Origin: Lytechinus pictus
Taxonomy: Eukaryota
Assembly: GCF_037042905.1 (NCBI RefSeq)
Contig: NC_087249.1
Coordinates: 12,772,001 to 12,836,000 of the forward strand
DNA: 64,000 nt
Direction: 5' to 3'
Part shown: in pieces, positions 1-64,000 of the stretch
How the letters are laid out: every line of letters starts with the position of its first letter
How positions within the stretch are numbered: the first letter of the stretch is position 1
Notes under the pieces: generated by a model
The model's database searches: none
What the model saw: the letters and a program-made list of their open reading frames with translations, nothing else
Told to the model about the DNA's origin: nothing
Made by a program: the position numbers and the translations under genes

Positions 1-172
1 CGGCTGTCGCGCAAATTCACTTCCCCGTTTTATCCGATCTTAAGTACATAAACATATGGCCATTGAGTCCCCTGTACAGATCGCGCTAGAACTTCGGTCT
101 CTGTATTTGGTGAGTGAAGCCAACGGAGTTCAGCTGAACAACCAACATAACAGAGACCGAAGCTTTTGGTCT

Positions 173-1215
173 AGCATTGATGATGACTTTAAAATCCTGA
201 AATATACTTCTTCATCATTGATGTCTTGACACTCTTCCCATAGACGCATAAGAGACGGACCAAAACAAAGATGGATTTCCCTAGGAAATTCATCTTTTAA
301 GACCAAAATCACTTGAAGTTTATGAATTTTATTGATTTTTACACCTTCCTACGCCTAATGCGTAGGAAGGTTTTAAAAATGTTAGATAAAAATGTAAAAA
401 ATAAAGGTTTCCTACCTAACTGATGCCGCGTAGACCCCTCGATCCACATGTAAACAACGGAAATACAATAGCGTCGACCCTTGAACCGCTTATGTATGAC
501 GTACATGTACTTCCGGCTAGCAATGCCGTCTTGTTTTTATCTATAAATTGTTCCTCAAATTCATAAACTTTACCACTTGTTCACTGCAACCATCCTGCCT
601 GTGGGGAATCTACAGGTAGAACTATGGTATGCCAATGCTGTACACAGCACACTTTAAAAATCATTAAAATGTCACTTTTGTGACCAAAATTACTAATTTT
701 CATACATTTGCAATTTATTTTTCATTAGTAACCAGGGAATAATTTTTGTATTCACCAGAGCGCTCAAAAACTTAAATTTTTGGCATATTTTTGTATACGC
801 CCTCTATTGGTGGAAAGTAATATGGTAAGAAAATTTACATTTTTCAATGTCTATTTTTAATTAAGAAAAAATAAGTTAAAGAATCAAATTTACTTAAGAG
901 TCAAGTTATATGATGAATAGCTGTAATGGAAACTGACAGTGTAAAAAATCAAGCATTTGTCCCAAAGAAAAAGAGAAAATAAGCCAAACATCGCTACCCT
1001 TATTTTGCAACACATGGAGATGTAACTGAGAACAAGGTTATATCATAACCTTGTTCATTGAATGAGTGAACTTTACGTGATTTTGGTCTTAAAAGATGGA
1101 TTTCCTAGGGAAATCAATCTTTGTTTTGGTCCGTCTCTTATGCGTCTATGGGAAGAGTTTCAAGACGTCAATGATGAAGAAGTATATGTCAGGATTTTAA
1201 AGTCATCATCATTGC
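173..1215. mobile_element. Non-autonomous DNA-transposon-like segment with ~145-bp inverted arms
   Basis: 173-320 is the near reverse complement of 1070-1215, which explains the mirror-image ORFs 130..312(-) and 1062..1349(+). Confidence 0.6.
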
Positions 1216-4200
1216 GTCCTCAAGACTATGACCATCTAATATTAAGTAATAGTATGATGGGGTGTCCAAACTTCGCGCACTTTTCAAAAATATTCATCAG
1301 GCTTAAATTTTTTCAAAAAATATTCATAATTTATACAAAACCAATTTAAGAAATAGTTACTACATTGACGGCAAGATCGTAAACTATAAAATCATGGACG
1401 AAAATGTAAAGTAGGTCAAGGGGACTCGCCGGTATCGCGATCTCAAAATTCTATTCCGATCGGCGGATGCGAGCTGTGCTGGAAAACCGTTCAGAAAAAG
1501 TGTGACCTAACTTCGCGGACCAAAGTTTTTGCGGACATTTAAACAAAAACTCAAGCTCAAAAAGTGAAATATTTATATCAGATTGATGGCAAAATGCTAT
1601 AGAATCGGTTAGTACCACATTTAACTCACATTCTTGATGATTTCTGCTTGCAAAATGGTGATATCGTGATGCTTGTTGAGAATATCAGATTTCTTCAAAA
1701 CGGGCGCTAACGGTGACAAATTTGCCGATCTTTTGCCAATATTTTCATGAGTACTGAACGTACTCATCCTAAAGAAACTTACACTAAAGGGTAATTTTAG
1801 GTCGCTTTTCACGTTGATGTCAGATTTTAAGGATATTGGCTAGTTTTTTAGATAATGACCGTCCGCGAAGTATGGACACGCGCGAAGTTTGGACTCACCA
1901 CCATACTTGTTTTACATGGGTGCACAGTTCATGCAGTTGCAGATACATTTACAGATTCTGAAAAAGTTAAAGTGGCATTTTCACCGAACTCCCTCGAATA
2001 AGATATGCCTCAATGTTAAACAAAAAATAAATCACACTGCCCTGGCCTGGCTCAAGCTCAAGCCATCAAACGAAGTTTCCACTCCATGCACTAGGCCAGG
2101 TCATGCAAGGAGGGTGAACCACCGGCCACCATTCCCCTAAAGTTTACCTCCCCAACGTTCGGGGCGAGTCAACAGGTCAACTCCCATACAAATCTTTCAA
2201 ATTTCCCACGCAATACTCACGGTCATATTCGTTGGAAACTCGCCCGTCGGGGGACTCGTCACTTGAGACACTCCCGTTCGTAGCAATGCCATTACCATTG
2301 TGTGCAACTGTCGCCATATTCGCTACTTTAGCAACATGAAAGAAGAGAAAAGTTCCAAAATATCCGCTAAAATTCCAGTTAAGTCCTAAAGTTGGCTCAG
2401 GTTGGTAAATATTGGGGAGCGGCGTAGCGCTAACACGTTGAACGGTTGGATGCGATGATATGGGTCGCTCGCCGATTAGAGTCGAGGCGCGCGCAAATGA
2501 TACGGCGCGAGTTTGAACGACTTCCCACGACCGTGTCTGGACGTAAACAACAGGTGGTAGTACAGTAGTATGGTCCTCTATTGGTCTGAAGTTCTGGAAC
2601 TATCGCAATCTATATAGCCCGCTATATAGGTCTAGATTCTAGAAACAACTCATTCAATATGCAACCCTATTACAAAGTTGTCTGTGAATTTAGCAAGTGT
2701 GAACAGAAAAGCGAGTGCACAAAGCAAATGGTGATGTCAATAAACTTCGAAGAAAACAAATGTCGCAAAACGTGAGATTCGGGGATTGCAGTACCCGGGA
2801 ATTGCACGAGCAAGTCACCCTAAAAAAGTCATGAGTCATATCGTTTCGGGATCGTTTCATAACACATAACATGCACGTTACCGGGAGAAAATGGCTTAAA
2901 ATATTATATTAATTAAATCATCATTTAAATACTACTAGCCGTACAGTAAACCTACATCTCTTTTGGGATATATGCATGCGAATAGAATCAACTTTTAGAC
3001 AAGAGAGGGCAATCTTCATTATTAGTCGAACACACTCGGTAAGAATTCCGTAAAAAATCGACCACACCCTAATAAGGGCTTACAAAATGTATAACGGTGG
3101 ATGGCTAACCTAGCATATACTAAATGTTATACAGAGAATATCATAATGATATAGCAAGCAATTTATTATGAAAATCAGAAAACCGCCTGAAAGATTATGA
3201 ATACTAAAGAAATGATAGAGCCAGTTGGCAGGGAGCTCTGCCCCCCCCCCCCCCCTCCCTTAAAGAATTTTCGCCGAGAAAACAAAAGGAGGGGAGGAAA
3301 AGCCTGAAAGGAGATAAGGAGGGAAAGTTCTCGAAATAATGGAGGGAAGAAGAGGAAAAGGACGAAGAAAGAAAAATTAAAGAAAAAGAGGGAACAGAGG
3401 AAAACGGAAAGAAGTGGAAAGGGAGGGAAAGAATGAAAGAGAAAGCTGAAATGGTAAGATGATTCCTTCAGCTATTGAAATAAAAAGCCTAGCTCCCGCT
3501 TGTTTTCCGGTGCAATGATAGGGTGGAATATGATTAAGCGCTATTAACTCTTTTTTTTTGTATTTTCTTTCAATTCATGTTTCGTTGTTTTTGTTACCAC
3601 GTTTTTTCTTTTATTTCTTATAGAGGAACACTTATATTATTTAGAAAGTGACATAATAATCGAGAAATTGGGAGGAAGAAGAGGAAGAAGAAGAATATTT
3701 GATTTATTTTTTTCCGTTTCACAATTGTACATAATATGATAAACATAACATAACAAGGTCAAAAATACTACAAGACAAGAAAAATAAGAAGAAGAAGAAG
3801 GAGGAGGAGGAGCCGGGAAAAGGGCGAGGAGGAGAAGAATAAAAATAGAAAATAATGAGAAAAAAGATAGGTTCAAATCAAAATCAAATATTAGAAGAAA
3901 GGGAAAGTCTTCAATTTTGATATATTCCTCTTTTCTTAATTCTCTTTCCTTTGTCTTTTCTTTTCCATTTTGTTTCATTTCTCGTCAGGTCAATATCATA
4001 ATGCAATATATATCTATATACTACTGCCTGCGCTTTGAGCTTTAAATTATTTTGTTTATTGAGATCCTTTGTTTATTCTCAATTAAAAATACCCCCTATT
4101 CATGTCTGAATGTAACAAAATTTCAACTCATGCTTTAAACATGTAGTTGTGATATGTATCCTTTTCAGAAATTCCTACAAACAGTCGTTATGATATGATT

Positions 4201-5751
4201 TCCCCATTTATTTTCTTGTATTTATTATATGATATTATATTGATTAATATTTTGGCCTCAAATATAAAAATAGAATTGACTACTGACTTTTGTAAGGTAA
4301 TCATTGCTACAACTTATTTTCTAAAACACATCTATGAAAATATCAAATAGATAATTATGATTTTATTTATGCATAAGAAAAATGGAAGAAGGGATATGGC
4401 ATCATCAGCCCACCTATCACATATTCATGGCGGCATACATACAACTGTTTTCACAAATTATTGCTAAACTCTATAGAATTAAATAACTTTTATTTCTCAT
4501 CAAATTTTGTTAAATTTTGTTGTTTTGCCAATTGATATTTTTCTATTCAGGGGCAGCAGAACAGGGGGGGGGGCCTTCAGCACGAGCATCCACTTTTTTT
4601 CTTTCCAAAAACGTTTACATAAAAATAAAATTTACCATCTGATTATGAATTTGCATGGTCAGCCCCCTTCCCCATATCAAGGCCGTTCTGCGGCCCCTGC
4701 TAATTATTCACTATCATTAGGCTATATATATGTTCAGCATAGAGATCCTATCACTTTCATTATTTGTTCACAAGTGACATCACACATCTTTGTCGCATTG
4801 CCAATTTGAGGATCTCCATAGCATTGGTGATCGCAATATTCAAATGCTTATAACTTTCTCATTATTTGTCCGATTTTTCTCAAACCTTTTTTGATCTGTT
4901 TCTTTGATTTTTCTGTTTTCACACAATCTATCTTGTTCCAAAGGTTTCATTCTCCTTTAACATTTTAAACAGCGTTTTTACAGTGTTTAAAGCAAGTTAG
5001 TGTGCATTCCATAACATTAGCATTACAAATCATTATTATAAAGAGGAATAATCATGCTTTCAAATGATACCATATTCACATATATGATGGCATACTAAGA
5101 AATTTAACCCTTCAAAGTTGAGTTGCAGAAGTCTTTTTAGGGGTTCATTTATGTATACAAATTTGATAACCAAATCATTAATTCATACTCTAACTGCTCG
5201 TTTTTAATAATTCCTTTTGCATATTTTTATATAGATATTTGAATTTATTCCCTTGTGTTCTTCAGTTTTCATTTCTAATTTCTTAACTCATTGACTTATT
5301 CATGCATTTAGTTATCAATGTGTTTACTTATTTAGGCATTATTGTTATGTCTAGCCGTAGATTGATGAGTCTATGGCTTTATCCGATTATAAGTAAAAAC
5401 CTAGTTTAAAACATATATGAAACAGTAGCCTTAATAGCACCACTTAGAGTTCTCAACAACTCAAATGTGGCCAGGTTCTGAACCTACAATGCAACAGTGT
5501 AGTCTTGAAACATGGGCCAACTGGAATGAAACACACCAATTCACTAGTCAATACATTCACACCATAAGAATCGTAATACCTAAATAGCAAAACAAGTACT
5601 TTTCATCTCAATTTTTTTATCTAAGCAAACAAATAGGCTAATTTATTCTCTATTATCAATAATTATCTATAAAGGTATATTTAAAGATTTCATTTCACAA
5701 TGTCGAACACCTTATACTTAGTGTGTTGTTGAGCCTCTTCTTTCACCTCGC

Positions 5752-6095
5752 GTGAAATCTCGTACCATCACACACCTCATGCGATATCTCGTACCATCAC
5801 ACACCTCACACGAAATCTTGTACCATCACACACCTCATGCGATATCTTGTACCATCACACACCTCATGCGATATCTTGTACCATCACACACCTCATGCGA
5901 TATCTTGTACCATCACACACCTCATGCGATATCTCGTACCATCACACACCTCATGCGATATCTCGTACCATCACACACCTCATGCGATATCTCGTACCAT
6001 CACACACCTCATGCGATATCTCGTACCATCTCACACCTCATGCGAAATCTCGTAACATCACACACCTCATGCAAAATCTTTTACCATCGCACTCA
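5752..6095. repeat. 29-bp minisatellite (ATCTCGTACCATCACACACCTCATGCGAT), about 11 copies
   Basis: Directly visible; produces the three overlapping repetitive ORFs. Confidence 0.95.
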
Positions 6096-6347
6096 TGCCT
6101 ATTCGCTATTTGTATACTGTCACACTCATGCCTATTTGTATAATATAGCACACAGTCTAGGAGAGACCATAAACAATGTTAGTTTGCTCTGCCTTTAATC
6201 TGAGTAAGCCTACATTACCCATCACAGGCTAAACAAAACATTTCATAAGAGCTTTACATAGTTGATGTATTAAATTCAAATAATATCCCTAGATATATAA
6301 ACAAAATGTGCTTAAATATATTAATAACTTAGTATGAAATCGTCCAG

Positions 6348-6529
6348 GAGGCCATTTCATAAAGCTGATCGTAAGCTAAGAGCAACTTTAAGAACGACTG
6401 GTGATCCTTTCTTGTGGTAAATGGTATTGAACATTAAATGTTCATTGGTGAATATTTAGAGGGTAAGAAAGGATCACCAGTCATTCTTAAAGTCGCTCTT
6501 AACTTACAAACAGCTTTATGAAACACCCA
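6348..6529. mobile_element. Fold-back MITE, PIF/Harbinger-like
   Basis: Long inverted arms TTTCATAAAGCTG...CAGCTTTATGAAA; related copies at ~7828-8107 and ~61607-61743. Confidence 0.7.
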
Positions 6530-6832
6530 CCAGTTAATTATATATATGTGATCAGCCACCCAAAAACCAACAATAAGATTGCCAGGAAAGGCTCTCAGTA
6601 ATTTCTGTAATCCTCTGTAATGTTTTAAATAAAAATAAAAAATCATGCAGATAATATATTTTCATCGGCCATCCAAACAGAAGAAAGTTTTTAAGAATCT
6701 CAAAATTTATCCTATGTAAAACACGTTTTCATTTCATATCCTCCACATCACATCTCTTGAATACAAATTTTGGAGGATTTACGAAAGCTAAAGCCAGTGT
6801 TTCAGAGCACTAATATTGTGAGAAAATGTTCA

Positions 6833-7045
6833 GGGGGGTGTTTCACAAAGATTTAAGTGTGACTTAAAGTCATGCTTAGTGCTGATGCGCACATGATTAC
6901 ATAACAAGCAAACTTGTTGATTAATACACAGTAACACACGTCATCTTAGTATAATTGGACCAATGCGGTGATGCCTCTTATTCTGCTCGCAACCGGACAT
7001 TTAAGTGTAACTTTAAGATACACTAACTCTTTGTGACACACCCCC
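6833..7045. mobile_element. MITE with GGGGTGTTTCACAAAG termini
   Basis: TIRs GGGGTGTTTCACAAAGA / TCTTTGTGACACACCCC. Confidence 0.65.
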
Positions 7046-7277
7046 AAGAAGCATTATCTATTCAAGTGATTTGTAAGGTTAGAGTCAAAGAACTCTAAAG
7101 TAATAAATCACAAATCAAAGGCATGCATGCTGTCAGATTGTATAAGTAACATAAACCTGAATACAAAGAGAATGACATAGTAGTGGTAATAAATGGCAAG
7201 AATAGCTTTATGATTTCCACTATGAACTATCGTTACTTGTACATATCCTTCTACATCAGGGGGCATTTCAAAGAGTA

Positions 7278-7692
7278 AAGGACAACGCACACCTTACGAC
7301 CCGACTGGCCTACGAGTGGTATGCGACTGAGTGAGGGGAGATGAATTCCAAGAGGTAGTCACAAGCCTTGACACCTTGCAATCCGACAACCCTGCTATCA
7401 GCGACTCACGCAAGCGCTTTTTGCCATAGCTGAGAAAATGATGCTTACTACTGCGTATGCGCGTTGCATATCATGTACGTGTCGGTATTTAAGTGAGACT
7501 CTGCATCTGATTGGCTGGAAGTTGGATTGAGCTTGCGATCCAGTTGTAAGGATTCAACATGTCAAATCCTTACGATTTTCCTTGCAGTTTGTCTCTGACC
7601 GGTCTGCGATTCTCAAGCTGACAAGAGCTGTGACGTCACATTTCCCTTCACTCAGTCACAGACCAGTTAAGTCGTAAAGTGTGCGGTGGCCA
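7278..7692. mobile_element. MITE with CGCACACCTTACGAC termini
   Basis: Inverted ends; a related element with the same termini lies at ~57244-57660. Confidence 0.65.
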
Positions 7693-7827
7693 CTGACTAT
7701 TTGTTATAAGCTACTGAAATCCTTGCATATGATTGGCTCAGAGCAAATTTAAAAGTGAAACCATTGGTAGGAAATGCTTTATGACACACTCCCAGGCATG
7801 AGATACAGACGTAATGAACCAGCGAAT

Positions 7828-8107
7828 GTTTCATAAAGCTGTTCGTAAAAATATGCATGACTAGAATAGATAATGTTCTTCAGTGCTTTCTACTTAGGAA
7901 TATCATTTACCTCAACAAAAAGTCACCTGGGGCCTGTAACACAAAGCTTGGCAATGATCATACAACATTTTACTAGGATTGATTGCATTGACAACAATGT
8001 AAAATCAATCATGAAAATCGAACATACAATTAATCGCTAACCTTTGTGTCATGGGACCCAGTCGTGCGTAAAGTAATTCCTAACTTGTAAACAGCTTTAT
8101 GAAACAT
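7828..8107. mobile_element. Nested MITEs: GGGCCTGTAACACAAAG element (~7930-8058) inside a TTTCATAAAGCTG element
   Basis: Inner TIRs flanked by CTG/CAG; another inner-family copy at ~47594-47724. Confidence 0.65.
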
Positions 8108-9085
8108 TCAGCTGTTCATCATTATATTAACTAAAGCTGAGGTAATAATAATAATAAACAATGCGCTTCGGAATAGATTATTTCTAGATAGATTATTATT
8201 ATTACATTCAACAAATGATAAATATCCCTTTTCTCTTTATTTCCTTAATAAATATCCTTGCCAGTGTCAAATTTTTTGGGACCACAAAAATATGTTTGAG
8301 TTTGGAGAAACATGTCTTAGAAGAGGTACATAACACATGATGACTGCACACAGGTCTAAAAAAGTGCTTCGATTTGGGCAAATACAACTTATAGGATATC
8401 ATCTATTAAACACAGGTTTACCAGTACAATTTAGACCCTTGTGTCTGTGGAGCCTTTTTTTACTGTTAACATTTAAACAATTATCAACACAATCTTACAC
8501 AAAGTTTTTTTACAAACACAAAGAAAAGTTATTTCAAAATGAATTGTGTACACTGTACATCTACATTTGTACATGTACACCATTCAAGTTGTCTTCCATA
8601 TCATAAATAATTTCATGAATTATTTTATTCCTTAGCATATTCAAATATGTACCTGCATATTTATGACTCATTTCTGAGCCATCACTTGAAATACATTGTA
8701 CATCTATCAAATTATTGTAAATCCCTCATGAAATCACAGTTAAAATCATCTGGCCAGCAGAAGAGTGAGATAACAAGACATTGATGACTTCACATTTGTT
8801 CAATAATGTGTCACTGTTAACGTTACAAATTTCTTATCATGGGGAAAATCGTGAAACAAAGAATTGCAAAGTTCATGAAATTTGAGTGTGGTTGATCCCT
8901 CTTGACGAGTCATGTTGTTTCCCTTTTCAATCCATTGATTTTGATCAATCCAATGATTTCATAAACCAGAAAGTTCATGTATCAAGTCTTTAGCAATGAA
9001 AGAAGTTGCCTCAAGTATCGTGATTGATACTGAGCAATCTAAACCTTCTGTCTGCATAGCGGTTAGCATGAACTGTCCCGAGGGC

Positions 9086-9585
9086 TCTAGTCTCTGATCC
9101 ATCGGTAAGAATACCACCCGTAAATGAGAAATCAGTTTTAAACAGAAATGAGATTAGTAGCTTTCCATGCTGAGTAGCTAGTAGCATGGAGAGGGTTAAT
9201 AGGTAAGATCTTGATGGGTAGATTCCAGACCAGGGTGTCAACGCAGATGTTGTCAGGACCTTGCCAGATAGCGCTCTCAGATTGATCCGTTGGTATACCA
9301 TGCTCGGCGTTAGGCTCCTTGGAGGTGGTGAACTCTCTTGTCTCAGTTTCATTGGCAATAATATCGTCCGTAAATGAGAAATCCGTTTTAAACAGAAATG
9401 AGATTAGTAGCTTTCCATGCTGAGTAGCTAGTAGCATGGAGAGGGTTGATTGGTAAGATCTTGATAGGTAGATTCCAGACCAGGGTGTCAACGCAGACGT
9501 TGTCAGGACCTTGCCATATAGCGCTCTCAGATTGATCTGTCGGTATACCATGCTCCGGGATCGGCTCCTTGGACGTGGTGAACTC
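9086..9585 (-). repeat. 250-bp tandem duplication of the RGP1 terminal coding segment plus proximal 3' UTR (copy 1 ~9585-9336, copy 2 ~9335-9086)
   Basis: EFTTSKEP...ATNLISV* occurs twice, with stops at 9388 and 9138 (offset 250); the ~55 nt after each stop also align. Confidence 0.95.
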
Positions 9586-12500
9586 AAAGTGTAACCTCCA
9601 TCGAAGACACACTGCAAAAAAAAAATAAAATTAAAAACTTGATGGCAACTTGAAAAGTATATTAACTCTGTGCACACTGAATTAATTCTGGGGGGAAAAC
9701 TTGGCAGCAAGTTGAAATATATTTTCAGTCTGTGCACACTGAATGATTTCTGGGGGAAAAATTTATGTGTTAGATGGTCTCATACAGGAGGATTCGCGCC
9801 AATGTCTTTTTTTTCCTTTTCTTTTTCACTGTTACACATGACGCACAATGAGGTTCCAATGAAGTTCTTCCCTACAATCTTCTCGCTGAAAATATTAAAG
9901 TTTAAATGTGATAAATACTTATGCTGAAGTTGAGACTGATCAAATAAATCTTATCAAACTCTTTGTAATACAGGGCCCAAGTCTTAGTTCTCACCTATAT
10001 CGGTAATGAAGGCTGGCGTGACATGCAATGGGATGGGCAGAACCATATGAGAGTGTCGTAGATGAAGACAGAACTCTTGGTGCTTGCTGTGAGAGGCTAC
10101 AGTACTCGCCTGCTGCTGGCGTCTTCGACATTCCTCAGATATCTGCTCTTCACATTGTAAAACTACAGAGTACTGGAACAAAGAAAGATCAAACAAGGTT
10201 ATTACAATGTATTCTGTACTTTGGAAAATATTACAAAACAACAACTTCAATAATAATTATAATATGGTGCATTTATACAGCGCAGCTACTATACGTATGG
10301 TAGATTCTCTACTGTGCTTGATACTTGGTATCATATTATTACCCCGGCCGCAGCGGAACTGCCATATAGGCATTCAAGAAAGAATCCTACTGGGTACCCA
10401 TTCATCCCACCTAGGTCCAGTGCAGCACAATGTAGGTAAATTTCTTGCTAAAGGAAAACATGCTATGGCTGGGATTCGAACCCATATCTCTCTGATTGAA
10501 AAACGAGTCTTAACAATTACACCACGACGTCCCCACAAAATAAGGGAACAAAAATTAATTCACTCTCCGCAGTTCAAAGAAAACAAAAAGGATTGTTTTT
10601 TCCTCTTTGTCTTACTTTACCAAACCTACATTTCAAAGGGAGGTGGGGGGGAGGGGAGGGCGGGGCTTACTTCATGGAGATGATATAATTCCTTGTAAAG
10701 TTACAATTGTCATCATGTACCATTTGTTGCCATTCCTACCCTCCTCACCCCCTTCCCATGATATGATAACTGGAGCACACTAAAAACATGAATCGTACAT
10801 AAAATGATAAATCTTCACCAACATTTTTCTATCCATGAAATAATTTCACCTTCTCTTAAAGGAAAGAAAAAAAGAAGAAAATATCACTATAAACATTACA
10901 CATACGACCAAAATCATCAATTAAACCTTGCCAATGACTTACTTGTAGACATGCCACCGATGCATCTGAGAAATCAATGGTTCCAATGATATCCTCCCCT
11001 AGCTTGAAGGCAGGTTTGAAGAGACAGAACTTGGCCACTACTCCTTGGGAGTTGGTAATGTTGTAGGAATCTGGGGAGTTTTTCACAAAACACATTTTCA
11101 TAGACTAATTGTTTTAAGCTATTGAAATCCTTGCAGCTTATTGGCTCATTCTGACAAGATGTTTTATGAAACACTGCTCTGATGGAAATGTCTGACATAA
11201 TTTTGATTGATCTGGGTCCTGTCTTACAAAGAGTTATATGATTGATCCCATCAACCTCAACTATATGGAAATCCATCAACGTCATAATTTTTCCTACGCG
11301 AAATCTTTACAATGTCCTTTGTCAGCAAAGAGAAGCACACTGGATTGTCAAGACAATGATAAATGTATGAGCATACACAGTATCTATAAAACATTTTGAA
11401 AAAACATGAATTTTTTATGTTGACGTTGCTGGCTTTCCAAAGTTGTGGTTGATCGGATCTATCGCAACTCTTCGTAAGACGGGGCCCTGGTCAATATTCA
11501 TTGATTCTCACTCTGACTTCATATCATGATGATTGTCATTCTCTGACAGTTGCCATAGTAACAGTCAGAGGCTTTAAAATGATATATAGCATGTCAAAAT
11601 TTATAACCAATAAGCCCACATGTATTTGATTGAATGTAGAAGAATTCAGTGAGAGCTTCAAAGATTAAGGAGAAAACAAGGTTTAAAATTTGGTGCTTAC
11701 TCAAGCACAAGATATGCACACTATACAATCTCAGTGAAACACAGTCTGGAAAAAAGTGGTGACAAAGATACTCTTGTAGCTTGTGTTTCATTTAACTTTA
11801 CACCTTCAAATTTTGACAGAATGACGAAGAAGATCTGTTCCTTCATATTAGCTAATTGTCTAATTCTGACTATTTGAAGATTAAATCACAATTCTTTTAT
11901 TGAAAGAGAACCTTCCATGGTGACATATTGGTGTTGGGGTGGTGCGAAGCAAAGTCAGGTCAGGGCCAATTATGTCATTACAATTTGGAACTGAATTTGC
12001 TTTTATTCTTACAGAGAGGCTCGAACTAGACTGAATTTTGATTATAGTAATCCTACCGCCATTCTAAAATCTAATCGCTAAGAATTTATTGGTTGGACTG
12101 TTCAAATCAAATAGTATTTACAATTTCTTTAAAATTCAGATCGCAACGAATCGTCTAGTGTGCGCTGGGCTTTAGACTTACTTGGGCTTTTTCTTGAAGT
12201 GATGGTGGTTAGAATCTGAACAGCTCGGTCTAGGAGGGTATTCTTTGGTCTATCGCCTTCTAAGAAAGGGTTTGCAGCATCCGTCTGGTTTGCTCCTTCA
12301 AATATCGTGGCTTCATCGAGACCTGTCATATCATTGAGAGCACAGTGACATCACTTTTAAAGTAGGCACCCAATGAATCAAGGGTACTTTGGGAAGCCAT
12401 AAAAAGCAAATAAATAAATTAATAAATAAATTCCCTTTTCAAACAGGGAATGGGGCTCGCAACCATCTCTCCAAATGAGGAACTTTCCATCCAGATTTTC

Positions 12501-15500
12501 TACCTTAATTTGATCCTCAGGAAGGCATCAATACGAATGACACCACACACTAGAAAAAACTGGCTGTGTATACTCACATACACATCACTATGAATGTCAG
12601 TAAACAGGAGTCTCACATTTTAATGGGAAATTTTTGCAATGAAAATGACGGATGTTGAAGAAACACAGAACTTTTGTTGGATATGGGCATTGATGACATC
12701 AGTGAAGAAAGTGATTCCACTAATGGTGACGATGATGATGGCAGTGGTGGTGAAGGAGATGATAACGATGATGGTGGTGATGATGGTGGTGATAGAGATG
12801 ATGATGTAGTGATGATGGAGATGATGATGATAATGGTGGTGGTTGTAGTGGTGGTGTTGATGATGATGACCATGATGCTGATGATGGTAGTGGTGGTGGT
12901 GATGACATGGAGGTGGGGGTTGAAAAAGCATATCAAATCCAAATTTGGTTATACCCCCAATACACATTAGGAATGCAAAGACGATTGTACTTCTTGTCAT
13001 TCTTTAAAAAGAAATAAGCTTACCATATAGCACCATAAGTCTGAATGGGACTTTGATAAGTTTAATAGGCGAACCAATCCTCTGAACACCAATGGTCACT
13101 TTATAAGAATACTTGACATCTTGACCTCGGTAAGACGGAGGGGCATCTCTCGGAATCGTCTCAGAGTAAATAACTGAAATCAAAACAAATATTGAGATAC
13201 ACTAGAAATATCATATTAAAGCAAATCCATTAGCATCATTGCTGTTACCAATCCCTTTGCTTTGTTCTGTATGTTCTAATAATATATAAAAACAAGGCAA
13301 AAGCGATTTTGTGTCTCGCCCACTTAAGAAAATAACCAGAAATATCGTGATTTGTGAGGGCACGCAACAGAATTGTATCGAAACTTCATTGTGAAATGAC
13401 TGGGATGGAATAACACTTGTCATAAGAGTCTTGCACGTTAACTTTAATGTTGACCCGAAAATGCCCTTTGACCTTACCATGTGACTTCCGACTGCAGCAT
13501 AACATGCAGGTCCCCCAAGTCCATCTACCATCCAAGTTTGGTTGAAAAGTGACTTACGGTTGCGGAGTTAGGTGTCATAAGAGTCTTGCATGTAAACTTT
13601 AACGTTGACCTGAAATGACCTTTGACCTTACCATGTGACCTCCGACTGCAGCATAACATGCAGGTCCCCCAAGTCCATCTACCATCCAAGTTTGGTTGAA
13701 AAGCGACTTATGGTTGTGGAGTTATGTGTCATTAGGTTTGTGACGGACGGACGACATTTGGATCCCTAAGTCTCGCCTTCACCTCTGGTGGGCGAGACAA
13801 TAAGCAACATTATAGAGCTTAATGATATATTTCTATGTGATTACAAAGGCTTAAGCATGGCTACCCTGATCAGGAGCTTGAGCATTCTAGGAATTCCTTC
13901 CTACCGACTATCCATAACACACCTTGGTAGAGAGTGGCAAATATAGATAAATGCCTTGACAAATTTCTGACTGCCATGGAGGGATTTGAACCCCAGACCT
14001 TGTGGTGCAAACTCTGGAGACTTATCCACTCTGCCACAGCAACTCTCCACTTAACCTAAACATTCCAAATTTCTGCTTCATGCAACTTTTAAAAACAGCA
14101 GTGAGTGGTACTATGGTGAAGTAAATTACTTGGATGTGGAGGGAGGAGAAAAAGAAAGGAGTGGGGAGATAGGAGATAGAGAGAGAAGAGGAAGAATAAG
14201 AAGGGATGATTGGGGAGAAGATAGAGAGAGCTAGATAATCAGACAGACAGAGGGATACAAAGAGAACAAAAGGAGAAAAAGAATGAGAGGGGGTGGGGGA
14301 GAAGAGGATGAGAGAGAAAGAGTGAGGGGAAGGGCAATGAGAAGACAAAGAGAGAAGGGGGCAAGGAAGGAAACAAGTCAAGACATATTCACATCTTAAA
14401 ATTCTGTATAGAGACAGAGTAAAATCAACTTTTTATATGAAAACTCACATGTTTTTGTTTCTCCAGGCTGCATTCTGAGATCACAGAATAAAATCTTGGG
14501 TTGAGTCAACAGAATACACACTCCTTTCTCACCTGAAAGAGACACAATTATGAGAAATTATCAACATTTGTCATCTGCATGAAAAAAAATCAAATAATTG
14601 TCAGTTGAACATAAACGCCAGTTGCAGTAACAATCTGAAAATGAATTCACACAGAATCCAACAAAACTACCACAAAATATTTACATGTATGAGTAATATG
14701 TACCAAATGATTCTTGGAGAAAATATTTAATTGCCGATAAATTGACAAACAAGCATGGCATGTCTTACCTCAGGTGATGATTTGTGTACGCTCCACTAAA
14801 CTTCACTACGGGGACACTACATGAATGTGGTGTAGTGGTAGTGAAGTGTAGTGGAGCGCACACGAACCATCACCCGAGGTAGGCACGTCTGGTCCTTTTC
14901 CAAACAATGATAAAGCACTGTCCCACATGTGCTAATCTGTGTTGGTGATCTTCAGTGTGGTCATTTTTCAGCTTACATTACATGATTTCACAGAGTTTGA
15001 TTTGTGTAAGTAAACCAGATATAGATCTACAATGATATGGTGACAATTAACCTTGATTTTAAAGGCTTTTTCATGAAATCATCGTATACTGTCACTATTT
15101 TCGTTTTGATGCAAGCTCTTTGGGGATTTAAATGGATTTATTTAGCTTTGCATTTAGACCTTTCTAAACGTACAAGAGCTGTATCACCTACCATTCCCTT
15201 GTTTATTCATTTTTACTTCTAACTACCAAGCGTTACAAAAGTCTGAGCAACATTAATATAACTACACCTCTCATGAAATATTCCAAATTCCCGGAACAAA
15301 TATAATATGAAAGTAATTTGGTGGTAGAGGTTTAAAACTCCCCCTGCACCCCCTTCCTCCCTCTCTCGAGTTGATTAATAGTTAATAAATACAATTGCCT
15401 ATTAAAGGATCATACTTAAAAAATCATGAACATCATGGCCCCCGTCTTACAAAGAGTTGCATTTGATCCGGTCAACCACAGCTGTGGATGGCCAGCAACG

Positions 15501-17169
15501 TCAACATCTAAAATGCTAATTTGATCAAAATATTTTCTAGATGTAAGGTATATTCATACATTCATCATTCTCTTGAAGATTCAGTGGGATTCTCTGGCCC
15601 GTATTCTGAACTCGGGTTTAACTTAAACTCAGGTTTAAAGTTGTGGTTCAAGTATGGATAGCCAATTGTTACATAAATCACTAACAGTAGAGATATATTT
15701 CAGCTCATTTGGCTATCAAATCATTTATAATTGTCTAGGAAGTAAAAATATATGATTGTCTTTACCATTGAAGAATAGGGAAAGAGCACAGTAAACATAA
15801 GAAACATAAAACTAAATAACAATTTTGACACTTGTGGCTTCCCATAATTTTAGCACAGAGTTAGACCTGACTTCAGAATACGGGCCTCTGTGTTTAAGGA
15901 AATTGTGCAGATTTCTTGAATAAACAATAATGGTGTGGATTGATTTCAATACAGTTGAGATTGATTGGATAAATCGTAACTCTTTGTAAGACAGGGCCCT
16001 GCGTGGGCCCAGTTTCATAATTTCTAGTTATAACATTATATTCTATTACAAGTTCACTCAATCACCCAATCAAATTAAATGATTCCAGTAATTACAAACA
16101 CACTTAGCTGTATGGCATTAAATATTGCATTTCTTAACCAATCACAATTCTGTTATCTGTCACATGGACATATTCAGTCGACAGGATTGATTTCATTCAT
16201 CATTTAATTTCATTCATACTCATAGAAGTTTATTCCAAAAGTGGAAATGCCATTATTACCTCTACTCGCTGCAAAGCTTGTGTTGCTGGAAGACTGGATA
16301 TTTTCCCATTCCTCTGAAGGTCTTCTTGTGATTGGTTGCGGAGGAATGATGACCTTTGACTCCTTGACATTGCACTGGCAATGAAGCTGAGCACTGGCCC
16401 ATGCGAGACACTCTGGTTGACTGTATTGCACAAAGTAAATGGAGAGAAATTTTAGAGGGGGGGGGGGGAATTGTAGGAGAAAGAAAACATGGGAAGGAGC
16501 AGGGGGGTGGAGAAGGAGGAGAATAAGAGGATGATGGACAGGAGATAAAAAAAAAATTTATGTCAATTTGGAACATATCACCATCACTCATTTAATGTTC
16601 TTCAATGCATGCATGTGTTAAAGGGGAGGTCCAGTCTAGTGACAAGTTGGTTTTGATAAAAGCAAAAACGGTTGGGAAATACATTTTTATTTTTTCTATA
16701 TCACGACATACGAAACAGCTACTTGTCTACGTCACGAAACTAAAAATTTAAATATCCATAACTTTTATTTTGTGACAGATTTTATCTAACCTTCAATATT
16801 TTGCCATAATTTTTCTGCTTATATTAAAGCAGCTTTTTGTCAGGGTGAGCTGCCATAATGAGGTACTTGCCAAAACAAACAATATATTAAGAAATTGAGG
16901 AAAGGCATGCCACAATGTCTCAGAAATTCTTCACAGTCTGACATAATCCTGAAATTTTGACCAAGTCATATCAGTTACTCCACATAATTTGAGAGCAAGA
17001 CCTAGATAAATTGAGCTGCATTTAAATGCAATACATTATATCAAGGAAAAAAATTAGGGAATTACCCGGAGCTGGTTGCTTCAGGGCACGTGAATGTAAT
17101 TGCACATTCAATGGTCTCTCCAGCTAGAAACGCTGTCCCTCTTGTCAAGAGAGCTGTAGCATCAATCAT
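9388..17169 (-). CDS. RGP1: RAB6A-GEF complex partner protein 2 (RGP1), 8 coding exons, 389 aa
   Basis: Exons on minus strand, all GT-AG with matching phases: 17169-17066, 16420-16260, 14532-14449, 13173-13024, 12322-12182, 11070-10943, 10172-9995, 9611-9388 (1170 nt). Translation [22 protein letters not shown]...[11 protein letters not shown]...[14 protein letters not shown]...[14 protein letters not shown]...[10 protein letters not shown]...[12 protein letters not shown]...[14 protein letters not shown] is collinear with metazoan RGP1 as recalled. Confidence 0.93.
10330..10535 (-). mobile_element. tRNA-derived SINE-like remnant in an RGP1 intron
   Basis: B-box GGGTTCGAATCCC on minus strand; similar remnant at ~13880-14050. 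Confidence 0.45.
11215..11487. mobile_element. Harbinger-like MITE (GGCCCCGTCTTACAAAGAG termini, CTG flanks)
   Basis: TIRs with a 3-bp CTG on each side; same family at ~15437-15998 and ~52880-53150. Confidence 0.75.
12690..12910. repeat. Compound (GAT/GGT)n microsatellite in an RGP1 intron
   Basis: Visible trinucleotide low complexity; source of the poly-His/Asp/Thr ORFs. Confidence 0.9.
13290..13802 (+). mobile_element. Tsp/pearl/Helentron-like non-autonomous element
   Basis: Subterminal inverted repeat TGTCTCGCCC (~13313) / GGGCGAGACA (~13790), two ~157-bp tandem core repeats, a (GACG)n tract and a 3' hairpin. Confidence 0.65.
15437..15998. mobile_element. Harbinger-like MITE interrupted by a second MITE (15596-15886, TCT duplication)
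   Basis: Outer TIR GGCCCCGTCTTACAAAGAG; inner TIRs GGCCCGTATTCTGAA/TTCAGAATACGGGCC flanked by TCT. Confidence 0.75.
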
Positions 17170-18509
17170 GATGATTATCTGATAACAAGAGACAGAGAGG
17201 AAAAAAATAAATATTAATTTGTATTCGTAAGATTATAAGAAAAAAATGTTTGATATTACTGAAATATTCTGTGCTCTGGTGAATAATAAAAAAAGATGAT
17301 CCCAAGGTTTATATAATGAAAACAAATCATGAATGAATGGAACTAATTATTTTTTGTTACAAAAGTTATAATCTAACTTAGACATTTTGTCTCGCCTGAA
17401 CAAAGTTTGGTAGAGACCTAGTTTAAAATGGGTGATGTATGTTGCATTGTCATTGATTTTACATGCAATGTCATTACATAATAAACTCACCACTGACAGG
17501 GTGGTTGCGCTGTGCAAGTGGCTCAAGTGGATAGTTTCGCTATTTGCATATTCATTTATCAGATCTCAATCTATAGCCTATAATAGGAATACTCATGAAT
17601 ATTCATGATCTTGAGCTGCGATCCCCAAGCATACGCAATTTGCGTTTGCGATGTTTTGGAATCGGCAGTGAATTAATACGTGTGAGGAAATAGCCCTGGT
17701 GGGGCACTCACATTATCGGTGGTACAGGGATGTGCCTCTTTGATGACCCCCCTTTTCAGACCTAATTCTCAGTTCTCTATATAGGCTACTCCGAATGACA
17801 TAAGTTCCGTTCAGAAGCTACCCCAACCCGCTCGCAAGACCCCCGTTACGAAACATCTGTTTCCTAGCCCTGCCAAAATTGTCCAGCGCGAGCACAGCAT
17901 GAGCGAGAGATGCAATCACGGCTACACAACTCTCTTTGCTAGCAGCTCATGACCATGCACCGCTAGCGCCCACATACATGCACAGCGCTAGCGTGCACTG
18001 TATACTGTACCGCGATCCCGTTCCGTAGACCATGTTTTTCACACTGCCCAGTTATATTTAGTTCTCAAGACCCCGCATTTTACCCTTGTGGTCAGTTCCT
18101 TAGACCCCCATTTCAGGGTTTCGTGAGGCACATCCCTATCAAAATATGATTTGAGTGCCCCCCCCCCCCCCCAGGGAAAATGGTTGGCTCTAAATCACCA
18201 ATTTTGAGACTGATTGAACATGGACAAGGAGTGAAATTAGAATGAAATATAAGAAAATTTGTTTTTTACCAATTGTAATGTAAGCTAAGGTCATGTTGTT
18301 GCACGAGTTTGACGAATAATCACATAAACTGACACTAAATTAAGAGGCTTTTTTTTTTTTTTTTATAGGAGGAAATTATAATTTGTAAACAAATTTTCGG
18401 CATTACTCCTATTTGTTTAAGATCAGTATGCTCGATCTGTAAATGAAAATCATAAGATCAGTATGCTCGATCTGTAATGAAAATCATATGATCATAAGTC
18501 AGAAAAAAT

Positions 18510-18583
18510 TGGAACCAGTGGGATTCGAACCTGCCATCTACTGCTTTCCGGGCAGCGACTCAACCACCAGGCTATTCTGGTTC
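18510..18583 (-). pseudogene. tRNA-like Pol III unit (tRNA pseudogene or SINE head), copy 1
   Basis: GAACCAG/CTGGTTC 7-bp acceptor stem, A-box-like TAGCCTGGTGG, B-box GGTTCGAATCC, anticodon-like arm GCTGC-CCGGAAA-GCAGT, T6 tract downstream. T-stem has two mismatches and position 33 is C. Confidence 0.6.
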
Positions 18584-18853
18584 ACGGCTAAGCCACGATG
18601 AACTGGAATTCAAATACCCTCGATCCTCTTCTTTCTGACTCATTAATATTCAAATACCGTCCGCCGTGGACAATAGATAGTAAATTAAGAGGCTTTTTTT
18701 TTTTTTTTATAGGAGGAAATTATAATTTGTTAACAAATTTTCGGCATTACTCCTATTTGTTTAAGATCAGTATGCTCGATCTGTAAATGAAAATCATAAG
18801 ATCAGTATGCTCGATCTGTAATGAAAATCATATGATCATAAGTCAGAAAAAAT

Positions 18854-18927
18854 TGGAACCAGTGGGATTCGAACCTGCCATCTACTGCTTTCCGGGCAGC
18901 GACTCAACCACCAGGCTATTCTGGTTC
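18854..18927 (-). pseudogene. tRNA-like Pol III unit, copy 2
   Basis: Identical to copy 1 within the 344-bp duplication. Confidence 0.6.
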
Positions 18928-19454
18928 ACGGCTAAGCCACGATGAACTGGAATTCAAATACCCTCGATCCTCTTCTTTCTGACTCATTAATATTCAAATA
19001 CCGTCCGCCGTGGACAATAGATAGTAAATTAAGAGGCTTTTTTTTTATAGGAGGAAATTATAATTTGTTAACAAATTTTCGGCATTACTCCTATTTGTTT
19101 AAGAGCACCTTTGTCTTTCGGATTTTCAGAACGAGTTATGTACCCGGCCTAGGTTCGGGTAGGTGTAGAGGTAATTTTAGTGGAGCCTAACGTTACACAA
19201 ACCATCACCTGAGGTCCACCTCAATTTACTTTGTACACAAGTGGGAAAGAGTTCCTCTTGCGAGACAGCCACCCCAAAATAACAAGATTGTTGAGACTTC
19301 CGGTTCATTAACTTCCTATTTCTTTACCTTTTTTTTTCAGTTAACTTTCTTACCTTAGCTGGGACTCGAACAGGTTAGTGCGCGCGTACAAATCGACGAG
19401 TGGTTCCCGAAACCACGATTTGGCCAACATTTAGCCCTATATCACACTCTCCAG

Positions 19455-20508
19455 CAGTAGAGGCGCACGGCCAATATGGTAGACTCTCTCGAATATGGGA
19501 GACAATCTCCCACATAGGAGGCTTGCTTTGCAAAAGAAACAACACCAACAAAGGTGTAATTTTTTCCACCCAAATTTTGACTCACTGATGTTAGAAGCTC
19601 ATTTGTTTCGTGTGTGGATGACAACAGAAATCCTTTATATATAAAAACAAAAGTAGACGGTGAATTTTCAAAGTAGACAGTGAAAATAGCCTGGAGGCTT
19701 CTGGGGAGTAAAAAACATCTACAAACGTAGGCTTACTCCCCAATGAAGCCTGGGTCGGGTACCCATATCTGGCCATGGAGGCCATAAATTCCCATGGTGA
19801 AACTAGACCTAAATCACAAATTTTACGTTTTGTTTTGCGCCCAAACTAACGTACATGGGCCAAAACAATATTAACTCCCAGTTTTTAAGAAAGTTCCTAA
19901 TAATTAGTAATATTTAGAAAAAAAATAGTAGTAAAATTTGAAAAAAATTAAGAGCACGAGCGTTCACTTACCCAGTCTGTTTACGTCGCCATTTTGCAGT
20001 CTTTTGTTATCGATACCTACATGTAGATACCACACGTGTGTAGAGCTGCAACTTAGATTTTGAAAAATACTTGCATCGGCCGATAAACACGAATCATAAA
20101 ATAAAATATTTGTTCGGTCGATGAATATCATAAAGTAATTTTAATGATAAAAAAATTGATATTTATCGACCGAAACAAATATTTTACGATTGGTGATATT
20201 TATCGGCCGATGCAAGTATTTAAAAAAATCTAAGTTGGCAGCTCTACACGCGTGTAATATCTAGGTATCGATAACAAAAGACTGCAAAATGGCGACGTAA
20301 ACAGACTGGGTAACACTTACACTCAGTCTTACTAACAGTAACAGGGTACCGTAAGTGAACTTAGTTCAAATGTAAACAAAGGAAATTGATCTCCCAAACT
20401 GTAGACTGTCTCTGAAATTGGATACCCAAATTCTTTACAAGTCTTTAATATTGGAGATAATCTCTCTCATGGGAGACAGTCTCCCATAATGGCCGTGAGC
20501 CTCTACTG
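19455..20508. mobile_element. Non-autonomous element with CAGTAGAGGC TIRs (hAT-like), carrying nested inserts
   Basis: CAGTAGAGGCGCACGGCCAATATG / CATAATGGCCGTGAGCCTCTACTG termini with TGGGAGA subterminal repeats; no clean TSD. Confidence 0.6.
19968..20313. mobile_element. ~345-bp fold-back element with TA flanks
   Basis: Arms CCCAGTCTGTTTACGTCGCCATTTTGCAGTC... pair over most of the length. Confidence 0.8.
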
Positions 20509-22589
20509 CCCAGCCCCAGCTAGCTCGGCCCTGTAAATTCAGTCGTACGGGGGTACAGCCCAAGGCAAGCTAGCGGGCGAGAAGTGGAGCATTCGCCGGT
20601 CAGTTCCCCTTACACTCAGTACCGTACACGTCATCGATCCGCAGACCGAGTGATTGATCCACGGCACTGAACAGGTACGAGTTTATGATGAAATTACCTT
20701 ATTACAGTAGTTCTTTCTACTGTGGTACAACAGCACAAAATTGGTGCCCACAAATTGAAAAATATAATAAATTACTTTTTAAATGAATATTCTTAGCATA
20801 AATGTATTTACATACCCTTTTTCTTAGTGCTTTTCTCTGGTTTTTGGTCACCGAAAGACGTCGGGCGTCTCAAAATATTATAACGATAACGCCCTCTACA
20901 GCTTTCTGTTGAAAAAAAAACGTTAATAGCTTGTCACTGCATGATACTATTCAATAACCAGCATAGCATGATAGAGATATGCATATAACTGAACTAATTC
21001 ATACTTGCGAAATGAGCCAAAAATTTTGAGGGTGCCAGATTTGGCGTATCGGGCAAAATCTATAAAAAGTTGCGAGCAAGCGACCGAAAAAGAAATGACA
21101 TTTTTTTACTACATAAATCAAAATTTTTGGATTTTTTTTTTTTTTTTTTTTTTTTTTTGGGGGGGGGGGGGGGGGAGGGCGTTAAGAGCCCCCCATCTGT
21201 ACGCCACTGTTTAATTTTGGACAGTAGTATGTGTTTTCAATGCTTTCAGTGAATGATTAAGGAAGACCTTCACATTTGCCAGAACTTCTTCTTATTAATG
21301 TTGTAAAGTTGATAGCTTAAAACTATTAGGCCTATATGAATTTCTGAAAAAATATGCTCTATTTTTTCTGCTTTTCTATAAAATGTAAATCCTTACATTT
21401 TATTGTTTTGTATCTGATTTATATGACCTTGAATCATCTTTGAATGGAATGGAGTACATGCACACTCTAAAACAATTTTAGAACCTTTAAGGTGAAAGAA
21501 GCAGAAAGTGTTCTAAACAAAGGTTGTTTAGCCTCTTCTACGATGAACCCGTTTAAGGTTATATGAGGTTCTTGATGGTGTAAAGAGCACTGATAAATTT
21601 TGCCAGGGCTGTTAACACCATCATGAACCCAGGTTGTATAACCTTAAGGGATTCCTTAATGTAGAACAAAAAAAAACAGTCAAGCTAATCTTAAAGCGAC
21701 CCCGCACCTTCTTATCTCGTATAGAAAAACAACTTTATTTGGATTGTTCAATTTTTGTTATGTAGTATGCATTTTCTTTGTTAATTATGTATTATGAAAA
21801 GTTGCAGAAACAATGAAAACAAATGAAAAAAAACAAGATTCTAATTAAAGGACTATTAAGAACCCCTTTCTGATTTTTTGGAAGAATCTTAATAAATTCC
21901 AAATATGGGACAAACCAAACTGAAAAGTGCAACGTTGTGTTACTCAACTCACCCTTTTTCCGGATCTCCCTCTCACACCTCTTTCATCCGACTACTACAG
22001 GCTAGCTCCCAATATTGTCCACATACACCCTTTCTCTCCCCCTCTCTCTTATCCTTCCCACCTTTCATTCATTACTATCTCTCTTTCGTCCATCTCCCTA
22101 TCACTCTTCCCATCGACCCTCTTTCTTTCCTTTTATATTTCTCAGTGTATCACAATTTCCGCTCACCTCTTTCGTTTGTAAACTCTCTCTCTTAACTCTC
22201 ATTTCAATCTCTTTCCATCTCTTTCCATTTCTTTCCAATCTCCCCCTCCGTNNNNNNNNNNNNNNNNNNNNNNNNNNNNNNNNNNNNNNNNNNNNNNNNN
22301 NNNNNNNNNNNNNNNNNNNNNNNNNNNNNNNNNNNNNNNNNNNNNNNNNNNNNNNNNNNNNNNNNNNNNNNNNNNNNNNNNNNNNNNNNNNNNNNNNNNN
22401 NNNNNNNNNNNNNNNNNNNNNNNNNNNNNNNNNNNNNNNNNNNNNNNNNNNNNNNNNNNTCTATGACTTTAACCTCACCTCTCTCCTCTCTCTTAATCCC
22501 TCTCATAAAATATTTTGTCCTATCTTTCACCTTTTCACTTGATGTAATGAAGACAGACATAATCAACATGAAATATATTATATATACAT

Positions 22590-23572
22590 AATATTTAATC
22601 AATCTCTTGTAGAAACCAGCCGTACCTGACGGACATACAAAATCTTATATGTAATCTTTTCATTAATCATTGTCATCATTTCAACAAATTCAGATATAAT
22701 GCAAAGCTTTATACAACTAAAAAAAAAATTGATGTGCAAAAATCTTGTCAAAATTATGTATGTTCTTAACCAGCCGTCCCAGACGGAATTTTACACGAAC
22801 ATTGAAATATACGAAACATTGGAAACTAATCAATCGACAAAAAATCTCCTAAGATAGAGTTGAAATAATCATCTAAAAATGCAATATTTCTGATTGAATT
22901 TCATACGTTTTCCCAGAAATCACTTCAAACCATAAAAACAATACTTGATTTCAACGGACCATCCCAGACGGGTGTTTTTTTTTTTTACATTAACATCAAT
23001 ATATATAAAACATTTGCAATTATTCAAAGGACGGAATTTTCTAAAACTATAGTATACAAAAAATCATTATAAAACATGTTCAATTTCCGAACCAAAATAA
23101 ACTTTCATTATTTGGTATTTAGCATATTATGAGCAAAATTCCGAATGAAAAAAAAACAACAACCAGAGTTTATAATGAGTTTTAACAATCAAACAAAATA
23201 AAACATTGATATTCTTACCCCGATTCTTACCTACTATATTTTTGGGGTGCATATCGTTCATTGTCATGTATATAATCACACGATTACCCAAATATATTTC
23301 ATTTCACAATGATATTATGGCATTGTTGATAAGTAGGGCAAAATTCAAGTTTCTAGATTTTTATAAGCTTGTCAATACAAGAGAAAAAAATTGCAACAAA
23401 TAAATTATAAGCACAAACGCAGACTCTGTCTCTACAAGTTACACACAAAAAACAGAAAATAAGCGATAGCTGGACATATTTTCGTTTCATCAGCCTCCAC
23501 TTCGATCACGTAGACACACCATAGGTTATTATCGTAATCACCGGGATAGTTTGGTGATGCTAATGAACCTTG
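22590..23572 (-). pseudogene. Truncated fourth SpAN/BP10 paralog: 84-bp CUB2 exon fragment fused to a copy of the paralog A 3' region
   Basis: 23572-23489 encodes [28 protein letters not shown] (cf. gene A ~26458-26375). 23490-22590 aligns with the gene A downstream sequence ~25367-24470. Confidence 0.85.
22620..22971 (-). promoter_or_regulatory. Three SRE-like hairpins in the remnant paralog 3' region
   Basis: CCGT-CTGGG-ATGG (22971-22959, G-U pair), CCGT-CTGGG-ACGG (22786-22774), CCGT-CAGGT-ACGG (22632-22620); ATTAAA at 22599-22594. Confidence 0.6.
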
Positions 23573-23575
23573 TAA

Positions 23576-23679
23576 TTATTACATTTGTGGGTGAAATTAT
23601 TACATTTGTGGGTAAAGTGTTATTACATTTGTGGGCGTTATTACATTTGTGGGCGTTTATTACATTTGTGGGTGTAACA
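23576..23679. repeat. Tandem TTATTACATTTGTGGG motif x5 ending in TGTAACA (transposon-end-like)
   Basis: Visible repeats; a similarly built (GACATTATGCGTT)n...TGTAACA block lies at ~34335-34499. Confidence 0.75.
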
Positions 23680-24498
23680 GGGGGCACGTGCCCTCCGTAG
23701 TTACGCCACTGTCAGACACATTTTTGATAACTTTTTCAAACTCTTTTTGTATGGGCCTACATGTATACTACTTCTACCCCCACCCATTTTGAACATATAT
23801 ATTTCCTGCGTTTTGTTTGTCTGAGTATATCTGCTCAAATATATTATATTTAGCTTGAAATATTCCTTTAATGCGAATACAAAGTGCTGAAAATGACTGA
23901 TAAAGACCTCCTGACATGAAAAGGTCACATTTCAAACATTATTCGTTTGAATTCAGGACTGGGATACATATCATGCTAGTCAAATAATGCGGAACCCCCT
24001 GATAATGAGCCTGCTCCCATTTCCTCCCTATTTCTGTTTTTTTTTTGTTCACATACTTCCCTCCCCTCTCTCTCCCTTTGTTTGTCCCTTTTTTCTCCCT
24101 CTTCTTCGCTTTCTTTGTCTCCACTCTTCTCCATTTTCTCACATCTTTATCTTTCATTCTCTCCTCCTCTCGTCTTCCCGGCTTCCTTTCAGATTTCTCT
24201 TTCTTCATCTCCCCTCCTCCACTTTTTCTCTCATCGTTGTCTTTCCTCCCCCTCTTTCTCTCCTTTCTACCCCTTCTCTCATATCTTAATACATATATTT
24301 CTGCTTTCTTTCTTTCCTTTTCTGTCTGTCTTTCTTTCTTTCTTTCTTTCATCTTCCCCTTGTTTATCATATTGCTAATATAGTACAATCGTTATTTCCA
24401 TTATCCATCCAATCACTAATATAGGGCAATGAATAAAAACATGTATTCGAAATATATTATGTTTTTATAAAGTTTAATTCATCTCTTCTAGAAACCAG

Positions 24499-24876
24499 CC
24501 GTACCTGACGGAAAATCACATTATCATAATAGTTACATCATAATTATCATAGATTCAGTCATTCAGATACAATATAAACCTTTTTAATTCAAAATCAAAT
24601 TGAATCGATCAAACTGAATTTTATACGTTTTCACTAAAATCATTAATTTCAAAATTAGTGATTGTTTTCGGCCAGCCGTCTCAGACGGATTTTTTTCCTA
24701 GAACATTGAAACATGCAAAACATTCAAAATTAATAAAATGGCAGAACATTCTTCTAACTTTGAGTTAAAATATTAAATAACATGTAACATTTTCTACTTA
24801 CATTTCGTACATTTTCACTAAAATCATTCCAAAACTTTTTTCAAGGTGATTATTTTCAACCAGCCGTTCCAGACGG
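24499..24876 (-). promoter_or_regulatory. Three Smaug-recognition-element-like hairpins in the putative 3' UTR of gene A
   Basis: Sense strand CCGT-CTGGA-ACGG (24876-24864), CCGT-CTGAG-ACGG (24688-24676, loop variant), CCGT-CAGGT-ACGG (24511-24499); ATTAAA at 24478-24473 just downstream. Confidence 0.65.
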
Positions 24877-25474
24877 AATTTTTACATTAATATCACATAC
24901 AAAACAATCGCAATTATTCACAGAACGGATTTTTAAAATATAATAACAGTTAAAAAGCTACTCGTATTAAACATGTAAAATATCGAAACAAAATAATTGT
25001 CGTTATTTGGCATTATGTTAAGAGCAAGATTCTGAATAAAAACACGAGTTTTAAAAATTCAAACAAATGTATTACAACTACAAGCATTGATTTTATTCCC
25101 TACTATGTTTTACAAGCATACCATTCATTGTCATGTAGATAATCACATGATAACCAAAATATATTCTATTCCACAATAATATTATGGCATTGTTGATGAG
25201 TATGGCAAAATTCAAGTTTCTCGATATCTTATAAAGCTTGTCAATACACAGATACAAGAGAAAAAATGCAACAAATAAATTATCAGCATAAACGAAGACT
25301 CAGCTGCCTCTTCAAGTTATCAAAAAACAAAGAAAAAAAGCGATATCAGGACACATTTTCGTTTCATTGGCAAAATAAAAATAGAAACTGAACTGTCGAG
25401 ATGGTTATGTAGCATGGACATAAATACTTTTCATTGAATATATTACCATATATTCAAGCAATTGAGACGAGATT

Positions 25475-28400
25475 TTACAAATCTATTACACGATAGTCTG
25501 CTCTGAAGCCGCTACTAGTAACAGACCCATCCGTCTTCAGGGTTAGTTCCATCCTGTTACCGATTGACACCAAAGAAGCGGCTGGATACTCAGAACCACA
25601 CATCCTGGAGGAGAAGAAAATAAGAAAAAGCAAACACATTAGCATTTATGGATTGAAGGTATATGAATATTATCAAATATGACTACTATTTTCGAATACG
25701 ATAAAGTTCAATCGCAGTAATATATTAAGACGAAACATTATATTAAATGTGTTGTACACCAACAATTAAAAGAGATTAATCACAAAAGTTATCTATCGTC
25801 TCCCTTTTGATCACTATCACGAGATTTGATTATTATATCACTTAAGTTTAATAATGAAGAATAGTAAGCAGCACATGATATGTCCTGTTAAGCCCTTAAT
25901 GTAATAAAGTCAGATTTTTCTCTCAATTTTGATTTTGATTTGATTTCTTTTTATCTTTAAGTTAAATGAATTTCATTATGTGTGACCAATTACTCAAAAG
26001 ACATTCACTCTTCGAAAAACGTTTGCGAGTGAAGTCACAACTTTTATCACTATCCCACTTTTTGGAAAAACCTGCTTCAACACATTTATGTCGATCTTCA
26101 GAAATCTTCTTATTTGCTTTTTAACTCTCCATTCGTCTTGGGCACCCTCGTGGTTTAGCAGTTTGGCGGGATTATCAAATTCATTTTAGCTTTGAAACTA
26201 CGTTCTAAATGTTATGCAAGTTTCATATTTGTGGATTGCTCGATGATAAAGTAGTGGGCAAACTTACTTCATTGGAACTTTGACACCATCTCCGAGATCG
26301 ATCTCCAGTGCGTCCCATCGGCAGGTACTCTGATCCTCCAGCGAGAAGTCTGCGAATGTCAGCTCAACCCGACGATCAGCCTCCACTTCGATCACGTAGA
26401 CACATCGTAGGTTATTATCGTAATCATTAGGATAGTTTGGTGATGCTAATGAACCTTGGTTGTCATCAAAGCTTCCTCCACATGTTCCGACTACAGGAGG
26501 ATTAGTAGTTGTTTCAGTGGTGGTAGTTGGTGCCTCAGTCGTAGAGACACCCTGGATGACGTAAGTAGCTTTGAAACCACGCCCAGTGATGCTGTAATCA
26601 GATGTGAAAGAAACCAACATCTGGTTGCTACTAGAGATCTGGACAGGGGGTAAGGTGCTACCACAGAACTTCTCTCCGATGGCGTTGATATCGTCTTTGC
26701 GGACCTCGACGGAGTCGTAGCGACAGAGGTTCTCGTTTTCGATGTCCATGTCGACGAATGTCAGTTCAATCGTACTTCCTGCAACTCCCTGTTTAAATTA
26801 TAAGTTAAAAGAAAGAAAATGGTAATAAAATTGCATCGTTAGCATTTTTTAATAATATTTTTTTCTACCATAATATATATTTCTTCTTTAGAATGATCAA
26901 TAATTTCCTTTATGGTGATTCGTAAGGTTTGTCATTATTTGGAAAACATCTTTTACAGTATGAATCATTATAGAAGTAGAATCATAGGCGACGGAAGCCG
27001 GGGGGGGGGGGCGACGTGTCCCCCCTAAATTTTAGGTAGGGGGGGGGCGATCCCCCCTAAATTTTTTGTTGGTAACTTTTTTTTTTTTTTGCTTGTAATT
27101 TTTTTTCCTGCGTCCCCTTATAATTTGTGGTTGATAACCTTTTTTTTTTGCTTGTCAAAAAATTGTGTGGTGGTCCCCCCTAAAACTTTTGGCTTCCGCC
27201 GCCAATGAGTATAATGCCACATTGTCTTTATTGATTTCAATCTAAATTAAATCATTATGAGGATATAAAGTCTCACCTCAATAAGGTACATGCATTCCTG
27301 GTCGTTGTCATAGTTACTGGGGTAGTTTGGTGACGTAATCTCTCCCTGTGTGTCCGTCAATCTTTGGTAACATGGTGGTGTAGTGGTAGGTCCACTTCCG
27401 TCCTGACACAAGTCACCGCTGTAACCTGGAGGACATACACAGATACAGTTAGTATCATGGTATCCTCCGTTCTGACATTGCTCAGAGCCCGAACATTCAT
27501 TGTCGCACTCGTAGATGAGGTTGGCTAGGGTGATGTCGGCGTTACTAAGACCAGCTCGGTTACCAAGGAGATGCATCTGAAGAGGATCGATGGTTGTGAT
27601 GGTTGGTTGACCATTGCTTGAGAATCCCTTCAGGAGAAAGAAAATGAAATCAAAATGTTATCAATGTGATCAAGATTAATCACAAAATTTAAAAACCTCT
27701 GATATAATCAAGGATTTATACATGTAATATAAGCGCTAATATTCCAATAAGGGCCGGTGAGAATGTCTCCTCATGGTTGAAAAAAAAATGGTACAACGCC
27801 AACGATAATCGTTTTGAATTTTTTAACAAATTGATTTTAGCTAAGTTTATCTGTATTTTCTTAAATGAAATTGTACATATTTCACTTAAAACGTTCACAT
27901 TTGTTTAGCGGAAGGGCCAAAAGTGATATAATGCTTAATAATGATATAATGTTTTCTTACATGTGATCCGTAGTGCATGACGGAGCCGACGTCGTACTCG
28001 ACGTTGCGTGTCGTCACATAATTCCAGTCATACTTTTCGAAGTTGTCTTCCAAGCCAGATTGGATGTTTTCAAAGTGGACATTGATGTAATCGTCTCTGT
28101 CTGGTCGAGATTGTTCGTGATGGAACCCGATGGCGTGTCCGATCTCGTGAGCGACAATACCAAGCTGTTAATAGAAAGAACAAGTGAAGCTTTCACTTAG
28201 AGACGTTGCGACAAAAACATTGATTAACAGACTTTAAACAATGAAAACTTGCCTTTTGTTTGACTCGAGGGTCCCGTGTTTGAAAGATTTTACCTGAACA
28301 AAATTGACTTCTCTCCACCCAATACTAATCTGTTTCTTTATATCTCCATTCGCAATCGGTTTTCCCGTTTGAGTTTTCGCAACACTACGTAGACGATTTG

Positions 28401-29958
28401 TGGAACTTTAGAATCTATTGTCAACAGCCCTTCATGACAAAGCAGCTAGCCTTTGTCGAAAATCGGTGAATAAAATCAGCAGTGTCGTCTTGGACTGTGG
28501 ACCAACAACAAATTTTGCCCTTATTCGTCACCTCTAAATCTTAAGACAATCGACTGCCCCGAATCGACAGTTTTCGACAATGACCTCTAATCTGTTCGCT
28601 GTAATTTTGACGGGCATTTTCAATAGATTCTCAACGTTCCAGAAAGTGTCTGCGTAGTAGTCGCGAAAGATCGCGAGTGTGCCATATCGACCATTATCAT
28701 CAAATGATTGATATGTTAGAAAATCATCTAAAATGAGAAGGAAAAGATGTAGGAATAAAAGGTAAACTTACGTATTCACATCCTGATCCGATGGATATCT
28801 GTTGTTCGCCATTAAAGACCCTTCCGACAAAGGACCAGCAACCACCACCCTTGATGAATGAAAGATAAGTGTTATGGCCTAGGTCACTGGCATGTGAGGA
28901 AGTTCGTGGTTCGAATCTCAAACATGTATGCTGTTCCCAGTGGTCCATGGCTGCACGAATCACCTGGCTATCACCACCTAGTGAATCAAGGGGAAAAAAA
29001 AATATATATATATATGGCAATTTCATAATGATATACCATCAAAGTAATTTGAAGAGTGATTTGAAGTTAATTGAACACCCTTCTTGCCCTTTTGAACAGT
29101 AATCAAAATTCCTTCATCAAACTGATTATTTGATGGTATATTTCTTTTGTAATCTGAAAGTACTTCATTCTATTCAAGTTCTATGCATGATTTTTGCTCA
29201 GTAGACCTATCAATTAATCTATTTGAAGCTGGTTGAGGTATGATAGAAACATAAGATTGACAATTCTTACTTGAAGATGGCGAGATTTCATAAGGAACGA
29301 TGTTTAAGGTCCAACGAGCATTCTCATTGATGACAGCTTTTCTCTTCTTACGACCAGCCTTCTGATCATCGATGGCCTCTTCGATTTGTCTCAGTTGATC
29401 TACTGTTAACATCATATCTCCTTGAAAGGCTCCAGGAGTCGGATCCTCATCGATGGGTTCATCAAAAAGGTGTTGTGCGACACCGTCTAGTGGTTTCTTG
29501 AGTGGAGGTGCCTCCTGTTGTTTAAAAAAGTAACGAAGAGTTAGAATCCTGGTAATTCTAACCAATAAATGCTGCAGTGTTTATTAACATGTCTCTAAAT
29601 ATTTGAAAATGTAAATACTTATGTGTCGTGAAAAGAGACAAAGTGTCTTGAGCAATATTGGGAAGAACGTGGAGAAAATCAGAAAATCATTGCCTTTGTT
29701 TCCTAAAGCAAAACATAGCGGTACAAACAAAAAATAAGGAAAAATATTGACTGCATGTCTTTACAGGCTTTGCAGGCTTATTAAACTTAAAATTATATAT
29801 ATTTAGAATAATTATTTAGAAATATTTCTTACCGTTGGTATCTCTTTCTCTTCCTTGGCATTCCTAGTCATTCTGTTCAGAAGGTTATCAGTGAGTGGCA
29901 ACCCAAGAAGTCCTGGGATTAGTAGGGCTATGAACGATAGTACGAGTGCAGTTTTCAT
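25475..29958 (-). CDS. SpAN/BP10-like astacin (M12A) metalloprotease, paralog A, 593 aa
   Basis: Exons 29958-29833, 29514-29271, 28977-28772, 28164-27961, 27627-27277, 26788-26268, 25604-25475 (1782 nt, GT-AG). Signal peptide [19 protein letters not shown], prodomain FQGDM, furin-type RKKR, zinc motif [12 protein letters not shown], Met-turn SVMHY, EGF, CUB, Thr-rich linker, CUB. Confidence 0.93.
26983..27207. mobile_element. hAT-like MITE in gene A intron 5
   Basis: TIRs CATAGGCGACGGAAGCC / GGCTTCCGCCGCCAATG; 8-bp flanks AGTAGAAT / AGTATAAT. Confidence 0.75.
28380..28665. mobile_element. Fold-back repeat in gene A intron 3; related longer copy in gene B intron 6 (~46625-47120)
   Basis: Shared AGAATCTATTG...GCCCTTCATGACAAAGCAG...CAATAGATTCTCAACGTTCCAGAAAG. 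Confidence 0.65.
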
Positions 29959-30131
29959 GATGGCTGGTTGTTCTCTATCAGGTGTTCTTCAGACTTCTTT
30001 CTTCGTTATTGTCTTCTTCTTCTTCTTCTTGTGAGTTGGTAAAATGAAAGTTTCTTCCGCTTCTTGCAGTTCTCTTTCTCGATCTTCTTTTTGATGTTGT
30101 CTTGATGTCGTCTTCTAGCGCTCTAGGAGCA

Positions 30132-30167
30132 ATCTGAAGAAGTCGCCTCTGAGCTGCCATATTTATA
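30132..30167 (-). promoter_or_regulatory. TATA box and initiator-like element of gene A
   Basis: TATAAATA (30167-30160), 22 nt, then TCAGAT (30137-30132). The same arrangement and spacing occur upstream of gene C. Confidence 0.65.
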
Positions 30168-31592
30168 CTTTCGTCAAGACACACTTCTCTGCTATCTGCA
30201 ATGGAGTGACGTATTTCTGGACAAAGTAAGATATACGTATGCCCATTCAGGCTATTGTATTCTTTTCAAAGTTGATTTACGTAAAGATGTGCGGGCGTCT
30301 TGTGATGTGCTTCAACGGTTTTGTGATGTCCCTCTGACCCCTTCACCCAGGTACCACGCACAACAAAAGGATTTACATCTCGGATGATCAATACTTCTAC
30401 TTTTGGTGTATTTCATTGGTGACGTCTTAATGTTATTGATTAGTTTGACGTATGGGGCATTCCTTATCTATAGGCCAACATCATACCATGTTGTCCTGAC
30501 AGAATGTCAAAAATATTTTCACTTCTTGATTTGTTATTAATATGTTGTTGGGTTCCAGATTTCTATAACAAGTTAAAGTTGGCAATATACGTAATTGATA
30601 AATTGAAAAAGAAAGGATAAACAACATCGTCGCTCGACGCATTTTATGGAATTATCTTCCTCTTTCATGTCTTGATTTTTATAGTTTGGTGCAAAAAAAA
30701 AAATGCTGCACTTTATTTAAAATCCATGCAATTTTCACCAAACTTTGCAAAGTTGTAAAAGAAGGTATACCTAAGAGGTGCAAACATGTGCTTGTTTTCA
30801 AACTATCGATCGATCAGCTCTCTTATTCATGTTCTTAGTGCAAATGTGCTTCTTAAAACACGCGCCAAAAGCTTTGGTATCTATGTGAGGAAAAATTCCA
30901 AACCACTCTACCATTTATTCAAACTCGGGGTCATATTCATCATACTTTGCAGCACAACAGAGAAAAGTATTTTGAAATTGTAGTGGAATAAAAGAATATG
31001 GTCCATATTATAATTCCAGTTTATTAGCTTCTTATTTTACATCCGAATTTGATGAAATTTTCAGCATTATGCTTGTTGGATATTTTTTTCTTTTTATTCA
31101 AATCAACTTTTTGTTGGGGCGTACTTGTCCTCAATGATATTAAAATTTATCCACTATGTCGTAGACGTGATAAAACTTAAAATATTCCATATTCCCTATT
31201 AATTTAGGAAGAAATTTATCCTCTTCTTCACTGGCGTACAGAATGATGAATGGGATTTGATGAATATGGTTCATACTACTACGGCCAAGACAAAAAAAAG
31301 TATAAAAAAGAAAGAAAATGAAAGAAAATCAGGTAAGCTATGATGTCATTTTCTCAATATCATGTCAACACCTATCACAAATTGGATTTTCATTTTAAAG
31401 TAAATAAGATCAGAGCTTTTGTTTGCTCGCTTTTGCTCTGAACTTTTGATAAATGTTTCCGTGCACGCCATGTGATGGCCCCTTACTTTTTGTTTAAGCG
31501 TTTGATTGAAAACACTTAACGCCCTACCCCCCCCCCGCATCAGGTCCCTGATCGTGGACACTACACCGGAAGTTGTAACACGTGTCTTCCTT

Positions 31593-32191
31593 TTAAAGGT
31601 CAAGTCCACTGAAGAAAAATGTTGATTTGAATCAATAGCGAAAATCAAACAAGAATAATGTTGAAAGTTTCTTAAAAATCGGATGTAAAATAAGAAAGTT
31701 ATGACATTTTAAAGTTTCACATATATTTCACAAAACAGTCATGTGCACAACTCAGTGATATGCAAATGAGAGTCAAAGATGTCCCTTACTCACTATTTCT
31801 TTTATTGTTTGAATAATACAATATTTTATTTTCACTGATTTGACAGTAAGGACCAACTTGACTGAGTCATAAAATGGTTAAACAATAGTAATTCTATATG
31901 TTCATGGCGAAATAAAACTTTGTTTCACAGGATAATGAGGAAAAAATTAGAATAATTCATATTTCATGCAATAAAATACAAACGAAATAGTAAGTGAGTG
32001 ATGTCATCAGTTCTCTCATTTGCATACCGACCGGGATGTGCATATAAATATATTGTGATATTAAGCGAAAATTTGAAATATCACAACTTTCTTATTGGGC
32101 CGATTTTGATGATGTTTTTGTTGTTATGCTTGTTGGATTTCAATCTTTTTTGTTAAAATCAACTTTTTGATAGGATGGACTTGTCCTTTAA
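31593..32191. mobile_element. Kolobok-like MITE (TTAA flanks, AGGTCAAGTCCAC termini)
   Basis: TTAA-AGGTCAAGTCCAC...GGACTTGTCCT-TTAA; further copies at ~32707-33250, ~50888-51430, ~61741-62230 and remnants at ~4300-4960, ~16620-16850. Confidence 0.75.
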
Positions 32192-32706
32192 TGGATCCAT
32201 GAAATCAAATTGATTAATTTATCACACAAACTTAGGTGTGATATCCAAATCCAAATATAATTCCGCGTATAAGATAATGCTTATTGATGCAGATACTTTT
32301 TAAGGGAGATAGTAAACGAAAGAGGTGAACGAAAATTGTGATACATTGAGAAACATAAAAAGAAAAAAAAAGGGAAGGGGAGGATAGAAGGAGAGAGAGA
32401 GATTTTAAAGGAAGGGGAAGAGATAGAAATGAGAGTTGAGGGAGAGAGTAAACGAAAGAGGTGAGCGAAAATTGTGATACATTGAGAAAGATAAAAGGAA
32501 TAGAAAGATGGAAAGAGTTATAGAGAGATGGACGAAAGGGAAATAGTGAAGAATGAAAGGTGGGGAGGGAAAAGAGAGAGGGGGAGAAAGAGGGGGGAGG
32601 GGTGGATGGATAATATTGGGAGCTAGCCTGTAGTCGGAAGGGAGAGTTAAAGGTGTGAGAGGGAGCTCTGGAAAAAGGGTGAGTTGAGTAACACAACGTT
32701 GCACTC

Positions 32707-33250
32707 TTAAAGGTCAAGTCCACCCCAACGAAAAATCATTTGAACAAAAAAAAAAAAAGAGAAAAATCAAGCAAGCATGAAAATTTCATCGGAATCGGGT
32801 GTAAAACAAGAAAGTTATGGCATTTTTAAATTTCGCTTATTTTTCACAACTCAGTGATATGCAAAGGAGTATTTCCTTTTTTTTATTGTTTCCATAATAC
32901 AATATTTCAATTTTTACAGATTTGAGAATAAGGACTCTCTTGTTTAATCTAAAAATGTTAAAACAATGATAATTACACATGTTCATGGCGGAATAAAACT
33001 TCGTTTCATATGACAATGAGGAGAAACTTAGAATATTTCATATTCCATGTAATGAAATACAAAAAAATAGTAATTTTCATCATCATTCTCCTGATTTGCA
33101 TACCGACCAGCATGTGAATATAACTATTCTGTAAAATAAAAATGTAATACCTTTTTTTTCATCCGATTTTTACGAAATTTTTAGTGTTATGCTTGTTTAT
33201 CTTTTTTTATTTATTCAAATCAACATTTTTCGGGTGGACTTGACCTTTTA
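32707..33250. mobile_element. Kolobok-like MITE, second copy
   Basis: TTAAAGGTCAAGTCCACCC...GGGTGGACTTGACCTTT. Confidence 0.75.
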
Positions 33251-36200
33251 CAACTTTCGGTGTGGTGTCCACGATCAGGGGCCGGGTGCGCGCGGGGCCG
33301 GGGGGGGGGGTTGAGGATTTAGAGTGCTTTCAATCAAACGCTTAGACAAAAATGAGGGGCACCACATGGCGTGCACGAAAACATTTCTCAAAAGTTCCGA
33401 TAAAGCAAAAGCGAGCCAACAAAAGCTTTGATCTTAGTTTAAAATGAAAATCCAATTTATGATAGGTGTTGACGAAAAAAGTTCACCCATATTTTTCCCG
33501 ATCGGCCGTGGTTTTTGTTTCCTTGAATGGGTGGTCCTAACAGTCTTATAAAAAAATACTAATCTCATAAGTCGAAAGGCCCGGTCTCACTGCACTTACG
33601 AATACATAGCGGATGTAAAACGTTATAAAATCTTGCCATCCGTTGGAAAACGCTATGCATCCGTTGTGTAATCATTGCATACGTGTTACATACGCTCTAT
33701 ATCCATCGAGCCTCCGTCCGGATGAACTTTCAGCCGGTAAAAATCATCAACATAATACGAGAATTACGAGCAACAAACGTTCTATGTCCGTTATCATCAG
33801 GGGCGTAGCTACGGGGGAGGGGCGGGGGCACGTGCCCCCCAGAAAAAAATATTCTGCCGGACAAAGAAAATTGGTAGGGCCTAAGTTACAGCATCATTTA
33901 CATTTCATTCTTAAGTGTTATACATATTTTTCTGACAATGAGAGCACAGATTTAAAACGGGGGAAATCATAAAAATCACTATGCCTATATGTTTTTCACA
34001 CACAGGTGGATCCAGGGGGGTCCGAGGGGCCCGGTCCCCTCTATTGGCGGAGAAAAAAAAGGGGGAAGAAAGAAAAAAGAAAAAGAAGGGGAAAGAGAGG
34101 AGGAAAAAAGAAGAGGAAAATAAGAGGAAGAAGACGAGTGAATGATTAAATAAGGTGAGGGGGAAGACTCATACTTTCACAGGGGGGGGGGCGGGCAAAC
34201 TTGGGTAAAAACGGTACATTACAAATTTTGATGTGGCTCTCGAAAGGGGGCACGGGCCGGCAGTGCCCCCTTGGATCCGCCACTTATTTATATATTATCT
34301 GTAACTAGAGTCCTGATGCAAAAACGCTGTGAAATTATGCGTTGCGACGTGTGACGTTATGCGTTAGAAAACTTACGACATTATGCGTTGACTGCGACAT
34401 TAGTATTATGCGTTGGAAGCTCTTGGCATAATGTCGCAATCTGTGACATTATGCGTTGGTGTGACATTATGGGTTGCTGCGACATTATCGGTTGTAACAA
34501 CCCCATAGTTTATTTAAAGAATTATTCTACCCTATATTTTGAATCCACCTTAAACATACTCATTGAAAACATTTTTTGAATGTGTTTGCCAACAATTTTC
34601 TTTCTTAAAAAAATATCCACCCCTTTCAAAGAGGACACAGTGGCGTACTTGACAGTGATGTAAGGAACATAAGCCATCGAGATATTACTCTTTCATCTGT
34701 TTTTTAACCTTGTTTACATGCATTGGTGGATCCAGGGGGAGCCGGCCCTTGCTCTACTAAAAACTAAATTTAAAAAAATATATAAAAGATGAAAATTGAC
34801 ATCCCTGCCCCACCCCCTTTGTCAAAGAAATATTGATTCAAACTTTTTGATTCACTCGTAGGCCTACATAATTTTTGCCTGGTAGCATATCGTGCATTTA
34901 AAAATTACATGTAAGAGAGATAATAACGTTTGTAAACAAAGTAAATTATATCAATTTTGTATAACTGTTTTTCATTATCATTGTGACATTTATAGTTCCT
35001 TGAACATTTTCGCTTGATTTACCTTAGACCATGCTCATCGGGGGGGGGGGGGGGGGGGGGGCTGTTGTCGTTATGCCCTACAACATCACAGACACTGACC
35101 TCAAAATACTAAGGTTCCCAATAACTATACACATGAACAGAGTTACGGCGTTTACAAAAAAAAGCTGTTAATGTTACAGAGTGAAATTAAACCTTCACAA
35201 TTGGGATATATAATTGAGATCATTTTCTCATGAGACGATTTAAACTATTATCTTTTATGACTTCCCGCCATTAAAAGAAGACAAAAAATGTATTCTACGA
35301 AAAAATCTACGGCACCCAGGCAACAAACAAACATTCGAAGTTATATAAGATCGGTATTTTATAAACATTTTTCTTTTTACTGATGTGTCTACTTAATACT
35401 GATCATGTCCATAACAGTTTGAAGTTTAAAAAAAACAAAGCATTTATCTTCTTCAGACGCACAGTCTGATCAACGGTTATCATGACTGGACAATAGTTTG
35501 TCTACGTCACAACACGGTCCTTTCAAGTATATGTTTGTTGTTGTTGTTTTTGTTACTATGTTTGCTCTGAGTCACAGTTCATGTTGACCAATTAGGATCT
35601 GAACCGAATGTCTTTAGAGAAAACGCGCGGTTTACAAAGACGTCAGTTTTGACAGAGTAACTAATTTTAATCCCATTCATAGTCCTAATCCTAATCCACC
35701 CAAGAATTGGTTCCGTTCGGACTGATCATGTAGGTCAATACACATTCATACGTCAGTGGGAAGATAAAGGGTTTTTGTACCCAGAGCATAACCCATTCAC
35801 GCGAGTCAGAAGTCAACGGACTCATGATCTGTTAGATAACTTAATAATTCACAGTCATAATTCCATAATCAATCCCATATATATACGTTTAGATTTCTCT
35901 CAGGTATTAGCATTCCATTTAATTTCGTTAATTTTCAGCAATTACAACAATTTTAATCATTTTCTGCAGTACAACTTGGCATACAAGTTACGATAAACAT
36001 ATATTTGAAAATGAACATACACAGTGAAAATGCTGTTTATTTTGTTTTATACAACTTTGTTTACTATAATGAACATTACAGCAGTTATTTAAACAGTTTA
36101 AATGAGTGTTTAAATCTTAACCAACAACGTTTGATTTTCAATATTTAATTTTCAATAATTTAAGCATTCTTGTTTAAACTGGAAACAACTCCTGTACGGT

Positions 36201-36287
36201 CCGTATATAGGAAACAGTGTTGTATATAAAATTTTAAACATCGTTTTTACCATGTAGACAATAAAATAGTTCTGCAATGGGTTGGTA

Positions 36288-36451
36288 ATACCTTGGTCAC
36301 ATTTGCTCTACGGCGGCCGTACGGCGAGTTGAAAACAGCCGTTTTAACATTTTTTGCACCAACTACACATAGGTGGTTTGAATTAAAATTAATAAGACGG
36401 CTGTTTTTGACTCGCCGTACGGCCGCCGTAGAGCAAATGTGACCAAGGTAT
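36288..36451. mobile_element. Short fold-back MITE
   Basis: About 60-bp near-perfect inverted arms ATACCTTGGTCACATTTGCTCTACGGCGGCCGTACGGCGAGT. Confidence 0.8.
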
Positions 36452-39400
36452 AAAAGATGAGAATGATATCAAAGTGTCCTGTTGAAAAAACATAGTCAGG
36501 CCCGCCGGAAGGAATTCGAGAGTATTACGGTATGACATAAATCGAGCATGAAGCGCGAGCTACAATTATGGGATATATTGACCAGAAGTCATTTTCAAGG
36601 ATTATTTGTAGACATTCAGGAACATGAAACGGAACTCACAAAATACACAAAGCGAGCTGAAATACTGACCTGAAAAATGGAAATATTACAATAATTTATG
36701 ATCATGACATGGATCCCATTAACAAATTGTGCGAGCGCAGATCGCGAGCATTTTTTTAATATACTGACCTAAAAATGGTCATTGTAACATCAATTTGGTT
36801 GATTAGTTAAGTTTACTAACTTGAAAGCAATTAATCACTTTGATATGATTTGATTTCCACATTCCAATAACAAAAGTATATACAAGTAAAATATTTTTTT
36901 CAGCATAGCATAACAATAAGCAAACTACATAAATAAACATATACATGCATACATAACGTTATTCTGATCAAAATATAATCATAATTGAAAATTTTCTCTC
37001 TTTTAAATCATTGAAACATGTATATGAGCAGAACAAATATATATAAACTCCTAAAAAAAGTTTGGAAATCTGAGTTTGGCCATTAATTTCTCCCAACTCC
37101 CAATTTTACACAATCATGACAATGCATGTATGACATCATTCAAAAGATCATTTAATTCTCTTTAAAATGATACCATGCTTGTTATGATCATGCCACCACG
37201 AAAAGAGCAGGATTCAGAAGTGTTGGATGAGGTCTAAATTGAAAAGCTGCAAAACGAGCAGAAATAGTCATGAAGATTCAATACAGAACAATATTCTTTT
37301 GCCTGTGTCAATAGAGATGAAAATCCATTCAAATCAAGCCCCTGCTTCTTCATTTTTTATGTTTTGTTGTGGTTTATGTAGTGATGATTCTGTGAGATAA
37401 CATGATTTGAGTCGTGGTTTGAAATACCCATGCACGTTTGTTTGTTATGTGTTTGCTTGTGCAGAGGTGTGTTTGATTCCATGTTAATGTTGATGTTAAG
37501 GTGCATGAAAATAAAAGAAACCGCTGAGAAACTCACTCATCACCACGGAAAAAAGAACAGTGACTTTCAATATTGTGTCATTTTGCAACTTTTGAATTTT
37601 GATCTTGCCCCACATTTCAAGGCACTGCACCTCCATGTGAACCATAATCATATCATGTAGGGTATCCTTTTAAAGAGAATTAAATGATGTACTAATTGAT
37701 ATTAATTACACATTGATATTTACTAAAGCCCAGAAGGGATTATCGATCAAAGTCAAATTTCTAAACTTTTTTTGAGGAGTTTATGTATATACCAAAATAA
37801 TACATTTGAAATATGGAACATGAAAATGATGGAGGCTTCGAAAGGAAAGGGGGAAGAAAACCAGACATAAATTGTATTGGAAGCAATGATGTACGAGATA
37901 CACATGATAGTTATTATCATGTTATTATCAGAATATTTAAAATAAATTTTCTGTATCAACATAGTCATCACCATTAGCTCACATCATCACCATCATNNNN
38001 NNNNNNNNNNNNNNNNNNNNNNNNNNNNNNNNNNNNNNNNNNNNNNNNNNNNNNNNNNNNNNNNNNNNNNNNNNNNNNNNNNNNNNNNNNNNNNNNNNNN
38101 NNNNNNNNNNNNNNNNNNNNNNNNNNNNNNNNNNNNNNNNNNNNNNNNNNNNNNNNNNNNNNNNNNNNNNNNNTATTCTAATTACGAATTAATATTAACA
38201 TTCTGCTGTAACGGTATTATTGATTTTAATGAGTTTTTAATCTGGGGTTGTCATTTTTCTTTCAAGCAAATTTGCTTATGAAGACAATCCTTCTCCTGCA
38301 AATTGTGTTTGTTATAATTTGGTAGTAAATCATATTTGTATAAAATTATATGCTGTTAGGTTATGGAAGAATGTATTATACAAATGATATGAATGCAGAA
38401 GAAACCAATCAAATAAAATCAAATCAAATCAAATATTCATGCCACTTTCAACTGTGAGACTTGGCATTTGAAGTCTATAGTACAGAATATAATATGGTAT
38501 AAACGTGAGAGGGGGTGGTGAAAAAGTCTGTTATTACGGCGGAACGACCAAGTGAGGTAATTTGCAAATAATGACGAATACAGTACCTGTATGAATTCTT
38601 CAGAATTCCTCTTGCCATTTTACAAAAGTTATTTCGTTCAGCTCAATTTATTTTGTGAAAAATCCAGGAATGTTCGAATTTCAGGTTTCAATTTCTCTTT
38701 CTCTTTCTCTCCTTTTTTATCAAAACCGTGTACAAACACGTAACTATGACCATCTGATTGTATTTTTTTTTAACGGTCAGCCCACCCCCCCCCCCACTTT
38801 CAAAACCGTTCGGCGGTCCCTGCTTAATTCATTTTACATCAAAGTAAGATTATTGCAAGCGCGAAGCCCGAGGGGAACATTAAGATGTTCAGACTTCAGT
38901 ACGTGACATTCAAGCATTAAAAAAAATACATGTAGTGAAAACTCGAAGCTCACATTTGTCATAAAAACCGAATATTTTACATGGTCCTTTTGAACATGTT
39001 AAGTATACCAATAAACAGGCAATTCGAACGCTATTTGTCAATTTTTCCTCTTTTTATTATTTCTCATTTTCTCTTCTTATCATTCTTTACTTTCTTCTCT
39101 TCTTCATTTCATTCTTCTTCTCCTTGTTGTCTTCTTGATCTTTTTTTTAAACCGCCAATAGGGGGGACGGCTGCTTCGGGCTCCTGGATTCGCCTATATG
39201 CAAGCGCAAGTGAAGATAATATATTATACATGTACGTAATTTTCATCACAAAAGGCAAATGCAAGGATGCCAAACCTACATGTATATAAAGAATTGCAAT
39301 ATTTTGAGAGATGAAAAAAAAAAATTCTTCAACAGACATGTGTGTGTATAATACGATTTTTCATGAAAACCTGCTGTATGAAAAGGTATAAAAATATTGG

Positions 39401-41137
39401 GGGGGGGGCAGTTGGCATCTCTGCAAATGGTATAAAGTCCGCTGTGCTATTGAATATCAATAATACATATCTTCAAAAAGTAAATGATACCAGTTTCCTT
39501 TTCTCAAAGTAATTATAATCTTTATTTTGTGCGTATTGATAGCAGGCCCCTATTTTACGATGAACTTTTGATTAAAACAAATTGTCAGAGAAAAACAATA
39601 TAGCGCTTAATACATGGTGTTTCTAAGCGCTTTACAAAACGATTCATGACAGAAATTGATATTAATCAATGGATCTTGTAAGAGCAGAGGGTTGGAATAA
39701 AAATGAGTCATTATTTTAATTCAATTCAAACTTTAAAAAATATCTCTCATTGTCATACGCATTGGCTCTGTTTCTATATTTTATACTAATGGGCTACAAA
39801 CTACAAAGCCCCACAAACCCTGCCACACGAATATCTATCTACTTAAAGATGGAAGTGTGGCCCTTCAAGGTATATTCTGTTAACTTTGCCTTTTTTCAAC
39901 GAGAATGTAGATATATTGAATTGAAATTCAATTTTGTCTACCCAAGAAGATACTCAGAATCAAACTTTTGACGCATGTTCTAATATAAATTCCACATGTA
40001 AAATATGTGTTATATCAAATTAACGTGAGTTATGGAATTAGATGAAAACAAATTATTAGAAATTAAATAAAAACAGTTGACATTAATATAATGATATACA
40101 TATACACGAGAGGCTAAAAATAACCAGCATTTCTTTTATAAACAAAAAGGGGGGGGGGGAAGCAATGATTTCCTTTAGTTGTGGGAGAATTCGTTTCAGT
40201 TTTAGTTGAAAATGTTCGTAAACTTTAATTTGATTGGGTTTATCAGATTTAAGGAATAGTGAGAATTCTCGTGAGTACTTTGTAAAGTTATTCACAACTC
40301 TATTTGGGAAACATTCTTTGAAAAAAAAAGTTTACACAATATTGAGTAAAAATGGAACATAATTATGTGTGTTGAGCAAAACAAGGTCTAACTATCGGAT
40401 GTACGCATTGCTGCAGCGTTAAATAATCCATGAAACTTGCTTTTTGTTTTTGTTATCCAACAAACAAACGTGTGTATTATTCGACAATTTTTTATTTAAC
40501 CCATTTCAGTGTGCAGGTTGAAATCTGATAGTTACCGATTAATGTTTTTTGCAGCCCCGGCATTCTCTTGTCCAAACTTGATGCGCTAAAATAATAATAA
40601 AAACCCCTCCACAAATATCAAGAACATCATGATAACAAGATGGTTATTATACTTGTACTTTAAATACTTCAACATCTTAGTTTTTTTCTCTAAGGTTTGA
40701 AATTACAGCAGCACTACAATATAAAAAAAATGATAACTAGACTATACCACAAATGTTTGGGGGAGAACAAGAAAATCAACCCTGATTATCCATTCGCTTA
40801 CTCAAATCTCAAAGGCATAAATTTTTATTTTTTTAGGTAATCTTAAAAAAAATCAAAATCCAAAATTATGTAACTTTCTCGATGGAAGCCGATTTTACAT
40901 CCTATTATTAATTGCTTCCAATCTTATCTAATTGCTACTGATTTAATCCCAAGCTAATCCTAGGGCCTATTATCTATTCTCCTATCAATTAATCTATTAT
41001 GTATTTCATATCCTGGTCGGTATTGCTTCTGACTTTAGGATTTTTTATTCTATACTGAGCCTAATACCAGAAGGGCTTCCAATTGTTAATGAAATTTGAA
41101 AGAAAAGATCACCTTTGTGGTAATTGCATTAATGAAT

Positions 41138-41191
41138 AGGGGGCGGGGTGTGATACTGAACTTGTGTAACGGCGAGAGGGGTTATATATAG
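41138..41191 (+). promoter_or_regulatory. Candidate GC box and TATA-like element of gene B
   Basis: GGGGGCGGGG at ~41139 and TATATATA at ~41184, about 240 nt upstream of the ATG. Motif evidence only. Confidence 0.4.
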
Positions 41192-41428
41192 ACATGTATT
41201 TCGTCTTGTAAACTATATTTCAAGATTTATTCTACATCGCCAAAACATCGGAAAACTTAGAGCTGAAGTCTGACTTTCTGAGCGTGCTGAGATCATTTTT
41301 AATCCACTAGTTTCCATCCATAATTAAGGAGCTTCATTTCTTTATCACTTTTATTAACGTGATTTGCCATCCTATTATAATTCACATGTGTTTTTAAATA
41401 ACCGTGTGGTTATCAGATATTCATCGAG

Positions 41429-44400
41429 ATGAAATTAATTCTCATTCTGGTAGGAGTTGCCGTTTTGGCAAACTGCAGCATCGCGGCTCCAGCGGGAGAG
41501 CAGAAAGAAGCACCCATGGTAAGATTTGTAATTCATGTTTCAACATTTATCGGTGGTGTCTATTTAGAGGCCCATTTTGAGGTCCGGTTTTACTTTTTAT
41601 ATGGTCTAATTGTATAACTGTGATTGTATAATGTTCCAATTGTGAATGATAGGAGGGCTCCTTTGTAAAGCGGGCCTCTTTCGTGAATGGGACTACCCTG
41701 CTTTTTAAAAAGAAAACATGAATAAATAAATAATGAATAGATGCGTCTTAAAATTGTGGGAAGCCAAAATTGTCAAAGTTGCATTTACATGATATATCTC
41801 CTATCTTGACTTGGCTCTTTCTTCATGTTTTAATGATGGAGAAAACAATGTTAATAATAATTCTCAGTCAGTTATCAGAGATTCGAGTTTCATTTTAATT
41901 TTATTTCATTTTCAACAAAGTTTAAAATGAGCTAACAAATTGAAATTGTACTATTGGTTGGAGATACATGTCACCGTTGGCTACTCATAGTTAAACCCCA
42001 TATTTAGATCAGAGTTTGAATTAAACTCAAGTTATGAATGTATATATATATATATTTATGTTTACATTTGCATTTAGGGTTCTTGTTTGATATGCCGTAA
42101 TCGCGAAAGTACATTTCCGTCTTGCAAAGTTTTGATAATGAAAGTTTGACAAGTTATTTTGCCGGGTATGGCATCAAAATGAATGCCGAATTTGGTTGAC
42201 GAGTAGGGTGACGAAATATGTGACGTGGTATTGGTTTTTAACTAACGTAACGGATTGATACCATATTTTCTGAGTGTGTTATGGACATCATGTCTCGAGT
42301 TTATCATCAGAAATCGAAACGTCGTACAAAAAAAATAAATCAACAATATAAACATTAATTTGATTCTTGAAGTTAATTGTCAGACCGCTTGTTCATTCTT
42401 AATATTCCACAACATTTGGAACGGATGTTCTGTCAATTCGTTATTGAATTGCATACATCTGCAACATTTCAGATCCCCCAAAGACACAATTTGATTAAAT
42501 GTCTGGACTCTGCTTTCCAATGAATATAATTTTCCTATTACCTTTCTGGAATTGTACCAATTTTCATCCCAGCCAGTCATTTCATTAACTCAATATACAT
42601 TCGTTATTGTTGACCAATAAATTTACAACCATACATTCCAGCGGTTTCTCGCATATTTCCCCTGTAAGGAGACACCTCCTCCAAGGTAGCCTTCAGAAAC
42701 CTCGATACCGGGACCTCGTTTTTGTTGGTATATCAATTTACAATCATTCATATAGATAGCGTTTTCTCTCATACATTTCCCATTTTAGGAGACGCCTCCT
42801 CCTGAAAAGCCTTCAGAAACCTCGGCACCAGGACTCCAGAAAACACCAAAACCGGAACCCAAGGATGAGGAGCCAGTTTCCGGGGCATTCCAGGGAGACA
42901 TGATGCTAACAGAAGAACAGCTGATGAAAGTTGAGGAGGCCATCGATGATGAGAAAGCTGGTCGTAAGAAGAGAAAGGCTACAAATAACGAAAGCCAACG
43001 CTGGCCATACAAAATCGTCCCTTACGTCATTGATTCGTCTTTAAGTAAGCTCATGTTTCGACCTGTGTTTGGCGAAAGTCTTGTTTTACATTCACCGTTT
43101 CCTCCTTGTCCGTTTTTTTTTAATTTGTTTCGGAAGTATCAAAGTGTTGATTTGGGGCTTTATTGGTTTACCCATAAGTGTCCATTATTCGTTTGCTCTC
43201 TTCGCATGATATTTGTTTCGAATGGGATATATTTTAATTTGAACACATCGTATCTATGACCATTTATCATTGTCATTATTTTACTTTGTTAGGAATATTC
43301 ATAACTTTATTCATCGATTACACAGCAACGTCAAACTATTTCAAATCTACAAAATTCGACTTAAATGATCATCGTCTACTTGGTTTTAGACTTTTAATTG
43401 TAATTCTAGACAGAATGCAAGTCTGTGATTATTTGGAGAATGGATGTAAATTTTAATCAAAATGGAAGGAACTTAGATTTTCTCATCCTGTCCTTTAAGA
43501 TTTGGTAGATTTTGTTTACACTTTCCCTTTCATCTCTATCGACGAATGATTAATTCTTTAGGTGGAATATCTAGCTTGATTCGCTCTGCCATGGACCACT
43601 GGGAACAGAACACCTGTCTGAGGTTCGAACCCCGGACCTCGTCACACTCCAGGACGCTGAGGCACGGCTCGTATATCTCATTCTTCCGAGGGTCTGGATG
43701 TTGGTCGCATGTTGGACGAGCCTACCCAAATCAGCAACAGATATCTATAGGACCCGGATGTGGCTACGTAAGTTCACAATAATTGACGTCATCTGAAATT
43801 AACATTGGGTGATTTTAAGTCTGGTGTTGATGCTTAAATTTGTTGAAAGCACAATTTTGATTGCGTTTCTCTAGCCATAAAACCTATTCTGAGTCTACAT
43901 AAACATCCAGGTCACAACATTGACAGCTCGACACTCAGTGAGGTTTCAGGACCAACGTCATTTTATGTTTGGTGTTATGTAAGTTATGTTCATGTAAAAA
44001 AATGATCGAACAGCATTAAAAGATCAACACTGAACTTGAAATCACCCATTGGCTCCACCTTAATCGCATCTTGGGATATCGATAAGCGTTGGAACGAGAT
44101 ATGGTTCTGTTCAATCAAAATAGTTTTTCGCAATCTGTTGCGAAAAAAGAAATGAAATATAACAAGTGTACAATCGTTTATTGTTATACGAAATGCTTAA
44201 GGGTGAATTGAAAGTAGGTATACCTCAGGTAAGAAAAAAAAAACGACTTTTAGTGTTTCCACCTAAAGGCGAAGCAAGATTAGTCACTCAAACAACCTTA
44301 AGCATTAAAATACATGGCGCGAATAGATATTAATATTATTGTTAATATTACTATTGTTATTACTATCATGATTGTAATAATTAGTATTATTATCATGATT

Positions 44401-47400
44401 ATTGTCATTATTATCATCAATATTGCCATCATTGTTATTGTCATCATTATTATTGTTGTTTTTCTATTCAGCAAAAGAAGTAAACATTACAATCAGATAT
44501 ATGAGATAAGTTTAAGTAAATAACTTGGGCAAGTATGTCGAAGATATATTTCACTTCTTATTTTTCTTTTCATGAGTTTCAATAAGAAAAATTTATTCGT
44601 GAAAAATGAATATATTTGCACGCCAAGAATATGTTAGTGTTTGGATTATATGTAGTCATAGTCGTGATCGTGATTACATTTTCTGTTTACAGTTTGGAAC
44701 CATCGTTCACGAAATCGGACACGCCATCGGGTTCCATCACGAACAATCTCGACCCGACAGAGACAACCACATCAACGTCTTCTATCAGAACATCCAGTCC
44801 GGTCGGCAACATAACTTTGCTAAATACTCCTGGGGAACTGTGACGACACAGAATGTTAACTACGATGTTGGCTCAATCATGCATTATGGAGGCTATGTAA
44901 GTATATCAGTGTCATTAATTGTTTAAATTTCTCATTTAGTTTGGTTTATTAATTGTTTAAAAATCTTTTTTGATTTATTGACCTTCTGCAACTTTTTCGT
45001 AAAGGCAAATTAACAAAGAAAATACAATAAACGGTAAACAGAATATTTTTATCAAAGGGATATTTGAATAAAAATGCATCTCTAATTTACATCAATTAAT
45101 ATATATATGTTAATCATTATTCTAAATCATTCTCAATAATATTCCTTCTTTATGCATTTGCATCCCCCTTTTAGGCCTTTTCTTCCAATGGTCAACCGAC
45201 TATCACAGCCCGTGATCCCCGACTCAACAGTCGCCTCGGTCAACGGACCGCTCTTAGCGCGGCCGACATTGCACTGGCAAACCTCATCTACGAGTGCGAC
45301 AACGTCGAAGATTGCTCCGACGCCGACGAATGCCTGAATGAGGGTTATCACGACGATGACTGCGTTTGCGTGTGTCCTGCTGGCTATAGCGGCGACGTGT
45401 GCCAAGATGGCGGACCAACCCTTCCACCAATTAGTTGCTCCAACGTGTTCACCGAGACCATCGGGGTGCTGACGTCTCCTAACTACCCCGGGGACTATGA
45501 CGATGGCGCGACTTGCTTGTACCAGATCGATGTAAGTCTACAAATCAGATGAATAACTGTTTATTTCGATTATTCCTTTTAAGAATATTGATTTGAAAAA
45601 AAAAGAAACATGACCGATGTAACAGAGATTAGTAGTTTTCCATGTCTATCCAAGGGAGCGTTTAATTAACATTTTTATCTGACAAGTACTATTTCATCTG
45701 ACAGTTACTATGGTAACAGTGCCATTCAGCGAATCATAATCAAGGAAAGTTGTCAGACCTGGCAACTTGTCGGACAAAAATGTTGATGAAACGCTCACCT
45801 GACAACTTTCCTTTATTCTTATTGGTTAAGAGGCATTGTTACTATGGTAATTGTCGGATAAAACGTCCGACAAGTCCTTTCATGAAATGCTCCCCTGAAT
45901 AATATGATTCCAACATAATGTAAAAAAAAAAAATTAATGTAAGCAATCTTGAAGTTGCTCAAGTAGAGTTTGTAATAAAATCTAGCCTTTATTTTTTCTT
46001 TTATTCTGATGGTTTCGCTTTCAGGGACCGGTAGGGAGCACTATCGAACTGACATTCATCGACATGAACATCGAAACGGAGGCTCTGTGTCGCTACGACG
46101 CCGTCGAGGTTCGCAAAGACGACATCAACGGTGTCGGAGAGAAGTTCTGTGGAAACACCTTACCCCCCAACCAGATCTCTAGTAGCAACCAGATGCTGGT
46201 TATCTTCACATCTGATTTCAGCATCACCTGGCGCGGTTTCAAAGCTACCTACGAAATCGTGATTGATTCAACAACGAGGCCGCCGACGACGACGACGGCG
46301 GCAACGACCACCGTACAGACGACGACGGAAACAACCACACTGCAGGCAATGACTGATGACCCAGTGGTCGGTACTTGTGGCGGGGAATTTGTTGATGAGG
46401 AAGGACGTTTTGCATCACCGAACTTTCCTAGTGACTACGATAACAATCTTGAATGTGCGTACGTGATCGAAGTGGTTGATGATCGTCGAGTTGAACTCAT
46501 GTTCGAGGACTTTGCTCTTGAGGACCAAGCCTCCTGCCAGTGGGATGGACTCCTGATTAACCTGGGAGATGGTATCAAAGTCGACATGAAGTAAGTGAAC
46601 ACATTACGGCATTTTTGCAATAAATACGCAGACGCTTTTTGGAACGCAGAGAATCTATTGTCTAAAGCCCTTCATGACAAAGCAGTCTTTGTCGAAAATT
46701 GGTGAATAAAATCAGCAGTTTCGTCCTGGACTCTGGACAAAATAAAAAAATAAAAAAACTTAGGATGAAACTGTTATTCACCAATTTTCGTCAAAGACCT
46801 AGCCTGCTGTTCTCTGTCATTTGTTTGACAGGCATTTTCAATACGTTAGGGAATTTTAGCAATCCCTTCGCAGTCGCTTTCTATAACGCAGAAAATCAAA
46901 AGCCCTAAATGACAAAACAGCCTTTGTCGAAAATCGTTGAATCAAAGCAGCTGAGTCGTAGCTCTGGACAAACGACATTTGCATTTTTTATTTTAAGATG
47001 ATCTGCTCTCTTGGTCCACCAACGATCAAACATGACCTCTAATCTCTCCATTGTCAGTTGACGGGCATTTTCAATAGATTCTCAACGTTCCAGAAAGCGT
47101 GTGTGAAGTGGTTTCGAAAATACGCTACTGTCTACCAGAAACGGGAAGTCCTGTTTAGAAACCAATAGGAATTACAAAATCCATTAGTCAACTGGTTTAT
47201 CATATTAGTTGCTTTCTAAATTCACCTTCCTCAATTATTTTACTTATTCTTGGTCTTGACTGTGAACTTACATTCTGCGATTAAAAGTTCATCACAACGA
47301 ACGTAGACAGAGTTCGTCAACACCTTGTATGTGTTGCTACCATCTACGTTAATTGGTACATGACTTTATTATAGTGATGTCAATATGTATCGCGATGTCT

Positions 47401-48160
47401 TCTGCGATTAAACAAGTGATTGACAAGAGTAGAATAATCTCTCTCTGCCGAATAAGTAAAATGAATGATTCATTTTTTTTTTCATCCACTTTTGTACAGT
47501 GAAAATTATAATGGTATTTTACGGATTGTGTGTATTATAAAACTGCGTTCATTGTTCATCTATCTTGGTTTAAGCAAATGAGAGGGTACATCAGGGGCCC
47601 GTAAAACAAAGCTTAGCAATAATCGTAGAACATTTTTCTACGATTGATTCCATTGACTAACATGTACAATCAATCGTGAAGATAAAGCGTACGATTAATC
47701 GATAACATTTGTGTTACGGGTCCCGGGTGTCAAAGAGAAGGTGGAATCAATTCCATGCTCTTTGTCTGCAAAAATTGATTCATATCATTAGTCAAAATAC
47801 GTTATACTAAAAAAGATTATTGGAAATGGAATGCTCTTTTTACAATCCGGTCAATTTACGATATTATCCATGTTTTTTAAATCAAATTTTGTACAAAATA
47901 GATGTTTTTATCAGCAAAAGGTGTTTTGCGTCAATATACTCTCTCCAAACAATTCATGAAGGTCTAATCCCAAATGTCAAAAATTAATATATTTATTAAT
48001 TTTTTTCTTTGTTTATTTATTCTTCTCCAGAATGTGTGGTTCTGAGTATCCAGCCGCTTCTTTGGTGTCAATCGGTAGCAGGATGGAACTTACCCTGAAG
48101 ACAGATGGGTCTGTTAGGGATAGAGGCTTTTTGGCGAGATACCGTGCAATCGATCTCTGA
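41429..48160 (+). CDS. SPAN: SpAN-like astacin metalloprotease, paralog B (closest of the three to SpAN), 602 aa
   Basis: Exons 41429-41518, 42789-43044, 43562-43767, 44693-44896, 45175-45531, 46025-46590, 48031-48160 (1809 nt, GT-AG). Motifs [54 protein letters not shown], two CUBs with a long Thr-rich linker. Symbol rests on recalled similarity to SpAN; orthology needs a tree. Confidence 0.9.
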
Positions 48161-51100
48161 TTCGACGATCGAATAACTAAAGAACTCCTTCAATTAAAAA
48201 TCAAGTTCAAGATTGGATTTTAATACCACCATGACCACTGTAGTCTACACGATGCGATCAAAGTCGCCCTTGTTATAGGTTCATTTTCTCAAACAAAAAG
48301 TTGAATTGACTATCACTTTATGATACCAAAATCATTTTTACCGGCGTCTAGTTTAAATACTTATTGGTAACTCAGGCCATTTGTCATTTTTTGTCTGAAA
48401 TTCAATGAAATTCTTCATGATTATAATGAATTTTTACGATTCGGAACCTGTCCATAAAATTGTGCATGATTGTTTTTTTTTCGAAACGTGGGACCTTTTT
48501 TCAATGTGCTGGTAGGCGACTGTGGGCAAGGTGGGAATTAAATATACTTTCTGTACAACCATAAGGCTTATATAAGGGCAATTCCATTAAATAATCAACC
48601 TTTTTGTACGTCGTCCGACCCCCATTTTTCTCAAGTCTTACTTCACTTTATAAACTGACCAAGTCATGGTCCCTTGAGAACATTACTGACTGTCAAAAGA
48701 ACAAGAAATCAGAGACAGAAAATTTCAGGAAGGCCCCACATATAGGGGATTGGACGTACATATTTTATGGAATTGCCCATAAGCTATTTCTTTGCCAATC
48801 AAGAATTTGTCTGGTATTTTAATGTCTATATGTTTCTTATTCATCTCTAACATGGACATGGGACCCGTTTAATGAAGACGTAGAACAATGGTAGCTTTGT
48901 CACTATGGCAACTAACATGGTAACATGACCCTACAGTCAACGAAAATAAAAGTTTTTAATAGTTACCATAATTACAAAATGACAATAGCCGTACATCTTT
49001 ATGAAACGGGGCCCCCAGAGACATATTTTAATGCTTATTGTATTGTATATATTATGTAAATGCGCTATTTATTAACAAAAAATTGTGACATTTTGGAATA
49101 AAAATGAATACAACTAAATATTACGGTGATCCTTTATAATCATTGAATTGTTTGTAATGATGGAGGGGTTTGGGAATGAGGGAGAGAGCGACGGAGATGA
49201 AGAGGGAGGGAGAGAGAGTGTGCATAAGAGGGAGAGAAGAAGAGAGAGAGAGAGGGGGAGGGGGAGGGGGATGGAGAGAAAGTGATGGTGTGAGAATAAA
49301 CAAGAATTCTATAAAATAGTCGAAACCTTTGAAAACGGAAAGTGAAACGGACTTAATCATGAGAAAGTATTTTTTGTTCATTTCAGAAGGACTTTGTGCA
49401 CCATTCCAGATTTTTTTTGGGGGGGTGAAAAAAAATCAATAAAGAGAGTAGGTAAAATACAAACTGAAAATACATGTAGAAAATGTGAGCATAAAAGGGT
49501 GCCGTAAAGAATAAGACATGGTAAAAGTAAATGTCTGTTATATTATTAAAAAAATAAGAAGAAAGAACACTGGTTCAATTAAAAAGATAAGAAAAGATAA
49601 ACTTAAGAAATAAGAAATTCACTTAGGTGTCCAGCTGATCTAAACTCACTTTTTGATTAAGTAAACAAGTGTAATGTGAATGAATCACAGAGGTTTATGG
49701 GAGGCTTATCAAATGATGTGAGACGAAGCAATACGAATCCTTATAAGGAGTGGTAAATAAATTCACTCAAGACGTTTTCACCCTTCAATGCATCTAAAGA
49801 TCCGGCATCAACATTCCGTTTTCGTAAAGGGTTTGTCACAACTGACGAGATAACAAATATAAAAATAAATCGAGGCTTATAATAATTTGACATAAATCTG
49901 CATGTATCTAAATCAAGTAATTCAGGAAGTAATCAACAAAAAAGACAAAACAACAAATATTAACTTATTAATGTTAATTTAAAATAATTATCTGTCACAC
50001 TTTTTTTTTGTTGGGGGTGGGGGAAATCGTGTTTTTTAAACATTAATAGACGAAAATCGTAAAAAAAATTCTCAAGATCTTTTTTTTTTGTGCGTTAAAT
50101 CCATAGACTTCACTTGTTTATTATTGGTGCCCCCATTATTTTTCAGAAAAGTCGGGGTTATAAAGAAATAATATTTCATATAAAAGTTATTCGTGTTGCA
50201 AGCAAAAGAAAAAGAAAAAAAGGTGTTGGACATATAAATGTAAATTTTAATTCATTAGGTGATAATGTCGGGACAATGTCATGAATTTTCGGAATCTGGC
50301 CACTTCCCTTTTGTTAGTGATACGTGTGGTATGGCGAAAGGAAACAGAGACCAGTGCTAAATTTGCGCAAAAATTGTTTTTAGTAAGTTTTGCATATCAA
50401 AACAAGAAATTTGAAATCATACGTTGCAAACACAGCGTACCACCAGAGTTCCTTAATTCTAGCTACTTTTCAGGGTAGGCTCCATGGTTATGTCGAAATA
50501 CAAACATGCAACATCTTGACTTAATCATACATTTGTAGCTTCGATAACAAGACACTATCTATATTATATTGTAATATAAGCAATCCATTCATTTTTAATG
50601 GAAACAAAATACGAGTATCATTCAAGACTATAAGCGACAAGGTGACTAAAATCGTGACGTCATAAAATCGTATACGTCACAGTCTCACATGCTCATCAGG
50701 TATTAGATATTCAGTAGGTAAACCGAATCAATCGAAGGGTATGAATACACTGCATTACGTAATGTTTGTACCCCCTTGTCAAGCTTGTATTCTTGGGGAA
50801 AGAGACCCAAGAATGATGTCATGCTTGAATATTTACATTTGTTTTATTGAACAAAATGGAGCCATAAAAGAATTGTGTAATTAAAATTCAAAGGCAAGTC
50901 CACCCCAACAAAATATTGATTTGAAATTCAACAAGCATAACAATGAAAATTTCATCAACATCGGGAGTAAAATAAGAAAGTCATGACATTTTAAGGGTTC
51001 GCCTAATTTCGCAAAAAAATTATATGCACATCCTGATCGGTGAGGGTACAGATAACATTACCTACTCACTATTTATTTTGCATTTTATGATGTGAAATAT

Positions 51101-52332
51101 GAAATATTTTAATTTTCTCATAGTTGTCATGTAAAAAAGTTTTATTCCTCACTGAACATGTGATATTACAATTGTGTTAACATTTTATGGTTCAGGCAAG
51201 TTGGTCCTTATTGTCAAAGTTATAAAAACGGAAATATACTATAATTTAAACAATCAAAAACAAGAAATATAGTGAGTGAGTGACATCATCGACTCTCTCA
51301 TTTGCATGTGCTGAGATGTGTATATGACTGTTATGAGAAAAATAAGAAAAAATTGAAAATGTCATAGCTTTCTTATCTTACATCCGATTTTGATGAAATT
51401 TTCAGCATTATGCTTGTTTGATATTTTTTTTTTTTGGGGGGGGGGCACATCCTGTCCATGCTCCCCCCCCCTTTGAGAGCCATAATAAAAAAAATTAATG
51501 CGAACACATTATACATACACAAGGGATGACTTTTTTTTGCTTGTCAAATTTTACGTGGACGAAATTACTTTCATTTTTGGGTAAAAACTTTGGGTTTTTT
51601 CTCGTCAAATTTTCCTCGGGAAAATTTGCCCCCCCGCCCGTTTAGGAAAATCCTGGATCGGCCTCTGATTACACATCCTGTTAATCTGTTATTTTATTGA
51701 TAATGATCGGGATATTTTTTTTATGGCAATCGTGTGGTTAACCCTCGGTCATCTGAGACCATACTTTTATGGAGGGCTAGCTGCCATCTCATTCACCCAG
51801 TACATATTCAACCCTACAATAAAACATTTTTCTCGATAAAAATTATTATATTTTGAAATGAGAATTGTAATCATATGCATATATACAATGAATTTGTCAC
51901 GTAGGATTTCACAAAATAGTGTGGACTAAAATTAATATTCCTTCTAAAGTTAAACATGGGTACAATTATCGGAAAATTATGTCTTGCTTTTCTGATTTAA
52001 TTTGACATTACGAACAAAAAAAAAGTATGACTTTCAGAGAGCGACTTTATAGGTAGACTAATTAGTACGCAACTTTCTTTTTAAGTTTATTTTTATCTGG
52101 GCACTGAAGCAGTAGTATCTTGTATAAACATATGAATCATCCTCGCGAGATGTTCGATTTTTTTATAAGATCTATTGATGTTCTGTGCCTTTGCCCATGT
52201 TTGGAAGACATCGGTACCACAGACTGTCGTCACCCCTCGCAGACAATAGGGTCTGGTGACGAAGGTCCGATGGCCATTGTTCGTGATGCGCAAGAGTGGT
52301 CCAAGGCTGGTGACCAGATGGGTCTGGAAGGG

Positions 52333-52368
52333 TATAAATAGGAGCGGAGATGACCAGACTCATCAGAT
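52333..52368 (+). promoter_or_regulatory. TATA box and initiator-like element of gene C
   Basis: TATAAATA (52333-52340), 22 nt, TCAGAT (52363-52368), about 210 nt upstream of the ATG. Confidence 0.65.
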
Positions 52369-52578
52369 ATGGACCAAGAGTCTAACAAGAGAAGAAATCC
52401 AGAAATAAAGAGAAGACATCTTAGAAGAACTCGAGGTTGACGAACAAGACATCAGAAACGAACCAAGAAGGAACAGAGACATTAAGATCGCTATCATACC
52501 TCAAGAAATCAGTTAATCGCTGACACAACTGCAACTTTAGCACTTTTCTATCAAGACACTCCCTAAGAACTCACCGAG

Positions 52579-55500
52579 ATGAAACTTGTACTTTTACTGA
52601 CAGTCCTGGCTGTCATAGCTCAGAGTATATTCGCAGCCCCAACCACTCAGAAAGAAGTTCCTGAGGTAAGTGATACTTTATCGGTTAAAATCGGTGTCAA
52701 TTTTCAACTTAAAAAAAATTCTCTTTACTGACTTTATTTTTATTGATGCTAATTTTTAAAACTCTAGTCTACCCAGTTGGGGTTGACTTGAAGGATACCA
52801 AAGGTTGCCAAATTATGTTTATTCCCTAGACAAGTGAATTATGTGATTTTCGTATTAGTCTTGCGCAAAGAACACCAGGGCCCCGTCTTACAAAGAGTTA
52901 CGATTGATCCAATCAATCGTAACTCTATATAAATCCATCAAAGTCATAATTTTTTTCTACAGGAAATTTGCAAAACGTCCTTTGTAAACAAAGGAGAACA
53001 CACAAAATTGTCAAGAAATCAATGAATTTATCGATTTACATTCATATTTAGAAATTTTTTGAACAAACATGCATTGTATATGTTGACTTTGCTGGCTTTC
53101 CATAGTTGCAATTGATCGGATCAATTGCAACTCTTTGTAAGATGGGCCCCTGGTTCCAGTTGTCAAGAGTCAGCAGTTCTGCTGCTCGACCAGTTGTCAC
53201 ACTGCAGAGTGGATTATGTTTTTTGGGTAGTTCGTTAACTCCTACAAATATCACCTAAGGCACTGGAATTCAAAATAAATTTAAACATTTACAAATTTAT
53301 ATTACTAGCATATTTACTAAGTTTAAAATGTCAATTCGGTTTTATCAAAGATGTTGGACAAATGGTGCGAAGACTGACAACGTGAGTTCATAATTTTGAA
53401 TACATGAAGTATATAAATCAATATAATAAGACATTATCCATCGACAGTATTTATAAACATAGTATATGAAAATGTTCGATTACAAAATAACATAACTGAT
53501 TGATAACAAATGATTTGTCAATTGCGTTGTAGGAGATGCCTCCTCCTAAGAAACCGCAGGACAGCGTCCCACAACATCACGAACCCATCGATGAGGATCC
53601 GACTCCTGGGGCCTTTCAAGGAGACATGATGTTAACAGTAGATCAACTGAGACAAATCGAAGAGGCTATCGATGATCAGAAGGCTGGTCGTAAGAAGAGA
53701 AAAGCTGTCATCAATGAGAATGCTCGTTGGCCCTCCAACATCGTTCCTTATGAAATCTCGCCATCTTCAAGTAAGTCTTGACAATCTTGTGTTTTTATCA
53801 AACGTCAAGCATCTTTAAATATTTATGTTTATAGAATAAATGCTACTGAGCAAAACATCAAACGTAGCATTGAATGAAGTAAACTAAGAAGTACTTTCAG
53901 ATACTAAAAGAAAAACATCATCAAATAATCATATTGATGAAGGAAGTGCAATTTCTTTGAAATCACTCTTCAAATTACTTCTTCAAACTATATAGTATGG
54001 AATATCGAATGTAGTTGCTGATAATAAGTTTCAATTTTCTTTCCAATTTCATTAGGTGGTGATAGCCAGGTGATTCGTGCAGCCATGGACCACTGGGAAC
54101 AACATACATGTTTGAGATTCGAACCACGAACTTCCTCACATGCCAGTGACCTAGACCATAACACATATCTTTCATTCATCAAGGGTGGTGGTTGCTGGTC
54201 CTTTGTAGGAAGGGTCTTTAATGGCGAACAACAGATATCCATCGGATCAGGATGTGAATACGTAAGTCCTCTATACATTTTTCACAAGATATTCTCGAAA
54301 AAGAAGAACTCACAATAAAGGCAATTGTGTAAAAAAGTGAGACAGTATATAGATAACAGATTTTCCAAATTACTTTTTCTAATATATGTTTTACTTTGAA
54401 ATGCAAAACAAAAGATGTGATAGAAAAATAATTTCGTAATATTTGACAAAATAAATAAAAATGACTTTGTGTTCTTTCTAATAACAGCTTGGTATAGTCG
54501 CTCACGAGATCGGACACGCCATCGGGTTCCATCACGAACAATCTCGACCAGACAGAGACGACTACATCAATGTCCACTTTGAAAACATCCAATCTGGCTT
54601 GGAAGGCAACTTCCAAAAGTATGACTGGAATTCTGTGACGACACGCAACGTCGAGTACGACATCGGCTCCGTCATGCACTATGGCTCACATGTAAGAAAA
54701 GTTATGTCATTATTATTAGCATTAGCTCGGTCTGGATTCTTCTACTACATAATGTCAACATTTTACGTGGAACATATTAATATTTCTTGAGGATATTTTG
54801 TGTACTAGAAACCAGATCAACTCAATAAAATATAAGAAGTTTGATACAAATACAAAAGAATTAGTATGGATTATGAACCAATGAATATTAAAATCAGGAA
54901 CAAACAATCCCATTCTGATCTGCTCCTTTGACAAAGTGTTGAAAATATTGGCGATTATAAGATCGTGGACTGGATCAGAATTATTAACATGTCATTTTTA
55001 AAATTAATCTTACCTTAATTACTTCATTACATTGATAACGATTTGATTTCATTCTCTTTCTGTTCCAGGGATTCTCAAGAAATGGTCTTCCAACCATCAC
55101 CACCATCGATCCTCTTCAGATGCATCTCCTTGGTAACCGAGCTGGTCTTAGTAACGCCGACATCACCCTAGCAAACCTCATCTACGAGTGCGACAATGAA
55201 TGTTCGGACTCTGAGCAATGTCAGAACGGAGGATACCATGATACTAACTGTATCTGTGTATGTCCTCCAGGTTACAGCGGTGACTTGTGTCAGGATGGAA
55301 GTGGACCTACCACTACACCACCATGTTACCAAAGATTGACGGATACACAGGGAGAGATTACGTCACCAAACTACCCCAGTAACTATGACAACGACCAGGA
55401 ATGCATGTACCTTATTGAGGTGAGATTTTAAATCCATCTATATATATTTTACAAATCATTTCCATCTTCTTAATCAGTTCAATACGAATTGAATCATTAT

Positions 55501-56846
55501 TCAACAAATAGTTTATCTATTCCAATTTTACAATATACTGTATATTTTATAAAACATTTAGCGTTTTACAGCTTATTGAGAAATCTTACTATCAACTCCA
55601 AATGATTTGTTCATCGTTCAAAATATGACTTAGCATTTATGAATAAAGTATGTTCTACAGAATTATAAGAATATTATAATATTATTATTTTTTCTTCTTT
55701 ACTTATCATTTAAACAGGGAGTTGCAGGAAGTACGATTGAACTGACATTCGTCGACATGGACATCGAAAACGAGAACCTCTGTCGCTACGACTCCGTCGA
55801 GGTTCGCAAAGACGATATCAACGCCATCGGAGAGAAGTTCTGTGGAAGCACCTTACCTCCTGTCCAGATCTCTAGTAGCAACCAGATGTTGGTTTCTTTC
55901 ACATCTGATTACAGCATCACTGGGCGTGGTTTCAAAGCTACTTACGTCATCCAGGGTGTTCCTACGACTGAGGCACCAACTACCACCCCTGAAACAACTA
56001 CTAATCCTCCTGTAGTCGGAACATGTGGAGGAAGCTTTGATGACAACCAAGGTTCATTAGCATCACCAAACTATCCCGAAAATTACAGTTGTAATCTTCG
56101 GTGTGTCTACGTGATCGAAGTGGAGGCTGATCGTCGGGTTGAGCTGACATTCGCAGATTTCTCGCTGGAGAATCAGAGTACCTGCCGATGGGACGCACTG
56201 GAGATCGATCTCGGAGATGGTGTCAAAGTTCCTATGAAGTAAGTCTAACAGCAGTATTTTATTTAAACCCTCTAAAACAGCATGCCATGTATTTAAAAGA
56301 ATAAAAAATATCTCATGACACAAAGAATGTTTCGTTTTAAAGATCCGATGAGATAAAAGAAAGTGTTAATGGATGATTTCAAGTTCAGCGTTGACCTTTT
56401 GGTGTTGGTGTTATGCTCGCTGTGTAAAATAATGATCATTATTTTACACAGCGAGCATAACACCAAACGTAACACGAAGACGGTCCTGAAAAGTCATTCA
56501 CTAGTCGTTGAGGTGTCAATAATGTGATCTGGACCAGTTTTACAAACTCAGAATAGGTTTTGGAGCTGGAGGAAGCAATTCAAATTGAGTTTCCAACACC
56601 AACACCGGACATAAATCACCTAATGTGTTTGTTGTTTGACCAGTCTTAACTTTTCACCACGAACGAATAAATAATGTTTCTTCTTCTCCTCTTTTCTCTT
56701 TACCTTTTCTCTCCAGGATGTGTGGAAGTGAGTATCCAGCCGCTTCTCTGGTGTCAATCGGTAACAGGATGGAACTGACACTGAATACAGATGGATCTGT
56801 CACCGATCGGGGCTTTTTGGCGAGATATCGCGCAATTGAACTGTAA
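52579..56846 (+). CDS. SpAN/BP10-like astacin metalloprotease, paralog C, 578 aa
   Basis: Exons 52579-52665, 53533-53770, 54056-54261, 54488-54691, 55069-55419, 55718-56238, 56717-56846 (1737 nt, GT-AG). Same domain order, with [12 protein letters not shown] and SVMHY; exons 2-6 nearly identical to paralog A. Confidence 0.93.
52880..53150. mobile_element. Harbinger-like MITE in gene C intron 1
   Basis: GGCCCCGTCTTACAAAGAG...CTCTTTGTAAGATGGGCC with CAG/CTG-like flanks. Confidence 0.75.
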
Positions 56847-57984
56847 GACTATACCTTGCCTGTAAACAAGAAACAAGAAAGTTGTACTGCATTGACATTA
56901 ATAATGTTGGCCATCCAAGACTAGACATCTCCTAAAGGCGACATGAACGTTAAGATTTTCCCTTGATTTTGAAGATGTTAAAGTTGGTGTGACGGTTGCA
57001 TGACATTTGCTCCGACGACAATTGCTCCGAAGGAAAATCTGCACATTAAGTCAAACATAAAACCTTACTTTTAAAACTACATGTAAATAAACCCTAATCA
57101 TTATCTTTACATTATTCTGAACCAAAAAAGACTATCACAATCCTAGCTCTAACCCTATACCCTCTGAGATATTCATACCGGAGCAATTGTCACAGGAACA
57201 AATGTCGTGTCAACGGTGTGACACCGAGTGAGGTATACATCTAAAGGTGACCGCACACCTTGCGATCGGTCTGCGACCCGATTTTGGAATAACACGTAGT
57301 ATAATTTGATGCTAATATTGAGACATGGAATATCTTACTGTGTAATGTTCGAAATCGTTGTACGATTACATATGTTCAAATCTGTGAATATGCTATCATC
57401 CTTCTTAGAATAAAAACAAATTTAATATCTAGTCGCAATGACGTCATAGCAGTCGTACGATTGGCTACGATTTGAAACTAAATTGGCCTTTACTCCAAAA
57501 TAAAGGCTTGCAATCTTTCAAAATGATTATAATAGTATTCTTTCAATTAATTTCAATTGTAATGAAATGATATGTTCCATTCATATTCTCAGAAAATTAG
57601 CAAAATGCGATTTGTTCCAAAATCGGATCGCGAGCAGTCGTAAGGTGTGCGGTGGCCTTAACAGAGTTATAAGTCTTTCCTGTGTATCATCACGAATCAA
57701 GAAAATTACGCAGTAAAGAAAAAAATGATGAATGCTAAAATCATAGCCAAACAACTTTGCATTATGTCTACAAGCGTGACAAGTTTAACTTTTAAATACG
57801 CGATAAATATTCAACATTTTTTACTCTTTGTTTTGTTCAATACAAAGGAATTTGGTGCTTGATATTTCCCTCTATTGTTGTATTTAAATTCTCCTTCATA
57901 TTTTTTATAATAATAGCAAAGCCAATGATATGTTGCAATAAAATGCCAAAAATGATATACTGTATTATTAATAAGAAACATAAA

Positions 57985-58638
57985 CCGGCTGGTACGGCGG
58001 GAAAAGATACAGATGAAATATTGATACCTTTTATCTATTTATATTTTTATCATGCGCATATTAACTTATATGTTATATATTTGCAATATACTTGTAACTC
58101 ATAAGTATAGTCATACCACTGCTATGATTATTAGAAAGTTATTATACTTATTACATATACAACATATCGGATATTTTTCGTTTTTTTTATTTTAGAATTA
58201 TTTTAATTGTATGAATTCACTTCCACAATGTTTTGATAAACATAAAGGTTAATGTGAATAATACGACGGCTAGCTAAGCACTTCTGTCATTTCGACATGC
58301 GACCATTAAACAGGAACAAAAGTATTTATATAATTCGAACGTCTAAAAATAAAATTTTAATGCGCTGTAATTTGCCAATCAAAGGAGGATTGACTAAAAT
58401 GACCTAATTTTAATCATAATTAGGTCATTTTGTGTTTGACGCATCTCCGAAAAGTGCTCAAAATTGACCACACATCTGGAATGTTTTCTAATTTTTGTCG
58501 GACACAGTCATATTCACCACTACATTGATAACGTTTAGGATATTATTTATTTATGATAAAGTAAGATGATCTTTGTTGTTGTAAATGATGATGTGTTTTC
58601 CGTCTGGTACGGCTGGATAAGACACGCATAAAATAAAA
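57985..58638 (+). promoter_or_regulatory. SRE-like hairpins and poly(A) signal in the putative 3' UTR of gene C
   Basis: CCGG-CTGGT-ACGG (57985-57997, closing mismatch), ACAT-CTGGA-ATGT (58472-58484), CCGT-CTGGT-ACGG (58600-58612); AATAAA at ~58632-58637. Confidence 0.6.
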
Positions 58639-61600
58639 TACTTATATTATCAAAATCATGCGTTTGTTCCCATTTTGAATTGTGTGATAAAAAGAAATAT
58701 GCGGGGGGTATAAGATAAATAAAAAAAATAGATGAAAAGGAGAGGGGAAGAGAGAGAAGGGTGGGAAGAGAGTTGAAATGATAGACAATTTAAAAGTAGG
58801 GGGATAGATAGAAAGAGAGAAGAGATAAAGAGGGGGAGAGGGAGAGAAGGGTGTGAGGAGAGTTGAAATGATGGATAATTTAAAAGTAGAGGGGGATAGA
58901 AAGAGAGAGAGAGAGAGAAAGATAGAAGAGATAAAGGAGGAGAGAGAGAAGGGTGTGAGGAGAGTTGAAATGATAGAGAAAAGTGGAGAGAGTGAAAAAA
59001 GTAAGAGAAAGAAAGAGAAAATGTGAGATAAATAGAAACAAAAGAAAATTGACAAGTTTAACACAAATATTAAAATATGATTTATTCCACCTAAATCCAC
59101 CAAAGCTTCCAACTGTTTTATATTTTACAAAATAATGAAATGATAATTGACCAAAATAAACAAGTAAAGGGGGAGATTTTTTTACCATTAATGATAATGA
59201 TCATAATAATGATCATTATTACGAAAAGTCGAAACAATAGTGAAATTATCATATTTATGATGATGATTATTGCCATTTGCACTACTTAAACTAAAGGTAA
59301 ATTAATCAAACTATAATTTTTTACTGCTCGATTGCTTTTCTCTCTCAAATTCTTATTTCCGTCAGAATATAATGATTTCGCACTTTTATCAATAATTGTA
59401 AATATGTTATCTCATGAAATTAGGTTTAAAATTGAAAAAAGGAAGATCTGTTGCAAAACTACGGGGGAGCACGGAGGCACGTGCCCCCAATCTGCTGGCA
59501 AAAAAATCCGAGGAAAAAGGGGAAAAGAGAGAAACGGAACGAGAGACATAGATGAAAAAGCAAAAAAGGATATATTAGAAAGAATATATATTTTTTAATT
59601 GCAATAAGTATTTATTCATGTTGGTTTCAAATATGTAATAGAAACGCTACATTTTACGATTTGTACTAATTTTTTAAGGCTAAATTTCATGCTATCTGTA
59701 TGAGTTTTGTACTTTTGTTGGAAACAAGTGGTTATTCTTCGCCGCTTTCGGTCTTAATACAAAAAAGATTAAGCTCGCACTTCGCATCATATTTTTGGAT
59801 TAGTGAAATACGTATTTTCTTTATGAATTCCTACAGAGGGTCCTTAGAATGTTACCTTTTCAGGTCTCAATATCCAACATTTTCCAGCTCGCGCTTCCTG
59901 TTTGCAATACTTGATTCGTGAGATAGGAATCATGTTCATGATTAAAAAAAAGTGTAAAAAAATTTCCTGTTTTAGGTCTAAATGTAAAAAAAAAAAAAAA
60001 AAAAAAAACGAGCTCGCGCTTTGGCGCTCGCATGAGATTCTTATGCTAAGATATATATGCTCTGCATGAATTCCTAAAAAGAATCCCCTTTTCATGTCAA
60101 TAATTTCAGCTCATGCTTCGCGCTCACATGGTTTGATTGAGAGACATTAATGTTTTTCGTGAATTCCTAAAAACATGTCCTCAAAATGTTAATTTTTCGG
60201 ATCAATATAAATGAAAATTCTAGCTGGCGCTGGCATTGTTTGCTTAATAAGAAACGTAGCGGGTGTTCAAAGATTTGCATAATTATGAGGTCCCGTTATC
60301 AGGTCTGAACCTAAAAAAATCAGTTCGCGCTTCGCGACCACGTTATTTGATTAGTGAGATAGTGTTCTTTCCATGAATTTCTACCAACAGCCCTTCTTTT
60401 CAGGTCACTTACCTCGCGCGCTCAATAAATGATTCAAATTTTGCTTTTGCTCCCCAATGATGTGACCCACGATACGCCAGTGATTACAAATATAATTTAC
60501 CTTTCGAGATCCTGTGCATGTAAGGATTTCAGATTTGAAAGCGCAAAAGAGAAAGAGAAAATTGTCATATTTTGGGTACATATTTCAATCCAATTCAATT
60601 CTTTCATTCCATTTCCATTCAAAACATAATACAAAGTAATATAAAGTAATACAAATCAAATACAATTTTACAGACGAGCATTCTTACTTAATAAAACAAA
60701 ACAAAAAACATTATAATATTGAGCATAAATGGAAATGAGGGGGGTTCACTAAAAAGCAAAGCTTTTTAAGTGTGGATACCCATTGGAAATAAAGAAAATA
60801 TAATCGACTTATTCATATATGCGTTCATATACAGGAAAGAAAAAAGAGAAGGAACAAAAAGGTCGAAATCATATTGATGTAAGCGTAATTACAGAACAAG
60901 TGCAAAGTTATTCACACAAAGAGGCCTTCGCTGTTAAGGATATGTTGCGCAATAGACAGAAGAAAAAGCAGAGAGAGAGAGATAGGAAATGACAAGACAT
61001 AGAAGACAAGACAAAAGAAGAGACAGGACAGTACAAGACATGATAACATAATAAGTAACAAAAAATTAAAAGGAGGAAAAGTCAGAACGGGGAAGGGCTG
61101 ACCACAAACCGTCTGTAGTATGGATGTGTCCATAAATGCGTTTCTATCATGATTTCAGGATTTCATGAATTCGTTCTAAGAAAAAAAAATAATGGTCGAC
61201 CATGAAGAATGGGTCAGCATTTACCTCCCCAAAATATAAGAAAATAAAATATATAGAAAATTATGGCTATGTGGGCGGATCATTTGCTTTTAGACGGGTT
61301 GGTCGTCCACGCTTTTTAGCGCCGCTTTGGGTGTACCCATTTGTCTCTACAATTTTAGAATTTTCTCTAGTTTTGTTACTTTGCTCCCGTAGATGAATAT
61401 CTCGTTTTATGATCTTGGCTTTCTTTTAAGTAGGCTTTTCTAAAGGGATTGAACATTTGAAAGGTAATAGTACAATTGTTTAAATTTTGCTCGCTATCGC
61501 AAGTTTTGGTCCTTTCTTGCTAACTGCGACCCACAAAACGAGATCTGTGGATCGGTAGGCCAGCAGCCTTTGCAGAAGTTGAATACTATCTGGAATATAG

Positions 61601-61740
61601 CGTCCAGGGCGTTTCATAAAGCTCTTCATAAGTTAAGAGTGACTTAAAGAACGCATGACCCCCTTTCTTGTGGGAAATGATATTCGCCATTAAATGTTAA
61701 TTGGTAATTATTTAGAGCGTAAGAAAGAAGTTAGTTGCTC

Positions 61741-62230
61741 TTAAAGGACAAGTCTACCCCAACAAAAAAATGATTTGAAAAAAAAGGAGAAAAACCCAAC
61801 AAGCAAAAAACTGAAAATTTCATCAAAATCGGATGTAAAATAAGAAAGTTATGACATTTTAAACTTTCGCTTAATTTCACAAACAGTTATATGCACATCC
61901 TGGTCGGTATGCAAATCGGCAGACTGATGACGTCACCCACTCACTATTTTTTTTTGTATTTTATTATATGAAATAGGAAATATTCAAATTTTCTCCTCCT
62001 TGTCAAGTGAAACAAAGTTTTATTTTTCCCTCAACATGTGCAATTACCATTATTTTAACAGTTTATGGTTAAGTTAAGTTGGTCCATATTGTCAAATCTG
62101 TAAAAATTGAAATATTGTATTATTCAAACAATAAAAAACAAAAGAAATAGTGAGTGATGGACATTATCGACTCTCTCATTTGCATATCGCTGAGTTGCGC
62201 ATTGAACTATTTTGTGAAAAATAAGCGAAA
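61741..62230. mobile_element. Kolobok-like MITE, one end truncated
   Basis: Starts TTAAAGGACAAGTCTACCCC; internal sequence matches the 31593 and 32707 copies. Confidence 0.7.
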
Positions 62231-62489
62231 GAGATTTAGTTAGAAGAAAGTAATATTCCCCTTAAGAAATAAAAGTATAAAAAATGTATTCATGTAAAAT
62301 CACATCCATGCATATTTATAACACATAAGTCTATGAGGTGTTTTAAAACACGTTTTTTTTTAATCATCCTGCCCTGTAGGCGAAAATTTCTACAGTTGTT
62401 TTATTCACCTTGTATTTCTTTATACTACCACAACCGACCCAGGACCTTCATTTTTATTCTTGTCTTTATATATATATATGTATATATAT

Positions 62490-62971
62490 ATCACTCCAGT
62501 TCTCAAGGAATTACACTGGCTGCCTGTTAGGCAAAGACTTACATACAAAGTTCTTTCCTTTGTCTTTAAACTTAAAACCAACCAGACACCAGTGTACCTA
62601 TCAAATCTTCTGGAGGTGAAGAGATCATGTAGACCCGGTCTTCGTTCAGGGAATGTTCACCAGTTCCAACAAGTTAGAGTGAAGAGGTCCTGGGGTGACA
62701 GATCTTTTTCCGTTGCTGGTCCCCGTTTGTGGAATTCATTCCCATCGGACATTAAGTCATGCCAGTCGAGAGGACTATTCCACAACAAATTGAAGACTTA
62801 CCTCATGAGGGAAGCATTTGTATGATAAGGCCTACTTGTTATTTTGACTACCAACTGATTGCGTATTTTTTCTTGTCAATTTGTTCGATTTTTGTGTATT
62901 TATTAATTTTATTTCTGTTTTATATAAGTAGTTAATTGTGCGCCTTGAGTGCCATCGACAGATATGTGCGC
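62490..62971 (+). mobile_element. 5'-truncated L2/CR1-group non-LTR retrotransposon 3' end
   Basis: ITPVLKELHWLPV...GDRSFSVAGPRLWNSFP...KLKTYL* is the typical post-RT C-terminus; followed by a 3' UTR-like tail running into a gap. Confidence 0.8.
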
Positions 62972-63284
62972 NNNNNNNNNNNNNNNNNNNNNNNNNNNNN
63001 NNNNNNNNNNNNNNNNNNNNNNNNNNNNNNNNNNNNNNNNNNNNNNNNNNNNNNNNNNNNNNNNNNNNNNNNNNNNNNNNNNNNNNNNNNNNNNNNNNNN
63101 NNNNNNNNNNNNTGCACAACGTGTGTTGCAGCGCGTCATGTTCTATGTATAGGCGTGAAATAATCCAGGCATTGACGCTAGACGTAGCTTTCAAGGTATC
63201 TCATCTAATGCTAGCTGTCGGCCTGTAGGGCCTTCATCAGGCCTATATGTATTGAAAAAAACAAAATAGAACAAAACCATAGGT

Positions 63285-64000
63285 AAACCCAAGGCACCGC
63301 CATGGGTACGCCCGTGGCCCATCCATATGCTAACATATTCATGGGTACACTTGAAGAAAAACTACTCCATGGACAAAAATCCATCCTGAACGGCTCTTGG
63401 AAGAGAAATATCGACGATATATTTTTTTTATTTGGACTGCATCCCTCGACTTCTCACTAAATTCCAAAATGATACCAACTCCCTCCACCCACAATTGAAT
63501 TTACGTTTGAAGCATCCCGCTCTGAAGTCCCTTTCCTTGACACAACTGTAAGAATTGACAATAACTTAATAGAAACCGACCTACACATCAAACACACGGA
63601 CTCCCAGGCTTATCTCCTCCCATCTTCCTGTCATCCCCCTCACATCTTCAACAGCATCCCTTACAATTAATCAAGCACCCGCATCACACGTAACTGCTTC
63701 CAACCCATCCGCCACGATTTCCACCTCAATACACTCCGCCCCGCACTTCGCACAACGTTATTACGACCCCAAACACACTCCTAAACAAATCGACCGCGCA
63801 CGCCAAATTCCACGTGACCAATTACTTAAAAACACCCCTTCCTCCCGAACCCCCTAGTAGTTACCTATGACCCCATCACAGCTAAAATCCCTCGAATCAT
63901 CCACAAACACAACCCAACATTATCAGAAAACCAGCTTCTTCACGCCACCTTCCAGGACCCCCCATGGTGGCCTTCAGGAGAGCCCGAACCAAAACACAAC
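63285..64000 (+). mobile_element. Degenerate Penelope-like element reverse transcriptase fragment
   Basis: QGTAMGTPVAHPYANIFMG, WKRNIDDIFF (frameshift) IW, VPFLDT, DLHIKHTDSQAYL..SSCHPPH; contains stops and frameshifts and follows a gap. Confidence 0.8.

What the first reader, a model, noticed from the sequence alone, without database searches (positions are those of the whole stretch)
24470..24880. Array of Smaug/SAMD4-type CNGGN stem-loops in the putative 3' UTRs of blastula protease genes
Seen: on the sense strand downstream of gene A (3 copies), the remnant (3) and gene C (2 perfect, 1 degenerate), a GC-rich 13-mer recurs inside otherwise AT-rich, diverged DNA. It has a 4-bp stem (usually CCGU/ACGG) and loops CUGGA, CAGGU, CUGGG, CUGGU, and once CUGAG. 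Loop variation falls almost only at positions 2 and 5. One stem change keeps pairing by G-U. The last hairpin in each locus sits ~20 nt before AUUAAA/AAUAAA. Established: Smaug/Vts1/SAMD4 SAM domains bind stem-loops with a CNGG(N) loop and drive repression and deadenylation; SpAN/BP10 transcripts are transient in very early blastulae. Inference: these zygotic protease mRNAs carry a multi-SRE cassette that times their clearance. I do not know of this being described in echinoderms.
Basis: partly seen in the sequence, partly recalled or inferred. Interest (0 to 1): 0.9.

Follow-up and report, generated by a model that had tools for sequence, protein, structure and literature searches.

The report
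Conserved 3'UTR hairpin in urchin proteases
A 17-base hairpin-forming motif, repeated two to six times in the transcribed 3' untranslated regions of one subfamily of sea-urchin blastula protease genes, has stayed letter-for-letter the same between distantly related urchins, and its loop resembles known binding sites for proteins that control mRNA tails and stability.

Summary
The window is from Lytechinus pictus. The 13-mer is the core of a 17-mer, CCGUC-N-G-R-N-ACGGCUGG. It occurs 8 times in the 812-Mb genome, all in this gene cluster and all on the genes' sense strand, so it is not a transposon. Spliced RNA contigs from three studies run past the proximal AAUAAA of gene A and carry hairpins 1 and 2. 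Gene C's distal region is also held by RNA runs. The same 17-mer lies in mRNA contigs of other urchins (up to 6 copies) and downstream of three Diadema antillarum paralogs, in 3' regions that otherwise do not align. The most distal copy usually sits 15-21 nt before A(A/U)UAAA.

The Smaug reading is only partly supported. Most loops fit CNGGN, and a Smaug-type SAM exon exists in the genome. Against it:
- the stem and the GCUGG tail never vary
- a recurrent CUGAG/CCGAG loop breaks the consensus
- predicted hairpin stability is inconsistent
- the true SpAN orthologs lack the motif
- ZCCHC14-TENT4, which stabilises RNAs, reads the same loop

The direction of the effect is therefore open. No binding or function was tested.

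The parts
24860..24876 (-). Gene A copy H1 of the 17-mer (hairpin 24876-24864, stem CCGU/ACGG, loop CUGGA, tail CUGG)
   Evidence: covered by spliced-RNA contigs of X7, X1 and X5
24672..24688 (-). Gene A copy H2 (loop CUGAG, the class II loop; predicted as a 5-bp stem with a UGA triloop)
   Evidence: covered by RNA contigs
24495..24511 (-). Gene A copy H3 (loop CAGGU), the most distal copy
   Evidence: not covered by RNA contigs. The X1 contig ends at 24515, next to a 27-nt stretch identical in A, the remnant and D
24473..24478 (-). Distal poly(A) signal AUUAAA, 16 nt after the end of H3
25092..25097 (-). Proximal AAUAAA. Transcripts read through it. In X1 the contig depth drops from 282 to 122 across it
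24455..25474 (-). Gene A 3' UTR (about 1 kb, 28% G+C)
   Evidence: stop codon located; RNA contigs span 25514-24515
25475..25603 (-). Last coding exon of gene A (end of CUB2; stop codon TAA at 25477-25475)
   Evidence: splice joint 25603/26267 seen in RNA contigs; 98-100% identical to P0152, 'blastula protease 10-like' of L. pictus
22616..22786 (-). Remnant: two perfect copies (22786-22770, loop CUGGG; 22632-22616, loop CAGGU), with ATTAAA 16 nt after the last
   Evidence: no RNA contig coverage
22959..22971 (-). Remnant degenerate copy (CCGU CUGGG AUGG; G-U pair; tail lost)
58600..58616 (+). Gene C distal copy (loop CUGGU). AAUAAA at 58632-58637 lies 15 nt after it
   Evidence: region 57900-58660 held at 0.58-0.97 of sampled words by RNA runs
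58472..58484 (+). Gene C CNGGN hairpin with a different stem (ACAU CUGGA AUGU). Homology to the 17-mer is uncertain
57985..58001 (+). Gene C degenerate copy (CCGGCUGGUACGGCGGG; closing pair broken, tail changed)

Best explanation
The element is an ancient cis-acting RNA motif that is private to one gene family. Its sequence is 5'-CCGUC-N-G-R-N-ACGGCUGG-3': a 4-bp GC-rich stem, a 5-nt loop and a fixed 3' GCUGG tail. It is reiterated 2-6 times in the 3' UTRs of a 'blastula protease 10-like' subfamily of echinoid astacin-EGF-CUB genes. That subfamily is a paralog of the SpAN/BP10 clade. One copy is held about 15-21 nt upstream of the poly(A) signal.

Shown: it is transcribed, it is unique to this gene cluster in the genome, and it is conserved letter-for-letter between Lytechinus, several unnamed urchins and Diadema while the surrounding UTR has diverged beyond alignment.

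Inferred: it is a protein-binding site that acts on the mRNA's poly(A) tail, stability or translation. The most likely reader is a Smaug-type SAM domain, which recognises an apical G presented on a C:G-closed CNGGN loop. Candidates are SAMD4/Smaug (repression and deadenylation through CCR4-NOT) or a ZCCHC14-like adaptor (tail extension through TENT4).

The invariant stem and tail imply that recognition is more sequence-specific than for a canonical SRE, perhaps through a second contact or a partner. The sign of the effect (clearance or stabilisation) is not determined.
For: - Uniqueness: 8 exact copies in 812 Mb, all in this cluster and all sense; copies with one mismatch are at control level. 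Seven of the 30 genome-wide CCGTCNGGNACGG matches lie here.
- Transcription: spliced contigs of X7, X1 and X5 (three studies) cover 25514-24515, including H1 and H2, and bridge the proximal AATAAA. Gene C's distal region is held at 0.58-0.97 by the same runs.
- Orthologous mRNA contigs with uninterrupted coding sequence carry 1-6 sense copies: L012, L013, L014, L025 and L026.
- L025 ends in poly(A) 38 nt after its last copy.
- Three Diadema antillarum paralogs carry 2 copies each.
- The longest words shared between Lytechinus and Diadema 3' regions are the 18-19-mers of the motif. The UTRs otherwise align no better than shuffled sequence.
- The conserved block has sharp edges. Positions 1-5, 7, 10-14 and 17 are invariant in 20 of 20 copies, and positions 6 and 9 are free.
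- The distal copy lies 15-21 nt before A(A/U)UAAA in A, C, D, the remnant, Dant_a and Dant_c.
- Loops: 22 of the 29 canonical-stem copies are C-N-G-G-N (plus L026). Five-nucleotide CNGG loops are the optimal Smaug site (PMC4053848). CUGGA is the ZCCHC14-bound loop of the HAV Vb stem-loop (PMC9282228).
- A Smaug/Vts1-type SAM exon is present at C7:3604486-3604596. Its best solved-structure match is Drosophila Smaug 1OXJ (E = 2.7e-7), followed by Vts1.
Against: - There is no covariation. The stem is CCGU/ACGG in 27-28 of 28 copies across all lineages, so the pairing is inferred only from the inverted repeat.
- The invariant stem and GCUGG tail are not features of SREs, where Vts1/Smaug contact the loop and the 5' stem on a non-specific stem (PMC4053848).
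- The base 5' of the loop is always U, whereas G is preferred by Smaug homologs (PMC4053848).
- Six copies carry CUGAG or CCGAG (A at loop position 4), conserved from Lytechinus to Diadema. This breaks the invariant G4.
- Nearest-neighbour folding predicts the hairpin with probability from 0 to 0.97 depending on context. Z-scores are near 0, and the isolated hairpin is only -2.7 to -2.9 kcal/mol.
- Copies whose loop ends in G are predicted as a 5-bp stem with a triloop.
- No binding, half-life or tail data exist.
- H3 of gene A is not covered by any RNA contig.
Confidence: 0.5

Rival explanations
1. The 17-mer is read in a sequence-specific way by something other than a SAM domain. That could be another RNA-binding protein that contacts CCGUC...ACGGCUGG as a largely linear or bipartite site. 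It could also be a trans-acting RNA that pairs with the conserved ACGGCUGG. In this reading the CNGGN resemblance is incidental.
For: - The stem and the GCUGG tail are invariant, with sharp block edges and no compensatory change over a very long time.
- The CUGAG/CCGAG class keeps everything except the SRE-defining G4.
- Thermodynamic support for the hairpin is inconsistent.
- The element is private to one gene family rather than shared with other mRNAs.
Against: - The two free positions (6 and 9) coincide exactly with the N positions of CNGGN.
- The perfectly conserved 4+4 inverted repeat is what a very short stem, with little room for intermediates, would show.
- No complementary sequence exists elsewhere in the genome at 17-mer resolution.
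- No known factor for this sequence could be named.
Confidence: 0.27
2. It is a DNA-level element, such as a transcription-factor site, a 3' enhancer or silencer, or a termination or pausing signal. In this reading it merely happens to lie in the transcribed 3' region.
For: - The core is an inverted repeat (CCGT...ACGG; CCGTCTGAGACGG is nearly a perfect 13-bp palindrome).
- Orientation relative to the gene is inherited by descent, so it is not independent evidence for RNA.
- Stem sequence invariance is typical of protein-DNA sites.
Against: - Every copy lies inside a transcribed 3' UTR or in the matching position downstream of the stop.
- One copy keeps a fixed spacing of 15-21 nt to the poly(A) hexamer in both Lytechinus and Diadema.
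- In L025 a copy sits 38 nt from the poly(A) tail.
- The conserved block is asymmetric (3' GCUGG only).
- The CCGAG variants break the extended palindrome.
Confidence: 0.1
3. There is no function. The copies are relics of recent gene and intra-UTR duplication or gene conversion, or part of a mobile element.
For: - H1 and H2 of gene A sit in a longer ~80-nt internal duplication.
- The unexpressed remnant keeps two perfect copies.
- L025 copies lie in tandem ~90-200-nt units.
Against: - The identical 17-mer is found in Diadema and in several other urchins, in UTRs that are otherwise unalignable.
- Gene C keeps it in a UTR that does not align to gene A.
- There are only 8 copies genome-wide, all in this cluster.
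Confidence: 0.03

Closest known systems
Smaug recognition elements (SREs) of Drosophila nanos and Hsp83 and of yeast Vts1 / mammalian SAMD4 targets
   Same: - A short hairpin with a CNGG(N) loop. Five-nucleotide loops and CUGG are optimal (PMC4053848).
- Several copies per mRNA.
- Location in an embryonic mRNA.
- A Smaug-type SAM exon is encoded in the genome.
   Different: - SRE stems are non-specific, and there is no 3' tail requirement. Here the stem and GCUGG are invariant.
- The base 5' of the loop is U, not the preferred G.
- A conserved CUGAG/CCGAG class lacks G4.
- One copy has a fixed spacing to the poly(A) signal.
- Classical SRE targets are maternal mRNAs, whereas SpAN/BP10-type genes are zygotic (established knowledge; not tested for these paralogs).
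ZCCHC14-TENT4 CNGGN pentaloop elements (HBV PRE, HCMV SL2.7, HAV stem-loop Vb)
   Same: - A short stem-loop with a CNGGN pentaloop bound through a SAM domain.
- The HAV Vb loop is CUGGA, identical to gene A's H1 loop (PMC9282228).
- WPRE carries two such loops.
- These elements act on the poly(A) tail (PMC11102861), which fits the position of one copy next to the poly(A) signal.
   Different: - They are known from viruses and vertebrate cells, and they stabilise RNA by mixed tailing.
- No ZCCHC14 ortholog was identified here. There is only a second, weaker Smaug-like SAM exon at C2:49491107-49491196.
Cytoplasmic polyadenylation elements (CPEs)
   Same: The analogy is positional only: a 3' UTR element held within about 20-25 nt of the AAUAAA hexamer (my own knowledge, not tested).
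   Different: CPEs are U-rich linear motifs bound by CPEB. They have no sequence or structural similarity to this element.

Membership tests
Smaug recognition element (SRE) | Hairpin whose loop starts with CNGG (CNGGN0-3; 5 nt optimal) | tested here: met
   22 of 29 canonical-stem copies are C-N-G-G-N pentaloops (L026). Not met by 6 copies with CUGAG or CCGAG, nor by 1 with AUGGA.
Smaug recognition element (SRE) | Recognition by loop and shape on a non-specific stem, so that stem sequence is free to vary while pairing is kept | tested here: not met
   The stem is CCGU/ACGG in 27-28 of 28 copies and the 3' GCUGG is invariant. The only both-sided changes come from one gene C hairpin of uncertain homology.
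Smaug recognition element (SRE) | Lies in the mature mRNA, sense strand | tested here: met
   Spliced RNA contigs cover H1 and H2 of gene A. RNA runs hold gene C's distal region. mRNA contigs L012, L013, L014, L025 and L026 carry the motif. H3 of gene A is not covered.
Smaug recognition element (SRE) | A Smaug/Vts1/SAMD4-type SAM-domain protein is encoded by the organism | tested here: met
   An exon at G000:C7:3604486-3604596 encodes the WLKSLRLHKY-type SAM N-terminal half. Its best solved-structure matches are Smaug 1OXJ (E = 2.7e-7) and Vts1 (E = 4e-4), ahead of generic SAM domains. Embryonic expression was not tested.
Smaug recognition element (SRE) | Bound by the SAM domain; confers repression or deadenylation | not testable with these tools
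   Needs gel shift or ITC, reporter mRNAs and knock-down.
ZCCHC14-TENT4 CNGGN element | CNGGN pentaloop on a short stem | tested here: met
   As above. The CUGGA loop equals that of HAV Vb (PMC9282228).
ZCCHC14-TENT4 CNGGN element | A ZCCHC14-type adaptor is present, and target RNAs show mixed tailing or tail extension | tested here: inconclusive
   A second Smaug-like SAM exon lies at C2:49491107-49491196 (Smaug 1OXJ E = 0.006) but was not identified further. Tail composition is not testable here.
Dispersed repeat / transposon fragment | Many copies scattered over the genome on both strands | tested here: not met
   8 exact copies, all in one cluster on C5 and all sense. The reversed-pattern control gave 0, and one-mismatch copies are at control level.
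Rfam families | Match to a curated covariance model | tested here: not met
   Nothing near gathering score in 24400-25500. The best hit was E = 0.79, to an unrelated bacterial sRNA.

The most novel reading that the evidence does not exclude
The element is a cellular counterpart, private to one gene family, of the viral CNGGN 'tail-control' elements. It would be a bipartite hairpin-plus-GCUGG site, held at a fixed distance from the poly(A) hexamer. It would couple a Smaug-type SAM reader (SAMD4 or a ZCCHC14-like adaptor) and a second factor to the polyadenylation or deadenylation machinery. This would set the sharp rise and fall of an early zygotic protease mRNA, and the arrangement has been kept since before the Diadema-Lytechinus split.
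Probability: 0.2. Interest if true: 0.8.

Novelty: new variant of a known kind. Interest (0 to 1): 0.6.

Why it matters
SpAN/BP10-type proteases are textbook 'very early blastula' genes whose mRNAs appear and vanish within hours. Their transcriptional control has been studied, but the post-transcriptional side has not. I found nothing on Smaug/SAMD4 or such hairpins in echinoderms in the searchable literature.

A 17-nt element that is perfectly conserved across echinoid orders, reiterated, and positioned next to the poly(A) signal is a precise handle that can be mutated. It could be used to test how zygotic mRNAs are timed in a deuterostome embryo.

It would also give a natural cellular substrate for SAM-domain hairpin readers. 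For these, the repressive (Smaug-CCR4-NOT) and stabilising (ZCCHC14-TENT4) outcomes are known mostly from fly maternal mRNAs and from viruses.

The invariant stem and tail suggest a recognition mode beyond the textbook 'loop on any stem'.

Tried and rejected
- Transposon or dispersed repeat: rejected by the genome-wide counts.
- Rfam scan of the UTR: nothing.
- Thermodynamic support: single-sequence folds and pair probabilities are inconsistent and give no z-score signal. They neither confirm nor exclude the hairpin.
- Covariation: none is usable because the stem is invariant. The only compensatory changes come from the gene C hairpin at 58472, whose homology is uncertain.
- Global UTR alignments: identities equal those against shuffled partners, so they were used only to show that the UTRs cannot be aligned.
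- Alternative CUGG/CUGG wobble hairpin, seen in the gene C minimum-free-energy fold: the CAGG and CUGA copies cannot form it, so it was rejected as an explanation for the tail.
- PHAT-domain search for Smaug: negative, and its one weak hit is AT-rich junk.
- SAM_1 search: 51 hits, not resolvable by itself. It was resolved by a back-translated signature pattern recalled from memory and then verified against solved structures.
- X13 raw reads: too little depth in the UTR to map 3' ends.
- P0238 contig: no DNA available.
- Metagenome scan: it also returned a GC-rich bacterial tandem repeat (L024) that contains the 17-mer by chance.
- Extending the motif to SpAN proper: none found, even with up to 3 mismatches, in S. 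purpuratus SpAN, gene B, L015, the D. setosum gene, Dant_d or Patiria.
Full report
**What is in the window.**
- The window is G000:C5:12772001-12836000 of Lytechinus pictus. The protein P0152, 'blastula protease 10-like [Lytechinus pictus]', lies on a contig of the same length, 57,468,504 bases, and matches gene A at 98-100%.
- The window holds three astacin-EGF-CUB-Thr-CUB genes.
  - Gene A is on the - strand. Its stop codon is at 25477-25475 and its last exon is 25603-25475.
  - Gene B is on the + strand, with its stop codon starting at 48158.
  - Gene C is on the + strand, with its stop at 56844-56846.
- There is also a remnant in which part of the CUB2 exon (about 23572-23486) is fused directly to a 3' UTR.
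- A fourth gene, D, lies 21 kb beyond the window (L009).
- A protein tree puts gene B (P0156, 'SpAN-like') with S. purpuratus SpAN and P. lividus BP10 (support 100/100).
- Genes A, C and D group with unnamed metatranscriptome sequences as a separate 'A-type' lineage.

- CCGT-N5-ACGG occurs 6 times in the window against 0.11 expected.
- The conserved unit is longer than the 13-mer. Positions 1-5, 7, 10-14 and 17 of CCGUC-N-G-R-N-ACGGCUGG are identical in 20 of 20 copies collected. Positions 6 and 9 are free and position 8 is G or A. Conservation collapses immediately outside the block.
- H1 and H2 of gene A also share about 80 nt of flanking similarity, so they arose by an internal duplication.

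**It is not a repeat family.**
- In the whole 812-Mb genome the 17-mer pattern has 8 exact matches: A has 3, the remnant 2, C 1 and D 2. All are on the sense strand of their gene, and the reversed-pattern control gave 0.
- With one mismatch allowed, the extra hits (14) are no more than the control (31).
- Seven of the 30 genome-wide CCGTCNGGNACGG matches lie in this cluster.

**It is in the mRNA.**
- Logan contigs of runs X7, X1 and X5 come from three studies; X5 is an oligo-dT RNA library.
  - They show the GT..AG joints 25603/26267 and 26787/27276, so they are RNA.
  - They cover 25514-24586 (X7), 25137-24515 plus 25514-25108 (X1) and 25373-24621 (X5).
  - All bridge the proximal AATAAA at 25097-25092 and include H1 and H2.
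- This negates the second refutation test, that all transcripts end at the upstream AATAAA.
- In X1 the contig depth falls from 282 to 122 across that site, which hints at alternative polyadenylation. Contig depths are crude, so this is only a hint.
- H3 is not covered. The X1 contig stops at 24515, next to a 27-nt stretch identical in A, the remnant and D. A k-mer assembly graph would branch there, but that explanation is an inference.
- The remnant shows no RNA coverage, although contigs cannot prove absence.
- Gene C's distal region 57900-58660 lies 1.05-1.8 kb past its stop. The same small RNA runs hold 0.58-0.97 of its sampled words, and X5 holds 0.34.

**Conservation across species is the key new result.** Using a full-length relative (P0050) and its homologs, I fetched encoding contigs.

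| Source | What it is | Copies found |
|---|---|---|
| L012 | mRNA contig, uninterrupted 574-aa coding sequence, 85% identical to gene A | 3 sense copies 249, 425 and 1001 nt after the stop, loops CAGGA, CUGAG, CUGGU |
| L013, L026 | close relatives of L012 | 2 each |
| L014 | mRNA contig, a further species | 1 copy with a changed tail |
| L019 | same species as L014 | decayed versions only |
| L025 | mRNA contig, more basal-looking C-terminus | 6 copies plus a decayed one |
| Diadema antillarum (L017, L020) | three paralogs | 2 sense copies each; 493-952 nt after the stop in two genes, 2.2-2.4 kb in the third |

- L025 ends in a poly(A) run 38 nt after its last copy.
- Between Lytechinus and Diadema the longest shared words in these 3' regions are the 18-19-mers of the motif.
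- Global alignments of the UTRs score no better than against shuffled partners.
- By my own knowledge, Diadematoida and Camarodonta separated roughly 200-250 million years ago. I did not test this date.
- The motif is absent, even with up to 3 mismatches, from gene B, S. purpuratus SpAN (4 kb downstream), L015, a D. setosum gene, Dant_d and a Patiria gene.
- Gene B, SpAN and L015 have no CNGG-loop hairpin of any stem in their 3' UTRs.
- The element therefore belongs to one subfamily, not to 'SpAN/BP10' in general.

**Position.** In A, C, D, the remnant, Dant_a and Dant_c the last copy ends 15-21 nt before ATTAAA or AATAAA. A spacing kept in two orders, together with the L025 poly(A) end, argues for an RNA-level role tied to the 3' end or the tail.

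**How it most likely works.**
- The two free positions are exactly the N positions of the CNGGN pentaloop.
  - Smaug/Vts1/SAMD4 SAM domains read that loop. The consensus is CNGGN0-3, and five-nucleotide loops and CUGG are best (PMC4053848).
  - ZCCHC14 also reads it and recruits TENT4 to extend and stabilise tails. This is known for HBV PRE, HCMV SL2.7 and the HAV Vb stem-loop, whose loop is CUGGA (PMC9282228, PMC11102861).
- 22 of the 29 canonical-stem copies fit the consensus.
- The genome encodes a Smaug-type SAM exon at C7:3604486-3604596.
  - I found it with a back-translated signature recalled from memory.
  - It coincides with a SAM_1 hit.
  - Its best solved-structure matches are Drosophila Smaug (E = 2.7e-7) and Vts1.
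- A second, weaker Smaug-like exon lies at C2:49491107-49491196.
- My best explanation is a SAM-domain-type protein-binding hairpin that controls tail length, stability or translation.

**What does not fit a plain SRE.**
- The stem never varies and the GCUGG tail is fixed. With about 28 copies spread over several lineages, a 'non-specific stem' should have drifted.
- The only compensatory changes come from the gene C hairpin at 58472 (ACAU/AUGU), whose homology is uncertain. MAFFT aligned its CUGG with the tail of H2, not with the loop.
- Six copies, from Lytechinus to Diadema, have CUGAG or CCGAG, so they lack the G4 that is invariant in SREs. In these copies position 9 is always G, so C5 can pair with G9 instead of G8 and still present G7 at the apex. 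This is an inference. ViennaRNA predicts a 5-bp stem with a triloop for them.
- Predicted hairpin probability ranges from 0 to 0.97 with context, and z-scores are near 0.
- Recognition is therefore probably more sequence-specific than for SREs. A different RNA-binding protein, or less likely a DNA-level site, remains possible.
- The direction of the effect (clearance or stabilisation) cannot be read from the sequence.

**Verdict.**
- The element is a new variant of the CNGGN hairpin class.
- I found no description of it, or of Smaug-type regulation in echinoderms, in the searchable literature.

Noticed in passing
window 22540-23600 (- strand): The remnant is a deletion derivative. Part of the CUB2 exon (about 23572-23486) runs straight into sequence homologous to gene A's 3' UTR (about 25350 onward). 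There is no RNA contig coverage of its UTR.
   Followed up: partly
window 24200-24390, 58700-59100, 22460-22540; L009:7560-7950: Purine-rich GA/GAAA-type simple repeats start just after the poly(A) site of each A-type gene copy, so the duplication unit extends beyond the transcript.
   Followed up: no
window 27050-27210 (intron of gene A): A short stretch attracts many partly matching RNA reads and contigs with loose ends and 'goes back' joints (64 reads at 27207 in X13). It looks like an abundantly transcribed dispersed repeat.
   Followed up: no
window 25092-25137: In run X1 the contig depth drops from 282 to 122 across the proximal AATAAA of gene A. This suggests alternative polyadenylation that would give isoforms with and without the hairpin array.
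   Followed up: partly
G000:C7:3604486-3604596 (L027:1489-1599) and G000:C2:49491107-49491196 (L028:1477-1566): Two exons encode the N-terminal half of Smaug/Vts1-type SAM domains (WLKSLRLHKY and WLKKQRLHKY). The first is clearly Smaug-like against solved structures. The second is weaker and follows a Ser/Pro/Thr-rich stretch, so it may be a second reader.
   Followed up: partly
window 41400-48160 (gene B): Gene B is the ortholog of S. purpuratus SpAN and P. lividus BP10 by tree. It sits between the A-type paralogs but has no copy of the motif and no CNGG-loop hairpin in its 3' UTR.
   Followed up: yes
L025:660-1260: In this unnamed urchin transcript the motif sits in tandem units of about 90-200 nt. 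There are five near-perfect copies and one decayed copy, so the array grows and decays by unit duplication.
   Followed up: partly
L024:2520-2780 (- strand of the locus): A GC-rich bacterial metagenome contig carries a 61-nt tandem repeat that contains the same 17-mer by chance. It is unrelated to the urchin element.
   Followed up: no

Follow-up and report, generated by a model that had tools for sequence, protein, structure and literature searches.

The window analysed here, a stretch of 64,000 nucleotides from Lytechinus pictus, contains three tandem astacin proteases of the SpAN/BP10 type, designated genes A, B and C (proteins P0152, P0156 and P0248, the last annotated as L. pictus "blastula protease 10-like"); gene D lies just beyond the window edge. 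The open frames of gene A encode the astacin zinc motif HExxHxxGFxHEQxRxDRD, an EGF domain and two C-terminal CUB domains, which places it in the family. The Pfam Astacin and CUB matches used for the family proteins were precomputed. The gene C protein has the architecture astacin-EGF-CUB-CUB; it shares the zinc motif, the EGF domain and the two CUB domains with the SpAN/BP10 blastula astacins, and its gene stands in a tandem cluster as in S. purpuratus. The protein itself shows nothing out of the ordinary. Genes A and C are 83-95% identical across 3 kb, and the paralogues exchange sequence.

As classic genes of the very early blastula, SpAN, BP10 and their relatives produce mRNAs that come and go within a narrow period. 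In past studies of their regulation the promoter has been the main object. A literature search for a 3'UTR element in SpAN/BP10, and for a function of Smaug in urchins, found neither. The features discussed below are collected in Table 1.

Table 1 Features of gene C and of the related gene A copies (positions in the window)
Feature	Position	Strand	Details
Copies in duplicated gene A 3'UTR segment	22616..22971	-	22955-22971 degenerate (G.U in stem); 22770-22786 CUGGG; 22616-22632 CAGGU, then ATTAAA
Gene A reference array	24495..24876	-	H1 24860-24876 (CUGGA); H2 24672-24688 (CUGAG); H3 24495-24511 (CAGGU)
Gene C last coding exon (end of second CUB domain)	56717..56846	+	Splice joint 56238>56717, GT..AG
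Gene C (P0248) 3'UTR, ~1.81 kb	56847..58655	+	RNA contig tiling; zero depth from 58703
MITE 1, ~220 bp, in 3'UTR	56994..57215	+	Inverted-repeat arms 56999-57029 and 57179-57209
MITE 2, ~420 bp, in 3'UTR	57240..57660	+	Terminal inverted repeats of ~50 nt at 57244-57292 and 57612-57659
Degraded copy CCGG-CUGGU-ACGG + CGGG, CCGGCTGGTACGGCGGG	57985..58001	+	2 mismatches; flank changed
Generic CNGGN hairpin candidate ACAT-CTGGA-ATGT, 4 paired bases	58472..58484	+	Judged chance
Intact terminal copy CCGU-CUGGU-ACGG + CUGG, preceded by T at 58599	58600..58616	+	Motif search; RNA contigs
Poly(A) signal AATAAA, 15 nt 3' of the 17-nt element	58632..58637	+	RNA contigs stop 14-18 nt later, at 58651-58655
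Purine-rich (GA) microsatellite just past the poly(A) site	58700..59040	+	Outside the mRNA; same feature after the 3' end of every paralogue

The gene C transcript

The last exon of gene C ends with the stop codon TAA at 56844-56846, and its C-terminus is the same as that of P0248. RNA contigs of two studies cross the splice joint and run on to 57113, beyond both the stop and an AATAAA near 57086, and further contigs tile through the two MITEs and past a second AATAAA near 57408, to 58651/58655. In run X15 the depth is 64.7 for the last-exon contig and 66.7 for the distal-UTR contig. The end of the mRNA was placed on the basis of the contig ends in the two studies together with the zero depth downstream. 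In the raw RNA run X19 gene C was barely expressed, and no read-level 3' ends or strand were obtained from that run.

Both inserts have the hallmarks of MITEs: they are short, do not code for protein, end in inverted repeats and have at least 2,400 candidate copies each, dispersed over many chromosomes. MITE 1 has 2,427 first-look genome candidates, and 39 other scored copies, on many chromosomes, are 82-88% identical to it; MITE 2 has 2,493 candidates, with full-length copies at 91-97% identity. Together they make up about 640 nt of the 3'UTR. An earlier note on this DNA had suggested a 3'UTR of about 1.8 kb lengthened by MITE insertions, and this is real: the contigs tile to its end and both inserts are dispersed repeats. 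An mRNA ending at one of the earlier AATAAA sites (~57086 or ~57408) had been named as an observation that would speak against the proposal, and the contigs run past both.

The 17-nt element in Lytechinus pictus and other sea urchins

An ancient 17-nt element, CCGU-C-N-G-R-N-ACGG-CUGG, survives intact in one copy in the 3'UTR of gene C, 15 nt before the poly(A) signal. The sequence TCCGTCTGGTACGGCTGG at 58599-58616 matches the gene A motif with 0 mismatches, the CTGG flank included, exactly as the earlier note had claimed. It was also correct that the gene C 3' region does not otherwise align to that of gene A, as only 58585-58616 matches 24527-24495 (91% over 33 nt). The upstream flank of this copy, GATGTGTTTT, agrees with the terminal (H3) block both in genes A and D and in the S. 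purpuratus genes. The copy is contained within the RNA contigs 58341-58655 (X1), 57635-58651 (X15) and 58496-58633 (X7, an oligo-dT library).

The copy at 57985 is judged to have decayed, because its loop-closing U-A pair is broken (G opposite A) and, in two studies, the alleles expressed as RNA have A in place of C at 57986. Downstream it is flanked by A(A/T)AAGA(T/C)AC, as are the 58600 copy and S. purpuratus H1.

Allowing up to 3 mismatches, the 17-mer has 7 matches in the window against 0.02 expected. The exact motif CCGTCNGRNACGGCTGG occurs 8 times in the 812 Mb genome, always within the protease cluster, and its reversed control gives no match genome-wide at 0 mismatches. Matches with one mismatch are at the control level, and the two best that were inspected, a coding exon and an unrelated GC-rich stretch, are chance matches. 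The 17-nt motif is not a dispersed repeat.

In all, 37 copies were collected from L. pictus, L. variegatus, S. purpuratus, Diadema antillarum and urchins represented by metatranscriptomes, and 35 of these were aligned. The same 17-mer is present in the 3'UTRs or downstream flanks of S. purpuratus P0234 and P0236 (three each), of L. variegatus (two) and of Diadema antillarum (six), as well as in the metatranscriptome transcripts L008, L009, L010, L016, L017 and L018, and it occurs in both major clades of the protease family tree. Absence of the hairpins from related species was the other observation that the earlier note had set against itself; since the transcript is long and the hairpins are present in S. 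purpuratus, L. variegatus, Diadema and the metatranscriptomes, neither applies. The motif is absent from L. pictus gene B, the classical S. purpuratus SpAN copy P0154, the distant S. purpuratus paralogue P0166, L011 and the BP10-like gene of the starfish Patiria. The element is thus dispensable for at least some family members, given its absence from gene B and the classical SpAN copy.

When the L. pictus and S. purpuratus UTRs are aligned, the elements appear as runs of identity amid otherwise poorly conserved sequence. Loop positions C1 and G3 are invariant across the copies and the unpaired 3' CUGG is nearly fixed. Variation is seen at loop positions 2, 4 (where G or A occurs) and 5 and in the outer flanks; the leading U is replaced by A in several copies. 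The loop fits CNGGN in 30 of the 37 copies and is CYGAG in the other 7; the CYGAG loops too have been conserved, being shared by L. pictus, S. purpuratus, Diadema and the L016 lineage. Flank conservation is asymmetric, with an AT-rich 5' side and CUGG on the 3' side, and every copy is in the orientation of its gene, which argues for an RNA signal and against a symmetric DNA site. The presence of the same signal letter for letter in distant urchins implies that the exact sequence is kept, and not merely its shape. A comparison of the gene C and gene A 3' regions with Rfam gave only chance matches, none of which reached a family's gathering threshold.

The position of the last copy is similarly constant. 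It lies upstream of the poly(A) signal by 15 nt in gene C, 16 nt in gene A (where the signal is ATTAAA after H3), 16 nt in the duplicated gene A segment and 21 nt in gene D, and in the relatives by 15 nt (S. purpuratus) and by 17 and 19 nt (Diadema). In every gene checked the terminal copy is 1-21 nt upstream of ATTAAA or AATAAA, the distance being 15-21 nt except in L016 (1 nt), where the hairpin, the ATTAAA and a real A10 tail are all found within 30 nt.

Stem conservation and predicted folding

The four stem pairs CCGU/ACGG are 99.2% paired. Across the 35 aligned copies there are no compensatory changes, two changes to G.U and one break, the sole break being in gene C's own 57985 copy; the only stem substitutions in working copies are two C>U, both of which retain a G.U pair. 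An alternative helix, CCGUC with GGC(U)GG, is paired or compatible in 95.8% over the same 35 copies. For neither the simple hairpin nor the alternative helix was covariation found in these copies. Thermodynamic prediction gives pair probabilities for the hairpin that range from 0.00 to 0.98 among copies, and for the 58600 copy of gene C the value is 0.00 in a context of +-80 nt at 15-37 C.

The earlier note had inferred that selection acts on the structure and loop of the RNA and not on its primary sequence, and had suggested a search for covarying stems in orthologous UTRs. None was found among the aligned copies, and this part of the proposal is not borne out: because no stem change is compensated and the unpaired CUGG is conserved, we judge the primary sequence to be what is kept.

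A second hairpin, at 58472, had been put forward as carrying the same loop type on a different stem. Its location and its full pairing are as described. The window has 9 generic 4-bp CNGGN hairpins where 3.5 are expected; five of these belong to the CCGT/ACGG family, and the remaining four are at chance level. Local folding, also suggested by the earlier note, does not form its helix: the pair probability in context is 0.00, and the local fold (z=+0.42) chooses a different one. The surrounding 58020-58595 is single-copy in the L. pictus genome and no homologue of it was found; the L. variegatus gene with a gene-C-like N-terminus (P0251) has a 3' end of the A/D type. We judge the 58472 hairpin to be a chance occurrence, outside the conserved element. 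The set of hairpins thought to be kept in gene C consequently reduces to the intact copy at 58600, with the 57985 copy decayed and the 58472 hairpin fortuitous, so that gene C has one working copy, rather than a set of structure-selected hairpins, in a UTR that is truly long and inflated by MITEs.

Possible functions and comparison with known RNA elements

We hypothesise that the motif is a family-private RNA element recognised by sequence plus shape, predicted to be bound by a protein near the poly(A) tail, and we give this, as the whole explanation, a probability of about one half. In the RNA it would form a short hairpin, with either a 4-bp stem and a pentaloop or a 5-bp stem and a triloop. 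A putative protein would read sequence and shape jointly, and would require the letters of the stem as well as loop C1 and G3 and the single-stranded CUGG. The output would most likely be control of poly(A)-tail length, and hence of the stability or translation timing of the blastula protease mRNAs, because the terminal copy is never more than 21 nt before the poly(A) signal in the genes checked. The most concrete candidate for the reader, which within this explanation we name only tentatively, is a Smaug/SAMD4-type SAM domain that recruits a deadenylase. A factor as general as SAMD4 would have no need of a motif restricted to a single gene family. Also against the explanation are the predicted pair probability of 0.00 for the intact copy of gene C, the high compatibility of the alternative helix, and the lack of the motif in gene B and the classical SpAN copy. 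There is perhaps one further prospect, conceivable if rather doubtful: a putative reader dedicated to the SpAN/BP10 mRNAs alone, or a two-state RNA switch confined to them, the element having been unchanged since before the diadematoid/camarodont split.

The closeness of the terminal copy to the poly(A) signal in all genes checked would also be expected of an auxiliary 3'-end-processing element, in which the terminal hairpin, from its upstream position, would enhance cleavage and polyadenylation where signals are weak or compete, and so keep the correct poly(A) site in use in an AT-rich UTR with many hexamer look-alikes. Gene C does read through AATAAA-like sequences near 57086 and 57408, and its mRNA does not end until the element has been passed. 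However, the upstream copies H1 and H2 are equally conserved and yet lie 130-900 nt from the poly(A) site, and the upstream elements known to us are U-rich or UGUA, not GC hairpins. We regard this explanation as unlikely.

A less probable alternative again is that these are ordinary Smaug recognition elements (SREs), in which selection acts only on the stem and the CNGGN loop; the stem letters could then change freely, and the 58472 hairpin would be another working copy, on a different stem. The loops of 30 of the 37 copies, the presence of several copies per UTR and their 3'UTR location all fit, as does the perfectly paired 4-bp CNGGN hairpin at 58472. Free stem letters are nevertheless difficult to reconcile with zero compensatory changes in 35 copies drawn from urchin orders that separated very long ago, or with the conservation of the unpaired CUGG flank and of the CYGAG variants, and the 58472 hairpin is at chance frequency, has a pair probability of 0.00 and is without a homologue.

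The frozen sequence would find a different explanation in a two-state RNA switch, in which the 5' arm CCGUC has two possible partners, (G)ACGG and GGC(U)GG; keeping both would fix the letters, and a factor or condition would shift the balance. The high compatibility of the alternative helix over the 35 copies is in favour of this, no flank position varies more than the U of CUGG, which is predicted to bulge, a C>U change one position further on retains a G.U pair, and the minimum-energy folds of several H3 copies use the alternative helix. But neither helix is backed by covariation, and the alternative one has wobble pairs and a bulge, so that its compatibility may stem simply from GG-rich sequence; we consider the switch as the whole explanation to be improbable. 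Much the same doubt, slightly stronger, attaches to the absence of any RNA function, with the motif being a DNA-level site (for factor binding, or a gene-conversion tract) or a slowly decaying repeat relic. The exchange of sequence between paralogues such as genes A and C, and the dispensability of the motif in gene B and one SpAN copy, could be read in this way, but the element is identical between species that are unable to exchange sequence and whose flanks are unalignable, its conservation is asymmetric and strand-fixed, and it is not a dispersed repeat. Very improbable is a small-RNA target site in place of a protein-bound hairpin: the final 8 nt of spu-miR-133 (CCAGCCGT) match ACGGCTGG exactly in reverse complement, with complementarity of 10-13 nt where TT(GAA) follows, and UCCGUC matches positions 3-8 of miR-184, but the miR-133 seed match is absent downstream, leaving a seedless match to the 3' end only, miR-133 is a muscle miRNA, A replaces the leading U in several copies, and the invariant loop C and G and the self-complementarity would be unexplained.

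A family-private element of the proposed kind may be compared with three known RNA systems. The published SRE loop is CNGGN, and the best-performing forms have a 5-nt loop and CUGG; the stems need no particular sequence, and the contacts of the SAM domain are limited to the loop and the 5' stem, with none on the 3' side (PMC4053848). The urchin element is likewise a short 3'UTR hairpin with CNGGN in 30 of 37 copies, an invariant loop C1 and G3, a pentaloop as its commonest form and CUGG as its commonest loop start, and it occurs in several copies per mRNA, on embryonic mRNAs. The 58600 copy of gene C, with the loop CUGGU, begins CNGG and has the ideal 5 nt. The well-paired stem would fit an SRE, but its unvarying letters are not what an SRE predicts, and these invariant letters and the nearly fixed single-stranded 3' CUGG are left unexplained. 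In addition, the conserved CYGAG (triloop) variant falls outside the SRE consensus, the base 5' of the loop is U and not the preferred G, and the urchin motif is confined to one gene family. The element is Smaug/SAMD4-like in those 30 loops, but is only a putative member of the SRE class.

The triloop forms, CCGUC-YGA-GACGG or CCGUC-NGG-GACGG, bring to mind the Roquin constitutive decay element (CDE), another 3'UTR hairpin, and could in a similar way recruit decay machinery. CDE triloops are pyrimidine-purine-pyrimidine on U-rich stems, whereas the third loop base of the urchin element is a purine and its stem is GC-rich.

For the pattern of conservation, the best analogy is the histone mRNA 3' stem-loop, in which conservation of the stem letters, the loop and the flanks reflects the joint reading of sequence and shape by a single dedicated protein, SLBP. 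The urchin element is similarly a short hairpin near the mRNA 3' end in which stem, loop and flanks are all conserved. It differs in its sequence and in having several copies per UTR, and the mRNAs that carry it are polyadenylated, as indicated by the oligo-dT library and the A-tail of L016, so that the element stands upstream of the poly(A) signal rather than replacing it. Such an element, present several times in the 3'UTR, unchanged in sequence between very distant urchins and always adjacent to the poly(A) signal, points to a layer of post-transcriptional control as yet unstudied, and its 17 nt provide a handle that can be tested by mRNA injection and used as bait for the reader protein. 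If a dedicated reader or switch does exist, it would form a private post-transcriptional circuit timing the burst of blastula protease, with a logic like that of the histone stem-loop and SLBP.

The protease cluster and the gene C transcript

Genes A to C lie in this L. pictus window and gene D just beyond its edge; all four encode SpAN/BP10-family proteases of astacin-EGF-CUB-CUB architecture. Gene A's open frames encode a sequence identical to P0152 (a 593-aa 'blastula protease 10-like' protein), the C-terminal ends of genes B and C match P0156 ('SpAN-like') and P0248, and the end of gene D matches P0244. Genes A and C are 83–95% identical across about 3 kb, introns included, and their alignment breaks off in the last intron and 3′ region. 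The last exon of gene C ends like that of gene B, although the gene body is 83–95% identical to gene A. From its sequence gene C thus looks chimeric, with a gene A-like body and a gene B-like last exon. L. variegatus P0251 (L057) has the same N-terminus as gene C, with a last exon and 3′ end of the A/D type.

The RNA of four runs was compared with positions 55600–58800. A GT..AG joint (56238>56717) is present in contigs of two separate L. pictus studies, and the spliced contigs continue past the stop (56844–56846) and the AATAAA near 57086, to 57113. Further contigs tile 57124–57332, 57327–57400, 57502–57628, 57635–58276, 58247–58339 and 58341–58655. In run X15 one contig of 1,018 nt spans 57635–58651, with a depth equal to that of the last-exon contig (66.7 vs 64.7), and the oligo-dT metatranscriptome includes 58052–58364 and 58496–58633. 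Contigs end at 58651–58655, which is 14–18 nt past the AATAAA at 58632–58637, and RNA depth is zero from 58703 on. The 3′ UTR is about 1.81 kb long, its end being read from contigs, which give neither strand nor exact cleavage sites. There may be some minor use of earlier poly(A) sites; in run X1 the depth drops along the UTR from 1086 to 350.

The splice joint, the tiling and the loss of depth bear out the UTR of ~1.8 kb proposed in an earlier note on this DNA, and the contigs do not end at the AATAAA near 57086. Lengthening by MITE insertions, also proposed there, is confirmed: two inserts with inverted repeats, each with more than 2,400 candidate copies, behave as MITEs. The last intron contains a perfect palindrome at which RNA and contig depth is multi-copy and very high (5,000–8,000); it is probably another small inverted-repeat transposon.

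Features of the protease cluster (window coordinates, except for L006)
Feature	Position	Strand	Details
Gene A last exon	25628–25476	minus	
Gene B last exon	48024–48160 (ends near 48160)	plus	
Gene C last exon	56717–56846	plus	
Palindrome, gene C last intron	56405–56466		62 nt
Insert 1, gene C 3′ UTR	about 56994–57215		inverted arms; 2,427 candidate copies, 82–88% identity
Insert 2, gene C 3′ UTR	57240–57660		terminal repeats about 50 nt; 2,493 candidates, 91–97% identity
Exact motif match (TCCGTCTGGTACGGCTGG)	58599–58616		
Two-mismatch motif copy	57985–58001		
ACAT-CTGGA-ATGT	58472–58484		
Inverted-repeat insert, gene B 3′ region	48540–48790		ATAAGGGCAATTCCAT ... ATGGAATTGCCCATAAG
Partial duplicate of gene A	23572–22560	minus	CUB-exon fragment 23572–23489
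GA microsatellites	58700–59040; 49160–49290		
GA microsatellites	24360–24060; 22500–22020	minus	
GA microsatellite, paralogue L006	1740–2040		
N run	22251–22459		assembly gap or masked stretch

Hairpin sequences in the window

The element under study is a 17-mer, CCGU-CNGRN-ACGG-CUGG, which may form a 4-bp stem with a pentaloop. The sequences that the earlier note described at 58599 and 58472 were both found in place, and it was correct that the gene C 3′ region otherwise does not align to gene A, alignment being confined to 58585–58616. The window holds seven motif matches (0.02 expected); the match at 58599 is exact to the gene A motif, and another five copies are on the minus strand, downstream of gene A.

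The gene C copy at 58600 is intact and lies 15 nt ahead of the poly(A) signal; the flank on its upstream side (GATGTGTTTT) matches the terminal H3 (third-copy) block of other genes. In the 57985 copy the closing pair and the CUGG flank are both gone, and C>A at 57986, found in all RNA contigs (expressed alleles) of two studies, is an additional stem break; it looks like a decaying duplicate. Downstream, both copies are followed by A(A/T)AAGA(T/C)AC, a flank that S. purpuratus H1 also has.

The window contains nine perfect 4-bp CNGGN hairpins, compared with 3.5 in shuffles; five belong to the CCGT/ACGG family and the other four are at chance level. The hairpin at 58472 has a pair probability in context of 0.00, and locally it folds no better than shuffled sequence does (z=+0.42). 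It was rejected on these grounds as a conserved different-stem hairpin, and the claim that it is a structure-selected copy is not upheld. The surrounding 576 nt are single-copy in the genome, so that no homologue bears on it.

In the partial duplicate, an 84-nt CUB-exon fragment is joined directly to a second gene A 3′ UTR (A-dup; about 70% identity over 980 nt) with three further motif copies, one degenerate. A purine-rich GA microsatellite lies within about 50–150 nt after the poly(A) site in every paralogue; that of gene C has no RNA coverage, and the N run is in the GA-rich region downstream of A-dup.

Age and conservation of the element

All eight occurrences of CCGTCNGRNACGGCTGG in the 812 Mb genome are in this protease cluster. 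One-mismatch matches elsewhere are at the level of a reversed-pattern control; two were inspected and both were chance. The earlier note suggested a search of related species, where the 17-mer is indeed present. Two S. purpuratus SpAN-cluster genes have three copies each, in the order of L. pictus gene A (H1 CNGGN, H2 CUGAG, H3 CAGGU, then the poly(A) signal). L. variegatus has two copies of the 17-mer, Diadema antillarum two in each of three genes, and six metatranscriptome or Logan transcripts one to three each. Carriers fall in both major clades of the protein tree, and the element is therefore older than the diadematoid/camarodont split, which published time trees put at roughly 200 million years ago or earlier. 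The 17-mer was not found in the starfish homologue or distant paralogue examined, and L. pictus gene B and one of the SpAN copies of S. purpuratus have lost it. In the L. pictus/S. purpuratus UTR alignment, the elements form identity runs amid otherwise poorly alignable sequence.

The gene B 3′ region, which contains an inverted-repeat insert, is without the 17-mer. So is the 3′ UTR of another urchin BP10-like transcript (L011:2150–2700; protein P0159); there, a ~60-nt unit is instead repeated in tandem about nine times, and every unit could form an AAAATC...GATTTT hairpin enclosing ATACTTCTGTTAGC.

Conservation was scored on an alignment of 35 copies, in which 99.2% of cells in the CCGU/ACGG hairpin are paired. 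In no stem pair have both partners changed: C>U produces a G.U pair in two copies, and the one broken copy is that at 57985. The unpaired 3′ CUGG is close to invariant, and variation falls at position 2 (U, A, once C), position 4 (G; A in seven copies) and position 5 of the loop. What is conserved is therefore the primary sequence. Selection on structure plus loop rather than sequence, as the earlier note had it, is unsupported, since the stem letters and unpaired CUGG are kept.

Possible functions and known systems

From the terminal copy to the ATTAAA/AATAAA downstream of it is 15–21 nt in genes A, C, D and A-dup, as well as in S. purpuratus and two Diadema genes. In transcript L016 the distance is 1 nt, and a real poly(A) tail is present within 30 nt. 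On the basis of position, copy number and loop, we hypothesise that the element is bound by a protein and would act on the poly(A) tail, stability or translation. We give a probability of about 0.5 to a sequence-plus-shape element, putatively read by a protein near the tail; within this reading SAMD4 is a possible but tentative candidate for the reader. No family for the element was found in Rfam, and literature searches found neither a described SpAN/BP10 3′ UTR element nor a study of Smaug function in urchins.

The element might instead be auxiliary to the poly(A) site, which we consider unlikely. A plain Smaug recognition element (SRE), to which the structure-plus-loop reading of the earlier note would correspond, is less likely again, on account of the misfits listed in the final paragraph. 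A two-state RNA switch is a slimmer prospect; pairing of CCGUC with GGC(U)GG would give an alternative helix, with 95.8% compatibility, that is not distinguishable here from the CCGU/ACGG hairpin. Energy models are no help in deciding on the hairpin, predicted pair probabilities ranging from 0.00 to 0.98 among copies (0.00 for the intact gene C copy). A DNA-level site or relic is improbable: the perfectly self-complementary arms, the restriction of free positions to the loop and of stem changes to G.U, the asymmetric flanks and the fixed orientation argue for an RNA hairpin over a linear or symmetric DNA site. A small-RNA site is very improbable. The invariant ACGGCTGG (motif positions ACGGCTGG(TT), e.g. 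24860–24867, minus strand) is a perfect reverse complement of the S. purpuratus miR-133 3′ end (CCAGCCGT; CCAGCTGT in the acorn-worm form), and complementarity extends to 13 nt in gene A H1, but a seed match is absent.

The closest known system is the SRE, which is bound by the SAM domain of Smaug/SAMD4. Its CNGGN0-3 loop sits on a stem of non-specific sequence, and the best-performing forms have 5-nt loops and CUGG (PMC4053848). Like the SRE, the element has fitting loops (30 of 37). Unlike a plain SRE, it has an invariant stem and flank, a conserved CYGAG variant and a U preceding the loop, and is restricted to a single gene family, and it is for these reasons that a sequence-plus-shape element is rated above a plain SRE.
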